Source: Candidatus Latescibacterota bacterium (GTDB lineage Bacteria; Latescibacterota; UBA2968; UBA8231). From it: DNA of 64,000 bases. The notes beneath the pieces are model-generated. The model was not told the DNA's origin. It ran no database searches and saw only the letters and a list, made by a program, of their open reading frames with translations. Position 1 is the stretch's first letter. Each line of letters opens with the position of its first letter. The stretch is from contig CBDCSU010000006.1 of assembly GCA_965221775.1 (NCBI GenBank), positions 160,001 through 224,000 on the forward strand, read 5' to 3'. Below, piece by piece: positions 1 to 64,000 of the stretch. A program made the translations under genes and the position numbers.

Positions 1-1
1 T

Positions 2-3000
2 TGGCACGCCGCCCTCTACGCTGCCCTCTGTGGCATGCGGCGTGGACGCGGCAGGGCCATGAAAGAAGACGGAGCCTTCAAGAAGCATCATCGCCCTTGG
101 GACGGCGACGCCTGGGAGGTCTCCGCCATCATCACTCTTGACGACGGGCGCGTGATGGAACTGCGGCAGGACCTGGAAAGCAAGACCGGTACGGCTCGCG
201 CTACGGTTACAGGTCACGACTATACGAGCGAAATCATCAATGATGGCGCGCCCGACGGCGCCGTCTGGCTCGGCCTCGACCGCCGATCCTTCCTGAGCAC
301 CGCCTGCGTCAAGCAGGCCGACATTCAAGCAATCATGAACGACGCCGATGCGCTCCAGGTACACATGCAGCGCGCGGCAGCCAGCGCCGGCAGAGACGCT
401 ACCGCAGCGGCGGCACTCGCTGCGATTGAAGAGTTCCACCGCGACAACGTCGGCTCGAACCGAAGCAACAGCACCAAGCCGCTCAGAACCGCGACCGTCC
501 GCCTGAAGGACGCACGAGATCGTCTCCAAGAGGCCAGGATTGCCCACGAGAACTACGTAGCCCGACAGGTCGGGTTGGAAGCACTTGAAGTCAAAGCGGC
601 CCAGGCTGAGTGCAAGCGGCGGATTGTCGAGGCCGCGGCTGCTAAAAAGGATGCCGATGAGGCGCAAGGAAACCTCGACCGAACCCGGGAGTTGATGGCC
701 AAGCATCCCCACGACCCGGCACCCGGACATTCGCGGCAAGCCAAGCTGGCCCAGCAGGCCAAGCTGGCCCTCCAACTCCGGGACAACCAGCTCGAACCTG
801 TCGACCTGAATGGCCCCACCGCCGAGGAACTCCACCGGCAACTGAACGACCTGCCGGCCCCACCAGAAGGAGACACGGAACCGCATGCCACTGTTGTGAA
901 GGCAAGGGACGACCTCAGCAACGCCGAGGCAAGCCGGACAGACCATCATGCTCGTAGACCACCGGATCCACAGCCAGTGCACACCGGTGGATTGGACTTG
1001 GATGATATCCGCGCCCTCATTGCGGATCTCAGCTGGGAAGAACCCCAAGTGGACCCGAGTCTGCAGGGGCGTAGCGATCTGACTGGACCCACCGCCGAGG
1101 AACTCCGCCAGCAACTGAACGACCTGCCGGCCCCACCAGAAGGAGACACGGAACCGCATGCCACTGTTGTGAAGGCAAGGGACGACCTCAGCAACGCCGA
1201 GGCAAGCCGGACAGACCATCGTGCTCGTAGACCACCGGATCCACAGCAAGTGCACACCGGTGAATTGGACTTGGAGGATATCCGCGTCCTCATTGCGGAT
1301 CTCAGCTTGGAAGAGCCCCAAGTGGACCCGGGTCTGCAAGGGCGGATCGACCGAGCGCAGGCGAGGGTGAACGATTTCAAGAAACAGAAAGCACGCAAGC
1401 GATCAGGTCCCTTCGCTTGGCTGTTCCGGCTCATTGCCGCGATCTTGGCCCTCTTCAAGGGCAAACGAACAGAGGACGACAGTGCCGGGCTGCGAGCCGA
1501 GAAGGAACTGGCGGAGGCCAAGGATGCGCTGGGCGAAGAGCGCTACAGAATCGATGAAACCCGCCGGCGTAAAGCGGATGCTGCGGCCAAGGCAGCCGAC
1601 AACGGCCTGCCAGACGATCCCGAGGAACTACGCGCTCTGGTTGAACAAGCAGAAGAAGCATCCCGAGCCGAACGTGACCTCCGCAACTGGAGCGGTCAGG
1701 AAGGCTCCCTGCGCGAGAGAGTTGAACAGGCGAAGCAAGCCCTTGAGGACTCCCTCTGCGCAAGGGGAGTTGCTGACCTTCACCCGGTCAACGACGCTCT
1801 GGACGCTTACGAAGTCGCCTGCAAACGGCGAGCCGAGCAGCTTCGAGAGGCGTCTCGGCGTCAAGATCTGGAACGGGCGCTTGCCTCCAGATTGGAAGCA
1901 GAGACTGCAGCCAGGCAGGCGGCGCTGGGTGAAGAACGCTTGAGGATCGAACGCCAGCGCAAGAAGGATGCTGCGGCCAAGGCAGCCGACAACGGCCTGC
2001 CAGACGATCCCGAGGAGCTACGCGCCGTGGCTAGGCAAGCAGAAGAAGCATCCCGGGCTCAACGTGACCTCCGCAATTGGAGCGACCAAGAAGGCTCCCT
2101 GCGCGAAAAAGCTGAACAGGCGGAGCAAGCCCTGGTGGACGCCTTGGGCTCAAGAGGAGTTACTGACCTTCACCCTGCCGCCGATGCTCTGGCCACTTAC
2201 GAAGCCGCTTGCGCCAAGCGCACCGAGCAGTATCGAGAAGCGTCTCGGCGTCCAGATCTGGAGCAGGCACTCAAGGCGCGGAAGGGTGAAGAAGCTGCCG
2301 CAGCCGAGGCCGAAAGACAGCGCAGTGAAGCCGCCGATGCTCTTCGGCAAGCCGGTGAGGCGCTCGGAATCCACCACGAAGATGACGAGAGGATGGCCAT
2401 ATGCCTCCTCGACTGGGTCCAGAGCTACGAGGCCACGGCTCCAGACCGTCAGGTGGCAACCGAGGAGTGGAGCAAGCTGCGGAACTTGCTCGGTGAATTC
2501 GGCATTGAAGGCTTGGAGACGGCTGCAGAGGAAAGGCGCAGCGACGCCGAAGCAGCGGCCCAGGGCCTGGACCGGAGCGCGATCAGCTCTGTGGTTCTTG
2601 AACCCGACCCAGGGGCACAACTACAGAGACTTCGGGTACTCGAATCAGAGTGTAATCAGGCGCTGAATACCGGAAAGGGCGAGAGAAGGGAAGCTGCCCG
2701 CAACCTTCCGAGTGTGGCAGAGGCCGAGGAGGAACTCGAACGTGCCAGGGTGGAGCGCGAGAGGGTTACCAATCTGGACGACATCCTGTCCAAGACTCAG
2801 CAACTCCTCGAACAGGCCGAGGTAGAAGCTCACCGGGACATCGCACCACACCTTGTCAAGGCTCTGACGCCATGGATCAGGAGAGTCACAGGGGGCCGGT
2901 ACTCCACGGTAATGGTCGATCCTCAGGGCCTGATGGTCCGGGTCTCCAGTGACGGGGGCGAGTTACGGGATGCGCCCCTGCTCTCCCACGGCACGAGCGA

Positions 3001-3268
3001 GCAGATTTACCTGCTTCTGCGGTTGGCGATGGCCTGCCTGCTTACCAGAGCATCCGGTGAGACTTGCCCACTGCTGTTGGACGACGTAACAGTGCACTGC
3101 GACTCGGAAAGGCAGATTGCCATTCTCAACCTCTTGCAGGAGATCAGCACCGAACGGCAGATCATCCTGTTCAGCCAAGAGCCCGAAACACTGTCCTGGG
3201 CAGAGCGCCATCTCCAGAGAGACACAGAACGTCTCATCGAACTGGATTCCGGTGCAATAGGGGTGTGA
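2..3268 (+). CDS. SMC/Rad50-like (YhaN/SbcC-type) coiled-coil ATPase, 5'-truncated by the window edge
   Basis: Frame is open from base 2 (WHAALYAALCGMRRGRG, typical of the segment just after Walker A). Long coiled coil with a central hydrophobic segment (GPFAWLFRLIAAILALF). C-terminal ABC signature LSHGTSEQ and Walker B PLLLDD. Confidence 0.8.
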   Translation, partial: WHAALYAALCGMRRGRGRAMKEDGAFKKHHRPWDGDAWEVSAIITLDDGRVMELRQDLESKTGTARATVTGHDYTSEIINDGAPDGAVWLGLDRRSFLSTACVKQADIQAIMNDADALQVHMQRAAASAGRDATAAAALAAIEEFHRDNVGSNRSNSTKPLRTATVRLKDARDRLQEARIAHENYVARQVGLEALEVKAAQAECKRRIVEAAAAKKDADEAQGNLDRTRELMAKHPHDPAPGHSRQAKLAQQAKLALQLRDNQLEPVDLNGPTAEELHRQLNDLPAPPEGDTEPHATVVKARDDLSNAEASRTDHHARRPPDPQPVHTGGLDLDDIRALIADLSWEEPQVDPSLQGRSDLTGPTAEELRQQLNDLPAPPEGDTEPHATVVKARDDLSNAEASRTDHRARRPPDPQQVHTGELDLEDIRVLIADLSLEEPQVDPGLQGRIDRAQARVNDFKKQKARKRSGPFAWLFRLIAAILALFKGKRTEDDSAGLRAEKELAEAKDALGEERYRIDETRRRKADAAAKAADNGLPDDPEELRALVEQAEEASRAERDLRNWSGQEGSLRERVEQAKQALEDSLCARGVADLHPVNDALDAYEVACKRRAEQLREASRRQDLERALASRLEAETAARQAALGEERLRIERQRKKDAAAKAADNGLPDDPEELRAVARQAEEASRAQRDLRNWSDQEGSLREKAEQAEQALVDALGSRGVTDLHPAADALATYEAACAKRTEQYREASRRPDLEQALKARKGEEAAAAEAERQRSEAADALRQAGEALGIHHEDDERMAICLLDWVQSYEATAPDRQVATEEWSKLRNLLGEFGIEGLETAAEERRSDAEAAAQGLDRSAISSVVLEPDPGAQLQRLRVLESECNQALNTGKGERREAARNLPSVAEAEEELERARVERERVTNLDDILSKTQQLLEQAEVEAHRDIAPHLVKALTPWIRRVTGGRYSTVMVDPQGLMVRVSSDGGELRDAPLLSHGTSEQIYLLLRLAMACLLTRASGETCPLLLDDVTVHCDSERQIAILNLLQEISTERQIILFSQEPETLSWAERHLQRDTERLIELDSGAIGV
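802..1345 (+). repeat. Intragenic tandem duplication, 2 x 273 bp (91 aa)
   Basis: gacctgccggccccaccagaagg occurs at 848 and 1121; near-identical peptide GPTAEEL...EEPQVDPxLQGR twice. Boundaries approximate. Confidence 0.95.
1525..2295 (+). repeat. Intragenic tandem duplication, 2 x 390 bp (130 aa)
   Basis: ggatgctgcggccaaggcagccgacaacggcc occurs at 1576 and 1966; DAAAKAADNGLPDDPEELRA...EASRRxDLE twice. Boundaries approximate. Confidence 0.95.
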
Positions 3269-3327
3269 CCTGACGGAGACTCCGGCTCGGACTCGCTCTT
3301 TCCGTCGCCACGCTGCGCTCCCGACCG

Positions 3328-3530
3328 CTACCGCGGCAGCGAGTACGACGGTTCATTGGCAAACCGCTCCATCTCCAGATCGAGGCGGATGCCACCCCAA
3401 GCGCAGGCCCGAGGGTGGGCTGCCGATCCTTCACCTCCACAGGAATCCGCATGTCCCGCACGATGGGCTTACCGCCGAATACCACGTGACGGGCTGTTAT
3501 GCGGTTCAGTAGTTCATCCCTGGTCGTCAT
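3328..3530 (-). pseudogene. Chimeric remnant: DUF433-type antitoxin N-terminus fused to a diverged copy of the 3' end of the 3548-5443 gene
   Basis: ATG at 3530 gives MTTRDELLNRITARHVVFGGKPIVRDMRIPVE (DUF433 GGKP..R..RIPV motif). 3328-3440 aligns with 3548-3661 (VEVKDRQ...MERFAxEPSYSLP) with a 1-nt deletion. Confidence 0.7.
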
Positions 3531-3547
3531 ACCTGCACGATTGCTCC

Positions 3548-5443
3548 TTACCACGGCAGTGAGTACGAGGGCTCCTTGGCGAACCGCTCCATCCCCAAAT
3601 CCAGGCGGACTCCCGCGCCCGGCGCGAGCCCGACCGTGAACTGCCGGTCCTTCACCTCCACCCTCCGGTCCTCCAACTGCCCCCGCACCACCTCCCGGAA
3701 CTGCGCCTCGTGCGTCTGGCCGGCCGCGGCCTCCTCGGCGCTCAAAGGACGGCGCTGCTGCCAGGAGGCAGTCGTGAACCAGTGCTCGCCGAAGACGCCG
3801 GCCTGCACCCGCATCTCCCGCGCCTCGGTGGCGCTGAGGTTCACCAGCTGCACCACGACTCGGTCCTCCTCCAGGACCTCCACCAGGGCAGCCACGTCGC
3901 GCGGCAGTCCGGGGCGCCGGCGCTGGCAGTCGAAGTAGCGCAGCCGCGCCATCTGCAACCCGCCGTTGTAGAGGTATAGCGGCCCTCCCATGGTCAGCTG
4001 CAGCAGCCCCTCCACGGTGACGGGGTTGCGCACCTGGAGGTACCAATCCCCGTAGGTCGCGGGGTCCTGGCGGTCGTCGCGCATGAAGGCCAGCCGCTGG
4101 TGCACCTGGGCGAGGTTGTGGCGCAGCATGTCGCAGGGGAACCCGGGATACTCCCCCCGCAGCCAGGAGAACCAGGCGGCCTCGTGGCCGGCGCCGTGCT
4201 TGGAGCCGTGGGAGCGGATGCGGCGCCAGTCCTTCGACTCGTGGTTGCGCTGCCGCACCAGCCGCTCCGCGTCGGCGGCGCTCATCGTCATCTGCCAGAT
4301 GTGCGTCATCGGCGCCGGGTGCATAGGCGCGTACCCGTCCCATCCCTTGTCGTGGTAGTGATGGGGGGGGTACAGGGTGGAGCCGCGCTCCTCCCCCTTC
4401 TCCATGAGCAGATCGATCTGCGAGCGCGGGAACTCCATGTACCCGGGGTCGCGGCACATGAGGGCCGCGTTCTCGGCGGCGGCGGTCACGGCGTCGGCCA
4501 TCAGGTGCCAGCCGTGGGGCCAGGTCCAGCCGTAGTAGCCGCCCCACCACTTGCCGTCGATGTACTCGCCGATCTCGCCCGACAGGCCGACGTTGTCGGG
4601 AATTACGCCGCCGTTCTGCCGGGTGCGCTCCATCCAGCTCTCGGTGTACTCCACCACCCAGTCGCGGTACTTCGCCTCGCCCCCGAAGAGGTAGGCGTTG
4701 GTGACCAGCGTGGTGGCGCCGAGGTTGGTGGCCACGTCGCCGCGGCCCATGCGCTCGACGAGGGCGCGCCCCATCAACTCCTCCATGCCCGGCTTCTGCA
4801 GGTCTTCCACCGAGTCGATACCGGGAAGGTCGTGGAAGGGCAGGGGCCACGGCTTCCACTGGTCGTAGCGGTAGACGGTGTAGTGCTTGTCGAAGTTGCG
4901 GAAGGCTGGCCCCATCGATCCGTTGTGGGCGCACTTGATGAGCTTCTTTTCCGGATCGTAGTTGAGCGCCTCGGGGTCCTCGTTGAGGTAAAAGCCGGCG
5001 TAACGTCTCGCCCTCTCGGCGTTGCGCTCGTTCCCCGGGTCGGCGAGGCAGAGGTTGTAGAAGAAGGCGTAGCCCTCCCCCTGGTGCATCCAGTCGTACC
5101 CCTGCTCGTACTCCTTGACCACCATCGGGTGACCGTGCCCGGTGTCGTAGCGGCTGAACTGCCGGGTGATCCCCTCCCAGGCGAGATGGGAGTATTCCAG
5201 CAGGTGGTCCCCCCCTCCCATCAGGTAGAAGAGCGGCCAGTTGTGGAAGCTCTCGTAGGCGTCGTCGAGACCGTCGATGCCGGTGAAGTCCTCCCGCGTC
5301 GGCCACATGACCGAGCCGTCGCCGTGGACGTAGCGCTCCATCACGGGGGCGACGGAGTCGTCCATCAGGTCGATGAGGCTGCGCTCGAGCAGGGCCCATT
5401 CCGGCGGCTCGACAAAGGGGACGTTCGCTTCGATCCGGGTCAT
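3548..5443 (-). CDS. Conserved hypothetical protein, 631 aa, probably an (alpha/alpha)-toroid enzyme
   Basis: Long ORF with strong GC3 codon bias and aromatic/acidic motifs (DDAYESFHNWP, YDWMHQGEG, WWGGYYGWTWPHG); ATGA overlap with the upstream gene. The fold is a guess. Confidence 0.7.
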   Translation of the reverse strand: MTRIEANVPFVEPPEWALLERSLIDLMDDSVAPVMERYVHGDGSVMWPTREDFTGIDGLDDAYESFHNWPLFYLMGGGDHLLEYSHLAWEGITRQFSRYDTGHGHPMVVKEYEQGYDWMHQGEGYAFFYNLCLADPGNERNAERARRYAGFYLNEDPEALNYDPEKKLIKCAHNGSMGPAFRNFDKHYTVYRYDQWKPWPLPFHDLPGIDSVEDLQKPGMEELMGRALVERMGRGDVATNLGATTLVTNAYLFGGEAKYRDWVVEYTESWMERTRQNGGVIPDNVGLSGEIGEYIDGKWWGGYYGWTWPHGWHLMADAVTAAAENAALMCRDPGYMEFPRSQIDLLMEKGEERGSTLYPPHHYHDKGWDGYAPMHPAPMTHIWQMTMSAADAERLVRQRNHESKDWRRIRSHGSKHGAGHEAAWFSWLRGEYPGFPCDMLRHNLAQVHQRLAFMRDDRQDPATYGDWYLQVRNPVTVEGLLQLTMGGPLYLYNGGLQMARLRYFDCQRRRPGLPRDVAALVEVLEEDRVVVQLVNLSATEAREMRVQAGVFGEHWFTTASWQQRRPLSAEEAAAGQTHEAQFREVVRGQLEDRRVEVKDRQFTVGLAPGAGVRLDLGMERFAKEPSYSLPW

Positions 5444-6723
5444 GGTTCCTGGGCTACCTCTTCATGGCGCGCGGCGTAGATCGTGAGCCGGGTCGCTTCA
5501 CCGATCTGCTCCAGCTCGGGGCGGCGCCCGGACAGGCGCAGGCTGTCCCTGACCAGATTCAGGAATCCCTCCCCTCTCGCTTCCATGTAGCTGCGGCCGG
5601 TGAGGGCGCTCTTGTAGTCGCGCATGAATCCCGCCAGAAGCTGATTCCTGCGGACGGGCTGACAGCCCGCGTACAGGTTCTCGATGGTCAGCGTGTTGTA
5701 GAGGGCGCCCGGATTCTGGAACTCGATCCGGTCGGGGAACATGCGGATGATGATCTGCGACCCCTTGATCTCGTAGTCCCGGTGGACGACGGCGTTCACC
5801 ACCGCCTCCTGGAGAGCCGTCTCCACGTAGCTCGGATAGTCCATGCGGCCCTCTCCATCTTTCCGGGACAGGGTCGGAACCAGGGGAGACAGCCGGATAT
5901 ACGACAAGGCCTGGGCGATCTGCTCCGGCACGGGACCGACGATCCGCTTGGTATCAATGGTATTGCCGTCGGGATCCTCGTGCGCATAGGCGGCCAGATC
6001 GATGCAGGCGCCGTTCATGTGCCGCTCGGGCTCTTCGGCAAAGAGCAACAGGCCGAGGTGCGTCGGCGTCACACCCGAATCCAGCTCGACGGCGAGTTTG
6101 TGGGCCACGAGGGTGGAGCCCCGATCCTCGGGCCAGGACCAGTCCGGGAAGCGGTCGCGGAAATATCTCTCCAGGCGGACCTCGCTGAGATCGTTCAGAT
6201 CGCTGCCCAGGACCGGCCGCTCCTCTATGGGATCGGCCAGGCGACGAGCACTCAACAGGCGTGCCAGCCGTTCCGCAGGGATGGATTGCCGGTGGCTGCC
6301 CAATCGTTGAAGAAAGCGCCCGTCGCTGGTCTGGTGTACATCGAACCTGGACATGGGGACTTCGACTATGAGGCAGAGCTTCGGTGCGTCGCCTTCTCCG
6401 GGCAGGTACTCCCAAGTCAACGCCGGGACGATCATCGGCTTGCAGTTGTTCAGCGCCACATTGATGACGAACTGCTCCAGGAGATCACGCTTTTCGGGGT
6501 CGATCCCGACGGGCACTCGATCGCTGTCGCGAACGCCCATCACGACCTCGCCCCCCTTCGTGTTGGCCATGCTGACGAATACCTCGGCGAGCCGGGACGC
6601 GGCGCGTCCTTCTTCCCTGGCAAAGGAGACCCTGTCCCCCCGGAACACGATCTCCTTCAGTTCGAGCTGGGTGTCCTCCCCCGCCCGGATGGAGCTCATG
6701 CGTTCCTCTCTGTCAATCCTCAT
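5440..6723 (-). CDS. Schlafen/AlbA_2-domain ATP-binding protein with HATPase-like (RecG C-terminal-like) domain
   Basis: GEDTQLELKE...SMANTKGGEVVMGVRD (AlbA_2); ALQEAVVNAVVHRDY, IEFQNPG, RRNQLLA, MEARGEG (HATPase_c_4-type). Start taken at ATG 6723 rather than the track's 6975. Confidence 0.85.
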   Translation of the reverse strand: MRIDREERMSSIRAGEDTQLELKEIVFRGDRVSFAREEGRAASRLAEVFVSMANTKGGEVVMGVRDSDRVPVGIDPEKRDLLEQFVINVALNNCKPMIVPALTWEYLPGEGDAPKLCLIVEVPMSRFDVHQTSDGRFLQRLGSHRQSIPAERLARLLSARRLADPIEERPVLGSDLNDLSEVRLERYFRDRFPDWSWPEDRGSTLVAHKLAVELDSGVTPTHLGLLLFAEEPERHMNGACIDLAAYAHEDPDGNTIDTKRIVGPVPEQIAQALSYIRLSPLVPTLSRKDGEGRMDYPSYVETALQEAVVNAVVHRDYEIKGSQIIIRMFPDRIEFQNPGALYNTLTIENLYAGCQPVRRNQLLAGFMRDYKSALTGRSYMEARGEGFLNLVRDSLRLSGRRPELEQIGEATRLTIYAARHEEVAQEP

Positions 6724-7062
6724 CGTCGCCTCGCTCCGTTGCCCGGCTGCCTCTGCGAGCGTCTGGAGGGACTCCACCTTCCGGCGGCTGGCACATGCAT
6801 GGAAATATAGGAGATGGCCGCCTCGGAACATGTCAGGGTAGGTCGAAGCCGGGTACGCGGACGGCTGATCGAGGGCCTTGAGGCGGCGGCGGTCACCGCC
6901 GCCACGCCGCCGTCGAGGGGCGGGTCGAGTCCTGCGGGGGCACTGTTCCTGGTGGCTGAACGGGAAGGGAGGCAAGTTCCGCTGCTCCGCCCCTCCTACC
7001 GGATGAGGGCCAGCTTGCCGACGCGCACCAAGCCGTGACCCGCTGGCTGGCGGGTGTTGTGA

Positions 7063-7325
7063 ATGTTCAGCGTCACCGGCGCGGGCGGTGCGTTCCGGCT
7101 CACCGTGTCCCTGCCCGCCGCGGCATGGGAACCGGAGTCCCCGCCGGTCAACAACGCGCCGGCCTTTGCCGACGGGACGGCGCGAACCGCAGCCTGGCCG
7201 AGAACAGCGCCGGCGGCCTCAACGTCGGCACGCCCGTTAGCGCTGACGACCCGGACGGCGACGCGCTGACCTACTCCCTGTCGGGCGCGGACGCCGGTTC
7301 CTTTGACATTGACATCATCGCCGGC
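7063..7325 (+). pseudogene. Frameshifted cadherin-domain fragment
   Basis: VNNAPAFADG in one frame continues as RSLAENSAGGLNVGTPVSADDPDGDALTYSLSGADAGSFDID in another: cadherin motifs NxAPxF, xEN and DxDGD. Confidence 0.75.
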
Positions 7326-7492
7326 ATCCAGCAGCCGTTAGCCGACCCAGGCGGCCTCGCCGCCGGGCATCGAACTCCTCGAAGGAGCGCCGTAGGGGAC
7401 TGAACGGTTACCTCAGCGTACCATGCAGCGCGCCTGGGCACCTCAGTCCTCCTGAGATTGCAGTCCTAATCCTGATTCCGGCGTGTGTCCGC

Positions 7493-10400
7493 TCACCGCA
7501 GCAGGGTCAGCTTGCGCGTCTGCACGGCCTCGGGCGTCACAAGCCGGTACACGTAGATTCCGCTGGCCAGCGGTCGACCCTGGTCGTCGCGACCGTCCCA
7601 GCGCAGGCTGTGGAGGCCCGCCTTCACCGGACCCTCCTGCAGCACGGCGACCTGCTGACCCGTCAGGGCGAACATCTCAAGACGCGCCGGTCCGGACTGC
7701 AGCTGGAACCAGGAGATTACGGTCCCGCTGTTGAAGGGATTTGGCGCGTTCTGTGCCAACTGTGGACCCTCCGGCAGGCCGATCAGCTCCCGGGCCATCG
7801 CCACCAGCTTGGCCCGCGCCGGTTGCCCGAAGTGTTCGGCGAAGAGGAAGAAGTCCGCGAAGTCCACCGTGCCGCTGGCGTCCAGGTCGAACCGGGGGTC
7901 GCTGCTCCCGAAGGCCTCGCTGAAGAGGAAGAAGTCGGAGAAACCGATCTCCCCGTCGCCGTCGAAGTCGGCGGTTGCCCTGGCCGTCGCGGTGAAGGTC
8001 ACGGATTCGTCGAGGCCAGAGACAGTTGCCTCGACTGTGTGAGTCCCCGGCTGGCTTCCGAGTGTCAGCCAACTGGCGACGACGCCGTTCGCATCGGTCG
8101 TGCTGGTGGCAGGAGACATCGTCCCACTGCCGGCGGTGACGACGAAGGTGACGGCCGCCCCTGGTAGTCCCTCCCCATTCTGATCTTTCACTTGAACCAT
8201 GAAGGGATACTCCAACGTGGCGTTGGGCAACCCGTGCTGGTCAAGGCCGGTGAGTATTTCCAGAGTCCGGGCGTACGGTTTCAAGAACTGCACATCCCAT
8301 AGCACGACCGTGCCGTCATCCGACCCGGAAGCGAGCGTTGTCCCATCTGGGGAGAAGGCAACCGTCTGGACCCAACCCACATGCCCTCCCGCCAGAGTGG
8401 CGAGCCATGACTTCCTCTCCACATCCCACAGAATGACTGTTTGATCGTCAGATCCGGAAGCGAGGACGGTGCCATCCGGGGAAAACCGGACCGAGCGGAC
8501 TACGTCATTGTGTCGCCCCCCCAAGGTGGCGGAATGGGTGCCCGCTGCAAGGTCCCACAGCCTGACCGACCCTTGCCAGGAGTACGCCGAGGCCAGAGTT
8601 GCACCATCAGGTGAGAAGGCCACGGAGTAGACTCCATTCCCATGCCCCTCCAGGTTGGCGGTATTGGTGCCCGTGGCTGCATCCCATTGCTTCACAGTGC
8701 CCTCATCCACCGTCGCTGTAGCGATGGCTGCCCCATCTGGTGAAAAGGCCACGGAGCCGGCCCAATGGCCATGGCCCTCCAGGGTGGCGACATTCGTGCC
8801 CGTGGCTACTTCCAGCAGGTCTATGGTACCATCGTGCCTCTCCATTGCGAAGGTTCCCCCGTCGGGCGACACTGCCATGACCGCACTTTCGCCGGACAGG
8901 GTAGAGGAGTTTTCGCGTGTTGCCACGTCCCACATCTTCACCGTGCCCCATGTCCCGGAAACCAGTGTCGTCCCACCGGGCAGAAACCGCAGGAAGTAGA
9001 TGCTGGTCCTGTGCGCGTTCAGGATGGCGGCATGCCTTCCTGTCGCCGGCTCCCACAGGTTGATCGCGTCGCGATAGCCGCCCAAGCTTCCTCCGCCCCC
9101 GGAAGCCAGTTTGGTCCCGTCGGGGGAAAAGGCCACGGTAGCGACGTTGTCCGTGTGCCCGGAGATAGTGGCGGCGCTCTCCGTCGCCAGGTCCCACACC
9201 TTGACCGTATTGTCCCACCTCGACACCGAAGCCAGAGTGGTGCCGTCCTGCGAGAACGCCAGGGAGGAAATCGGACCTGTATGTGCCTCCAGAACAGCGG
9301 TCTCATTGCCCGTCGCCAGATCCCACACCTTGATGATGTCAGCCCAGCCACCGGTAGCGAGCAGCCCCCCGACGGGAGAAGAGGCCAGGACGTCCCCCGC
9401 CGGATCGAGGGTGGCGGTTTCGGTGCCTGTCGCAACGTCCCACAGCTTCACCGTGTTCCCCCCTGAATGGGAAGCCAGGGTTGCGCCATCGGATGAGAAC
9501 GCTACGGACTTGATCCCACCCCCAAGATCCACCAGAGTGGCGGTTCGGGTACCCGTCTCCACGTCCCAGAGTCCGAGCGCGCCGTTGCCTGTACCGGAGG
9601 CGAGCATCGTTCCATCGGGCGAGAACGCCACCGCCTGGATTCCATCCGAGCCCCCTTCCTCTTCCAGGCTGGTCTTGAGCTGACCGGTAGCCACGTCCCA
9701 CAGCCTGACCGTCCCATTCCACAGCCCGCAAGCAAGGATCTTCCCATCGGGCGAGAATACCGCTTCAGAAGCAGTATGTCCCCCGAAGGCAGCGATGACC
9801 TCTCCTGTCGCGATGTTCCACAGCTTGGTCTCTGGTCTCCGATCGTCCGGAGTGGAAGCGAGCAGGCTCCCATCGGGGGAAAAGGTCACCGATCCGAACC
9901 TGTTCTCAGCAGTGGGGAACAAGGCGAGGGGACGGAACGTCGCCACTTCGTACAGCCAGATACCGATGGTGCTCACCAAGGCCAGGCTCTGACCGTCTGG
10001 AGAAAAGACGGCCGCCCTTTCACCTACACTGACGCGTCCCTTTCCCAGGCGCATGATGGCATTCTCGGGCAGGTGCCAGGTCCGGTAATCGCCCTCCCTG
10101 GGGGCGATGGTTCCGACACCCAGTGCATCGAAGGTCACCGGCCCGAGCCCGGAGAGGGAGACTTCAACGGTGTTGATGCCTGGCGTGGGACCGAGCGTGA
10201 GGGTCATCTCGGCCCGGCCATGGACATCGGTGGTTGAGGTCCCCCCATCAGAGCGACCGCCCAGTCTGCCTTCACCTGCGGTGACGACAAAGGTGACCAC
10301 AGCACCCGGCAATGGGAGACCGTACTGATCCCTTACCTCTACCACGTACGGATCTGCCAGGGCTGTACCGGGCGCGGCCTGCTGGTCATCGCCCGATATC

Positions 10401-18604: not shown

Positions 18605-19975
18605 TCAGGTGCCCTCCCCCAGGGAGCTGACCGCCGCCTTCAGGTTGCTCTCCGAATCGATGAGGAACTGCGCCGAGGTGACGATCCGCTCCCCCTCGCG
18701 CAGGCCCTCGAGGACCTCGTAGAGACCTTCCGCCTCGGCGCCGACGCGGATCTCCCGCGGCTGGAAGCGGCCCTCCCCGAGGCTGACCACGGCCAGGCGG
18801 CGGGGCCCCGAGTGGATCACCGCCTGCACCGGCACCGTGAGGACGCTGTCCGCCGGCAGCGGCGACTGGATGGTGACGTTGGCGTACATCTCCGGCTTCA
18901 GCTCCAGCTCCGGGTTGGCGAAGGTCATGCGCACCTTCACGGTGCGCGTCTCCGGCTCGAGGAAGGGGTAGACGTAGGTCACCTTCCCGGTGAAGCTCTG
19001 GCCCGGCAGGTAGGACAACTCGACCTCGGCCTCCTGGCCCTCCCGCACCCACGGCAGCTCGTACTCGTAGATGTCGGCGTAGACCCACACCCGCGACAAC
19101 TCGGCGATGCGGTAGAGGTGCTGCCCCGGGCCGATGTGCTGGCCGTCGTAGACCGCCTTGTGGACCACCGTGCCCTGCTGGGGCGAGTCCACGGTCATGG
19201 TGCGCCGCACCTCGCCCGTCTGCCGCAGCTCCTCGATCTGGCGGTCGCTGATGTCCCAGTAGCGCAGCCGCTGCAGCGCCGCCGACAGCAGGTCCCGCGC
19301 CCCGGCCGCGGCCTCGCCCCCGGCGCCGGCCCGCAGCCGCTCGCTGTAGTCGACGGCGGTGAGGTACTCCTCCTGGGCGGCCACCAGCTCCGGGCTGTAT
19401 ATCTGCAGCAGGGGCTCCCCCTTCTCCACCATCTGCCCCGTGTAGTCGACGAAGAGCTTCTCCACCCAGCCGGCGATCTTGGTGTTGACGTCGGTCATGC
19501 GGGTCTCGTCGTAGTCGACGCGGCCCACGGTGCGCACCGTGCGGTGCAGCGTGCGCCGCTCCACCGGCGCCGTCCGGACGCCGATGTTCTGCACCGTCGC
19601 CGGGTCGATGGTCACGGTACCCTCGGCCTGCAGCTCGTCCTCGTAGACCGGCACCAGGTCCATGCCCATGGGCGACTTCCCCGGCTCGTGGGAGGTGTAC
19701 GACGGGTCCATCGGCGCCCGCCAGTAGGCGATGGCGCGCTCACCGTCCGATGCGCTGTCCCCGGCCGGCTTGTCGGGCACCAGGTCCATGCCGCAGACCG
19801 GACAGCTCCCCGGCCCCTCGGAGACGACGGTGGGGTGCATGGGACAGCGGTGGACCTCTGCCTCTTCCTCGTGGGCGTGCATCGCTGCCCCGCCGGCGCC
19901 TCCCAGCCAGAGGCCGAGGGCGGTGCCGGCAGCCAGCGACAGGATCACGGCGATCGCGTATTTCCACATGGTCAT
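18605..19975 (-). CDS. cusB: Efflux RND periplasmic adaptor with heavy-metal-binding domains
   Basis: CPMHP...GSCPVCGMDL; YWRAPMDP...PGKSPMGMDL; GWVEKL, YSPELVAAQEEYL, LKPEMYA, QFLIDSESNL. Confidence 0.92.
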   Translation of the reverse strand: MTMWKYAIAVILSLAAGTALGLWLGGAGGAAMHAHEEEAEVHRCPMHPTVVSEGPGSCPVCGMDLVPDKPAGDSASDGERAIAYWRAPMDPSYTSHEPGKSPMGMDLVPVYEDELQAEGTVTIDPATVQNIGVRTAPVERRTLHRTVRTVGRVDYDETRMTDVNTKIAGWVEKLFVDYTGQMVEKGEPLLQIYSPELVAAQEEYLTAVDYSERLRAGAGGEAAAGARDLLSAALQRLRYWDISDRQIEELRQTGEVRRTMTVDSPQQGTVVHKAVYDGQHIGPGQHLYRIAELSRVWVYADIYEYELPWVREGQEAEVELSYLPGQSFTGKVTYVYPFLEPETRTVKVRMTFANPELELKPEMYANVTIQSPLPADSVLTVPVQAVIHSGPRRLAVVSLGEGRFQPREIRVGAEAEGLYEVLEGLREGERIVTSAQFLIDSESNLKAAVSSLGEGT

Positions 19976-19984
19976 CCTCCGCGC

Positions 19985-21247
19985 TCAGAAGAGCCGCCGG
20001 CCGACGACGGACTCCAGGTGGGCCAGGCTCTTCTCGTACTGCGTCAAGTGGCGGTGGTAGTCGATCTCGAAGTCGAGCAGCGTCATCTGGTTGTCCAGCA
20101 GGGTGAGGAAGTCGACCTCGTCCACCTGGTAGCCGGCGACCGCCGCGGCCAGGGACTGGTCGGCCTGGGGGATGATGACGTCCCGGAAGAGGGCCATCTC
20201 CTGCAGGTGGGTCCGGGCGTCGACGTGCAACTCCTCGATCCGCAGGGCCAGCTCGCGGACCTGGGCCTCGATGCGGGCCTCGGCCTCGCGGACCCTCGCC
20301 CTCGCCTCGGCGACCTTGGAGTCCTGCTTGCGCCCCTGGTGGACGGGCAGGGTCAGCATCACCCCGACGGAGAAGAAGTCGCTCCCCGAGACGGGATCGT
20401 TCTCGAAGCCGCGCTGGCGCCAGCCGGCGTTCACCAAGAAGTCGGGACGGCGGTCGAGGACGGCCAGCTCCTCGGCGGCGCGCCAGCGCTCACGGCCTTC
20501 GTGCAGTCCCTTCAGCAGCGGCCGTTCATCGAGGGCCAGGTCCAGCAGCTGCACCGCCTCGAAGTCGAGGGGCGTCTGCTCCCGCGCCGGGGTGGGGCCC
20601 ACCGGTTCCCGGGGGTCCCGGTCCAGCAGGGTGTTGAGCCGCGCCGCCGTGCGCCGGCGCTCCCCCTCCATGTGCAGCAGCCGCCGCCGCAGGCCGGACA
20701 GCGACACCTGGGCCTTGAGCACGTCCTGCTGCGGCACTCGCCCCACGGAGTACTTCGTCTGCGCGATGCGCACGAAGTCCCGCAGCAGGGCCCGGTTGTT
20801 CTCGGTGATGGCGATCGAGCGGTCGAGGAGGTCCAGGTCGAAGTAGGCCTGCTTCACCAGGTTGACGACGGTCCCCTCGCGCTCCTGCCGGGCGGCCTCG
20901 GCGGCGGCGGCGGCGTGGCTGGCGGCGCGCTCCCGGGCGGCGCGCTTGCCCGGGTACGGCAGCTTCTGGGAGAGCGTGACCTGGCGGCCGCTCATGGGCG
21001 AGCCGTCGATGTCGAGGGGGCGGAAGGGGACGTTGCTCAGCTCCACCTTCAGCCCCGGGTCCGGCAGGGCCCCGGCCGCCGGGACCCCGGCCTGGGCCGC
21101 GGCGGCGCTGTGCTTCAGCACCTGCAGCGACAGGTTGGAGGTGAGGGCCTCCTCGATGAGGAGGTCGAGGTCGAGGTCGGGTGTTTCCGCGGCGGCTGCG
21201 GCGGCGGCCAGGGTCATGACCGCGGCGCAGGTGATTCTCCGGTGCAT
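19985..21247 (-). CDS. TolC family outer-membrane efflux protein (CusC-like)
   Basis: Signal peptide; GALPDP, SQKLPYPGK, VKQAYFDL, YQVDEVDFLTLLD; first structural gene of a CBA operon. Confidence 0.9.
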   Translation of the reverse strand: MHRRITCAAVMTLAAAAAAAETPDLDLDLLIEEALTSNLSLQVLKHSAAAAQAGVPAAGALPDPGLKVELSNVPFRPLDIDGSPMSGRQVTLSQKLPYPGKRAARERAASHAAAAAEAARQEREGTVVNLVKQAYFDLDLLDRSIAITENNRALLRDFVRIAQTKYSVGRVPQQDVLKAQVSLSGLRRRLLHMEGERRRTAARLNTLLDRDPREPVGPTPAREQTPLDFEAVQLLDLALDERPLLKGLHEGRERWRAAEELAVLDRRPDFLVNAGWRQRGFENDPVSGSDFFSVGVMLTLPVHQGRKQDSKVAEARARVREAEARIEAQVRELALRIEELHVDARTHLQEMALFRDVIIPQADQSLAAAVAGYQVDEVDFLTLLDNQMTLLDFEIDYHRHLTQYEKSLAHLESVVGRRLF

Positions 21248-21368
21248 TCTCCTTCTCCTGTGGTCCGGGGCGCGGCGAGACCCCGGTATGGGGACGCCGG
21301 CCGGTACGCGGCACGCACGGGCGCGCTGCCCGGCCCTGGGGGGCCGGACCGTCCCGCGCGGAGAAGGA

Positions 21369-21749
21369 TCAGATCAGGTAGATGCCGTGGAGGGCGTAGA
21401 GGGGGAGCCTTGCGGCCCCGGGCGGAGTCCGCGGTTCAAGAGGCTTGAGGTCCGCGGCGCCGAGGGCCCGGCCGGTCGTGCCCGCCAGGGGAATGGCGGG
21501 GAACCCGTGGCCGGAAGGAAGGACCTGGTCGGCGGCCTCGGGGGAAGGAGACGAGTCACCGGCGCAGGCCAGGGCCGGGCAGCAGGAGCAGTCGGCCCCG
21601 AGCTGCGGCGCATCGGCCGCCGGGGGCGCGTGGCACCCGGGGGCCGCCGCCGCCAGCGCGCAGGGGGCGCAGTCCGCCGAAGCGGCGACGCTGCTGGCCG
21701 GCAGCGCGGCGACGAGCACTGCCAGCGCGATGATTCGGGCGATTCTCAT
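21369..21749 (-). CDS. Small exported Cys-rich protein, DUF2946/CutF-like leader ORF candidate
   Basis: MRIARIIALAVLVAALPASSVAA signal peptide; CAPC, CSCC; C-terminal PRTPPG...LPLYALHGIYLI; GGAG RBS; directly upstream of the TolC gene. Confidence 0.65.
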   Translation of the reverse strand: MRIARIIALAVLVAALPASSVAASADCAPCALAAAAPGCHAPPAADAPQLGADCSCCPALACAGDSSPSPEAADQVLPSGHGFPAIPLAGTTGRALGAADLKPLEPRTPPGAARLPLYALHGIYLI

Positions 21750-21768
21750 CTCGACTCCGGTCATGGCC

Positions 21769-21797
21769 AATATGCCCGGACCGCCGACGTTCCGCAA
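21769..21797 (-). promoter_or_regulatory. Candidate sigma70-type promoter of the copper-efflux operon
   Basis: TTGCGG (21797-21792), 17 nt, CATATT (21774-21769) just upstream of the 21749 start. Confidence 0.35.
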
Positions 21798-21864
21798 CCG
21801 GGGCGGTTCCTGCGGAGGCGGGGCTCGGATGGGAGTTATGCGGACGACTGTCCCGGCCACAACG

Positions 21865-22635
21865 CTACGTCGGACACTCGAACAGCTCTATCGGCCCGGG
21901 GTGGACCCGCGCGATGGTGAAGCGGGAGCCCGGCATCGCCCCGGTGTAGGCCGCCCCGGTGTCGATCATCCACAGATTGGCCATCCTCACCGCCCGCTCG
22001 CCGCGCGCATGCCCGCAGATGACGCAGGCCACCCGCCCCTCGACCGGAGGCGCCGCTTCCGCGGCCCCGCCCTGGACGTAGCGCTCCATGCGGCGGCGGG
22101 ACCAGATGGCGTGGTAGCTGTCCTGGCGGCTCCCCTCCCGCAGGGCCGAGAGGAACTCCTCCCAGGTGCGGTCCTCCGGCACGTCCGCATGGACGATGCC
22201 GACGGGCCCGATCTCGCAGTCCACCTCCGCGGCGAAGGGCAGGGCGGAGAAAGCCCGCACCCAGGCCTCCCGCCCCGGCGCCGGAACCGATTCCCACCAG
22301 CCTCCGCCGTTGTAGTCCCACAAACCGTGCTCCTCGCCCCGCTCCCCCGCGGGATCGGCCGCCGCGTCGAGCAGGAACTGATCGTGGTTGCCGCGGATGG
22401 CGTGGAACCAGTCGCGCCCGGTCAGCCATTGGAGAGCGGCCTCCGACTCCGGACCGCGGTCGATCAGGTCTCCTACCGAGAACAGCCGGTCCCCGCCGGG
22501 GTCGAAGGAGAGCTCGTCGAGGAAGCGCTCGAGGGCGGAGTACATCCCGTGGATGTCGCCGACGACGAAGTCCCGGCCCCGCTCGTTGCGCGCGAAGCTC
22601 CTGACGGCGCCGTCGCCTCCCAGGGCCTCGGACAC
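21865..22635 (-). CDS. Calcineurin-like metallophosphoesterase, PphA/lambda-type Ser/Thr phosphatase family
   Basis: GDIHG, VGDLIDRGP, RGNHD, VHAD, CGH, IDTGA. Start (GTG 22635) is approximate. Confidence 0.88.
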   Translation of the reverse strand: MSEALGGDGAVRSFARNERGRDFVVGDIHGMYSALERFLDELSFDPGGDRLFSVGDLIDRGPESEAALQWLTGRDWFHAIRGNHDQFLLDAAADPAGERGEEHGLWDYNGGGWWESVPAPGREAWVRAFSALPFAAEVDCEIGPVGIVHADVPEDRTWEEFLSALREGSRQDSYHAIWSRRRMERYVQGGAAEAAPPVEGRVACVICGHARGERAVRMANLWMIDTGAAYTGAMPGSRFTIARVHPGPIELFECPT

Positions 22636-22729
22636 GAAGGTCGGGCGGTACTGAAGGATCTCGGCTTCCCAGATCGGCCGGCTCGACCGCCTGCTTTCGC
22701 TTTCCACGTTGGAATCCTCGGCCTGAGCC

Positions 22730-23420
22730 TCAGTCCGGGTATGTGGCGGTTGCGCCGACGAGATCCAACACCACCTCCAGCGGGGCGTGATCGCTGAGCC
22801 CGCCCCCGGCGATCGTGCCCATCTTCGCGGTCCAGTACTTCGCGTACCGCACGTGGAGATCAGAGCTCGCGAAGACGTGGTCGATCCGCGTGCCCGCAAC
22901 GAAGCTGCACCCGGCTTCATCGTGGCCATGCAATTCGAGGTATACATCCCGCATTCCGAACTTCCTCAGCCCAAGAGGATCGTCCGATTCATCCCCGTGG
23001 AGGTCGCCGGCCAGGATGGTCGGATGCCGGCCCCTTCGCATGGCCGAGTGAATCACTTCCTTCCGGTCAGGAAGCTCTCCACAGAGGCACGCCGTGTGCA
23101 GCCTGACTCGTCCGGCGAGCAGCAACGACAGCGACGCATGCGTCTTCGGCCATCGCGACTCCGTGTCGAGCGCTCCGTCGGCATGGGCGAGCCTCTCGAC
23201 GGGTGCCTTCGATGCGATGAGCACGCCGCTGTTGCCGGAAATCGGCTGCGTTACGGGGCTCATGACGTGAGGCAGGCCGACCTTCGGAAGCTTCTCCTTC
23301 CAACTCTCGAGGGATCGTGGGGTGACCTCCTGCAACAACCTCCGGCCTGCGCTCTCGCAGAAACTCGGCCTGCGACCGTGTATCGGTGCGGTTCTGCGTG
23401 TTCCACGTGATGATGCGCAT
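22730..23420 (-). pseudogene. Endonuclease/exonuclease/phosphatase (EEP) family gene, frameshifted near 23335
   Basis: MRIITWN...RPEVV in one frame; LQEV...GVLIASK...ILAGDLH...RIDHVF...SDHAPL in another. Confidence 0.75.
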
Positions 23421-23598
23421 GACCTGAACCTACGAGCCGGCCAGCACCTCCGCGAACCTCGCGGAGGAACGCTGGCCCGGACACCCTTGCACCGATGCAT
23501 GGCGCCTGATACTCTCCATCGCTTCGACGACCTCTACCGCGGCGACTCCTCGCACGCGGGACGCGCGAGCTGAGGCTCGCGAAGAGAAGGAGATCTTC

Positions 23599-24399
23599 AT
23601 GCAGAACTGCGGCACGATCCTCATCGTCATCGACGGCTGCCGCCCCGACGGCATCCAGCAGGCGGATACGCCGGCCATCGACAGCCTGATGGCACGGGGG
23701 GCCCACGCTCTCGACGCGCAGAGCGTCGTCCCCTCCTCCACCCTGCCGTGTCACACCTCGATGTTCCGCGGCGTGACGCCGTCGCGGCACGGCATCACCA
23801 CCAACACCTGGGTCCCCATGGTGCGCCCCGTGCCGAGCATCGCCGAGGCCGCCCACGCCAGGGACCTGAAGACGGCCTTCGTCTACAACTGGGAGCAGCT
23901 CCGGGACCTGGCGGGGCCGGGTTCCCTCGACTTCTCCTACTACAGGGCCAACCTCGACGAACCGGAGGGCGACCTGACGATTGCGAGAGTTGCGGCGGAA
24001 CACGTGGTGACCGAGGAGCCGGACTTCTGCTTCGTCTACCTGGGGATCGTGGACATCGCGGGACACCGGCACGGGTGGATGTCGGCGGAGTACATCGAGC
24101 AGATCGGTGCCGCCGACCGGGCGATCGGGATCCTGCTGGAAGAACTGGAGAAGGCCGGTCTCCTGGACCGCTACTTCATCCTCGTCCAGAGCGACCACGG
24201 CGGACACGGGCAGAGCCACGGGACGGACATGCCCGAGGACCTGACGATCCCGTGGATCGCGGCGGGAGCGAAGGTCCGCAAGACCGGCGAGATCGAGCAG
24301 CCGGTGCGCATCATCGACACCGCGCCAACCCTCGCCCACGTTCTGGATCTGCCATTGCCGGAAGACTGGGAAGGTCGGCCGGTTCTGGAGATCTTCTGA
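23599..24399 (+). CDS. Alkaline phosphatase superfamily / type I phosphodiesterase-nucleotide pyrophosphatase
   Basis: IVIDGCRPD, PSSTLPCHTSMFRG, DIAGHRHGW, QSDHGG, IDTAPT; AGGAG RBS. Confidence 0.88.
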   Translation: MQNCGTILIVIDGCRPDGIQQADTPAIDSLMARGAHALDAQSVVPSSTLPCHTSMFRGVTPSRHGITTNTWVPMVRPVPSIAEAAHARDLKTAFVYNWEQLRDLAGPGSLDFSYYRANLDEPEGDLTIARVAAEHVVTEEPDFCFVYLGIVDIAGHRHGWMSAEYIEQIGAADRAIGILLEELEKAGLLDRYFILVQSDHGGHGQSHGTDMPEDLTIPWIAAGAKVRKTGEIEQPVRIIDTAPTLAHVLDLPLPEDWEGRPVLEIF

Positions 24400-24466
24400 A
24401 AATGGGAGCGCTTCTGTTGTATTCCCGCGCATCCCCGCCACGTCGATCGATCCGGAGGATTCCGCC

Positions 24467-25459
24467 ATGCGCCTGATCATTCTGATTCTCGCCACGACAC
24501 AGCTGGCCGCCGCCGACGCGCCGGACTGGCGGCGGCCGGTGGCCACCTATTCCATCGTCGCCCGCGACTCCGTCAGCGGTCAGCTCGGCGTGGCGGTGCA
24601 GTCCCACTGGTTCTCGGTGGGTCCCATCGTTCCGTGGGCCCGTCCCGGTGTCGGCGCCGTGGCCACCCAGTCCCTCGTCGACCCGGCCTACGGTCCCCTC
24701 GGCCTCGAGCTGATGGCCATGGGCAAGACGGCCCGGGAGGCGCTCACCGCCCTGCTGGCGGCAGATGCCGACGCCGCGGTGCGGCAAGTGGCGATGGTCG
24801 ATGCCCAAGGGACCGTGGCCGTTCACACGGGTGAGCGCGCCATTGCCGCCGCCGGCCACCAGGCCGGGGCCCAGTACAGCGTTCAGGCGAACCTGATGGA
24901 CCGGGACAGCGTCTGGCCGGCCATGGCGAAGGCCTACGAGAGTGCCGAGGGCGATCTGGCCGAGCGGCTGCTCGCGGCCCTGGAAGTGGCCGAGGCCGAG
25001 GGGGGCGACCTGCGCGGCCGCCAGTCGGCGGCGATCCTGGTGGTCTCCGCCGAGGATACCGGCCGGCCGTGGGTCGACCGCGTCTTCGACCTGCGCGTGG
25101 AGGATCATCCCGAGCCGGTGGAAGAGCTGCGACGGCTGGTGCGCCTGGCGCGCGCCTACCACAAGCTCAACGAGGGTGACGAATGGGTGACCGCGGGAGA
25201 GATGGAGGCGGCCATGGATGCGTACCGCGCCGCCACCGAACTGGTGCCCGATGAGGCAACCGGCGGCGAGGCTCCGTTCTGGGTGGGTGTGACCCTGGCC
25301 GGCGAGGGGTGCGAGGAGGAGGCCGTGCCCTACCTGCGACGGGCGCAGGCCCAGAACGACCGCTGGGTCGACCTGCTGCGGCGTCTGCCCGCCTCCGGGC
25401 TGATGCCGGCGGATGATGAACTCCTGGATCGTCTGGCGGCCGCCATGGTCGGCGGGTGA
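24467..25459 (+). CDS. DUF1028 (Ntn-hydrolase-like) protein with signal peptide and C-terminal TPR-like helices
   Basis: TYSIVARD...GQLGVAVQS...VGAVATQS...GGDLRGRQSAAILV...DLRVEDHPEPVEELRRL. Confidence 0.88.
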   Translation: MRLIILILATTQLAAADAPDWRRPVATYSIVARDSVSGQLGVAVQSHWFSVGPIVPWARPGVGAVATQSLVDPAYGPLGLELMAMGKTAREALTALLAADADAAVRQVAMVDAQGTVAVHTGERAIAAAGHQAGAQYSVQANLMDRDSVWPAMAKAYESAEGDLAERLLAALEVAEAEGGDLRGRQSAAILVVSAEDTGRPWVDRVFDLRVEDHPEPVEELRRLVRLARAYHKLNEGDEWVTAGEMEAAMDAYRAATELVPDEATGGEAPFWVGVTLAGEGCEEEAVPYLRRAQAQNDRWVDLLRRLPASGLMPADDELLDRLAAAMVGG

Positions 25460-26772
25460 CAGCGGAGATGATGGAGATGAACGTCACGACGACCGTGGAC
25501 CGGGAGGACCGTCCGCTCCTGGCCGCCCAGATCGCCCGTCACGCCCTCGACCGGGTCCCCCTGTCGATCATCTTCGACGACTCCACGGTCCTGGTGAACC
25601 TCAACTACTTCTTCCTCCGCGACCGCACGACGGCCCGCACCATGGCGGAGGACCGCAACCGGCGCTGGGAGGACCTGCCCGTGGTCCATCCCACCTCCTT
25701 CACCCGCGAGTTCGCCGAGTGGTGCCTGGCCAGCGGCGTGCGCGGCAAGTTCTCGGTGGTGCCCTGCCCGGCCGCTCTGGGCCGCATCGACGAGGGGCTC
25801 CCCCTCTTCAGCCGGGCCCAGCAGGAGGAGTGGCTGGCCATGTGCCGCGAGGTCATCGTCCCCGCCTTCGACATCACCCCGGAGATGCTGACCCACACCT
25901 TCGTCGTCGATCCGAAGACCCTGCAGCCTCTCCCCTCCGGGATCTGGGAGCAGTACGACTGGGCGGCCCTGCCCGAAGACCAGGAGGAGCTGGTCACCGA
26001 GTACATCGCCCGGGCCTGCCGAATCCTGGACGCCGTGGGCCTGACGCCCCAGGGGGTGACCTCACCCGGCGGTTTCGGCGGCCGCACCCTGCCGTTCTAC
26101 GCCCGCTGCGCCGGCGAGGCCGTCCGCCAGGTCACGGGCAACCCGGTGCCGTACTTCTTCCAGCGGGTCTCCTCGGAGGCCGCGGTCGACATCCCGGTGT
26201 GGTACCCCGACCGTCAGACCGGCCGGGCCACGGGCGAGATCATCGCCTCCACCGGCGACTGGACCGGCAGCTGGACCGGGTACGGCGAGGTCGACGCCGA
26301 CAAGTACATCACCCCCGACCTGGAAGGCGGCCGTCTGCCGGCCCTCATCGACGCCGGCGAGCCGGCGGTGCTCATCAGCCACTGGCAGGGGTTCTACGGG
26401 ATGCACGACGAGGACCGCCGCGGCTACCGGGCCTTTCAGCAGGTGGTGGGCCGCCTCGCCGAGCGCGACCCCCGGGGAGAGCGCACCGAGTGGCGCACCT
26501 GCAGCCAGATCACCACCTACGCCTGCGCCCGGGAGATGGCCGAGGTCTCGGTCGAGGGGAAGACCGTCCGCCTCGACCTGCCGGTGCGGACCCCGGACCT
26601 GACCCTGCGTCTGACAGGTGGAGAGGTGCGGGCGGTCCGCGTCGACCGCCGCCCCCTGGCGCGGGCCCCGAATCGCGCCGCCTTTCGGAGCGGGACCTTC
26701 CTGGCGGAGGACGGAGCGGTCCTGGCCGCCTTCGACCCGGCTCAGCGCCGGGTGCAGGTGGAAGTCGATTAG
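25456..26772 (+). CDS. Hypothetical protein, possibly a carbohydrate deacetylase-like barrel
   Basis: GTGA overlap with the DUF1028 stop; good codon bias; IIFDDS, PEMLTHT, GVTSPGGFG, SHWQG motifs. The fold is a guess. Confidence 0.65.
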   Translation: MTAEMMEMNVTTTVDREDRPLLAAQIARHALDRVPLSIIFDDSTVLVNLNYFFLRDRTTARTMAEDRNRRWEDLPVVHPTSFTREFAEWCLASGVRGKFSVVPCPAALGRIDEGLPLFSRAQQEEWLAMCREVIVPAFDITPEMLTHTFVVDPKTLQPLPSGIWEQYDWAALPEDQEELVTEYIARACRILDAVGLTPQGVTSPGGFGGRTLPFYARCAGEAVRQVTGNPVPYFFQRVSSEAAVDIPVWYPDRQTGRATGEIIASTGDWTGSWTGYGEVDADKYITPDLEGGRLPALIDAGEPAVLISHWQGFYGMHDEDRRGYRAFQQVVGRLAERDPRGERTEWRTCSQITTYACAREMAEVSVEGKTVRLDLPVRTPDLTLRLTGGEVRAVRVDRRPLARAPNRAAFRSGTFLAEDGAVLAAFDPAQRRVQVEVD

Positions 26773-27012
26773 CCGATCAGCGGCCGGGGCTCGCGCCCTC
26801 GTGCAGGATCGCCCGCGAGCAGCGGCCGCCCGCGGCCGGCCACGCCCCGTGCCAGGTCGCCCCGGTGCGGCGGTTACGCCCGCGGCTCCTCCCGCCCTGA
26901 GCGGGCATCGGCCTGCCACGCCCCGTACCAGGTCCCCCGCCGTAGCGCCCGTGCACCCGCGGCTCCTCCCGCGGGCCGGTGCGCGCCCGCTCGCCGCGGC
27001 CGATGACCCCGG

Positions 27013-28170
27013 CTATGCCGCCGCTTCCATCAGGATCCGCGCCACCTCCGGCCGGGTGAACTCCATGGGCGGCACCTGTCCGGCGGCCAGCATGTCGCGC
27101 ACCTGCGTACCGCTGAGGATCACCCGGTCCTCCGGCCCGTGGGGGCAGGTCTTCATGGAGGCCATGCCCTCGCAGCGCTTGCAGTAGAAGGAGTGGTCGA
27201 AGTACAGGGGCGTGATGCCGAGATCCTCCGGCGGCACGCTGCGCAGCAGGTCCTGCGCCTCGTAGGTGCCGTAGTACGACCCGACGCCGGCGTGGTCGCG
27301 CCCGACGATGAAGTGGGTGCAGCCGTAGTTCTTGCGGAGGAGGGCGTGGAAGATCGCCTCCTTCGGGCCGGCGTAGCGCATCGCCGCGGGCAGCACCGAG
27401 AGGTGCACGTGGCCGGCGGGGTAGTAGCCCTCCAGCAGCGCCTCGTAGCAGCGCATGCGCACGTCGGCGGGGATGTCGTCGGGCTTGGTCTCGCCCACGA
27501 GGGGATGCAGCAGCAGCCCGTCGACGATCTCCAGGGCCGCCTTCTGGATGTACTCGTGGGCCCGGTGCACGGGGTTGCGCGTCTGGAACCCGACGATGGT
27601 GCGCCAGTCCCGCTCGGCGAAGGCGGCGCGGGTCTCGGCCGGGTCCTGCCGGTAGGGCCGCAGCACCTCCTCCAGCTCCTCGCGCTCGACGACGGTGACC
27701 GCGCCCCCCACGAGCAGGTCGTGCTGCCGGTAGACGGAGGCGACGCCGGGGTGGTCCTCGTCATCCGTCCCGAAGACGTTCCGCGCCTCGGCCTGCTTGT
27801 CGTACGGGTAGACCTCGTCGACCTCGATGATTCCCACGAGCCGTCCCGCGGCGTCGTGCAGGGCGGCCTCGCGGCCGACGCCGAGGGCGGCGGCGGCCTC
27901 CGGCGGCGCGGACAGGGTGATGGGCAGGCTCCAGAGGGTGCCGTCGGCGAGGCGCATCTCGCCCACGGTGCGCTCGTAGTCGGCGCGGTCCATGAAGCCG
28001 GTGAGGGGGCTCATGGCGCCGACGGCGATGAGGTCGAGGTCGGCGGACTCGCGGAGAGAGAGGGTGAGGCGGGGCAGGCCGCCGGCGCGGGCGCGGATCT
28101 CGCGCGCCTGCGCGGGTGAGGCCAGCCGCTGGACCAACTCGCCGCCGTGGGGTGCGATGGGGATCGTCAT
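27013..28170 (-). CDS. sat: Sulfate adenylyltransferase
   Basis: [10 protein letters not shown]; [13 protein letters not shown]; MRYAGPKEA; [15 protein letters not shown]; LSGTQVR. Start overlaps the cysC stop. Confidence 0.95.
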
Positions 28171-28742
28171 CGGGCCGCGGCCTCCGCCGGCTGTTTCGCC
28201 GTGCCCGAGGGGATGAAGCCCCGCATCTCCAGGGCGGCCACCACCTTGGCGAGACTCTCCTCGACGCTCTCCGCCTCCGTGTCGAGGAAGACGTCGGGGT
28301 TCAGCGGCTCCTCGTACGGGTCGGAGACGCCGGTGAAGTTGGGGATCTCGCCCTTCAGGGCCTTCTCGTAGAGTCCCTTCACGTCGCGCCGCACCAGCTC
28401 GTCGAGGGAGGCGTGGACGTGGACCTCGATGAAGCGGCCGATCTCGCCGCGGACCTCGTCGCGCACCTCGCGGTACGGCGAGATGGCCGAGACGATGCTG
28501 ACGACGCCGTTGCGGGTCAGCAGATGGCTGACGAACCCGATGCGGCGGATGTTGGTGTCGCGGTCCTCCTTGCTGAATCCGAGTCCCTTGCTGAGGTTCG
28601 TGCGCACCACGTCGCCGTCGAGCAGCTCGGACTTGACGCCGCGCTCCCGCAGCAACGCCAGCAGCCGCTCCGCGATCGTGCTCTTGCCCGCGCCGGACAG
28701 CCCGGTGAACCAGACGGTCACACCTTTGTGATCGATGGTCAC
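28167..28742 (-). CDS. cysC: Adenylyl-sulfate kinase
   Basis: [37 protein letters not shown]. Confidence 0.96.
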
Positions 28743-28745
28743 GCT

Positions 28746-29537
28746 TCATCTCCTTCCGAGAGTAGTGTGTCGTGATGGGGCCGCGTCTGCCTCGCCCCGG
28801 TTGCCGGTCGTTGAGACGACTTCGGCCGTCACGGGGTCGATATGGATGCCGCACTCCACCTTGTCCCCGCCCGACCAACGGCCCGCCCGCGGATCCTCAC
28901 CGGGCCTGACGGCGCGCGTGCAGTGGGTGCAGCCGATGCTGGGGTATCCGCGGTCGTGGAGGTCGTTGTAGGGCACGTCGTTCTCGCGGACGTAGTTCCA
29001 GACGTCATCCTCGGTCCACGCCGCCAGGGGGTTGATCTTGACGAGGTCGAATCTCGTGTCCCAGGCGGCGATGGCAACGTCGCGGCGGGTCTCGCCCTGG
29101 TCGCGGCGCAGGCCGGTGATCCATGCTCTCCGGCCTTCCAGGGCGCGCTCATTCGGGGCGACCTTGCGGATCTGGCAGCAGAGGTCGGGGTCGTCCTTCC
29201 ACAGCTCCGGCCCGTGCAGGACGGCCTGCTGCCCGGCGGACAGATCCGGCCTGAAGGCCAGGGGAAGGAACCCGTAGCGGCGCGCGGCTTCGTCCTTGAG
29301 GGCGTGGGTCTCCGTGAACAGGAAGCCGGTATCCACGTAGAAGACCGGCACGGACCGGTCGCTCTTCATGGCCATGTCGAGCAGGACCATGCCGGAGACG
29401 CCGCCGAAGCTGCAGGCGAGGGCGATCTCCGGCTGGAAGTTGTCGAGGGCCCAGGCCATGATCTGGCGGGGGTGAGCGGTCTCGAGCCCCGCGCTGACCT
29501 GGGCCAGCCTCTCCCCGGTCCATTCTTCTGTTTCCAT
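28746..29537 (-). CDS. cysH: APS/PAPS reductase, Fe-S type
   Basis: SFG, DTGFLF, CCQIRKVAP, WITGLRRDQ, GYPSIGCTHCT, RAGRW...ECGIH; GGAGGAG RBS. Confidence 0.94.
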   Translation of the reverse strand: METEEWTGERLAQVSAGLETAHPRQIMAWALDNFQPEIALACSFGGVSGMVLLDMAMKSDRSVPVFYVDTGFLFTETHALKDEAARRYGFLPLAFRPDLSAGQQAVLHGPELWKDDPDLCCQIRKVAPNERALEGRRAWITGLRRDQGETRRDVAIAAWDTRFDLVKINPLAAWTEDDVWNYVRENDVPYNDLHDRGYPSIGCTHCTRAVRPGEDPRAGRWSGGDKVECGIHIDPVTAEVVSTTGNRGEADAAPSRHTTLGRR

Positions 29538-29567
29538 GACTCCTCCGTCTCTTCTTCGTCACTCTGA

Positions 29568-29606
29568 ACAAAAAAACCGCCCCGATGACTGGCTCATCGG
29601 GGCGGT
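29568..29606 (-). terminator. Intrinsic terminator (attenuator) in the cysH leader
   Basis: ACCGCCCCGATGA-GCCAG-TCATCGGGGCGGT-TTTTTT: perfect 13-bp stem and U-tract about 30 nt before the cysH ATG. Confidence 0.9.
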
Positions 29607-29665
29607 GGATGCGCCTTCCTGCGTGCAGGGATTGGCGCTGCCGTGTTGGCGAGGCCGGCTTGCGT

Positions 29666-29779
29666 CTAAGGCACGGCCTCCCGCCCCGGGGTGGGCTCGC
29701 AACAACAACAGCAGCAGGTCCCCGCCATGCGGGTCCCCCGCGCCGACGCCGATCGGCCATGTGCGCGGGTCTTGATCAT
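29666..29779 (-). CDS. Poly-cysteine leader peptide (37 aa)
   Basis: MIKTRAHGRSASARGTRMAGTCCCCCCEPTPGREAVP*; TGC TGC TGT TGT TGT TGC at 29716-29699; GAGGA upstream; alternative in-frame ATG at 29728. Confidence 0.85.
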   Translation of the reverse strand: MIKTRAHGRSASARGTRMAGTCCCCCCEPTPGREAVP

Positions 29780-29843
29780 TTCCTCGTCACTTCCTCGAAT
29801 CCTGGTGGAGCGCCACCGCCGACGCGGCGACCAAAGCCCGACG

Positions 29844-29872
29844 AATCTACGGGGTCTCTACCTCCCCGGCAA
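29844..29872 (-). promoter_or_regulatory. Candidate sigma70 promoter of the leader-cysH-cysC-sat transcript
   Basis: TTGCCG (29872-29867), 17 nt, TAGATT (29849-29844). Confidence 0.5.
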
Positions 29873-30051
29873 CAGCCCCGGAACGGGCCGAAGCGGGGAC
29901 GTCCGGCTCGCCCGGCCGGGGGTGAGTCGCGCGGATGGCCGGCAGGTCCCGGCGGCGGCCGGGGAGCAGCCTCTCCTGATTGACACGCCGTCGGCGGGCC
30001 GTTTCTTCAGCCCTCCGCCGGAGACAAGCCTCGAGCAGAAAGGACGACCCC

Positions 30052-31032
30052 ATGCACATCGCCCTGGCCCTGGAACCCGACGCCACCGCCGTTTCCACCT
30101 TCGGCGCCCAGTGCGGCGTCGAGCACGCCGTGGGCACCTTCGACCTGACGCCGCTGGCGGACAAGCCGGTCGACGACGACGCCCAGCCCTTCAGCCGCGT
30201 CTCCCTGGCGCGCCGCAGGTCGCAGTACGAGAGCAACGGCTATCACCTGGCCGTGATCGAGAGCCGCCCCCCCATGGAGAGCATCAAGCTCGGGCGGGAC
30301 GGGCGCGACGAGGAGATCGCCGTCTGCTGCGAGCTCATCCGCAACATGGGGGCCGCCGGCATCCCGGTGTGGTGCCCGGCGTGGATGCCCGTCCACATGG
30401 TGATCCGCACCTCGCGCCAGCTGCCGTCGCGGGGAGGCTCCAGGGTGACGGGATTCGACCTGGAGGAGTTCAACCGCACCCACGAGGCCGGCGTCCACGG
30501 CGAGATCACCGAGGCCGATCAGTGGGAGAACCTGAGATACTTCCTCGAGCGCGTCGTGCCCGTGGCCGAGGAGGCCGGCGTCAAGCTGGCCATGCATCCC
30601 GACGACCCGCCCCTGTCGCCGATCCAGGGCGTGGCCCGCATCATCAGCAGCGTCGACAACTACCAGCGCATGGTCGACCTCGTGCCCAGCCCGGCCAACG
30701 GCATCGGCCTCTGCCAGGGCAACTTCGGCCTCATGACCGACGACCTGCCCGGCGTCATCCGCCACTTCGGCGGGCAGGAGAAGATCCACTTCGTCCACTT
30801 CCGCGACATCCGCGGCACGCCGGAGAAGTTCCAGGAGGCCTTCCACGACGACGGCCAGCACGACATGGCCGCCTGTGTCCGAGCCTACAAGGACGTCGGC
30901 TACGGCGGCGTGGCACGCCCCGACCACTTCCCGCAGCTGACCTACGAGGACTTCGAGGACACGCACTCCATGGAGCGCCTCTACGCCATCGGCTACATGC
31001 GGGGCCTCATCGAGGCGGTCTACAGCGAGTGA
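30052..31032 (+). CDS. uxuA: Mannonate dehydratase family protein
   Basis: IKLGRDGRDEEI, WENLRYFLERVVPVAEEAGVKLAMHPDDPP, HFVHFRD, RPDHFP, YAIGYMRGL; AAGGA RBS before ATG 30052. Confidence 0.85.
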   Translation: MHIALALEPDATAVSTFGAQCGVEHAVGTFDLTPLADKPVDDDAQPFSRVSLARRRSQYESNGYHLAVIESRPPMESIKLGRDGRDEEIAVCCELIRNMGAAGIPVWCPAWMPVHMVIRTSRQLPSRGGSRVTGFDLEEFNRTHEAGVHGEITEADQWENLRYFLERVVPVAEEAGVKLAMHPDDPPLSPIQGVARIISSVDNYQRMVDLVPSPANGIGLCQGNFGLMTDDLPGVIRHFGGQEKIHFVHFRDIRGTPEKFQEAFHDDGQHDMAACVRAYKDVGYGGVARPDHFPQLTYEDFEDTHSMERLYAIGYMRGLIEAVYSE

Positions 31033-31769
31033 GCCCCCGCCCCTCGCCGCCGGTCTCCGTGGCCCGCGGCCTCGGCCGGTCCGCGGGACGGCTGCGGTTC
31101 TCGGCCCCCGTGGCGCACGTGTACAACCCCCTGGTCTACGCCTTCGAGGCTCACAAGGCCTACCTGGAGCGCTACTGCCGGCCCACGGCCGAGACCCTGC
31201 TGGTGGGCATGAACCCCGGCCCCTGGGGCATGGTGCAGACCGGCGTCCCCTTCGGCGAGGTCGGCCTGGTCCGCGACTGGCTGGGCATCGGCGGCGGCGT
31301 GCGCCGGCCGCGGTCGCAGCACCCGCGGCGCCCGGTGGAGGGCTTCGACTGCCGCCGCAGCGAGGTCAGCGGCCGGCGCCTGTGGGGGTGGGCCCGGGAC
31401 CGCTTCGGCACCCCGGACCGCTTCTTCGACCGGTTCTTCGTGTGGAACTACTGCCCTCTCGCCTTCCTCGAGGAGAGCGGCCGCAACCGCACGCCCGACA
31501 AGCTCCCGGCGGAAGAGCGCGCCCCTCTGTTCGACACCTGCGACCGGGCGCTGCTGCGGATCGTGGATCACCTCGAGCCGGCCCGCGTCCTCGGCGTCGG
31601 CCGCTTCGGGCGCGACCGGGCCCGCGCCGCCCTCGACGGCGGCGGCTTCGTCATCGGCGAGATCCTGCACCCGAGCCCGGCGAGTCCCGCGGCCAACCGC
31701 GGCTGGGCGGGACAGGTGGAGGCCCAACTCGCCGCCCTCGGCATCGACCTGGGACCTGGAACGGATTGA
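31029..31769 (+). CDS. SMUG1-type (family 3) uracil-DNA glycosylase
   Basis: VYNPLVYA, GMNPGPWGMVQTGVPFG, RSEVSGRRLW, NYCPLAF, HPSPASP; GTGA overlap with the uxuA stop. Confidence 0.92.
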   Translation: MSPRPSPPVSVARGLGRSAGRLRFSAPVAHVYNPLVYAFEAHKAYLERYCRPTAETLLVGMNPGPWGMVQTGVPFGEVGLVRDWLGIGGGVRRPRSQHPRRPVEGFDCRRSEVSGRRLWGWARDRFGTPDRFFDRFFVWNYCPLAFLEESGRNRTPDKLPAEERAPLFDTCDRALLRIVDHLEPARVLGVGRFGRDRARAALDGGGFVIGEILHPSPASPAANRGWAGQVEAQLAALGIDLGPGTD

Positions 31770-31843
31770 GGCTGGACGGTGGACAACGCGACGCGGGGTA
31801 GTGTCCGCGGATCCCTTCTACTCCCTTCCCCAAGGAGGCCCCC

Positions 31844-32359
31844 ATGCAGATCGGCATCATCTCCGACACCCACGACAACTGGCCCACCCTGGACCGGGTC
31901 TGCCGCTTCATGGCCGACCGCGGCATCGGCACGTTGATCCACTGCGGCGACGTCTGCGCTCCGCTGACCCTCGGCCACCTGCTGGAGCAGTACGAGGGGC
32001 AGGTGCACCTCGCCTTCGGCAATGTCGACGGCGACCCGTTCCTGATGGCGGCGCGCTTCGGGGACCGCCCGAACCTGCACCTCCACGGGGCCGAGCGGGC
32101 GGAGCTGGAGCTGGGGGATCGCCGGGTCGCCGTGCAGCACTACCCCGCCCTGGCGCGGGGGCTCGCCCTCACGGGGGAGTACGATGCCGTGTTCTTCGGG
32201 CATGACCACGACCAGCGCGCCGAAGTCCTGACCGCCGGGGAGCGCCGGGTGCTGCTCGCCAACCCCGGGACCCTGGCGGCCATGGGCAAGCCGCAGACCT
32301 TCCTGCTCTACGAGACCGGGGACAACAGCGTGGAGCGGTTCGAGGTGGACCGGCTCTAG
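31844..32359 (+). CDS. YfcE-like metallophosphoesterase
   Basis: ISDTHDN, IHCGD, GNVD, FGHDH, NPG; AGGAGG RBS. Confidence 0.9.
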   Translation: MQIGIISDTHDNWPTLDRVCRFMADRGIGTLIHCGDVCAPLTLGHLLEQYEGQVHLAFGNVDGDPFLMAARFGDRPNLHLHGAERAELELGDRRVAVQHYPALARGLALTGEYDAVFFGHDHDQRAEVLTAGERRVLLANPGTLAAMGKPQTFLLYETGDNSVERFEVDRL

Positions 32360-32835
32360 GAGATCTCGACCTGCAGCAGGGCGCCGGGTTCCTCCGCCCG
32401 GGACGCTTCAACGCCGTGGGCGGCATCGAGCAGGTCCTGCAGGCTGGTGCGCGACAGGACGCCGTCCACCGCCTCCTGCACCCGCATCCAGAGGCCGCGG
32501 ATCGAGCAGTCCACGGGGGTGTGGCAGCAACTCTCCTCGGCGCCGGTGAAGTGGTCGCAGAAGGTAGGGTCGTAGAGGGGCCCCCCGAGGGCGGCCACGA
32601 CCTCGGCCACGGCGATCTGCGAGGCCGGGCGGGCGAGGCTGTAGCCGCCGTGCTGGCCGCGCTCGCTGTCGACGAGGCCGCTGCGCCGGAGGGTGGCGAG
32701 GTAGCGGGCGGCGTTGTGGGGCGACAGGCCCTCGGCCTCGGCGATCTCCGGGATCGTGGCGCTGCGGCCGGGGGGGCGGCGAGCCACCTGCAGCAGGCAG
32801 CGCAGTCCGTACTCCTCCTGGGCGCTCAGTTTCAT
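32356..32835 (-). CDS. Rrf2 family transcriptional regulator (IscR-like), last gene of the suf operon
   Basis: MKLSAQEEYGLRCL, SERGQHGGYSLARP, C-terminal CDHF...CCH...DC. Confidence 0.92.
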   Translation of the reverse strand: MKLSAQEEYGLRCLLQVARRPPGRSATIPEIAEAEGLSPHNAARYLATLRRSGLVDSERGQHGGYSLARPASQIAVAEVVAALGGPLYDPTFCDHFTGAEESCCHTPVDCSIRGLWMRVQEAVDGVLSRTSLQDLLDAAHGVEASRAEEPGALLQVEIS

Positions 32836-32836
32836 C

Positions 32837-33196
32837 CTACATCATCCCGAGCTGCAGCTTGGCCGCCTCGGACATGCGGTCGATGCTCCACGGCGGGTCC
32901 CAGGTGACGTCGACCTGGGAGTCGTCCACCTCCGGCACCTCCTCCAGCACCTTGCGCTGCACCTCGCCGGGCAGGGTGCCGGCCACCGGGCAGGCCGGCG
33001 AGGTGAGGGTCATGGTGACGTGGACCTTGCGGCCCCCTTCCTCCTCCTCTTCCACGTCGACGGCGTAGATCAGGCCGAGCTCGTAGATGTCGACGGGGAT
33101 CTCGGGGTCGTAGCAGGTCTTGAGGACGTCGACGACCTTGGCCGCGACGCTGCCGGGCGGGTGTTCCTGGGGTTCGGTCGGTTCCACGTTGCTCAC
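32837..33196 (-). CDS. sufT: DUF59/MIP18 (SufT-like) Fe-S maturation protein
   Basis: LKTCYDPEIPVDIYELGLIY, MTLTSPACPVAGTLP, WDPPWS; GTG overlaps the sufU stop. Confidence 0.88.
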   Translation of the reverse strand: MSNVEPTEPQEHPPGSVAAKVVDVLKTCYDPEIPVDIYELGLIYAVDVEEEEEGGRKVHVTMTLTSPACPVAGTLPGEVQRKVLEEVPEVDDSQVDVTWDPPWSIDRMSEAAKLQLGMM

Positions 33197-33651
33197 TCCG
33201 TCGTGACCGGCTCGGCGGCGTCGCCGTCGAGGGCGGATTTCATGGCATGCCAGGCCAGGGTGGCGCACTTGACCCGCATGGGGAACTCGCGGACGCCGGC
33301 GAAGACGGCGAGCTTGCCGGCCTTCACCGGATCGACAGGCTCGGAGACGTCCGCCGTGACCAGCTCGAGAAAGCTCGCGAAGGCGGCCTTCGCCTCCTCG
33401 ACGCTGCGGCCCTTCAACTGCTGGGTCATGAGCGAGGCCGAGGCCTTGGAGATGGCGCACCCGTAGCCTTCGAAGCGGATCTCCTCGATCACCCCCTCGT
33501 CGCCGAGTAGGAGATGCACATGGAGGTGGTCTCCGCAGAGCGGGTTGTAGCCCTCCTGGCGGCGGTTGGCGTTCTGCAGGGGGCCGAAGTTCCGCGGGCT
33601 GCGGTTGTGGTCGAGGATGACCTGCTGATACAGCTCGCGCAGCTCGGTCAC
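33193..33651 (-). CDS. sufU: SUF system NifU/SufU family protein
   Basis: LRELYQQVILDH, NPLCGD, GCAISKASAS, RVKCATLAW. Confidence 0.93.
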   Translation of the reverse strand: MTELRELYQQVILDHNRSPRNFGPLQNANRRQEGYNPLCGDHLHVHLLLGDEGVIEEIRFEGYGCAISKASASLMTQQLKGRSVEEAKAAFASFLELVTADVSEPVDPVKAGKLAVFAGVREFPMRVKCATLAWHAMKSALDGDAAEPVTTE

Positions 33652-34922
33652 GACGCGCCTCCCATCACCGCATCCACCTGGCGCAGGGCCTCGACCAGCA
33701 GGTCGATCTCGCCGGGGGTGTTGTAGAAGGCCAGGGAGGCCCGGGTCATGGCGGGCACGCCGAAGCGGGCCATCAGGGGCTGGGCGCAGTGGTGGCCGGT
33801 GCGCACGGCCACGCCCTCGGCGTCGAGGATGGTGCCGATGTCGTGGGGATGGGCGCCGTCGAGGGCGAAGGAGAGGACCGGGACCTTGGGCCGGGCCTCG
33901 CCGAAGAGGCGCAGGCCCTCGACCTCGGCGAGCTGTTCCGAGGCGTGGGCGAGCAGGTCCTCCTCGTGCGCGGAGACGCGCTCCATGCCGAGGCCGTTGA
34001 GGTAGTCCACGGCGGCGGCCAGGCCCACGGCGCCGGCGATGTTCGGGGTGCCGGCCTCGAAGCGGGCCGGCGGCTCGGCCCAGGTCGTGCCCTCGAAGGA
34101 GACGGACCGGATCATGGAGCCGCCGCCCTCGTAGGGAGCCATGCCCTCGAGCAGCTCGCGGCGGCCGTAGAGGATGCCGATCCCCGTGGGCGCGAACAGC
34201 TTGTGCCCCGAGAGGGCGTAGAAGTCGCAGCCCAGGGCCTGCACGTCCACCGGCAGGTGGGGCGCGCCCTGGGCGCCGTCGACGAAGACCACGGCGCCGT
34301 ACTCGTGGGCCAGCTCGCAGATGCGGCGCACGGGGTTGACGGTGCCGAGGACGTTGGAGGCGTGGGTCACGGCCACGAGGCGGGTGCGCGGCGACAGGCG
34401 GTCGGCGAAGGCGGCCAGGTCGAGCTCGCCGTCGTCGGTGACGGGCGCCACCTTCAGGCGGGCCCCCGTGGCCTCGCACAGCATCTGCCAGGGGACGATG
34501 TTGGAGTGGTGCTCCATGTGGGTGACGAGGATCTCGTCCCCCTCGCCCAGGCGCGACCTGCCGTACCCGTGGGCGACGAGGTTGGCGGCCTCCGTCGTGC
34601 CCCGGCAGAACACGACCTCGGCGCTCTCGGCGGCGTTGACGAAGGTGGCCAGCCGGCCGCGGGCCCGCTCGTAGGAGAACGTGGCCTGCTGGCTGAGGAA
34701 GTGGACGCCGCGGTGGATGTTGGCGTTCTCCTCCTCGTAGTAGCGCTCCACCGCGTCGATCACCGGCCTCGGCTTCTGGGTGGTGGCGGCGTTGTCGAGG
34801 TAGACCAGCGCCCGGCCGCGCACCGCCCGGCCGAGGATCGGGAAGTCCCGCCGGACGGCGTCGACGTCGAGGGCCCCCTCGTCGCGGCCGGGGGCGGTCA
34901 TCACCGGCTGGGGGGCGGTCAC
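33648..34922 (-). CDS. sufS: SufS cysteine desulfurase
   Basis: YLDNAATTQKP, ANIHRGVH, MEHHSNIVPW, SGHKLFAPTG, FEAGTP, RTGHHCAQP. Confidence 0.96.
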   Translation of the reverse strand: MTAPQPVMTAPGRDEGALDVDAVRRDFPILGRAVRGRALVYLDNAATTQKPRPVIDAVERYYEEENANIHRGVHFLSQQATFSYERARGRLATFVNAAESAEVVFCRGTTEAANLVAHGYGRSRLGEGDEILVTHMEHHSNIVPWQMLCEATGARLKVAPVTDDGELDLAAFADRLSPRTRLVAVTHASNVLGTVNPVRRICELAHEYGAVVFVDGAQGAPHLPVDVQALGCDFYALSGHKLFAPTGIGILYGRRELLEGMAPYEGGGSMIRSVSFEGTTWAEPPARFEAGTPNIAGAVGLAAAVDYLNGLGMERVSAHEEDLLAHASEQLAEVEGLRLFGEARPKVPVLSFALDGAHPHDIGTILDAEGVAVRTGHHCAQPLMARFGVPAMTRASLAFYNTPGEIDLLVEALRQVDAVMGGAS

Positions 34923-36274
34923 AGGGTCTCCTCCTCGGCCAGGACCTCGTCCACGCGCCGGGAAACCAGGGCCTCCACGTGGGCCCGCAACCCCTCGTGG
35001 GTGACGCGCTCCACCAGCTCGCCGGCGAAGGCGCGGGTGAGGACGCGCCGGGCCTCGGCCAGCCCCACGCCGCGGGAGCGCAGGTAGAACAGGGCCCCCG
35101 CGTCGAGCTGACCGGTGGTCGATCCGTGGCTGCAGCGGACGTCGTCGGCGTAGATCTCCAGCTGCGGCTTGGAGGTCACCTGGGCGTCGTCGGAGAGCAG
35201 CAGGTTCTGGTTGGACTGGAAGGCGTCGGTCTTCTGGGCGGCCTGGTGGACGTGGATCTTGCCGCGGAAGACGCCCTGCGCCCGGCCGCCGAGGATCCCC
35301 TTGTAGAGCTCGTGGCTGCTGCAGTTCGGGGCGGCGTGCTCGATGGTGGTGTAGTTGTCCACCAGCTCCCGGCCGCGGGGCAGGAACAGGCCGTTGAGGG
35401 TCGAGTCGATGCCCTCGCCGTCGATGAGGGTGGTCACGTCCTCGCGCACGGCCCGCCCGCTGAGGCAGAGGGTGTGGGCCGTGAAGCGGGCCTCGGCGGC
35501 CTCCTTCACGTGGAGGGTGCCGGCGTGGCAGGCCGCCTCCCCGTGGAGATGGACCCGGCCGTACTCGACGGCGGCGCCGGGGCCGACGGAGATCTCGGTC
35601 ACCGGGGCCGCCAGGCGGCCGTCGCCGCCGCCGGTGCCGGTGCCGGCGAAGGTCTCGATCAGGGTGACCCGGCTGTTGGCGCCGGTGGCCACGATGGTGC
35701 GCGGTGTCGTCAGGCCCTGGCCGCTGGCCGCGTGCAGGACCTGGATCGGCGCCTCCACGGCGGTATCCGCCGGCACGGAGATGAAGGCGCCGTCGCGCAC
35801 GAAGGCGGTGCCGAGGGCGGCGAAGCTCTCGTCGAGGTCGAGGGTGTGGGCCCCCAGGTCGTCGAGCCCGTCCCACTCCCCGGGCCCCAGCTCTCCGAGG
35901 GAGCGCACCTGCACCCCGCCGGGAAGGTCGCCGGCCCGGGACAGGTCCGGGGCGAAGCAGCCGTCGACGAAGACGAGCACCGGGCCGTCGACGCCGGCGG
36001 CCAGCAGGGGCCGCACCTCGGCGGCGGTCAGGGGGCCGGGCTCGGCCACCGGGGCGAAGAAGGTGTGGGTCAGGGGCGCCGGGTTGGTGTGCGACCAGGC
36101 CTCGTACCGGGAGGTCGGCAGGCCGATGTCGGCGACGCGGGCGATCGCCGCCCGGCGGCGGGCGTGCAGCCGGCCGCCGGCGGCGCCGTTCAGGGAACGC
36201 TCGAAGCCCTCGAAGGCGGCGACATAGGCGTCGACGACGGCGGCCGGGCCGCGGCGGGTATCCTCTGCGCTCAT
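34919..36274 (-). CDS. sufD: Fe-S cluster assembly protein SufD
   Basis: GVFRGKIHVHQAAQKTDAFQSNQNLLLS, KPQLEIYADDVRCSHG, LFYLRSRG. Confidence 0.95.
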   Translation of the reverse strand: MSAEDTRRGPAAVVDAYVAAFEGFERSLNGAAGGRLHARRRAAIARVADIGLPTSRYEAWSHTNPAPLTHTFFAPVAEPGPLTAAEVRPLLAAGVDGPVLVFVDGCFAPDLSRAGDLPGGVQVRSLGELGPGEWDGLDDLGAHTLDLDESFAALGTAFVRDGAFISVPADTAVEAPIQVLHAASGQGLTTPRTIVATGANSRVTLIETFAGTGTGGGDGRLAAPVTEISVGPGAAVEYGRVHLHGEAACHAGTLHVKEAAEARFTAHTLCLSGRAVREDVTTLIDGEGIDSTLNGLFLPRGRELVDNYTTIEHAAPNCSSHELYKGILGGRAQGVFRGKIHVHQAAQKTDAFQSNQNLLLSDDAQVTSKPQLEIYADDVRCSHGSTTGQLDAGALFYLRSRGVGLAEARRVLTRAFAGELVERVTHEGLRAHVEALVSRRVDEVLAEEETL

Positions 36275-36278
36275 CGGC

Positions 36279-37040
<762 letters not shown>

Positions 37041-37058
37041 TTGGTTGTTCTCCTGGTG

Positions 37059-37229
37059 GGCGTCGGGCGTGGGCCCTTCGGCGCGGTACGCCGGTTTTCG
37101 TCAGTTTTGCTTTGCCTTCAGTTGTTCTGCAGTGCTTGCGAGCCTCGCCTGCGGCGAGTCTCGCGGTCCTTCAAACCTGGGTGCGTGGGTCTGCCGGCGT
37201 AATGCGCCTGCGGGCCCACGCCCGACGCC
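37059..37229. repeat. MITE/REP-like element with about 36-bp imperfect terminal inverted repeats
   Basis: ggcgtcgggcgtgggccc (37059-37076) is the exact reverse complement of 37212-37229; the adjacent 15-mers match 13/15; internal hairpin gcgagcctcgcc-tgc-ggcgagtctcgc. Confidence 0.65.
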
Positions 37230-37422
37230 ATCGGAGACCCGGACTCGGCGCCTCGACCGCGGGTAGCCACTCCGCGAAGGGCCTCACGCCGGTCCCGGCT
37301 TCGAGGAGGGGAACAGCGGCTGCCTCCTCTTGCGGGACCTTCTTGGGCGCCAGTTCGCTGCGCTCACGGCGCCGGGTTGCAGCGGCGGCCCAAGGCGCTT
37401 GTGGAGCACCCACGGCAGCGCC

Positions 37423-39996
<2,574 letters not shown>

Positions 39997-40048
39997 GTGG
40001 TCCTATCTGTTTGCTTTACAGGAAGTTGCAGGCCGGGGACGCGATCCC

Positions 40049-40089
40049 CGTCAAGGGAATCTAAGAATCTTGCAGGAAACTGCAAGATT
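40049..40089 (-). promoter_or_regulatory. Perfect 10-4-10 palindrome next to a TTGACG -35-like hexamer upstream of sufB; candidate operator
   Basis: aatcttgcag-gaaa-ctgcaagatt at 40066-40089; TTGACG at 40054-40049 on the minus strand. No convincing -10 was found. Confidence 0.45.
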
Positions 40090-40103
40090 GGAGCGGAGGG
40101 TTC

Positions 40104-41020
40104 TCAGCCGATGCGCCGGCGGCGCACGAGATAGCGGCTCAGGGCGGCGTCGAAGGGGGTCGCCGTGTCGATCGGGACGTAGTCGACGCCGGCCTCGGCG
40201 CAACCGCGGCGGTAGCGGGCCAGCAGGGACTCCACGTGGGCGCGGTAGCTCTCCTGCACGTGCCACGGCTGGGTGACGATCGAGCCCCCCTCGGCGTCCT
40301 CCATGTCGACGAAGCGGGTCTCCGACCGGCGGAACTCCAGGTCGACCTCCCTCGGGTCGAGGACCTGCAGGGCCAGCACCTCGTGGCCGCGGTGGCGCAG
40401 GTGGCGCAGGCCCCCGAGGACCTCATCGGGACTGTCCAGCAGGTCGGAGAGGACGACCACGAGGCCGCGCCGCGACAGCCGCTCGGCGAGGTCGTGGAGG
40501 CCGGGGGCCAGGGTGGTCTCGGCGGCGGGCTCGGCGCCCGAGAGCTGGCGCAGCAGCACGTTGAGGTGGCTGCCCACCGAGCGCGGCGGCACCAGCGATA
40601 GCAGGCCCCCGCGCAGCAGGGCCAGGCCCACGGCGTCGCGCTGGCGCAGCATCAGGTAGGCCAGGGCCGCCGCCAGGCAGCAGGCGTAGCGGAACTTGCT
40701 GACCCGGTCCGAGTCGGCGAAGGCCATGGAGCCGCTCGCGTCGACGGCGAGGCAGGCCTTGAGGTTGGTCTCCTCCTCGTAGCGCTTCACGTACAGGCGG
40801 TCGGTCCGGGCCAGCGCCTTCCAGTCGAGGTCGCGCAGGGGGTCGCCGGGCATGTACGGCCGGTGCTCGGAGAACTCCACGGAGAAGCCGTGATAGGGGG
40901 AGCGGTGCAGGCCGGTGATGAACCCCTCGACCACGAGGCGGGCGATCAGGTCGAGGCGGCCCAGGCGCGAGGCGGTCTCGGGATCCAGGTACCCCGTGAG
41001 CCCGCCGGCGGCGCTCTCCG

Positions 41021-41024
<4 letters not shown>
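40104..41024 (-). CDS. DUF58 family protein (MoxR-associated, vWA-like)
   Basis: GLHRSPYHGFSVEFSEHRPYMPGD, DWK, VKRYEEETN, DASGSM, VVLSD. Confidence 0.92.
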
Positions 41025-42010
<986 letters not shown>

Positions 42011-42027
42011 TCAGAGTCTCCTTGGGA

Positions 42028-43293
42028 TCACGTCTTGCGCTGCTTCTTCCGGGCCGCCGGGAACAGGACGTTGTTCAGGATCAGCCGGTACCCCGGGGAT
42101 GTGGGATGGAGGGAGAGCTGCGTCGGGGGGTCGCCCACGTGATGCTTGTGGTCCTCGGGGTCGTGGCCGCCGTAGAAGGTGACCGTGCCGCGCCCCACCT
42201 GGCCGTGGATGTACTTGACGATGTCGGTGCCCTCCACCTCGGCCAGGACCACCACGTGGTCCTTGATCAGGTGCCGGTGGAAGGCGGTGGTCTGGCCGAG
42301 GAAGCCGTCGACGACGCTCGTGTGGCACTGGGTGAGCATGGTCGGCACCGGGTCGTGGCGGGCGGAGAACTCGAAGAGGGTGAAGTACTCGGCTTCGGGA
42401 GTGCGGATGAGGCGCGCGTCTCTCGGTGTCGTGTCGATGTCGGAGTGCTCGTAGACCAGCGGATTGGTGACGATGGTGAAGTCCTCGAAGGCGACGCAGC
42501 GGCTGTAGTCGAGGGCCTCCTGGGCGCCGGGGTCGATGCCGTCGCCGTCGAAGACGGAGTGGGCGATGTCGACGCCGTCGGCGGCGAGGGCGATGTCGAA
42601 GGTGTCGGTGGCCGAGCACATGGCGAAGAGGAAGCCGCCGCCGGCGACGTACTCGCGGATGCGGCGGGCCACCGCCTTCTTCTGCTCCGACACCTTGGCG
42701 AAGCCGAGGCTGCGCGCCTGGGCCTCGTAGAGCCGCTGCTGGCCGCGGTACCAGGCCTCGTTGCGGAAGCTGGCCCAGAACTTGCCGTACTGGCCGGTGA
42801 AGTCCTCGTGGTGCAGGTGCAGCCAGTCGAAGTCCTGGAGGCGGCCGGCCAGCACCTCCTCGTCCCACAGCTTCTCGTAGTCGATGCCGGCGAACTCCAG
42901 GGCCAGGGTCACGGCGTCGTCCCAGGGCTGCTTGTTGGGGGGGGTGTAGACGGCGATGCGCGGCGCCTTCTCCAGCCGCACCACGTCCATGTTGGCGCCC
43001 TCGATCTCCGAGTAGACCCGGGCCATGTCGGCCTCGGAGATCGTCTGCACCGTGACCCCCCGGATGCGCGCCTCGCGGGCGATCAGGTCGTGGGCCTCGA
43101 CGGCGAAGGAGCCGCCGCGGTAGTTGAGGAGCCACTCCACGTCGATGCCGCGCTCCAGGACCCAGAACGCGAGGCCGTAGGCCTTGAGGTGCTGCTGCTG
43201 GGTCAGATCCATCGGCACCAGCAGCCGCTCGGCCCCGCCGGGGGCCGCGCCCAGCAGCCACAGGGCGCACGCCAGGCGGAGGAGGCCCTTCAT
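42028..43293 (-). CDS. Exported conserved protein of the FCB-group family often labelled 'asparagine synthetase B' (class I glutamine amidotransferase-like)
   Basis: Signal peptide; PMD...HLKAYG, WLLNYRGGSF, QPWDDAVTLAL, DWLHLHHEDFTGQYGKF, FAMCSATDTFD, SPGYRLILNNVLFPAA. Confidence 0.8.
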   Translation of the reverse strand: MKGLLRLACALWLLGAAPGGAERLLVPMDLTQQQHLKAYGLAFWVLERGIDVEWLLNYRGGSFAVEAHDLIAREARIRGVTVQTISEADMARVYSEIEGANMDVVRLEKAPRIAVYTPPNKQPWDDAVTLALEFAGIDYEKLWDEEVLAGRLQDFDWLHLHHEDFTGQYGKFWASFRNEAWYRGQQRLYEAQARSLGFAKVSEQKKAVARRIREYVAGGGFLFAMCSATDTFDIALAADGVDIAHSVFDGDGIDPGAQEALDYSRCVAFEDFTIVTNPLVYEHSDIDTTPRDARLIRTPEAEYFTLFEFSARHDPVPTMLTQCHTSVVDGFLGQTTAFHRHLIKDHVVVLAEVEGTDIVKYIHGQVGRGTVTFYGGHDPEDHKHHVGDPPTQLSLHPTSPGYRLILNNVLFPAARKKQRKT

Positions 43294-44990
43294 CCGCTGG
43301 GCTCCAGCAGCCGCCGCAGCTCCTCGATGCGGCGCCGGATCTCCGGGGCCCGCGAGTCCTCGGGCGAGGCCAGCAGCGTCTGCTCGTAGAGGCGCAGGGC
43401 CTCCCCCGCCTCGCCGAGGCCTTCGAGCACCCGCGCCCGCCCCATGGAGGCGGTGACGGCGGCGCGGCTGCGGTCCTCGGCGGCCGATCCCGCCTCGACG
43501 TACAGGGCCAGGGCCCGCACCGGGTCGCGGTCCTCCAGGTCGCGGGCGCGCTCGAGGCGGACCGCCTGCCTCAGGGCCGCGGGCGCCTCGGTGAGCAGCC
43601 ACCGCCACTCCGCCTCGGCCTCCTGCGTCCGCTGCTGGCGCTGGCGCAGCCGCGCCCGGGCGAGCACGGCCAGGGCCTCCGGCTGGTGGCCGAACTCCTC
43701 CAGGAGCAGCAGCAGGGCGAGGGCGTCGTTGGCCAGCGGATCGGAGGGCGAGGCGGTGACCATCGAGTCGACGAGGGCCTCGGCGTGCTCGAAGTCGCCC
43801 TGGTAGAAGGCGACGAGCCCCAGGTGGTAGGCGGCCTCGGCGCGGCCTCCTTCGAGGGCGGCCAGCCGCCTCAGCTCGCGGCGCGCCGCCGGCAGGTCGT
43901 CGAGGAGGATGTGGCACTCGGCCCGCAGGTCGAGCCAGCGGCGCTGCAGGTCGGGGGTGACGGCGCGCCTCTCGAGGGTGGACAAGGTCTCCATCGCCTC
44001 CGCCGCCGTGCCGTGGCCCCCGGCCTGGAGACGGGCGGCGCGCAGCAGCGCCTCCGCCGCCTCGGCGCGGCGGGGATGACCGGCGGCCAGTCGCGTGTAG
44101 AGTTCGACGGCGCCGTCGCCGTCGCCGAGGACCTCGCGCATCTCCGCCTGCTTGAGCAGCGACCGGTAGCGCTGCGCCGAGTCGCCTCCGTGGGCGGCGA
44201 TCAGGGCATACGCCTCGGCGGCGGCGGCGGCATCGCCGCGGGCCTCGCAGCGGGAGGCGAAGGAGTAGAGGGCCTGCAGCGCCCCCTCCTCGGGGAGGGC
44301 CCGCCCCAGGGCCCGCACGCCCCGCCCGGGGCGCCCGGTCTCCAGGGAGGCGGCCGCCGCGAGTCTCGCCGCCAGGACGCGGGTCTCGCCCTCGGCCCGG
44401 GCCAGGGCGTCCTCGGCGGCCCGGAGATACCCCTGCCCGGGATCCCCCGGTTCCTGCCCCTCCCCCGAGCCGCCGCGGACCATGTCGGCGATGCGGTTCT
44501 CCACCAGGGGGAGCCGCCAGGGGTGCTGGCGCAGGAACTCGAGGTGCGCCGCCAGGACCTCCTCGAAGCGGTCCAGCCGCAGGGCCAGCTCCGCCCGCTC
44601 CCAGGGGAAGGGGTCGTCGCCGTCGACCCGCCGCGCGCCCTCCCGGAGGACGGCCAGGGCCTCTTCGACGTGGCCCAGACCGGCCATGCGCGCGCTCACC
44701 GAACGGTAGCGCTCGAGGTCCGGGGACAGCTCCTCCAGCATCCGGGTCCAGACCTCGACCGCCGCGGCGGGGCGGCCGGCCTCGGCGAGGACCTCGCCCA
44801 GGACCAGGCGGGCCTCCTCGTCCCGGGGATGGTCGTCGATCCAGCCGGCCAGCAGCTCGGCCGCCTCCTGGAACCGCGAGGCCTGGCGCAGTTCGGAGAC
44901 GGAGCCGTGGATCTGCGGCCACGACGCCTGGCCGGCGGCGGCGGCGGGCAGCCACAGCAGGGCCGCGGCGAGGGCGGCGGCGCGGCTCAC
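43290..44990 (-). CDS. Exported tetratricopeptide-repeat protein
   Basis: VSRAAALAAALLWLPAAAAGQ signal peptide; helical TPR-like repeats; ANDAL motif; stop/start overlaps with both neighbours. Confidence 0.8.
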   Translation of the reverse strand: MSRAAALAAALLWLPAAAAGQASWPQIHGSVSELRQASRFQEAAELLAGWIDDHPRDEEARLVLGEVLAEAGRPAAAVEVWTRMLEELSPDLERYRSVSARMAGLGHVEEALAVLREGARRVDGDDPFPWERAELALRLDRFEEVLAAHLEFLRQHPWRLPLVENRIADMVRGGSGEGQEPGDPGQGYLRAAEDALARAEGETRVLAARLAAAASLETGRPGRGVRALGRALPEEGALQALYSFASRCEARGDAAAAAEAYALIAAHGGDSAQRYRSLLKQAEMREVLGDGDGAVELYTRLAAGHPRRAEAAEALLRAARLQAGGHGTAAEAMETLSTLERRAVTPDLQRRWLDLRAECHILLDDLPAARRELRRLAALEGGRAEAAYHLGLVAFYQGDFEHAEALVDSMVTASPSDPLANDALALLLLLEEFGHQPEALAVLARARLRQRQQRTQEAEAEWRWLLTEAPAALRQAVRLERARDLEDRDPVRALALYVEAGSAAEDRSRAAVTASMGRARVLEGLGEAGEALRLYEQTLLASPEDSRAPEIRRRIEELRRLLEPSG

Positions 44991-47900
44991 GGCAGGGCCT
45001 CCGGCCCGTCCTCCGGGTGCAGATCCTGGTAGACGCTCTCGTAGTAACGGCGGATCAGCTCGCGGTACTCGGCGGGATAGTCGCCGGCCAGGGCGCGGCG
45101 CATCGCCTCGCGCCAGGCCTCCGGACGCTGGCCGAGATCGACGGGCAGCCACCCCGGGCCGGTGAAGGGACGCTGCTCCCCCTGCTCCGAGCGGCGGCGC
45201 TTCTCGAAGCCGCGGGAGTGGATGGAACGGCTGGCGTCGAGCAGGCGCTGCAGGATCCGCTCCTGCCCCTCGGTGACGCGGGCGTCGGCGCGGGGCCGCT
45301 CCATGCGCGCCAGGACCTCCTTCATCTCCCGCTGGATGGCGCCGATGCGCTCCTGCAGCGAGCGCTGGCCGCGCAGGGACCGCTCCACCTCGGCCAGGGC
45401 CTGCTGGATGCGCCGCTGCTCGGCGGCCAGTCCCGGCATGGCCGGGATCCGGCCCCCGGGCCCGCGCGGGTTCCGGGATCCCTGCTGCATCGCCTGCCGG
45501 GTCGCCTCGTTGAGGGCGGACTGCTGCTCGGAGAGGGCCATCATCTGCTCCATGGCCTCGCCGAAGGAGGAGGGCGTGCGCGCCTGGCTCAGGTTGTCCA
45601 GGCTCTGCCGCAGCTGCTGCGCCGCCTGGTTCAGGTAGCCCATGGCCTCGGTCTGGAGCTGTCCGGCGCGGCCCCTCTCCAGCTGCCCCAGCCGCCCGGC
45701 GGCCTCCTCCATGCGGCGCAGGGCGCCGCCGAGGGTGGCGGCCAGCGAAGGTTCCAGGGCCAGCGTCCTCGAGCCAACGCGGGCGACGTCCTCGGTGACC
45801 AGCTCCGCGCCCTGGGCCAGGGCCTGCTGGCCGGCGGCCAGGGCGGCGGCGGGACGCCCCGGCTGGCGCGAGGTCTCCTGCGCCAGTTCCTCCTGCCGGC
45901 GGGAGAGGTCCACCAGGTCGGCCATGGCCCGGCGCAGGAGGCGGGCCAGCTCCTGCCGCTGGTCGCCGAAGAACTCCTCGCGGAGCCGGCCCATGGACGC
46001 GGACAGCTCCTCCAGGTCCTGCTGCAGGGCGGCGCCCATCCTTCCCGCCCGGGGCCGCTGCCCCGAGGCCAGGAGGCGCTCCATGCGGCGCATGCGCTCC
46101 GACAGGGCCTGGTGCTCCATGCCCTCGGCCTCGGCGCGCAGGGCCTCGGCGGTCGGCGCGCTCAGGTCCTGCAGCTCCTGCCCCAACCGGTCGATCTCCC
46201 GGCGCAGGCGGTCGGTGTCGCCGGCGAGCCTCCCCTCCTGCTCCCCCAGGGCCTCGTCCCCGAGGGCGGCCTCCGCGGAGCTCTGCTCGAGGGCCTCGTT
46301 GATCCTCCCCTGGCGGTCCTCCAGGTCCTCCGCCTGCTCGACGACGGCCAGCAGGCGCTGCTCGGCGTGCACCTGCCGGAGCAGGTCCAGGGTCCGCTCC
46401 AGGCGCTTCTGAAACGCCTCCTGGTCCTCGGCGAACTGCTTCAGGGCCTCGGCGAGCTCTTCGGCGTCGGGCTGCTCGGCCGCCTGCTGCAGGGCCCGCA
46501 GGGCCTCCAGCAGCTCCGGCGAGGCGACGGCGGCCATCAGCTCGCGGATCTCGTCGAGCTTGTCGAGCAGGTCCCGCGAGTCGGCGCCGCCCTGCTCCAG
46601 CTTCTCCAGGGTGCCGGCCATCTGCCGGGCGACCTCCTCCACGGCGCGGGCGCGCTCCTCCTGGGCGGCCAGGGCGCTCTCCAGCTCCTGCTTCTGGTCC
46701 CAGGTGAGCTCCTCGGTGCGCAGCACCTCCCGCCGCAGCCGCTCCACGTACTCCCGGGCCCCCGCCTCCTCGGCGGCGACCTCCTCCAGCGACGCCAGGC
46801 GCTCCTCCTGCTGTCTCGAAGCCTCGTCGAACAACTCCCAGAGGGAGGGGAAGCGCAGCACGTGCTCGGGGCTCACCGCCCGCTTGGGCCCGCCCACGGC
46901 GTCGTTGTCGAAGGCCTCGGCGCGGTAGCGCACCCGGTCCTCCGGCAGCAGCTCCAGCGGCGCCAGGTCCCACGGCTGGGAGAGGACCACCCGGGGGCCG
47001 GCCTCCACGGGCATGGGCCGGCGCCTCTCGGGACCCTGGCCGACGCGGAAGACGAGGTCGACGCGGCTCACCCCGAAGTCGTCGGCGGCCTCGACCCGCA
47101 CCCGCACCTGCTGGCTCTCGGGCAGGTCGGCCTCGGGGCCGGGCTCGGAGATGACGACCTCCGGCGGCTGGTCGCGCAGCACCTGGAGGGCATGGCGGAT
47201 GGGGGTCCGGTTGCCGACCCCCTCGCGGTCGGTGAGGGCCACGAGGTACTCGCGGCGGGCCCCGGCGCTGTCCTCCGGGGCCGGCAGGGTCCAGCTGACG
47301 ACGGCGCCGTCGTCGACCACCCGGGCCGGCAGGCGGAGGGTGTCGTCGATCACCAGGGCCGCGGCGGAGAGGGGCTTGCTGGCGTGGATCGCCCACTCGA
47401 CGGCGGTCCCGGCGAGGGCGCGCACGTCGCCGCCCTGCTCCTCGACCCGCGCCGGGAGCCCGCTGTACTCCGGATAGTCGTAGCGCAGCCGCAAGCGCGT
47501 GACCTCGGGGGGATCGATGACGGTGACGCGGTAGGGGCCGGCCTCGCCGTCGCCGGCGGCGACCTCGAAGTCGAAGGTGGAGCGCACTTCCTCGAAGAGG
47601 TGGCGCAGCGAGTCGGCGCCGCCGGCTTCGAGGATCACCTCCTCCTCGACCCAGTCCCCGTCGCGCACGTCGCGGCGGCGGACCCGCAGCGCCGGCGGCC
47701 GGTCGCCTTCGATGCGGATGGAGAGGGCCACGTCCTCTCCGCGGATCGCCCGCTGGTGGCCGGGCTCGACATGGACCCGGGTCCGCTGCGGGCGCTCGAA
47801 GGCCGTCCCCGGGTGCAGGCAGCGGTGCAGGGCCTCGCCGCCGGCGGTCCCGGAGAGGGCGAGCAGGAGCAGCAGCGGCCCGGCGATGGCCGCGCCCCTC

Positions 47901-48361
47901 AGGGCGGCGCGGCGCAGCCTCGACGCCGGCACCAGCCGCGCTTCTCCGTGGCGGTCGAGGACGGCGGCCGCCTCCGAGGCCGAAGCGGCGAGCAGGTCGG
48001 AGGAGTAGAGCCGCGAGCGCGGGCCGCCGCCCGCCTCCAGGGCCGTCATCAGCCGCTGCGACAGCTCCGGGGCGCGGTCCTCGATGGTCAGGGCCGCGGC
48101 CCTCAGAGGGAAGCCCCGGCGCCACGGCCACAGGATGCGCGCCGCGGCGGCCGCGCCGGCGGCGGCGGTGACCAGGATCAGCCCCCATCTCCAGGGGGAG
48201 GGCAGGTAGAGGAGGGCCTCCAGGCCGACGGCGAGGACGCCGGCGGCGACGGCGGTGGACAGGCCCGCCGCCAGGCCCGCGGCGGCCTCGAGCAGCAGCC
48301 GGCGGCGGCGCAGCCGGCGGAGCCGCTCGAGCAGCAGATCGCGTGCCGGGGCTTCGTTCAC
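44987..48361 (-). CDS. DUF4175-like membrane-anchored coiled-coil protein
   Basis: N-terminal TM pair, YDYPEYSG, DQPPEVVI, AADDFGV, AFDNDAVGGPK, long Q/E/L coiled coil, YRELIRRYYE end. Confidence 0.82.
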   Translation of the reverse strand: MNEAPARDLLLERLRRLRRRRLLLEAAAGLAAGLSTAVAAGVLAVGLEALLYLPSPWRWGLILVTAAAGAAAAARILWPWRRGFPLRAAALTIEDRAPELSQRLMTALEAGGGPRSRLYSSDLLAASASEAAAVLDRHGEARLVPASRLRRAALRGAAIAGPLLLLLALSGTAGGEALHRCLHPGTAFERPQRTRVHVEPGHQRAIRGEDVALSIRIEGDRPPALRVRRRDVRDGDWVEEEVILEAGGADSLRHLFEEVRSTFDFEVAAGDGEAGPYRVTVIDPPEVTRLRLRYDYPEYSGLPARVEEQGGDVRALAGTAVEWAIHASKPLSAAALVIDDTLRLPARVVDDGAVVSWTLPAPEDSAGARREYLVALTDREGVGNRTPIRHALQVLRDQPPEVVISEPGPEADLPESQQVRVRVEAADDFGVSRVDLVFRVGQGPERRRPMPVEAGPRVVLSQPWDLAPLELLPEDRVRYRAEAFDNDAVGGPKRAVSPEHVLRFPSLWELFDEASRQQEERLASLEEVAAEEAGAREYVERLRREVLRTEELTWDQKQELESALAAQEERARAVEEVARQMAGTLEKLEQGGADSRDLLDKLDEIRELMAAVASPELLEALRALQQAAEQPDAEELAEALKQFAEDQEAFQKRLERTLDLLRQVHAEQRLLAVVEQAEDLEDRQGRINEALEQSSAEAALGDEALGEQEGRLAGDTDRLRREIDRLGQELQDLSAPTAEALRAEAEGMEHQALSERMRRMERLLASGQRPRAGRMGAALQQDLEELSASMGRLREEFFGDQRQELARLLRRAMADLVDLSRRQEELAQETSRQPGRPAAALAAGQQALAQGAELVTEDVARVGSRTLALEPSLAATLGGALRRMEEAAGRLGQLERGRAGQLQTEAMGYLNQAAQQLRQSLDNLSQARTPSSFGEAMEQMMALSEQQSALNEATRQAMQQGSRNPRGPGGRIPAMPGLAAEQRRIQQALAEVERSLRGQRSLQERIGAIQREMKEVLARMERPRADARVTEGQERILQRLLDASRSIHSRGFEKRRRSEQGEQRPFTGPGWLPVDLGQRPEAWREAMRRALAGDYPAEYRELIRRYYESVYQDLHPEDGPEALP

Positions 48362-48367
48362 GATGGG

Positions 48368-49054
48368 CTAGCGGGTGAGGGCGTAGAGGACGATGTTGGC
48401 TCCCATGCGCAAAGCCTGCTGCCTCACTTCCTCCGGGTCGCCGTGGACGTGGGCGTCTTCCCAGCCGTCGCCGAGGTCGGACTCGTAGGTGTAGAGGACC
48501 AGGAGGCGCTCCCCGCCGAAGAGGCCCAGGGCCTGGGGCCGCCGGCCGTCGTGCTCGTGGACCTTCGGCAGGCCGCCGGGCAGCTCGAAGTGACAGCGGA
48601 ACAGGTCGTGGCCGGCGGGCAGCTCGAGGAACTCCCTCGTGGGGAAGACCTTGCGCATCTCCCGGCGGAAGGACTCGTCCATGCCGTAGTTGTCGTCGGC
48701 GTGCAGGAAGCCGCCCGCCTCGAGGTAACGCCGCAGGCGGGCCGCTTCGTCGGCCGTCCAGGAGACGTTGCCGTGCCCCGTCATGTAGAGGTAGGGATGG
48801 GCGAAGAGCTCGCGGTCGAGGAGGCGCACGCGCGCCTCGGAGGAGGCCGTGGCCAGCCTCGTGTGGCGCGAGAGGAAGGCCAGCAGGTTGGGCAGGGACG
48901 ACGGGTCGCTGTACCAGTCGCCGCCGCCGTCGTACTGGAGCCGGGCGATGGTGAACAGGTCGGTCGGCCCGGCATGGCCCGGGGCCGCCGGAGTCAGGAC
49001 CGCCGCCGCCAGGATCGCCACCCGCAGGGCGGCGGACGCCCGGCCCGCGGTCAA
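48368..49054 (-). CDS. DUF4159 domain protein
   Basis: IARLQYDGGGDWYSDP, PYLYMTGHGNV, GGFLHADDNYG, GLPKVHEHDG, ESDLGDGWED. Confidence 0.9.
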   Translation of the reverse strand: MTAGRASAALRVAILAAAVLTPAAPGHAGPTDLFTIARLQYDGGGDWYSDPSSLPNLLAFLSRHTRLATASSEARVRLLDRELFAHPYLYMTGHGNVSWTADEAARLRRYLEAGGFLHADDNYGMDESFRREMRKVFPTREFLELPAGHDLFRCHFELPGGLPKVHEHDGRRPQALGLFGGERLLVLYTYESDLGDGWEDAHVHGDPEEVRQQALRMGANIVLYALTR

Positions 49055-51249
49055 GGGCGGGCCCCCTTCACCAGGGCGAAGCGGCCCGAGACCGGCTCGC
49101 CCGACTCGCTCTCGGCGACGTAGTAGTAGACGCCCGCCGCCACGAGGTACCCGGCCTCGTTCAGACCGTCCCAGGTGATGGTGCCGCGCCCGGCCTCCCC
49201 CCGCCGGGTGGCCACGAGATCGCCGGAGGCCGAGTAGATGCGCAGGGTGGCCCCGAGGGGCAGCCCCGTGATCGACACCTCCTCTCGCCCGGCCGTCACG
49301 TAGGGGTTGGGATAGACGCTCGCCACCTCCGGCCGGCCGTCGTCCACCGCTCTCAGGCGCAGGCGGCTGAGACCGTCGAGGGTGCCGATCCAGAGATCTC
49401 CGCCATCGGCGTCGTAGCGCAGCCCCTTCACCTGGTTGCCGATGAGGCAGCTGTTTCCCGAGGTGAAGTTGAGGTCGACCTGGCCGTCGGCGCGGATGCG
49501 CGACAGACCGGCCGACGTGCCGACCCATACATTCCCGTCCTCGTCCTCCTCGAGGGAGCTGATGTCGGCCGAGGGGAGGCCGTCCGAGGTGTCGTAGACC
49601 TGCCAGGCGGCCACATCCAGGGTTCCGGAGGCCCGGTCGTAGTCCGGCGTCAGGACGTTCACCCCGTTCTCGGCTGCCATCCAGACGCGGCCGTCCCGGC
49701 TGGCGAGAACGGCGAAGAGGCGATCGCTCGTGAGCCGGCTCTCCCCGGCCTGGGAGAGGTTGACCATGCGATCGTCGCCGCCCTCGAAGGGGGTGCCGCC
49801 ATCGTCGAGCAGAACGAGGCCGGAGCGGCGGCTGACGATCCACTTGAGGCCGTCCGGGCCGATGTCCATGCGGTAGAGATCGAAGGTCGGGAGCAGCCCC
49901 AGCTCCTTCTGGTCGAAGAGGTACTCCCGCTGCGGAGGATAGCCGTCGAGGACGGCGACCCCCACCAAGGTGTTGAGCAGCCACATGTGCCCCGCGGGGT
50001 CGCGGTGGATGTCGCTGACGACGATGAAGTTCGGGTTGTTCGTGGCGCTCGGTCTCAGGACGGTGCCTTCGGTGGGGACCCTCGTCCAGCCCGTCCCCTC
50101 GCGGATGAAGGCGCCAGCCCCCCAGCTGCCGGTCCAGAGGCGCCCCTCCGCGTCGGTCTCGAGGGCGACGACGGTGCGGCGCTCGTGGACCGACCAGCCT
50201 CCCTCCGACAGGTGGTAGATGCCGGCGTCGTCCTCCGTACGCAGGTCGTCGGGCACGCTGGCCGCCCACACCTCTTCCTCCCCCGTGACGGCGATCTCGT
50301 AGAACCGGCTCGACCCCGGCTCGCTCGACGGCAGGACGGACTCGTCCCCGATGGCGTGGAGACCGGTGCCGGTGCCCAGCCACAGCACGTCCTCATCCGT
50401 CCTGCTGATGGCCCTGATCTCCGCGATCTCCGGTGCCGAGACCCTCGCCCATCCACCGTTCCCGGTGCGCGCCAGCAGTCGACCCTCGGCGGTGGCGGCC
50501 ACGACCTGCCCGCCGCGGGCCCCGAGGCTCACGATGGTCTCCTCGTGGTCCCGCCGGAAGCCGTCCTCCTGCGGATCGTAGATCAGGACACCTCGCAGCG
50601 TGCCCGCGTAGAGGACCCCGTCGACGGCGATGACGGTACCCACCGCTCCGATGTTGTCGAGGGTACGCCAGCTCTCGGGATCCTGCAGGTTCGGGTGGTC
50701 GATCCGGGCCCAGGCGATCCCCACCGTGGTACCCACGAAGAGGGTGCCGTCGAGAATGGCCATGCTGCGGACGGCCGTGTCCTTCGGGAGGTTGCCGAGG
50801 AGTCGATACGTCTCCTTGACTTCCTCGCGGTCGGTCAGAAAGAGGCTGACGCCCGTGCTCGTGCCGACGAAGAGCCTCCGGCCCAGGCTCAGAAGCGAGG
50901 TGATGGCGAGACCGCGGAATTCCCGATAGGTCCGGTCGAAGGTCGAGGTGGCCGGACGGTAGCGGCTGAGGCCCTGGCCGTCGCTGCCGAACCAGAGGTG
51001 GCCGTCGCCGTCGGCGGCCAGGGACAGGATGCGGTTGCCCGCGAGTCCGTCGATCCGGGACAGACGGTCGTAGCGGCCCTGGATGCGGTCGTAGCGCAGG
51101 ACCCCGCCCGTCGTGGCGGCCCACACCTCGTCACCGTCGATGAGCACGCCTTCGACCTGCTTCATGCTGGTGTAGGCAGCCCACTCGCGGTCACAGCGGG
51201 CGCCGGCGGAGGAACTCAGCAGGAGTCCAAGGCAGACCAGGAGGATCAC
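49051..51249 (-). CDS. PorZ-like beta-propeller protein with C-terminal FlgD-Ig/T9SS-type domain
   Basis: Signal peptide; repeated DxDGxLWxG propeller blades (ATTGG, DGLAGN, GLVLLDDGGTP); C-terminal VYPNPY...WDGLNEAGYLVAAGVYYY...GRFALVK. Confidence 0.78.
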   Translation of the reverse strand: MILLVCLGLLLSSSAGARCDREWAAYTSMKQVEGVLIDGDEVWAATTGGVLRYDRIQGRYDRLSRIDGLAGNRILSLAADGDGHLWFGSDGQGLSRYRPATSTFDRTYREFRGLAITSLLSLGRRLFVGTSTGVSLFLTDREEVKETYRLLGNLPKDTAVRSMAILDGTLFVGTTVGIAWARIDHPNLQDPESWRTLDNIGAVGTVIAVDGVLYAGTLRGVLIYDPQEDGFRRDHEETIVSLGARGGQVVAATAEGRLLARTGNGGWARVSAPEIAEIRAISRTDEDVLWLGTGTGLHAIGDESVLPSSEPGSSRFYEIAVTGEEEVWAASVPDDLRTEDDAGIYHLSEGGWSVHERRTVVALETDAEGRLWTGSWGAGAFIREGTGWTRVPTEGTVLRPSATNNPNFIVVSDIHRDPAGHMWLLNTLVGVAVLDGYPPQREYLFDQKELGLLPTFDLYRMDIGPDGLKWIVSRRSGLVLLDDGGTPFEGGDDRMVNLSQAGESRLTSDRLFAVLASRDGRVWMAAENGVNVLTPDYDRASGTLDVAAWQVYDTSDGLPSADISSLEEDEDGNVWVGTSAGLSRIRADGQVDLNFTSGNSCLIGNQVKGLRYDADGGDLWIGTLDGLSRLRLRAVDDGRPEVASVYPNPYVTAGREEVSITGLPLGATLRIYSASGDLVATRRGEAGRGTITWDGLNEAGYLVAAGVYYYVAESESGEPVSGRFALVKGARP

Positions 51250-51258
51250 CGGACGGTC

Positions 51259-53721
51259 TCACATGGTGGACTGGGGGTCGACGACGACGCCCAGATCGAC
51301 ATCGCGGCGGCTGGCCTCACGGCGCATGGGGCCCAGGGCCGACGCCGCCGTGAGACGCAGTTGACGCCCGCCGGCGCCGGCGAGCAGGACCTGCCAGCGG
51401 TAGCGCCCCCGCAGGCGCGCCAGCGGCGCCGGCGCCGGTCCGAGGACGGCAACCCCCGCCGGACCGGCGCGCTGCAGCAATTGCGTCCCCCGCTCCGCCG
51501 CCCGGCTCACCGCCTCCTCCGATTCGCCGCGCCAGCGGAAGACGATGAGGCGCCCGAAGGGCGGGAACCCCGCCGCCTGCCGCTCGACGAGCTCGCCCTC
51601 GGCGAAGGCGTCGTAGTCCTGGCGCGCCGCGGCGAGCAGCACGGGGTCCTCGGGAAGACGGGTCTGGATGACCACCTCGCCTCGGTTCGAGCCTCGCCCG
51701 GAGCGTCCCGCCACCTGCGTGAGCAGCTGGAAGCTGCGCTCGGCGGCGCGGAAGTCCGGGAGGTGAAAGCCGGTGTCGGCGGAGATCACGCCGACGAGAG
51801 TCACCTCCGGGAAGTCGAGGCCCTTGGCCACCATCTGCGTACCGAGCAGCACGTCGGCCTCCCGCCGGCGGAATCTCTCGACCAGGCGGTCGTGGGCGCC
51901 TTTCCATCCCGTGGTGTCCACATCCATACGAATGACGCGGATCCCCGGGAACTGTTCCTCGAGGGCGGTCTCCACCTTCTGGGTCCCCGCGCCGGTCAGC
52001 CTGACCTCGGCACTGCCGCAGGACGGGCACTGGCCGGGTACGGGCGTGCGGTAGTCGCAGTAGTGGCAGCGCAGGCCCTCCCCCTGACGGCGGTGGTAGG
52101 TGAGGGAGACCTGGCACCGGCCGCAGGCGATCGCCTCGCCGCAGCTGGCGCACTGCACGACGGGTGAGAACCCGCGCCGGTTCTGGAGGAGCACGATCTG
52201 CTCGCCGCGCTCGAGGCGATCGCGGATCTTGAGGCGCAGGGTCTTGGAGAACAGGGTGCGCTGCCGTCCCTGGAAGGGCTCCCGCCTCATGTCGACCACC
52301 TCGACCCGCGCCAGGGGCCGGTCGTCGATCCGCCGCGGCAGGCTCAGGCAGGTGTACTTGCCGCTGCGCGCGTTGCACCACGACTCGAGGCTCGGCGTCG
52401 CCGACCCGAGGATGACGGGAACGCCGGCCAGGCGCGCCCTCACCACCGCCAGGTCGCGGCCATTGTAGACCAGCGGCTGGTGACTCTCCAGGTCGTCCTG
52501 GAAGTAGGAGCCGTCGTGCTCCTCGTCGACGACGATCAGCCCCAGCTTGTTCACCGGGGCCAGCACGGCGGAGCGGGCGCCGATGACGAGTCTCTGCTCG
52601 CCGCGCCGGAGCCGGCGCCAGGTGTCGTAGCGCTCCCCCGCCGACAACTGGCTGTGCAGGACCGCCACGGTCGCTCCGAAGCGGGCCCGGAAGCGGCGCA
52701 CCATCTGCCAGGCCAGGGCGATCTCGGGGGTGAGGACGATGGCGCTGCCGCCCGACCGCAGGACCCGCTCCACCGCCAGCTGGTAGACCAGGGTCTTGCC
52801 GCTGCCGGTGACCCCGCGCAGGAGAAGCGGCTCGAAGCGGCCCGCATCCAGGGCGGAGTGGATGCGCCGCAGGACCTCCTGCTGGTCGGCGGTGGGTTCC
52901 GGCGCCGGCGAATCCGCCGCCTCGAGAGCGGCGAGGGGGTCGCGCAGGACCTCCTGCTCCACGGTCTCGGTCAGCCCCCTCCCCTGCAGCCCCTTCAGGA
53001 CGGCGTAGCCGAATCCCTCCTCCAGGAGGCGGCGCTTGGGCATGGGGCCGGCCTGCAGCAGGTGGCGGAGGCAGCGCCCCTGGGCCGGGGCGCGCCGGGT
53101 CACCGCCGGCAGGTCGTCCCGGGCCCGGTCCGGGTCGGCCACGCGCACGAGCTGGCGCCGGCGGGCTCGAGCCGCTCCGCCCGCCAGGTCCGGCCGCATC
53201 TCGATCCGTCCGTGCTGAAGCAGCCGCCGGAGGGCGCCCTCCAGCCCGCGCTTGCCCAGACGGCTGCGCAGGGTGGTCACCTTCAGCGGACCACGGGCGC
53301 GCCTGAGCTCGGAGAGGACCCGGTCCTGCGCCGGGTCCGGGGCCGCCGGGCCGCCCTCCGCCTCCGTCAGCCGCACGGTGCGGCTGGAGGTGAGGCGCAC
53401 CCCGGGGGGCAGGGCCGCCGCCAGGGCGGCGCCCACCGGCGCCATGTAGTAGTCCGCGAGCCAGGCGCACAGCCGCACCACCTCGGCGCTGATGGGAGCC
53501 TCCGTATCGACCACCTGGGTGATGTCGCGGATGCGGCCGGGCGCAACCCCCGGTTCGGCGGGACCGTCGGTGACGACGAAGCCGGTGACCAGGCGCTGCT
53601 GGACGGGTACGAGCACCACCGCCCCCGGCCCGACAAGGGCGCCGAGCTCCGGGGGAACGCTGTAGGTGAGTTGCCGGGACAGGGGAGGCGGCAGGGCGAC
53701 CTCCACGAGGCGCCTGCCCAT
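51259..53721 (-). CDS. priA: Primosomal protein N'
   Basis: GVTGSGKT, PEIAL, DEEHD, GSATPS, NRRGF, four CxxC zinc knuckles, GTQMVAKGLDFP, QVAGRSGR. Confidence 0.97.
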   Translation of the reverse strand: MGRRLVEVALPPPLSRQLTYSVPPELGALVGPGAVVLVPVQQRLVTGFVVTDGPAEPGVAPGRIRDITQVVDTEAPISAEVVRLCAWLADYYMAPVGAALAAALPPGVRLTSSRTVRLTEAEGGPAAPDPAQDRVLSELRRARGPLKVTTLRSRLGKRGLEGALRRLLQHGRIEMRPDLAGGAARARRRQLVRVADPDRARDDLPAVTRRAPAQGRCLRHLLQAGPMPKRRLLEEGFGYAVLKGLQGRGLTETVEQEVLRDPLAALEAADSPAPEPTADQQEVLRRIHSALDAGRFEPLLLRGVTGSGKTLVYQLAVERVLRSGGSAIVLTPEIALAWQMVRRFRARFGATVAVLHSQLSAGERYDTWRRLRRGEQRLVIGARSAVLAPVNKLGLIVVDEEHDGSYFQDDLESHQPLVYNGRDLAVVRARLAGVPVILGSATPSLESWCNARSGKYTCLSLPRRIDDRPLARVEVVDMRREPFQGRQRTLFSKTLRLKIRDRLERGEQIVLLQNRRGFSPVVQCASCGEAIACGRCQVSLTYHRRQGEGLRCHYCDYRTPVPGQCPSCGSAEVRLTGAGTQKVETALEEQFPGIRVIRMDVDTTGWKGAHDRLVERFRRREADVLLGTQMVAKGLDFPEVTLVGVISADTGFHLPDFRAAERSFQLLTQVAGRSGRGSNRGEVVIQTRLPEDPVLLAAARQDYDAFAEGELVERQAAGFPPFGRLIVFRWRGESEEAVSRAAERGTQLLQRAGPAGVAVLGPAPAPLARLRGRYRWQVLLAGAGGRQLRLTAASALGPMRREASRRDVDLGVVVDPQSTM

Positions 53722-54713
53722 CAGCGGGCCTCCGACTGGCTCGACTCCGTCCTCTCTGGCGGGAACCCGGTGAGCGGGCCGATGGGCTGGAAATCGGGGC
53801 CGAGGAGCTGGTACCCGTCGTCGGAGACGCGGAAACGCAGCGTCCGGTCGGGGTCGCCGAGGCGTCCCTCGCCCAGCAGCTGGCCCTGAAAGCGGAAGCG
53901 GATGTTACCGGAGCGGCCGGCGTGAACCCGGAAGTAGCGCTCCGCCGTCCAGGTTCGCCGCTCGCCGGCGGAGATGGTCTCCATGGCGCTGTCCACGTCG
54001 TCCCATGAGACCTGTACCCAGACGGTGTCGAAGGCCTCCGCCTCCAGCTCGATCCGGGCGGGGCTGGCCGCCTCGGCGATGGCGGCCTCGGTGCCGGGGC
54101 CCGCGGAGGTCCCCTCGGGCGGGCTCGCCCGGGCCAGCTCGGATCCGTCGCCGGACCCCTCGGGGCCGCTTTCGGGAGCTTCACCCGCCACCGGCTCGGA
54201 CAGGTCCCCGGGCTCGGCTTGCGCCGCAGCGCCGGACTCTACGGGTTCCGGGGACTCCGCGGCGGCGGGCTCTTCCCAAGGGGAGGAATCGCCCGAAGGG
54301 GGAAGCTCGTCGACCACCGGCACCGCCGGGGGCGCGGGGTCGGCCTCGCCGCCGGTCATCAGGTAGAGGAGGGCCGCAATGGCGACGACGGCGAGACCCG
54401 CCGCCCACTTGAACAGGCCGTCGCCGAGAACCGGTCCCCCCCAGGGAGGCGGCATACGCGCCCGCACCCTCTCCTTCGACCGCGGTCCCCCGAGGCCCTG
54501 CGCCAGGGCCTGGCCATCGAGCCCCAGGTAGGTGGCGTAATGGATGGCGCCCATGCGCATGTACACCGCCTCGACGGCCTCCAGGTCCCCGTCCTCGAGG
54601 GCCTGCAGGATCTTCACGCTGATGCCCGTACGCTGGTGAACCTGATCGAGGGACTCGCCGCGGCCTTCGCGGGCGCGGCGCAATTCCTCGGACAGGCTGA
54701 GTTCCTCGCTCAT
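53721..54713 (-). CDS. rodZ: RodZ-like HTH/TM/DUF4115 protein
   Basis: N-terminal XRE-type HTH (LRRAREGRG...LEDG...YATYLGLD), single TM, Pro/Glu linker, C-terminal VWVQV domain. Confidence 0.75.
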   Translation of the reverse strand: MSEELSLSEELRRAREGRGESLDQVHQRTGISVKILQALEDGDLEAVEAVYMRMGAIHYATYLGLDGQALAQGLGGPRSKERVRARMPPPWGGPVLGDGLFKWAAGLAVVAIAALLYLMTGGEADPAPPAVPVVDELPPSGDSSPWEEPAAAESPEPVESGAAAQAEPGDLSEPVAGEAPESGPEGSGDGSELARASPPEGTSAGPGTEAAIAEAASPARIELEAEAFDTVWVQVSWDDVDSAMETISAGERRTWTAERYFRVHAGRSGNIRFRFQGQLLGEGRLGDPDRTLRFRVSDDGYQLLGPDFQPIGPLTGFPPERTESSQSEAR

Positions 54714-55324
54714 CCTGAATCCTGGATCGAATCGATGTCGTACCCCGCCGACCGGAGGAGAGAGCAGAGCCGGGCCAAGGGCAGACCTACGACATTATAG
54801 TAACACCCCTCCACACGTTCAACGAAGCGGGCGCCCAGACCCTGAATGGCATAGCTGCCGGCCTTGTCGAGGGGTTCTCCCGTCGCCACGTACGAGGTGA
54901 CGGCGGCTTCCGACATGGCGCACAGGGTCACCCGGGAGGTCTCGCAGGCGGTGGCGACCCGGTCGGGCGCAGGACCGAGCACGGCCACTCCGGTGCACAC
55001 GGCGTGCTGGCGTCCGGCGAGCCAGCGCAAGGTGCGCGCCGCCTCCTCCGGGCCTACGGGCTTGCCCAGGATCCTGTCCTGGCAGCAGACCACGGTGTCC
55101 GCCCCGATGACCAGGGTCGAGCCCCCGGGGTCACCGAACGTCCCCTCGGTCCGGGCGAGGAGAGCGGCCACCGCCCGCGCCTTGGCGGTGGCCGACCGGA
55201 TCACGAAGGCCTCCCGGTCGCCGCCGTCGGGCTCGGGCTCCTCGACGGGGCTCACCACCTGCCGGAAGGGGATGCGCAGCTGCCGGAGCAGGCCGGCGCG
55301 CCTCGGCGAGGCCGAAGCCAGCAC
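54710..55324 (-). CDS. maf: Maf family nucleoside triphosphate pyrophosphatase
   Basis: LASASPRR, IGADTVV, ILGKP, EPLDKAGSYAIQG, YNVVGLP. The true start may be a few codons upstream. Confidence 0.93.
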   Translation of the reverse strand: MLASASPRRAGLLRQLRIPFRQVVSPVEEPEPDGGDREAFVIRSATAKARAVAALLARTEGTFGDPGGSTLVIGADTVVCCQDRILGKPVGPEEAARTLRWLAGRQHAVCTGVAVLGPAPDRVATACETSRVTLCAMSEAAVTSYVATGEPLDKAGSYAIQGLGARFVERVEGCYYNVVGLPLARLCSLLRSAGYDIDSIQDSG

Positions 55325-55346
55325 GATGGCAGGATTGGCCAGGGGC

Positions 55347-55805
55347 TCAGCCTCCCTCCCGGCGCGGACTCTCGACGAGGACGGTGACGGGCCCGTCGTT
55401 GGCCAGCTCGACGTCCATGTGGGCGCCGAAACGCCCGCACTCCACGTGCAGCCCGTGCTCCGCCCGCAGGCGCTCCACGAAGGCCTCGAAGAGGCCCTCC
55501 GCCGTCTCCGGGGGGGCGGCTTCGGAGAAGCTCGGACGGCGGCCGCGCCGGCAGTCGGCGTAGAGGGTGAACTGGGAGACGGCCAGGATCCCTCCTTCCG
55601 CCTCCAGGACGGAGCGGTTGAAGCGCCCGCCGGCGTCGGGAAAGATGCGCAGGCCGGCGCACTTGTCGGCGCAGAAGCGGACCTCCTCGGCGCCGTCGTC
55701 GCGGTGGACGCCGACGAGGGCCACCAGGCCCGGGCCGATGCGCCCGCAGACCTCCCCGTCCACGGCGACGCTCCCGTGGCGCACGCGCTGCAGGAGAACG
55801 CGCAC
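55347..55805 (-). CDS. dtd: D-aminoacyl-tRNA deacylase
   Basis: VRVLLQRV, LRIF, VSQFTLYAD, GRRPSF, FGAHMDVELANDGPVT. Confidence 0.95.
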   Translation of the reverse strand: MRVLLQRVRHGSVAVDGEVCGRIGPGLVALVGVHRDDGAEEVRFCADKCAGLRIFPDAGGRFNRSVLEAEGGILAVSQFTLYADCRRGRRPSFSEAAPPETAEGLFEAFVERLRAEHGLHVECGRFGAHMDVELANDGPVTVLVESPRREGG

Positions 55806-55807
55806 CT

Positions 55808-58210
55808 TCAGAACCTCCGGCGCCGGCGGTCGCCGCGCTCGAAGCGGATCTGGGGGATGTCCTTGAGCTGCGCCTTGAAGTAGAAGGCGCGGTCCTCGGC
55901 GAAGCGGCTCGGCTCGATGTTCAGGGTCGCGGTCCAGTCGTGGAAGGAGCGCTGCAGGGACAGAAGCTCGGCGGTGACCCGTCCGGCGTCGAACAAGGCG
56001 GTCCCCGGGGCCTTGAGATTGTAGTACACGGAATAGTCGAGGTGCCAGCCGCCGAAGAGACGGCCCCCGACGGAGGCCTGCAGCCGGGATCTCTCGAAGT
56101 CGGCGGCCCCCGCGCGGCGCTGGCGCGAGTAGTAGTGGCCGACCCGCAGCCGCCGGCCCGGCCCCCGGCGGATGTCCTGCTGCAGGCCGCTGTCGTAGCC
56201 GAACCCGCCGCCGGCGCGGTAGGCGCCGTAGGAGTCCTCCCCGTAGCTCGACCCGCGGCGCGAGGGACCGTAGGCTCTCCCCCGGTCCTCCTCCAGGCCG
56301 CCTCCCGGGCCGGCGGGGCTCGAGGCCAGGCGCAGGGAGGTGTCGACCTCGAACCGGCGCACCCGGGGCGGGATCAGCCTGTCCTCGTCGTCGTAGAACT
56401 CGGAGCGCAGGCTCAGCTTCGTCCTCAGGCGCCGGCCCGCCTCCAGGGTGAGGCGGGTGGCCAGGTCCGAGAGGGGCCGGCTGCGGCGGTCGAAGTCGTA
56501 GGAGGTGGACAGGTTCAGCTGCGCCAATCGGTGCTTCAGCTCCTCCTCCCCCTGCAGCAGCTTCACCAGGAACGTGTTGTTGAGCCGGAGGTTCAGCCGG
56601 CGGCTGGTGCGCCAGTCGCCGGCGCGCCCCCGGAAGCCGATGCCGCCGCTGTCGGCGCGGGTGGCGCTGATGGAGAGTCCGGCGTCGGGCTTGAGCACGT
56701 GCCGCAGCGCCGTCACCGGTCCCAGGGCCGGATGGAACAGTCCGTAGAGGGTCTGTGACAGGGCCGCCGAAGCTCGCAGCCGGTCGCTGCGCACGCCCTC
56801 GGCGTCGCCGGCGCGCAGGTCCGGGTCGAGCCAGCGGCTGCTCACCGCGCCATTGAGATTGAGCCAGTTCAACGGCCGTTGCTGCGAGGACAGGCCCAGG
56901 CTGGCCTCGCCGCGGGTGCGCTCGCTCCGCGACTCGGGGCTGTGCCGACGGGTGTGGCGCAGGCGCAGGCTGCCGTCGTAGAAGACGCGCGAGCCCCAGC
57001 CCCGCCGGTCGGTCCCCGCCGACGGGAAGAGGGCCCTGCGGTTCGATCGCAGGCTGATCTCGGGCAGCACGTCGTCGGACCTTCCCGAGTCCAGGTACTT
57101 CGTCCGGCCGGCGCCGGCGCTGAGGGACCATCCCGCCTTCCGCCAGCGCTTTTCGTAGCGGAGGTTGGAGCGCAGGGTCCGCTGCAGGCGGTCGCCGAGG
57201 CGGGTGGCGTTGTTGCGCAGGAAGTCCCGGTCGCTCACGAAGGTCCCCGTGGCGCGCAGACTCGACCCCGGGCCGAGGTCCTGGCGGTGGTTGCCGGACA
57301 GCCACCAGGACCAGCTCGTGCGGTCCCCCGACTGGAAGCTCTGCAGGCGGGTCTGCAGCCGGCCGTCGAAGTGGTAGCGCCAGGCGTAGGCCAGGGCCCC
57401 CCGGGCGAGCCACCCCGAGCGCTGGCGCAGGTCGGCGGCGACCGTCAGGTCCCAGTAGTCGCTGGGGGCGAGGTAGTATCCCAGGTCCCGCACCTCCCAC
57501 TCGGTGAGGGAGCTGCCGTACGAGACCGGCCGCCGGCCGAAGCCCGGGGTGAGAACCCCCGACTGGCGGTCCTCGCGCAGGGAGAACACGTAGAAGGGCA
57601 CCCAGAACAACCGCCGCCCGGCGACGCGGAAGTAGACCGGGCGGGCGATGGCCATGTCCCCCACCAGGACCTTGATCCGGGGGCTGTAGAAGTCGAAGTG
57701 GGGGTGCTCCTCGTCGCAGGTCGTGTACGATCCCGAGCCGACGTGGAACTCCTCCTCGGTGCGGGTGCGGATGCGCCGGCCGGCGTAGAAGCCGTCGCCG
57801 TGACCGATGCGGCCCTGGCGGATCAGGCCCTCCCCCGACTCGATGTCGTAGACGATGGACTCCCCCTTCAGCACGTCGTCCCCCCGGGTCAGGGTGGGCA
57901 TCCCGAAGGGCTGGCCGCTGCTGTCCACGCCGGCCCGGGCGACGACGATGCGGCGGTCTCTCAGGTAGACCATCTGCGCCGACTCCAGCCGGGCGCCGCC
58001 ATGCTCGATCACGGCGTTGCCGTCGAGGAGGATCGAGTCCTGCTCGGCGTAGTCGACGTAGCGGTCGGCCCGGTAGGCGAAGCCGCTGTCCGGCGCCGCC
58101 CGCAGCAGCTCCCGGAGGCGGTCCAGCTCCTCGTCGGGCTCCCCGGCGGCGGCGGCCCCGGCGGCGAAGAGGGCGATCACCGGGGAGAGGAGTCGGCCGC
58201 GGGCGTTCAA
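55808..58210 (-). CDS. lptD: Putative LPS assembly outer-membrane protein LptD (Bacteroidota-type)
   Basis: OstA-like N-terminus, YTTCD..HPHF, RQSGVLTPGFG, GYYLAPSDYWDL, amphipathic beta-strand C-terminal region. Confidence 0.82.
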   Translation of the reverse strand: MNARGRLLSPVIALFAAGAAAAGEPDEELDRLRELLRAAPDSGFAYRADRYVDYAEQDSILLDGNAVIEHGGARLESAQMVYLRDRRIVVARAGVDSSGQPFGMPTLTRGDDVLKGESIVYDIESGEGLIRQGRIGHGDGFYAGRRIRTRTEEEFHVGSGSYTTCDEEHPHFDFYSPRIKVLVGDMAIARPVYFRVAGRRLFWVPFYVFSLREDRQSGVLTPGFGRRPVSYGSSLTEWEVRDLGYYLAPSDYWDLTVAADLRQRSGWLARGALAYAWRYHFDGRLQTRLQSFQSGDRTSWSWWLSGNHRQDLGPGSSLRATGTFVSDRDFLRNNATRLGDRLQRTLRSNLRYEKRWRKAGWSLSAGAGRTKYLDSGRSDDVLPEISLRSNRRALFPSAGTDRRGWGSRVFYDGSLRLRHTRRHSPESRSERTRGEASLGLSSQQRPLNWLNLNGAVSSRWLDPDLRAGDAEGVRSDRLRASAALSQTLYGLFHPALGPVTALRHVLKPDAGLSISATRADSGGIGFRGRAGDWRTSRRLNLRLNNTFLVKLLQGEEELKHRLAQLNLSTSYDFDRRSRPLSDLATRLTLEAGRRLRTKLSLRSEFYDDEDRLIPPRVRRFEVDTSLRLASSPAGPGGGLEEDRGRAYGPSRRGSSYGEDSYGAYRAGGGFGYDSGLQQDIRRGPGRRLRVGHYYSRQRRAGAADFERSRLQASVGGRLFGGWHLDYSVYYNLKAPGTALFDAGRVTAELLSLQRSFHDWTATLNIEPSRFAEDRAFYFKAQLKDIPQIRFERGDRRRRRF

Positions 58211-58959
58211 GGGCTGGCGCCGCGGCGCTGGCGGAAGACCTCGTAGAGGGCGATGCCGGCGGCGACGGAGGCGTTCATCGAGGCGGCCTGCTCGCGGCCC
58301 ATGGGGATGCGGGCGACGAAGTCGCAGCTCTGGCGGACCAGGGGCCGCAGGCCGCGCCCCTCGGCGCCGACGACGAGGGCCCCGGGGCCGGTGAAGTCGA
58401 GGGAGTCGAAGGAGCGGTCGCCGGCGGCGTCGAGACCGGTGACCCACAGGCCGGCCCCGCGGGCCCGGGTGAGGGCCTGCCGCAGGTTGGCCACCCGGCA
58501 GAGGGGGAGCTGCTCGGCGGCCCCGGCGGCGGCCTTGGCGGCCGCGGGCGTCAGGCCGGCGCTGCCCCGGCGGGGGACGACGGCGGCGTCGGCCCCCAGG
58601 GCGTGGGCGGTGCGCAGGATGGCCCCGAGGTTGTGCGGGTCCTGGATGCCGTCGAGGAAGACCAGGAAGCCGGACTCCCGGGTCCCGGACAGAACCTGCC
58701 CGAAGTCGGCGTAGGAGCGGGCCGCGAGCAGGGCCACGACTCCCTGGTGATTCCCGTCCCCGGCGGCCCGGTCGAGAGCCGGGCGGTCGCGCAGGTCGAC
58801 GGGCACGCCGAGCTGGCGCGCCCGGCGGCGGATCTCGTCGACCACGTCGCCGCGGCCGCCGCGCACCAGCAGCAGGCGGTGGACCGGGCGCTCGGACTGC
58901 AGCGCCGCGAGGACGGGCCGCCGGCCGAAGAGGACGTCGCCGCCGCCGGGACGGCTCAA
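58207..58959 (-). CDS. rlmB: 23S rRNA Gm2251 2'-O-methyltransferase
   Basis: NHQGVVA, LDGIQDPHNLGAILRTA, VVGAEGRGL, IPM...SMNASVAAGIALYE. Confidence 0.93.
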   Translation of the reverse strand: MSRPGGGDVLFGRRPVLAALQSERPVHRLLLVRGGRGDVVDEIRRRARQLGVPVDLRDRPALDRAAGDGNHQGVVALLAARSYADFGQVLSGTRESGFLVFLDGIQDPHNLGAILRTAHALGADAAVVPRRGSAGLTPAAAKAAAGAAEQLPLCRVANLRQALTRARGAGLWVTGLDAAGDRSFDSLDFTGPGALVVGAEGRGLRPLVRQSCDFVARIPMGREQAASMNASVAAGIALYEVFRQRRGASP

Positions 58960-58990
58960 GGCGTCGCAGGTCCGGCGGCGGCGGGCACGG

Positions 58991-61621
58991 TCAGGCCGGC
59001 TCCCCGGTATCGGCGTCGGCCTGCCGCCGCCACCGGCTCAGAAGCTCCAGGGCCTCCATCGGGGTGGTGCGGTCCAGGTCGAGGTCGCGCAGCTCCTGCA
59101 GCAGGCGCGAGGCCTCCGGCGGCGGGCCCTGGCCGAAGAGGTCCATCTGCGAGGTGTCGACGGCCCGCCGGCCGCTCCCGGCGGAAGCGCCGTCACCCTC
59201 CTCGAGGCCGGCCAGGATCTCCTCGGCGCGCAGCAGGACGGCGGCGGGCATGCCCGCCATGCGCGCCACGTGGATGCCGTAGCTGCGGTCGCAGGGGCCG
59301 GGGGCGAGGCGGTGCAGGAAGTGGACGCGGTCGCCCTCCTCGCGCACCTGGACGTTGACGTTGCGCACCCGGTCGAGGCGGTCCTCCAGCTGGGTGAGCT
59401 CGTGGTAGTGGGTGGCGAAGAGCGTTCGCGGGCGCGCCAGGCCGTTGTCGTGGAGGTACTCCACGACCGCCCAGGCGAGGCTGAGGCCGTCGTAGGTGCT
59501 GGTGCCGCGGCCGAGCTCGTCCATCAGGATCAGGCTGCGGGGACCGGCGTTGTTGAGGATCGTGGAGGCCTCGTTCATCTCGACCATGAAGGTGCTCTCG
59601 CCCCGGGCGAGGTCATCCGAAGCGCCGACGCGGGTGAAGACCCGGTCCACGACCCCGATGCGGGCGCCGCGGGCGGGGACGAAGGCGCCCATCTGGGCGA
59701 GGACGACGATGAGCCCCACCTGCCGGATGATCGTCGACTTGCCGGCCATGTTCGGCCCCGTCACCAGCAGGATCTGCTCGCCGTCGCAGTCCAGGCTCAC
59801 GTCGTTGGGCACGAAGCGGCCCTGGGGCAGCCGGCCCTCGACGACGGCGTGGCGGCCAGCCTCGATCTCGATGACGTGGCCGTCGTCGACGGTGGGGCGC
59901 ACGTAGTCCCCGGCCACGGCCGCCTCCGCCAGCCCGGCGAGGACGTCGACGGCGGCCACCGCGGCGCCGGCCTGCTGCACCTCGGCGGAGTAGCTCGCCG
60001 CCCGGTCGCGCAGATCGGCGAAGAGCTCGGCCTCGAGGGCGCCGATGCGCTCCTCCGCCTGCAGGACCCTGGCCTCCTGCTCCTTCAGCTCCGGGGTGAC
60101 GAAGCGCTCGGCGTTGGCCAGGGTCTGCTTGCGCGTGTAGTCCTCCGGCACGCGCTCGAGATTCGCCTTGCTCACCTCGATGTAGTACCCGAAGACCTGG
60201 TTGAAGCCGATCTTGAGGCTGTTGATCCCGGTGCGCCGGCGCTCCTGCGCCTGCAGCCGCGCGATCCACTCGCGCCCCCCGGAGGAGACGCGCCGCAGCT
60301 CGTCGAGGCCGGCGTCGTAGCCCTCGCGGATGACGCCGCCGTCGCCGACGACGGCGGGCGGGTCGTCGACCAGGCCCCTGCGCACGAGGGCGACGAGGGG
60401 CCCCAGGTCGGGCAGGTCGGGACCGCACAGGCGCCTCAGCAAGGCGGCGTCGAAGCCCCCGGCCACGGCGGCGATGTCCGGAAGGGCCTCGAGGGAGGCG
60501 GCCAGGCCCGAGAGGTCGCGGGGCGTGCCGCGGCGGCAGCACAGGCGGGCCATCATGCGCTCCACGTCGCCGACGCGCTCCAGTTGCTCGCGGAGGCGGG
60601 CGCGCTCGGGCCGGCCGGCGGCCAGGGCCTCCACGGCGTCGTGGCGGCGGCCGATCGCGGCGGGGTCGCGCAGGGGCGAGAGCAGCCACTGCCGAAGCAG
60701 GCGGGCCCCCATGGGCGTGCACGTGCGGTCGATGACGTTGAGCAGCGACCCCTCGCGGCCGCCGTCGTGCTGGTTGGCCACCAGCTCGAGGTTGCGCTGC
60801 GCGGCGGCGTCGAGGAGCAGGCAGCTCTCCCGGCGGCGCCGGCGCAGCCGCTGCACATGGGCCACGGTGGAACGCTGGTTCTCGCGCAGGTAGGCGACGG
60901 CGGCCCCCGCGGCGCGAAGGCCCAGGTCGAGGTCCTCGCAGTCGTACCCCTTCAGGGAGCGGACCCCGAGCTGCTCCAGCAGCGCCTCGCGGGCGGTGTG
61001 GTACTCGAAGCGCCAGTCCTCGATGCGGGTGACCGCGGCGCCGGGCAGGGCCCCCTTGAGGCGCTCGAGGTGCTGCCCGTCGAAGCCCTCGCCCACCACC
61101 AGCTCCGCCGGGGCCGAGCGTTCGACCTCGTCGTCCAGGTCGGAGGAGGCCACCTCCTCCACGGCGAAGTCGCCGGTGGACAGGTCGACCCAGGCGATGC
61201 CCGCCGCCGTCCCCCGGGCGCAGAGACTGGCCATGAAGTTGTTGCGCTGGCCGTCGAGCATGCTGTCGGAGAGGGCCGTCCCGGGGGAGACGATCTCCAC
61301 CACGTCGCGCTTGACCAGGCCCTTGGCCTTCTTCGGATCCTCCACCTGCTCGCAGATCGCCACCTTGCGCCCCATGCCGATGAGGCGGGCCACGTACCCC
61401 TCCATGGCGTGGTGGGGTACGCCGGCCAACGGAACGTCGCCGGAGGTCTTGCCGTGGTTGCGCGAGGTCAGGGTCAGGCCGAGGAGACGGGCCGCCTCGC
61501 GGGCGTCGTCGAAGAACATCTCGTAGAAGTCGCCCATGCGGAAGAACAGGATGGCGTCGTCGTGCTCGCGCTTGAAGCGCATGTACTGCTCCATCGCCGG
61601 CGACAGCTTGGACTCGGCCAT
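58991..61621 (-). CDS. mutS: DNA mismatch repair protein MutS
   Basis: FFRMGDFYEMF, TGPNMAGKST, RVGASDDLARGESTFMVEM, DELGRGTSTYDG, FATHYHEL, SYGIHVARMAG. Confidence 0.98.
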   Translation of the reverse strand: MAESKLSPAMEQYMRFKREHDDAILFFRMGDFYEMFFDDAREAARLLGLTLTSRNHGKTSGDVPLAGVPHHAMEGYVARLIGMGRKVAICEQVEDPKKAKGLVKRDVVEIVSPGTALSDSMLDGQRNNFMASLCARGTAAGIAWVDLSTGDFAVEEVASSDLDDEVERSAPAELVVGEGFDGQHLERLKGALPGAAVTRIEDWRFEYHTAREALLEQLGVRSLKGYDCEDLDLGLRAAGAAVAYLRENQRSTVAHVQRLRRRRRESCLLLDAAAQRNLELVANQHDGGREGSLLNVIDRTCTPMGARLLRQWLLSPLRDPAAIGRRHDAVEALAAGRPERARLREQLERVGDVERMMARLCCRRGTPRDLSGLAASLEALPDIAAVAGGFDAALLRRLCGPDLPDLGPLVALVRRGLVDDPPAVVGDGGVIREGYDAGLDELRRVSSGGREWIARLQAQERRRTGINSLKIGFNQVFGYYIEVSKANLERVPEDYTRKQTLANAERFVTPELKEQEARVLQAEERIGALEAELFADLRDRAASYSAEVQQAGAAVAAVDVLAGLAEAAVAGDYVRPTVDDGHVIEIEAGRHAVVEGRLPQGRFVPNDVSLDCDGEQILLVTGPNMAGKSTIIRQVGLIVVLAQMGAFVPARGARIGVVDRVFTRVGASDDLARGESTFMVEMNEASTILNNAGPRSLILMDELGRGTSTYDGLSLAWAVVEYLHDNGLARPRTLFATHYHELTQLEDRLDRVRNVNVQVREEGDRVHFLHRLAPGPCDRSYGIHVARMAGMPAAVLLRAEEILAGLEEGDGASAGSGRRAVDTSQMDLFGQGPPPEASRLLQELRDLDLDRTTPMEALELLSRWRRQADADTGEPA

Positions 61622-61652
61622 GGGCGCTAAGATAACCACCCCCCCGAACACG

Positions 61653-61689
61653 AAAAGAGCGCGGCCGGACCCGAAGACCGGCCGCGCTC
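61653..61689 (-). terminator. Intrinsic terminator downstream of rpsA
   Basis: GAGCGCGGCCGG-TCTTCGGGT-CCGGCCGCGCTC-TTTT on the minus strand. Confidence 0.75.
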
Positions 61690-61712
61690 CATCGATTCCG
61701 CAGTGCCGGGGC

Positions 61713-63488
61713 TCAGGCCGTCGTCTCGCCCTCCCCCTCGGCGCCCCAGCTCTCCATCTCCTCGTCCTCGTCCTCGGGCTCCTCGGGCTCCTCGACCTCC
61801 CGCACCGGGTGGGCGGCGGTGTACTCGTCGACCTCGCTCTGATCCTTGTCGCGCAGGTACTCGAGGACGCTGAGGACGATCTTCTTCTGCTCCTCGTCGA
61901 ACTCGATCACCTTCAGCGGCAGCTCCTGGCCGACCTCGAAACTCTGGCGGGGAGTCTCGAGCCCCTCGATGGCGAGCTGCGACAGGGGCACGAAGCCGTC
62001 CACGTCGTTCTCCAGGCTCACCACGACACCGCGCTCGAGCATGCGCGACACCGTCCCTTTCGACTCGGTGCCGACGGCGTAGATCCTGACCAGCTCCGGC
62101 CACGGATTGTCGAAAGCGACCTTGTGGCTCAGGGAAATGCGGCGCCGCTTCTTGTCGATGTCGGTGACCACCACGGGGATGACATCGCCCTTCTTGAACA
62201 TCTCGCTGGCCTGGCGGATGCGGCGCGTCCAGGACATGTCCGAGATGTGCACGAGGCCGTCGATGCCCTCCTCGATCTCGACGAAGGCGCCGAAGTTGGT
62301 CAGGCTCTTCACCGTGCCCTCCAGGCGGGTGCCGCCCGGATAGCGGTTGTCCAGGGTCTCCCAGGGATCGGGGTCGGTCTGCTTCATCCCCAGGGAGATC
62401 TTCTGGTTCTCCACGTCGAGCTTGAGGACCATCACCTCCACCCGGTCGCCGATGGTGACCAGCTTGGAGGGATGGCGCACGTGCTGGGTCCAGGACATCT
62501 CGGAGATGTGCACCAGCCCCTCGATGCCCTCCTCGAGCTCGACGAAGGCGCCGTAGTCGGTGATGCTCACCACCTTGCCCTTGGTGGTGGTGCCCTCCGG
62601 GAAGCGGTCGCCGATGTCGTCCCAGGGATGGGGGGTGAGCTGCTTGAGGCCCAGGGAGATGCGCTCCCGCTCGCGGTCGTAGTTGAGGACCTTGACGCGG
62701 ATGCGGTCGCCGATGGAGACCATCTCCGACGGGTGGGAGACGCGCCCCCAGGACATGTCGGTGATGTGCAGCAGGCCGTCGAGGCCGCCCAGGTCGATGA
62801 AGGCGCCGAAGTCGGTGATGTTCTTGACCACGCCCTCGCGGATCTGGCCGTCCTCGAGCTCGGCCACCAGCTCCTGGCGCATCTTCTCGCGCTCCTCCTC
62901 GAGGACGGAGCGCCGCGACACGACGATGTTCCGCCGCGCCTTGTTGAGCTTGATGATCTTGAACTCGTACTCGTTGCCGAGGTACTGGTCGAAGTTCTTC
63001 ACCTGCCGGATGTCGATCTGCGACCCGGGCAGGAACGCCTCGACGCCGAGGAGGTCGACGACGATGCCGCCCTTGATCCGGCGCATCAGCCGGCCGCGCA
63101 CCGTCGTGCCGCCCTCGTGGGCGTCCTTGATGCTGTCCCAGACGCGCATGAAGTCGGCCTTCTGCTTGGACAGCACCACGCACCCCTCGAGGTCCTCCAC
63201 GTTCTCGAGGAAGACGTCGATCTCCTGGCCGATGTCGATCGCCGAGGGATCGTCGCCGAACTCGCGGATCGGGATCGCCCCCTCGGACTTGAAGCCGATG
63301 TCGACGAGGACCTCGTTGGGGTTGACGTTCACCACCTTCCCCTTGACGATCTCGCCTTCCTTGATGCCGGAGAAGCTGTCGTCGTACATCTGTGCGAGCT
63401 GCTCGAACTCCTGCTCGTCGTACTCCGGCCGGTCGAGCTCCTCGATGCTGGCCTGCCCGTACACGGGCGCGGCGGTCTCTTCGGTCAT
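61713..63488 (-). CDS. rpsA: 30S ribosomal protein S1
   Basis: Six S1 domains ([50 protein letters not shown]). Confidence 0.98.
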
Positions 63489-63620
63489 TGGACTTCTTCC
63501 GTCTCGCCTCCGGGGCCGCCCGTCAGGCCGGCGCCGGGGGGTTGTGGGCTCCGGCCAGGCCGGGAACCCGGGTTGAAGAACCGGCTCGCCCTCGTGGCGG
63601 GCCGGCAGAACGGGACTCTC

Positions 63621-63998
63621 TCAGGCGCCGCGCGCGCGCGCCAGCGCCACGATGCGGTCCACCACCTGGGCGGCCGTCAGGCCGCTGGTGTCCACCTCCA
63701 CCGCATCCTCCGGGGCCTCGGCGACGCCGTAGTCGCGCTCGGCGTCCTCCCGGTCGCGCCGGCGGATGTCGGCGCGCACGCGGGACAGGCTGATCTCGAC
63801 GCCGGCGGCGACGAACTCCCGGTGCCGGCGGCGGGCCCTGGCCTCCAGGTCGGCGACCATGCGCACCTTCAGGTCCGCATGGGGAAAGACGACCGTGCTC
63901 ATGTCGCGGCCTTCGGCGACGACGCCGCCGCAGCGGCCGATCTCGCGTTGCCGCCGCACCAGGGCGCGGCGCACCACGGGATCGTCGGCGAAGGCGCC
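63621..63998 (-). CDS. cmk: Cytidylate kinase, 5'-truncated by the window edge
   Basis: [42 protein letters not shown]; canonical cmk-rpsA order. Confidence 0.93.
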   Translation of the reverse strand, partial: GAFADDPVVRRALVRRQREIGRCGGVVAEGRDMSTVVFPHADLKVRMVADLEARARRRHREFVAAGVEISLSRVRADIRRRDREDAERDYGVAEAPEDAVEVDTSGLTAAQVVDRIVALARARGA

Positions 63999-64000
63999 CA

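Follow-up and report, generated by a model that had tools for sequence, protein, structure and literature searches.

A putative cysteine-codon transcription attenuator ahead of cysH-cysC-sat in a Candidatus Latescibacterota bacterium and in Dehalococcoidia

Described cysteine leaders and the present element

The trp, his, leu, thr, and phe leaders of enterobacteria are the classical ribosome-mediated transcription attenuators, and sulfate assimilation is usually controlled by proteins (CysB, CymR), riboswitches, or T-boxes. Cysteine was long absent among the amino acids sensed by classical attenuators, and the only terminator-type prediction that we found in the accessible parts of the literature concerns cysS (PMC8632094). 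A study from 2020 states, in the portion available to us, that uORF-mediated attenuation had not been described for cysteine (bioRxiv 10.1101/834739). Within the same partial record, cysteine leaders were found only in Actinobacteria, where they come without a terminator and, in mycobacteria, act at the level of translation, and as a predicted attenuator of cysS in Rhodobacterales.

This last system, uORFC-8-2, lies upstream of cysS in Rhodobacterales and has been predicted to act by ribosome-mediated attenuation (Brewer et al. 2021, PMC8632094). In the available text of that report, it shares with the element studied here the conserved Cys codons within the first stem and a terminator stem with a U-run at the end. 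In contrast, uORFC-8-2 controls a cysteinyl-tRNA synthetase, belongs to Alphaproteobacteria, and has a tandem pair of Cys codons (positions 14-15; PMC8632094). Compared by published description, the present element is set apart by its gene and host, as it precedes cysH and not cysS and occurs outside the Rhodobacterales. The first-pass annotation of this DNA had called a cysteine attenuator of this kind apparently undescribed; as far as the accessible text of the sources goes, this stands for sulfate-assimilation operons, but not for the combination of Cys codons with an intrinsic terminator, which had been predicted before cysS (PMC8632094).

In mycobacteria, the Cys tract of leaderless polycysteine sORFs pairs with a Shine-Dalgarno sequence located downstream, and cysteine had no effect on a transcriptional reporter (Canestrari et al. 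2020, bioRxiv 10.1101/834739, available portion). These sORFs resemble our element in the base pairing of their Cys codons and in the placement of consecutive Cys codons upstream of cysteine-related operons under their control, as would be the case here. They differ from it because the Cys codons here pair with a segment of the leader, followed by a canonical terminator, and because the mycobacterial sORFs are leaderless, whereas the leader studied here (G000) would have a 5′ UTR of some 58 nt, provided that transcription starts at position 29837. The candidate Cys leader peptides of Actinobacteria are likewise short ORFs that precede cys or cbs operons and carry their Cys runs close to the stop codon. 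In the accessible sections of that work they have no conserved terminator hairpins, and the authors suggested Rho-dependent termination (Seliverstov et al. 2005, PMC1262725), in contrast with the conserved terminator and putative antiterminator of the present element. An Rfam cmscan of positions 28500-31000 at E up to 10 returned 4 matches, all to unrelated families, at chance level and well under the respective gathering scores; T-box, SAM (S-box), other sulfur-related riboswitches, and amino-acid leader families had no Rfam match in this interval.

The leader and the genes behind it

The locus was analyzed within a window of 64,000 nucleotides (positions 160,001 to 224,000 of contig CBDCSU010000006.1 in assembly GCA_965221775.1, a Candidatus Latescibacterota bacterium). 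All coordinates refer to this window and all features lie on its minus strand. The genes behind the leader are cysH, encoding a (phospho)adenylyl-sulfate reductase (29537-28746; PF01507, E = 1.6e-49; NF002537, E = 2.6e-79) and preceded by the Shine-Dalgarno sequence GGAGGAG (29546-29540); cysC, encoding APS kinase (28742-28167; PF01583, E = 1.2e-59); and sat, encoding ATP sulfurylase (28173-27013; PF14306 (PUA_2) and PF01747 (ATP-sulfurylase); NF003166, E = 4.1e-161). They serve sulfate activation and sulfate reduction, which are steps toward cysteine, and in Dehalococcoidia the same operon extends into sulfite reductase. cysH is the gene downstream of the element in every locus examined.

As the first-pass annotation had read it, the leader ORF MIKTRAHGRSASARGTRMAGTCCCCCCEPTPGREAVP comprises 37 codons followed by TAG (29779-29666) and contains six consecutive Cys codons, TGC TGC TGT TGT TGT TGC (29716-29699), which would be the regulatory codons. 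Its start codon at 29779 has poor Shine-Dalgarno spacing, with either GAGGA at 2-3 nt or GAGGAAG at about 12 nt ahead of it, and a second in-frame ATG occurs at 29728. The terminator scan also recovered the intrinsic terminator claimed ahead of the cysH RBS (29606-29570), with 13 pairs (9 G-C), a 5-nt loop, and U7; the stem covers 29606-29576, the T7 run 29576-29570, and the hairpin energy is -26.5 kcal/mol. From the U-tract to the cysH ATG there are 33 nt, in which neither the promoter scan nor reading of the sequence found a promoter-like site. The complementarity on which the antiterminator had been built is present as well: its putative 5′ arm, A1 (CGGGGCGG, 29688-29681), is complementary to CCGCCCCG (29605-29598), a segment shared between the 5′ arm of the terminator and the 3′ arm of the antiterminator.

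Upstream of the ORF, the -35-like hexamer TTGCCG (29872-29867) and the -10-like hexamer TAGATT (29849-29844) occur with a 17-nt spacer where the promoter-like pair had been placed, but by hand count they match 8 of 12 positions, below the promoter-scan threshold of 9, and the scan listed 0 sites. In the alignment, the -35-like hexamer is kept in G004 and G007, and as TTGCCA in G002. Exact-match contigs from two metatranscriptome runs of one study cover 29611-29837 and 29611-29822. The end of the RNA-library contig (X18) at 29837 lies 7 nt downstream of the -10 hexamer, and transcription probably starts near this position; the candidate start is a weak hint because contigs cannot prove RNA ends. 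The other end of the RNA contigs, 29611, falls at the edge of hairpin P3 (described below), and a DNA contig continues past both ends. Coverage in the RNA-library runs X18 and X19 has a gap at 29474-29590, which was dropped as a sign of termination since contigs do not show absence, and X20 contigs over cysH and cysC were only about 92% identical and thus come from a relative.

The features of the leader exceed chance expectation. When in-frame TGY codons were counted in all frames and on both strands, the 5.36-Mb genome (69.8% GC) had 51 runs of at least 4 codons and a single run of at least 6, that of the leader. This run adjoins one of the 25 strong terminators of the genome, that is, T6-or-longer runs (80 overall) preceded by a hairpin of -15 kcal/mol or better. 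In long ORFs, Cys makes up 0.86% of codons and TGT 7.5% of Cys codons, compared to 3 of 6 in the leader, where the rare TGT codons pair with CAACA in helix P1. The other two TGT-containing Cys runs of the genome lie within coding regions, in a different frame, and are not leaders. Searching the same genome with the covariance model R1 gave one match and no second copy, and a crude scan of 123 terminator-like sites gave no further Cys leader.

Conservation, covariation, and fold behavior of the element

In all four other genomes whose cysH is close (74-92% identity), a Cys-codon ORF and a terminator lie upstream of it. By covariance model, five of the 10 genomes in the genus carry the element, and R1 applied to 76 genomes of the family gave 5 matches at E 1e-28 or better, all within the genus. 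Among 30 further cysH loci (L039-L068), 11 matched R1; these carry the titles Dehalococcoidia or Chloroflexota and have a cysH identity of 72-75%, while the more distant loci L053-L055 (57-60% identity) and L056-L068 had no match. In one Dehalococcoidia order R1 detected the element in 23 of 30 genomes, always upstream of a closely related cysH. The element is single-copy in each genome and always linked to cysH. Contrary to the view of an FCB-lineage attenuator, the element is not special to this lineage, being commonest in one Dehalococcoidia order, with 2-4 Cys codons. Record titles of element and cysH loci name Dehalococcoidia, Chloroflexota, Ca. Latescibacterota, and Gemmatimonadaceae, and by the same titles the host organisms are metagenome assemblies only.

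Other searches added little. Seven weak R1 matches (E 6e-5 to 6e-3) were inspected, of which six (L036, L038, L220-L222, L242) are ordinary gene-end terminators and one (L037) falls in coding sequence. A Cys-ORF regular expression, which needs three Cys codons and would miss two-Cys leaders, found nothing in L069-L118. A metagenome pattern scan matched 97 stretches; with one true member (L168) among the 80 fetched, the covariation analysis gained almost nothing from it.

In all 29 copies the leader ORF starts with ATG, is 27-39 codons long, and includes 2-7 Cys codons. The Cys codons occupy the same place and number 2 in 18 copies, 3 in 5, 4 in 3, 6 in 2, and 7 in 1; in the two-Cys leaders that form most of the Dehalococcoidia copies, they are split by one Ser codon. 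The last Cys codon is separated from the antiterminator 5′ arm (GGGCG) by 12 nt in 9 copies and by 15 nt in 20, and GGGCG from the stop codon by 18, 21, or 24 nt, so that all length differences are multiples of three. The stop codon lies inside hairpin P2, and the terminator region aligns, in 29 of 29 copies. The core GGGCGGGAGGCC is nearly invariant in two phyla. Beyond the Cys codons and the motif GREA, leader peptides of the G000 type are wholly unlike those of the Dehalococcoidia type. Frame, Cys codons, spacing, stop, and terminator are conserved in the relatives, where the first-pass annotation had proposed to look for poly-Cys sORFs and covarying stems.

Three helices accompany the terminator. 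P1, which was missed at first reading, pairs a 5′ strand within the Cys codons (29715-29703; MFE and pre-terminator folds, RNAalifold) with the 3′ strand CAACACGGCAGC (29648-29637; folds, RNAalifold, and pair counts), and in the models it is an anti-antiterminator. Hairpin P2 (GAGGCCG ... CGGCCUC, 29680-29651; alignment and consensus fold) holds the leader stop codon, and P3 (GCGCC..CCUG..CAGG..GGCGC, 29638-29611) appears in the stall-state folds. In the 29-sequence alignment, 86.6% of cells were paired, compared to 32-45% with partners slid, and 18 pairs had changed on both sides, compared to 1-5; 0 of 500 shuffles reached the observed values, all counted on alignments that were fitted to the covariance model and favor the structure. 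Changes on both sides affected 5 of 13 pairs in P1, 7 of 9 in P2, and 4 of 5 outer and 2 of 4 inner pairs in P3, making P2 and P3 the strongest-covarying parts of the element.

The conserved antiterminator, as read from these sequences, is a predicted helix of 7-8 bp, GGGGCGG:CCGCCCC, closing over P2 and P3. Among 28 distinct sequences, 25-28 have standard pairing at seven of the 8 pairs of this A1 helix; 2 pairs are invariant, 6 deviate by unpaired cells only, and covariation is nil. Its conservation could instead stem from the peptide motif GREA, or it could reflect a general preference for terminator stems of the CCGCCCC/GGGGCGG form, seen also in ordinary terminators of these genomes. The GTGCCTT:AAGGCGC extension once assigned to the antiterminator did not hold up, as G002, G006, and the Dehalococcoidia copies lack it; AAGGCGC belongs to the conserved hairpin P3.

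Folding with and without ribosome cover gave the predicted switch in each of 16 copies when the RNA was truncated. Full-length folds formed the terminator in 16 of 16 copies. When a ribosome was constrained on the first Cys codon, all 16 copies paired the terminator 5′ arm with the GGGGCGG segment, and when it was placed at the stop codon, 0-2 of the 7 terminator-arm bases were paired. In ribosome-free pre-terminator folds, 14 of 16 copies had the Cys codons paired with the segment downstream, and the other two, L044 and L045, had them paired locally; in the g1 copies G000, G004, and G007, the ribosome-free truncated fold already favors the antiterminator over P1. In full-length equilibrium folds the terminator still wins even with a stalled ribosome, and the switch is seen only when the RNA is truncated before the terminator 3′ arm; the switch therefore rests on assumed co-transcriptional kinetics.

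Proposed mechanism, alternatives, and origin

Taken as a whole, the sequence features and the fold models make it likely that the element is a transcription attenuator of the leader-peptide type, sensing charged tRNA-Cys and controlling the transcription of cysH-cysC-sat. This core reading of the first-pass annotation, a ribosome-mediated and Cys-codon-dependent attenuator ahead of the operon, was upheld across 28 homologous copies. The leader RNA would adopt three mutually exclusive arrangements. When the leader is not translated, P1 would enclose GGGGCGG in a closed domain, and with this segment locked away the terminator would form. When cysteine is plentiful, a ribosome reaching the stop codon (29668-29666) would cover GGGGCGG and P2 and leave the terminator 5′ arm free, so that the 13-bp hairpin and U7 would form and RNA polymerase would halt 33 nt before cysH. 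When cysteine is scarce, a ribosome stalled on the Cys codons would melt P1 and end just short of GGGGCGG, which starts 12-15 nt past the last Cys codon and would hence be exposed. GGGGCGG would then pair with CCGCCCC in the terminator 5′ arm, closing over P2 and P3, and by taking up this arm the antiterminator would block the terminator and allow transcription of cysH-cysC-sat. We infer that the leader ORF is translated and that ribosomes stall on its Cys codons, and also that transcription and translation are coupled and read-through responds to cysteine.

Set beside the textbook picture of the enterobacterial leaders, the element would share with them a short leader ORF rich in codons that specify the end-product amino acid, base-paired regulatory codons that recall the 1:2 helix, an antiterminator arm just past the footprint of the stalled ribosome, a stop codon sited so that a finishing ribosome blocks the antiterminator, and an intrinsic terminator directly ahead of the first biosynthetic gene. 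It would differ from them in sensing cysteine and in serving sulfate activation and reduction. In addition, P1 encloses the antiterminator arm with no directly shared strand, the predicted antiterminator closes over two conserved hairpins, and the element is hosted by uncultured Dehalococcoidia and a genus of the FCB lineage.

The strong covariation of P2 and P3 and the near-invariance of the core over two phyla would also suit a switch that works independently of translation, with P2, P3, and GGGGCGG binding a metabolite or protein and the ORF being incidental. This explanation is improbable, since in every copy the ATG and the open frame are retained, the Cys codons lie at a set distance, the stop falls in P2, and indels occur in multiples of three only; the Cys codons vary from 2 to 7 and are never lost, and the Rfam search up to E = 10 found no match. 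Attenuation of the mycobacterial type, in which stalling unmasks the RBS or alters Rho or RNase access and the hairpin with its U-tract is unregulated, has a precedent in the polycysteine sORFs (bioRxiv 10.1101/834739, available portion), and the Cys codons are base-paired here too. We regard it as very unlikely, because the partner of the Cys codons is 29648-29637 and not the cysH Shine-Dalgarno sequence, which lies beyond the terminator, and because a canonical terminator is conserved in all copies. Least probable by our estimate is a separate small gene that encodes a Cys-rich peptide (metal- or redox-binding, for example), ends at its own terminator, and leaves cysH outside read-through control: the strength of the terminator and the RNA-library contigs that span the leader alone would fit it, but the short promoterless gap to cysH, the dissimilar peptides of the two types, the mere two Cys residues of most copies, and the single, always cysH-linked occurrence per genome (second weak matches, at E 6e-5 or worse, being gene-end terminators) argue against it.

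For the attenuator, the cysH tree indicates a source in Dehalococcoidia, from which attenuator and operon were probably acquired, and after the transfer the Cys run probably grew from 2-4 to 6-7 codons. We lean, by a little, toward a portable cassette, in which the leader and cysH-cysC-sat would have moved jointly, possibly twice, from Dehalococcoidia to an unrelated FCB-lineage genus of sponge metagenomes, the sensor being retuned there by growth of the Cys run and by exchange of the promoter and of the leader peptide's N-terminal half. Such a cross-phylum transfer would mean that cis-regulators of this kind can travel with operons. The 2-7 Cys codons on one conserved RNA scaffold would represent a natural dosage series relating codon number to attenuator sensitivity. 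A leader-peptide attenuator on cysH-cysC-sat(-sir) would add a mode of control to those of sulfate assimilation, and through it Dehalococcoidia whose genomes measure about 2 Mb, and sponge-metagenome bacteria of the FCB lineage, may sense their sulfur amino-acid status.

Leader and operon anatomy

The cysH, cysC and sat genes lie on the minus strand, with a gap of 509 bp between cysH and the divergent uxuA (PF03786). The first-pass annotation had proposed, from sequence alone, a leader-peptide attenuator with six Cys codons before this operon; its coordinates and gene order were correct, and each feature was found at its place on that strand. A −35-like TTGCCG (29872-29867) and, after a 17-nt spacer, a −10-like TAGATT (29849-29844) are followed by an open reading frame (ORF) of 37 codons (29779-29666) encoding MIKTRAHGRSASARGTRMAGTCCCCCCEPTPGREAVP and then a stop, with six adjacent Cys codons at 29716-29699. 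Next come a terminator (29606-29570; hairpin of 13 pairs, 9 of them G-C, with a 5-nt loop, then T7) and GGAGGAG before the cysH ATG at 29537. The two hexamers match 8 of 12 positions by our own count and are absent from the output of the automated promoter scan, where the threshold is one higher. The operon comprises cysH (29537-28746; PF01507, NF002537), cysC (28742-28167; PF01583) and sat (28173-27013; PUA_2 and ATP-sulfurylase, NF003166), with a GC content of 0.64-0.70 compared to 0.70-0.79 in its flanks in the window. The 621-aa ORF called at 27013-28878 on the minus strand was rejected as a high-GC artefact, its first 235 codons overlapping the cysH end and cysC in a wrong frame; the true sat start is 28173.

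Runs of at least 4 TGY codons number 51 in the source genome (5,363,968 bases, 69.8% GC; every frame, both strands) and are for the most part out-of-frame CTG repeats; the leader run alone reaches six. The same genome holds 80 runs of T6 or longer, 25 of them with a preceding hairpin at or below −15 kcal/mol, and one tRNA-Cys(GCA) gene. In its long ORFs Cys accounts for 0.86% of codons and TGT for 7.5% of Cys codons; TGT makes up 3 of the 6 in the leader. The sole long Cys run thus stands some 120 nt ahead of one of the 25 strong terminators, right before a sulfate-assimilation operon, and this is not a chance arrangement. Beyond the window, a second candidate leader-peptide attenuator was seen in this genome (contig C6, about 646,560-646,800, minus strand; L246 2350-2125), with TTGACG-17-TACACT, a 30-codon ORF (MIMMTRQNACTHNNPANPGDNNPPAPLRVF, then stop) containing 6 Asn codons and 1 Asp codon, a 10-bp hairpin with T6, and then aspS (NF001750, E 3.6e-239). 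Such a leader could respond to the charging of Asn or Asp tRNA.

The stretch was found mainly in runs labelled sponge metagenome. Exact-match short contigs (29611-29837 and 29611-29822) came one from each of two metatranscriptome runs of one study, and a DNA contig from another study covers 29167-30117. The end at 29837 lies 7 nt past TAGATT. Transcription of the leader from the predicted promoter is only weakly hinted at, since contigs are no proof of where an RNA ends and RNA libraries can contain DNA. The two RNA-library contigs share an end at 29611. This is the final base of hairpin P3 and falls 5 nt short of the terminator stem rather than at the U-tract; processing, drop-off during reverse transcription or an effect of assembly could account for it.

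Conservation of the leader

Searching 61 related genomes with cysH gave matches in 57, with a close ortholog (74-92% identity) in only four, all of the same genus (G004, G007, G002 and G006). Four other genus genomes carry cysH at a mere 38-40% identity, and G003 (76% complete) gave no cysH match. An ORF with Cys codons and a terminator precede all four close orthologs, with Cys patterns of CCCCCC, CCCCCCC, CCRC and CSCCC. A covariance model of the element (R1), built from five genus sequences, recovered exactly these five among 76 genomes of the family (E 1e-28 or better); three further weak matches (E 0.002-0.006) were rejected as two ordinary terminators and one coding sequence. Against all species genomes, the closest cysH loci (L039, L040 and L051; 75-92% identity) bear the submitter titles 'Candidatus Latescibacterota bacterium' (two) and 'Gemmatimonadaceae bacterium' (one), and the next-closest genes (72-75%) come from MAGs whose titles name Dehalococcoidia or Chloroflexota. 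R1 was run on 33 sources, namely L039-L068 (30 of the 80 cysH loci, L069-L118 being left out) and the weak matches L036-L038. It matched 11 of 11 loci of 72-75% cysH identity (E 1e-12 to 2e-20) and gave no match on L053-L068. In the Dehalococcoidia order around one such genome the element occurs in 23 of 30 species genomes, once each at credible score, and a metagenome pattern scan added one copy among 80 fetched loci.

All 29 copies have an ATG-started ORF of 27-39 codons, with 2 Cys codons in 18 copies, 3 in five, 4 in three, 6 in two and 7 in one. The GGGCG motif follows the last Cys codon after 12 nt in 9 copies and after 15 nt in 20, and the stop codon follows the motif after 18, 21 or 24 nt, so all length differences within the ORF are multiples of three. 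By this pattern, the predicted leader ORF is under reading-frame constraint. The typical Dehalococcoidia peptide is MNSYAHTYSPSVVAVALSAAVTCSCYMPVPGREAAR; clear homology links the peptides of G006 (MNAQFHIPDCSAIALAPRAAVTCSCCCTPIQGREAGRAT) and of G113 (MNTQSHRNSPSVIALAQRAAVTCSCCCMPTQGREAGPLS), a Dehalococcoidia genome, and the source-genome type has in common with them only the Cys block and a P.PGREA tail. In G002 (L004/L040) the leader ATG lies 9 nt past a −10-like TAGTTT, so the mRNA may have no 5′ untranslated region or a very short one; in the source-genome type about 58 nt separate the candidate start from the ATG, and the N-terminal peptide is unlike that of G002.

RNA structure and the predicted switch

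RNAalifold and single-sequence folds agreed on four elements on the minus strand: P1, pairing the Cys codons (29715-29703) with 29648-29637; the P2 hairpin GAGGCCG...CGGCCUC (29680-29651); the P3 hairpin (29638-29611); and the terminator. In the 29-sequence alignment, fitted to the model and hence biased toward the structure, standard pairs make up 86.6% of cells, compared to 32-45% with the partners slid, and 18 pairs are changed on both sides, compared to 1-5 with the partners slid. Such two-sided changes affect 5 of 13 pairs in P1, 7 of 9 in P2 and 4 of 5 in outer P3. None of 500 shuffles reached the observed pair values.

Sixteen copies were folded with the bases under the ribosome barred from pairing. 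In pre-terminator RNA without a ribosome the Cys codons lie within P1 in 14 of 16 copies. When the RNA was cut before the terminator 3′ arm with the ribosome on the first Cys codon, CCGCCCC of the 5′ arm paired with GGGGCGG (29688-29681), forming the antiterminator, in 16 of 16; a ribosome placed on the stop codon left the 7-base arm with 0-2 bases paired. Given the textbook size of the ribosome footprint, the constant gap of 12-15 nt would place the antiterminator arm just beyond the ribosome when it stalls at the final Cys codon. Full-length folds contain the terminator in 16 of 16 copies, and also with a stalled ribosome imposed (five copies); the choice between states must thus be made kinetically, as in textbook systems. 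The three copies of the source-genome type favour the antiterminator even without a ribosome, once the terminator 5′ arm and loop are included, which counts against a simple equilibrium reading. Seven of the eight pairs of the GGGGCGG:CCGCCCC helix are standard in 25-28 of 28 distinct sequences, and in G006 the register has moved by one base with 7 pairs retained. No covariation was found in this helix among the 28 sequences, and its conservation therefore neither proves nor disproves it. Judged on sequence and modelled folds, the element is real and conserved, and a classical Cys-tRNA-sensing transcription attenuator is its best explanation, and a very probable one.

Known systems and origin

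No Rfam 15 family matches the element. Seliverstov 2005 (PMC1262725) describes actinobacterial candidate Cys leader peptides, which differ in lacking terminators, and Canestrari 2020 (10.1101/834739) describes mycobacterial polycysteine sORFs that differ in acting on translation, calling uORF-mediated Cys attenuation previously undescribed. The uORFC-8-2 motif of Brewer 2021 (PMC8632094), found in Rhodobacterales, is a predicted terminator-type cysS attenuator with two Cys codons. The accessible text of PMC2965389 does not mention Cys attenuators, and that of PMC13236596 mentions regulatory Cys codons solely for mycobacterial translation attenuation. Leader-peptide transcription attenuation is a known mechanism, of which this element would be a further instance. 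Searches of openly accessible full texts turned up no leader-peptide attenuator acting on cysH, cysC or sat, nor any in Chloroflexota, Gemmatimonadota or Latescibacterota.

Between 40 and 75 nt before the leader ATG, the Dehalococcoidia copies L216-L240 share a strongly conserved promoter, TTGACA-17-TATAGT. In most of them its −35 is immediately preceded by an inverted repeat, GTGAC-N4-GTCAC, that may be a transcription-factor site and hence a second control layer; it is absent from the source-genome type of promoter. Two Dehalococcoidia genomes also carry, just upstream of the leader promoter, a conserved 122-aa ORF (L243 1563-1931 and L244 1116-1484, both plus strand) with no Pfam match. The operon in one Dehalococcoidia genome (G100, L243) runs leader-cysH-cysC-sat-sulfite reductase (NIR_SIR)-hemD, and in G006 cysC and sat are fused into one gene encoding 568 aa (L245 4269-5975, minus strand; APS_kinase, PUA_2 and ATP-sulfurylase).

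A maximum-likelihood tree built from 48 cysH rows, midpoint-rooted for drawing only, places all leader-bearing sequences in a single clade (support 99/94). Its sister group is other Dehalococcoidia (100/97), with Kouleothrix next. The cysH of the source genome's same-class relatives falls into another clade, and the tree does not resolve the placement of G006 relative to the four remaining genus members. The simplest reading is that leader and operon were transferred from Dehalococcoidia into this genus, perhaps twice, and that the Cys run then grew; this direction is suggested by the nesting of the leader-bearing sequences among Chloroflexota. Such a cross-phylum transfer, together with a natural range of Cys codon number from 2 to 7, gives the element added interest.
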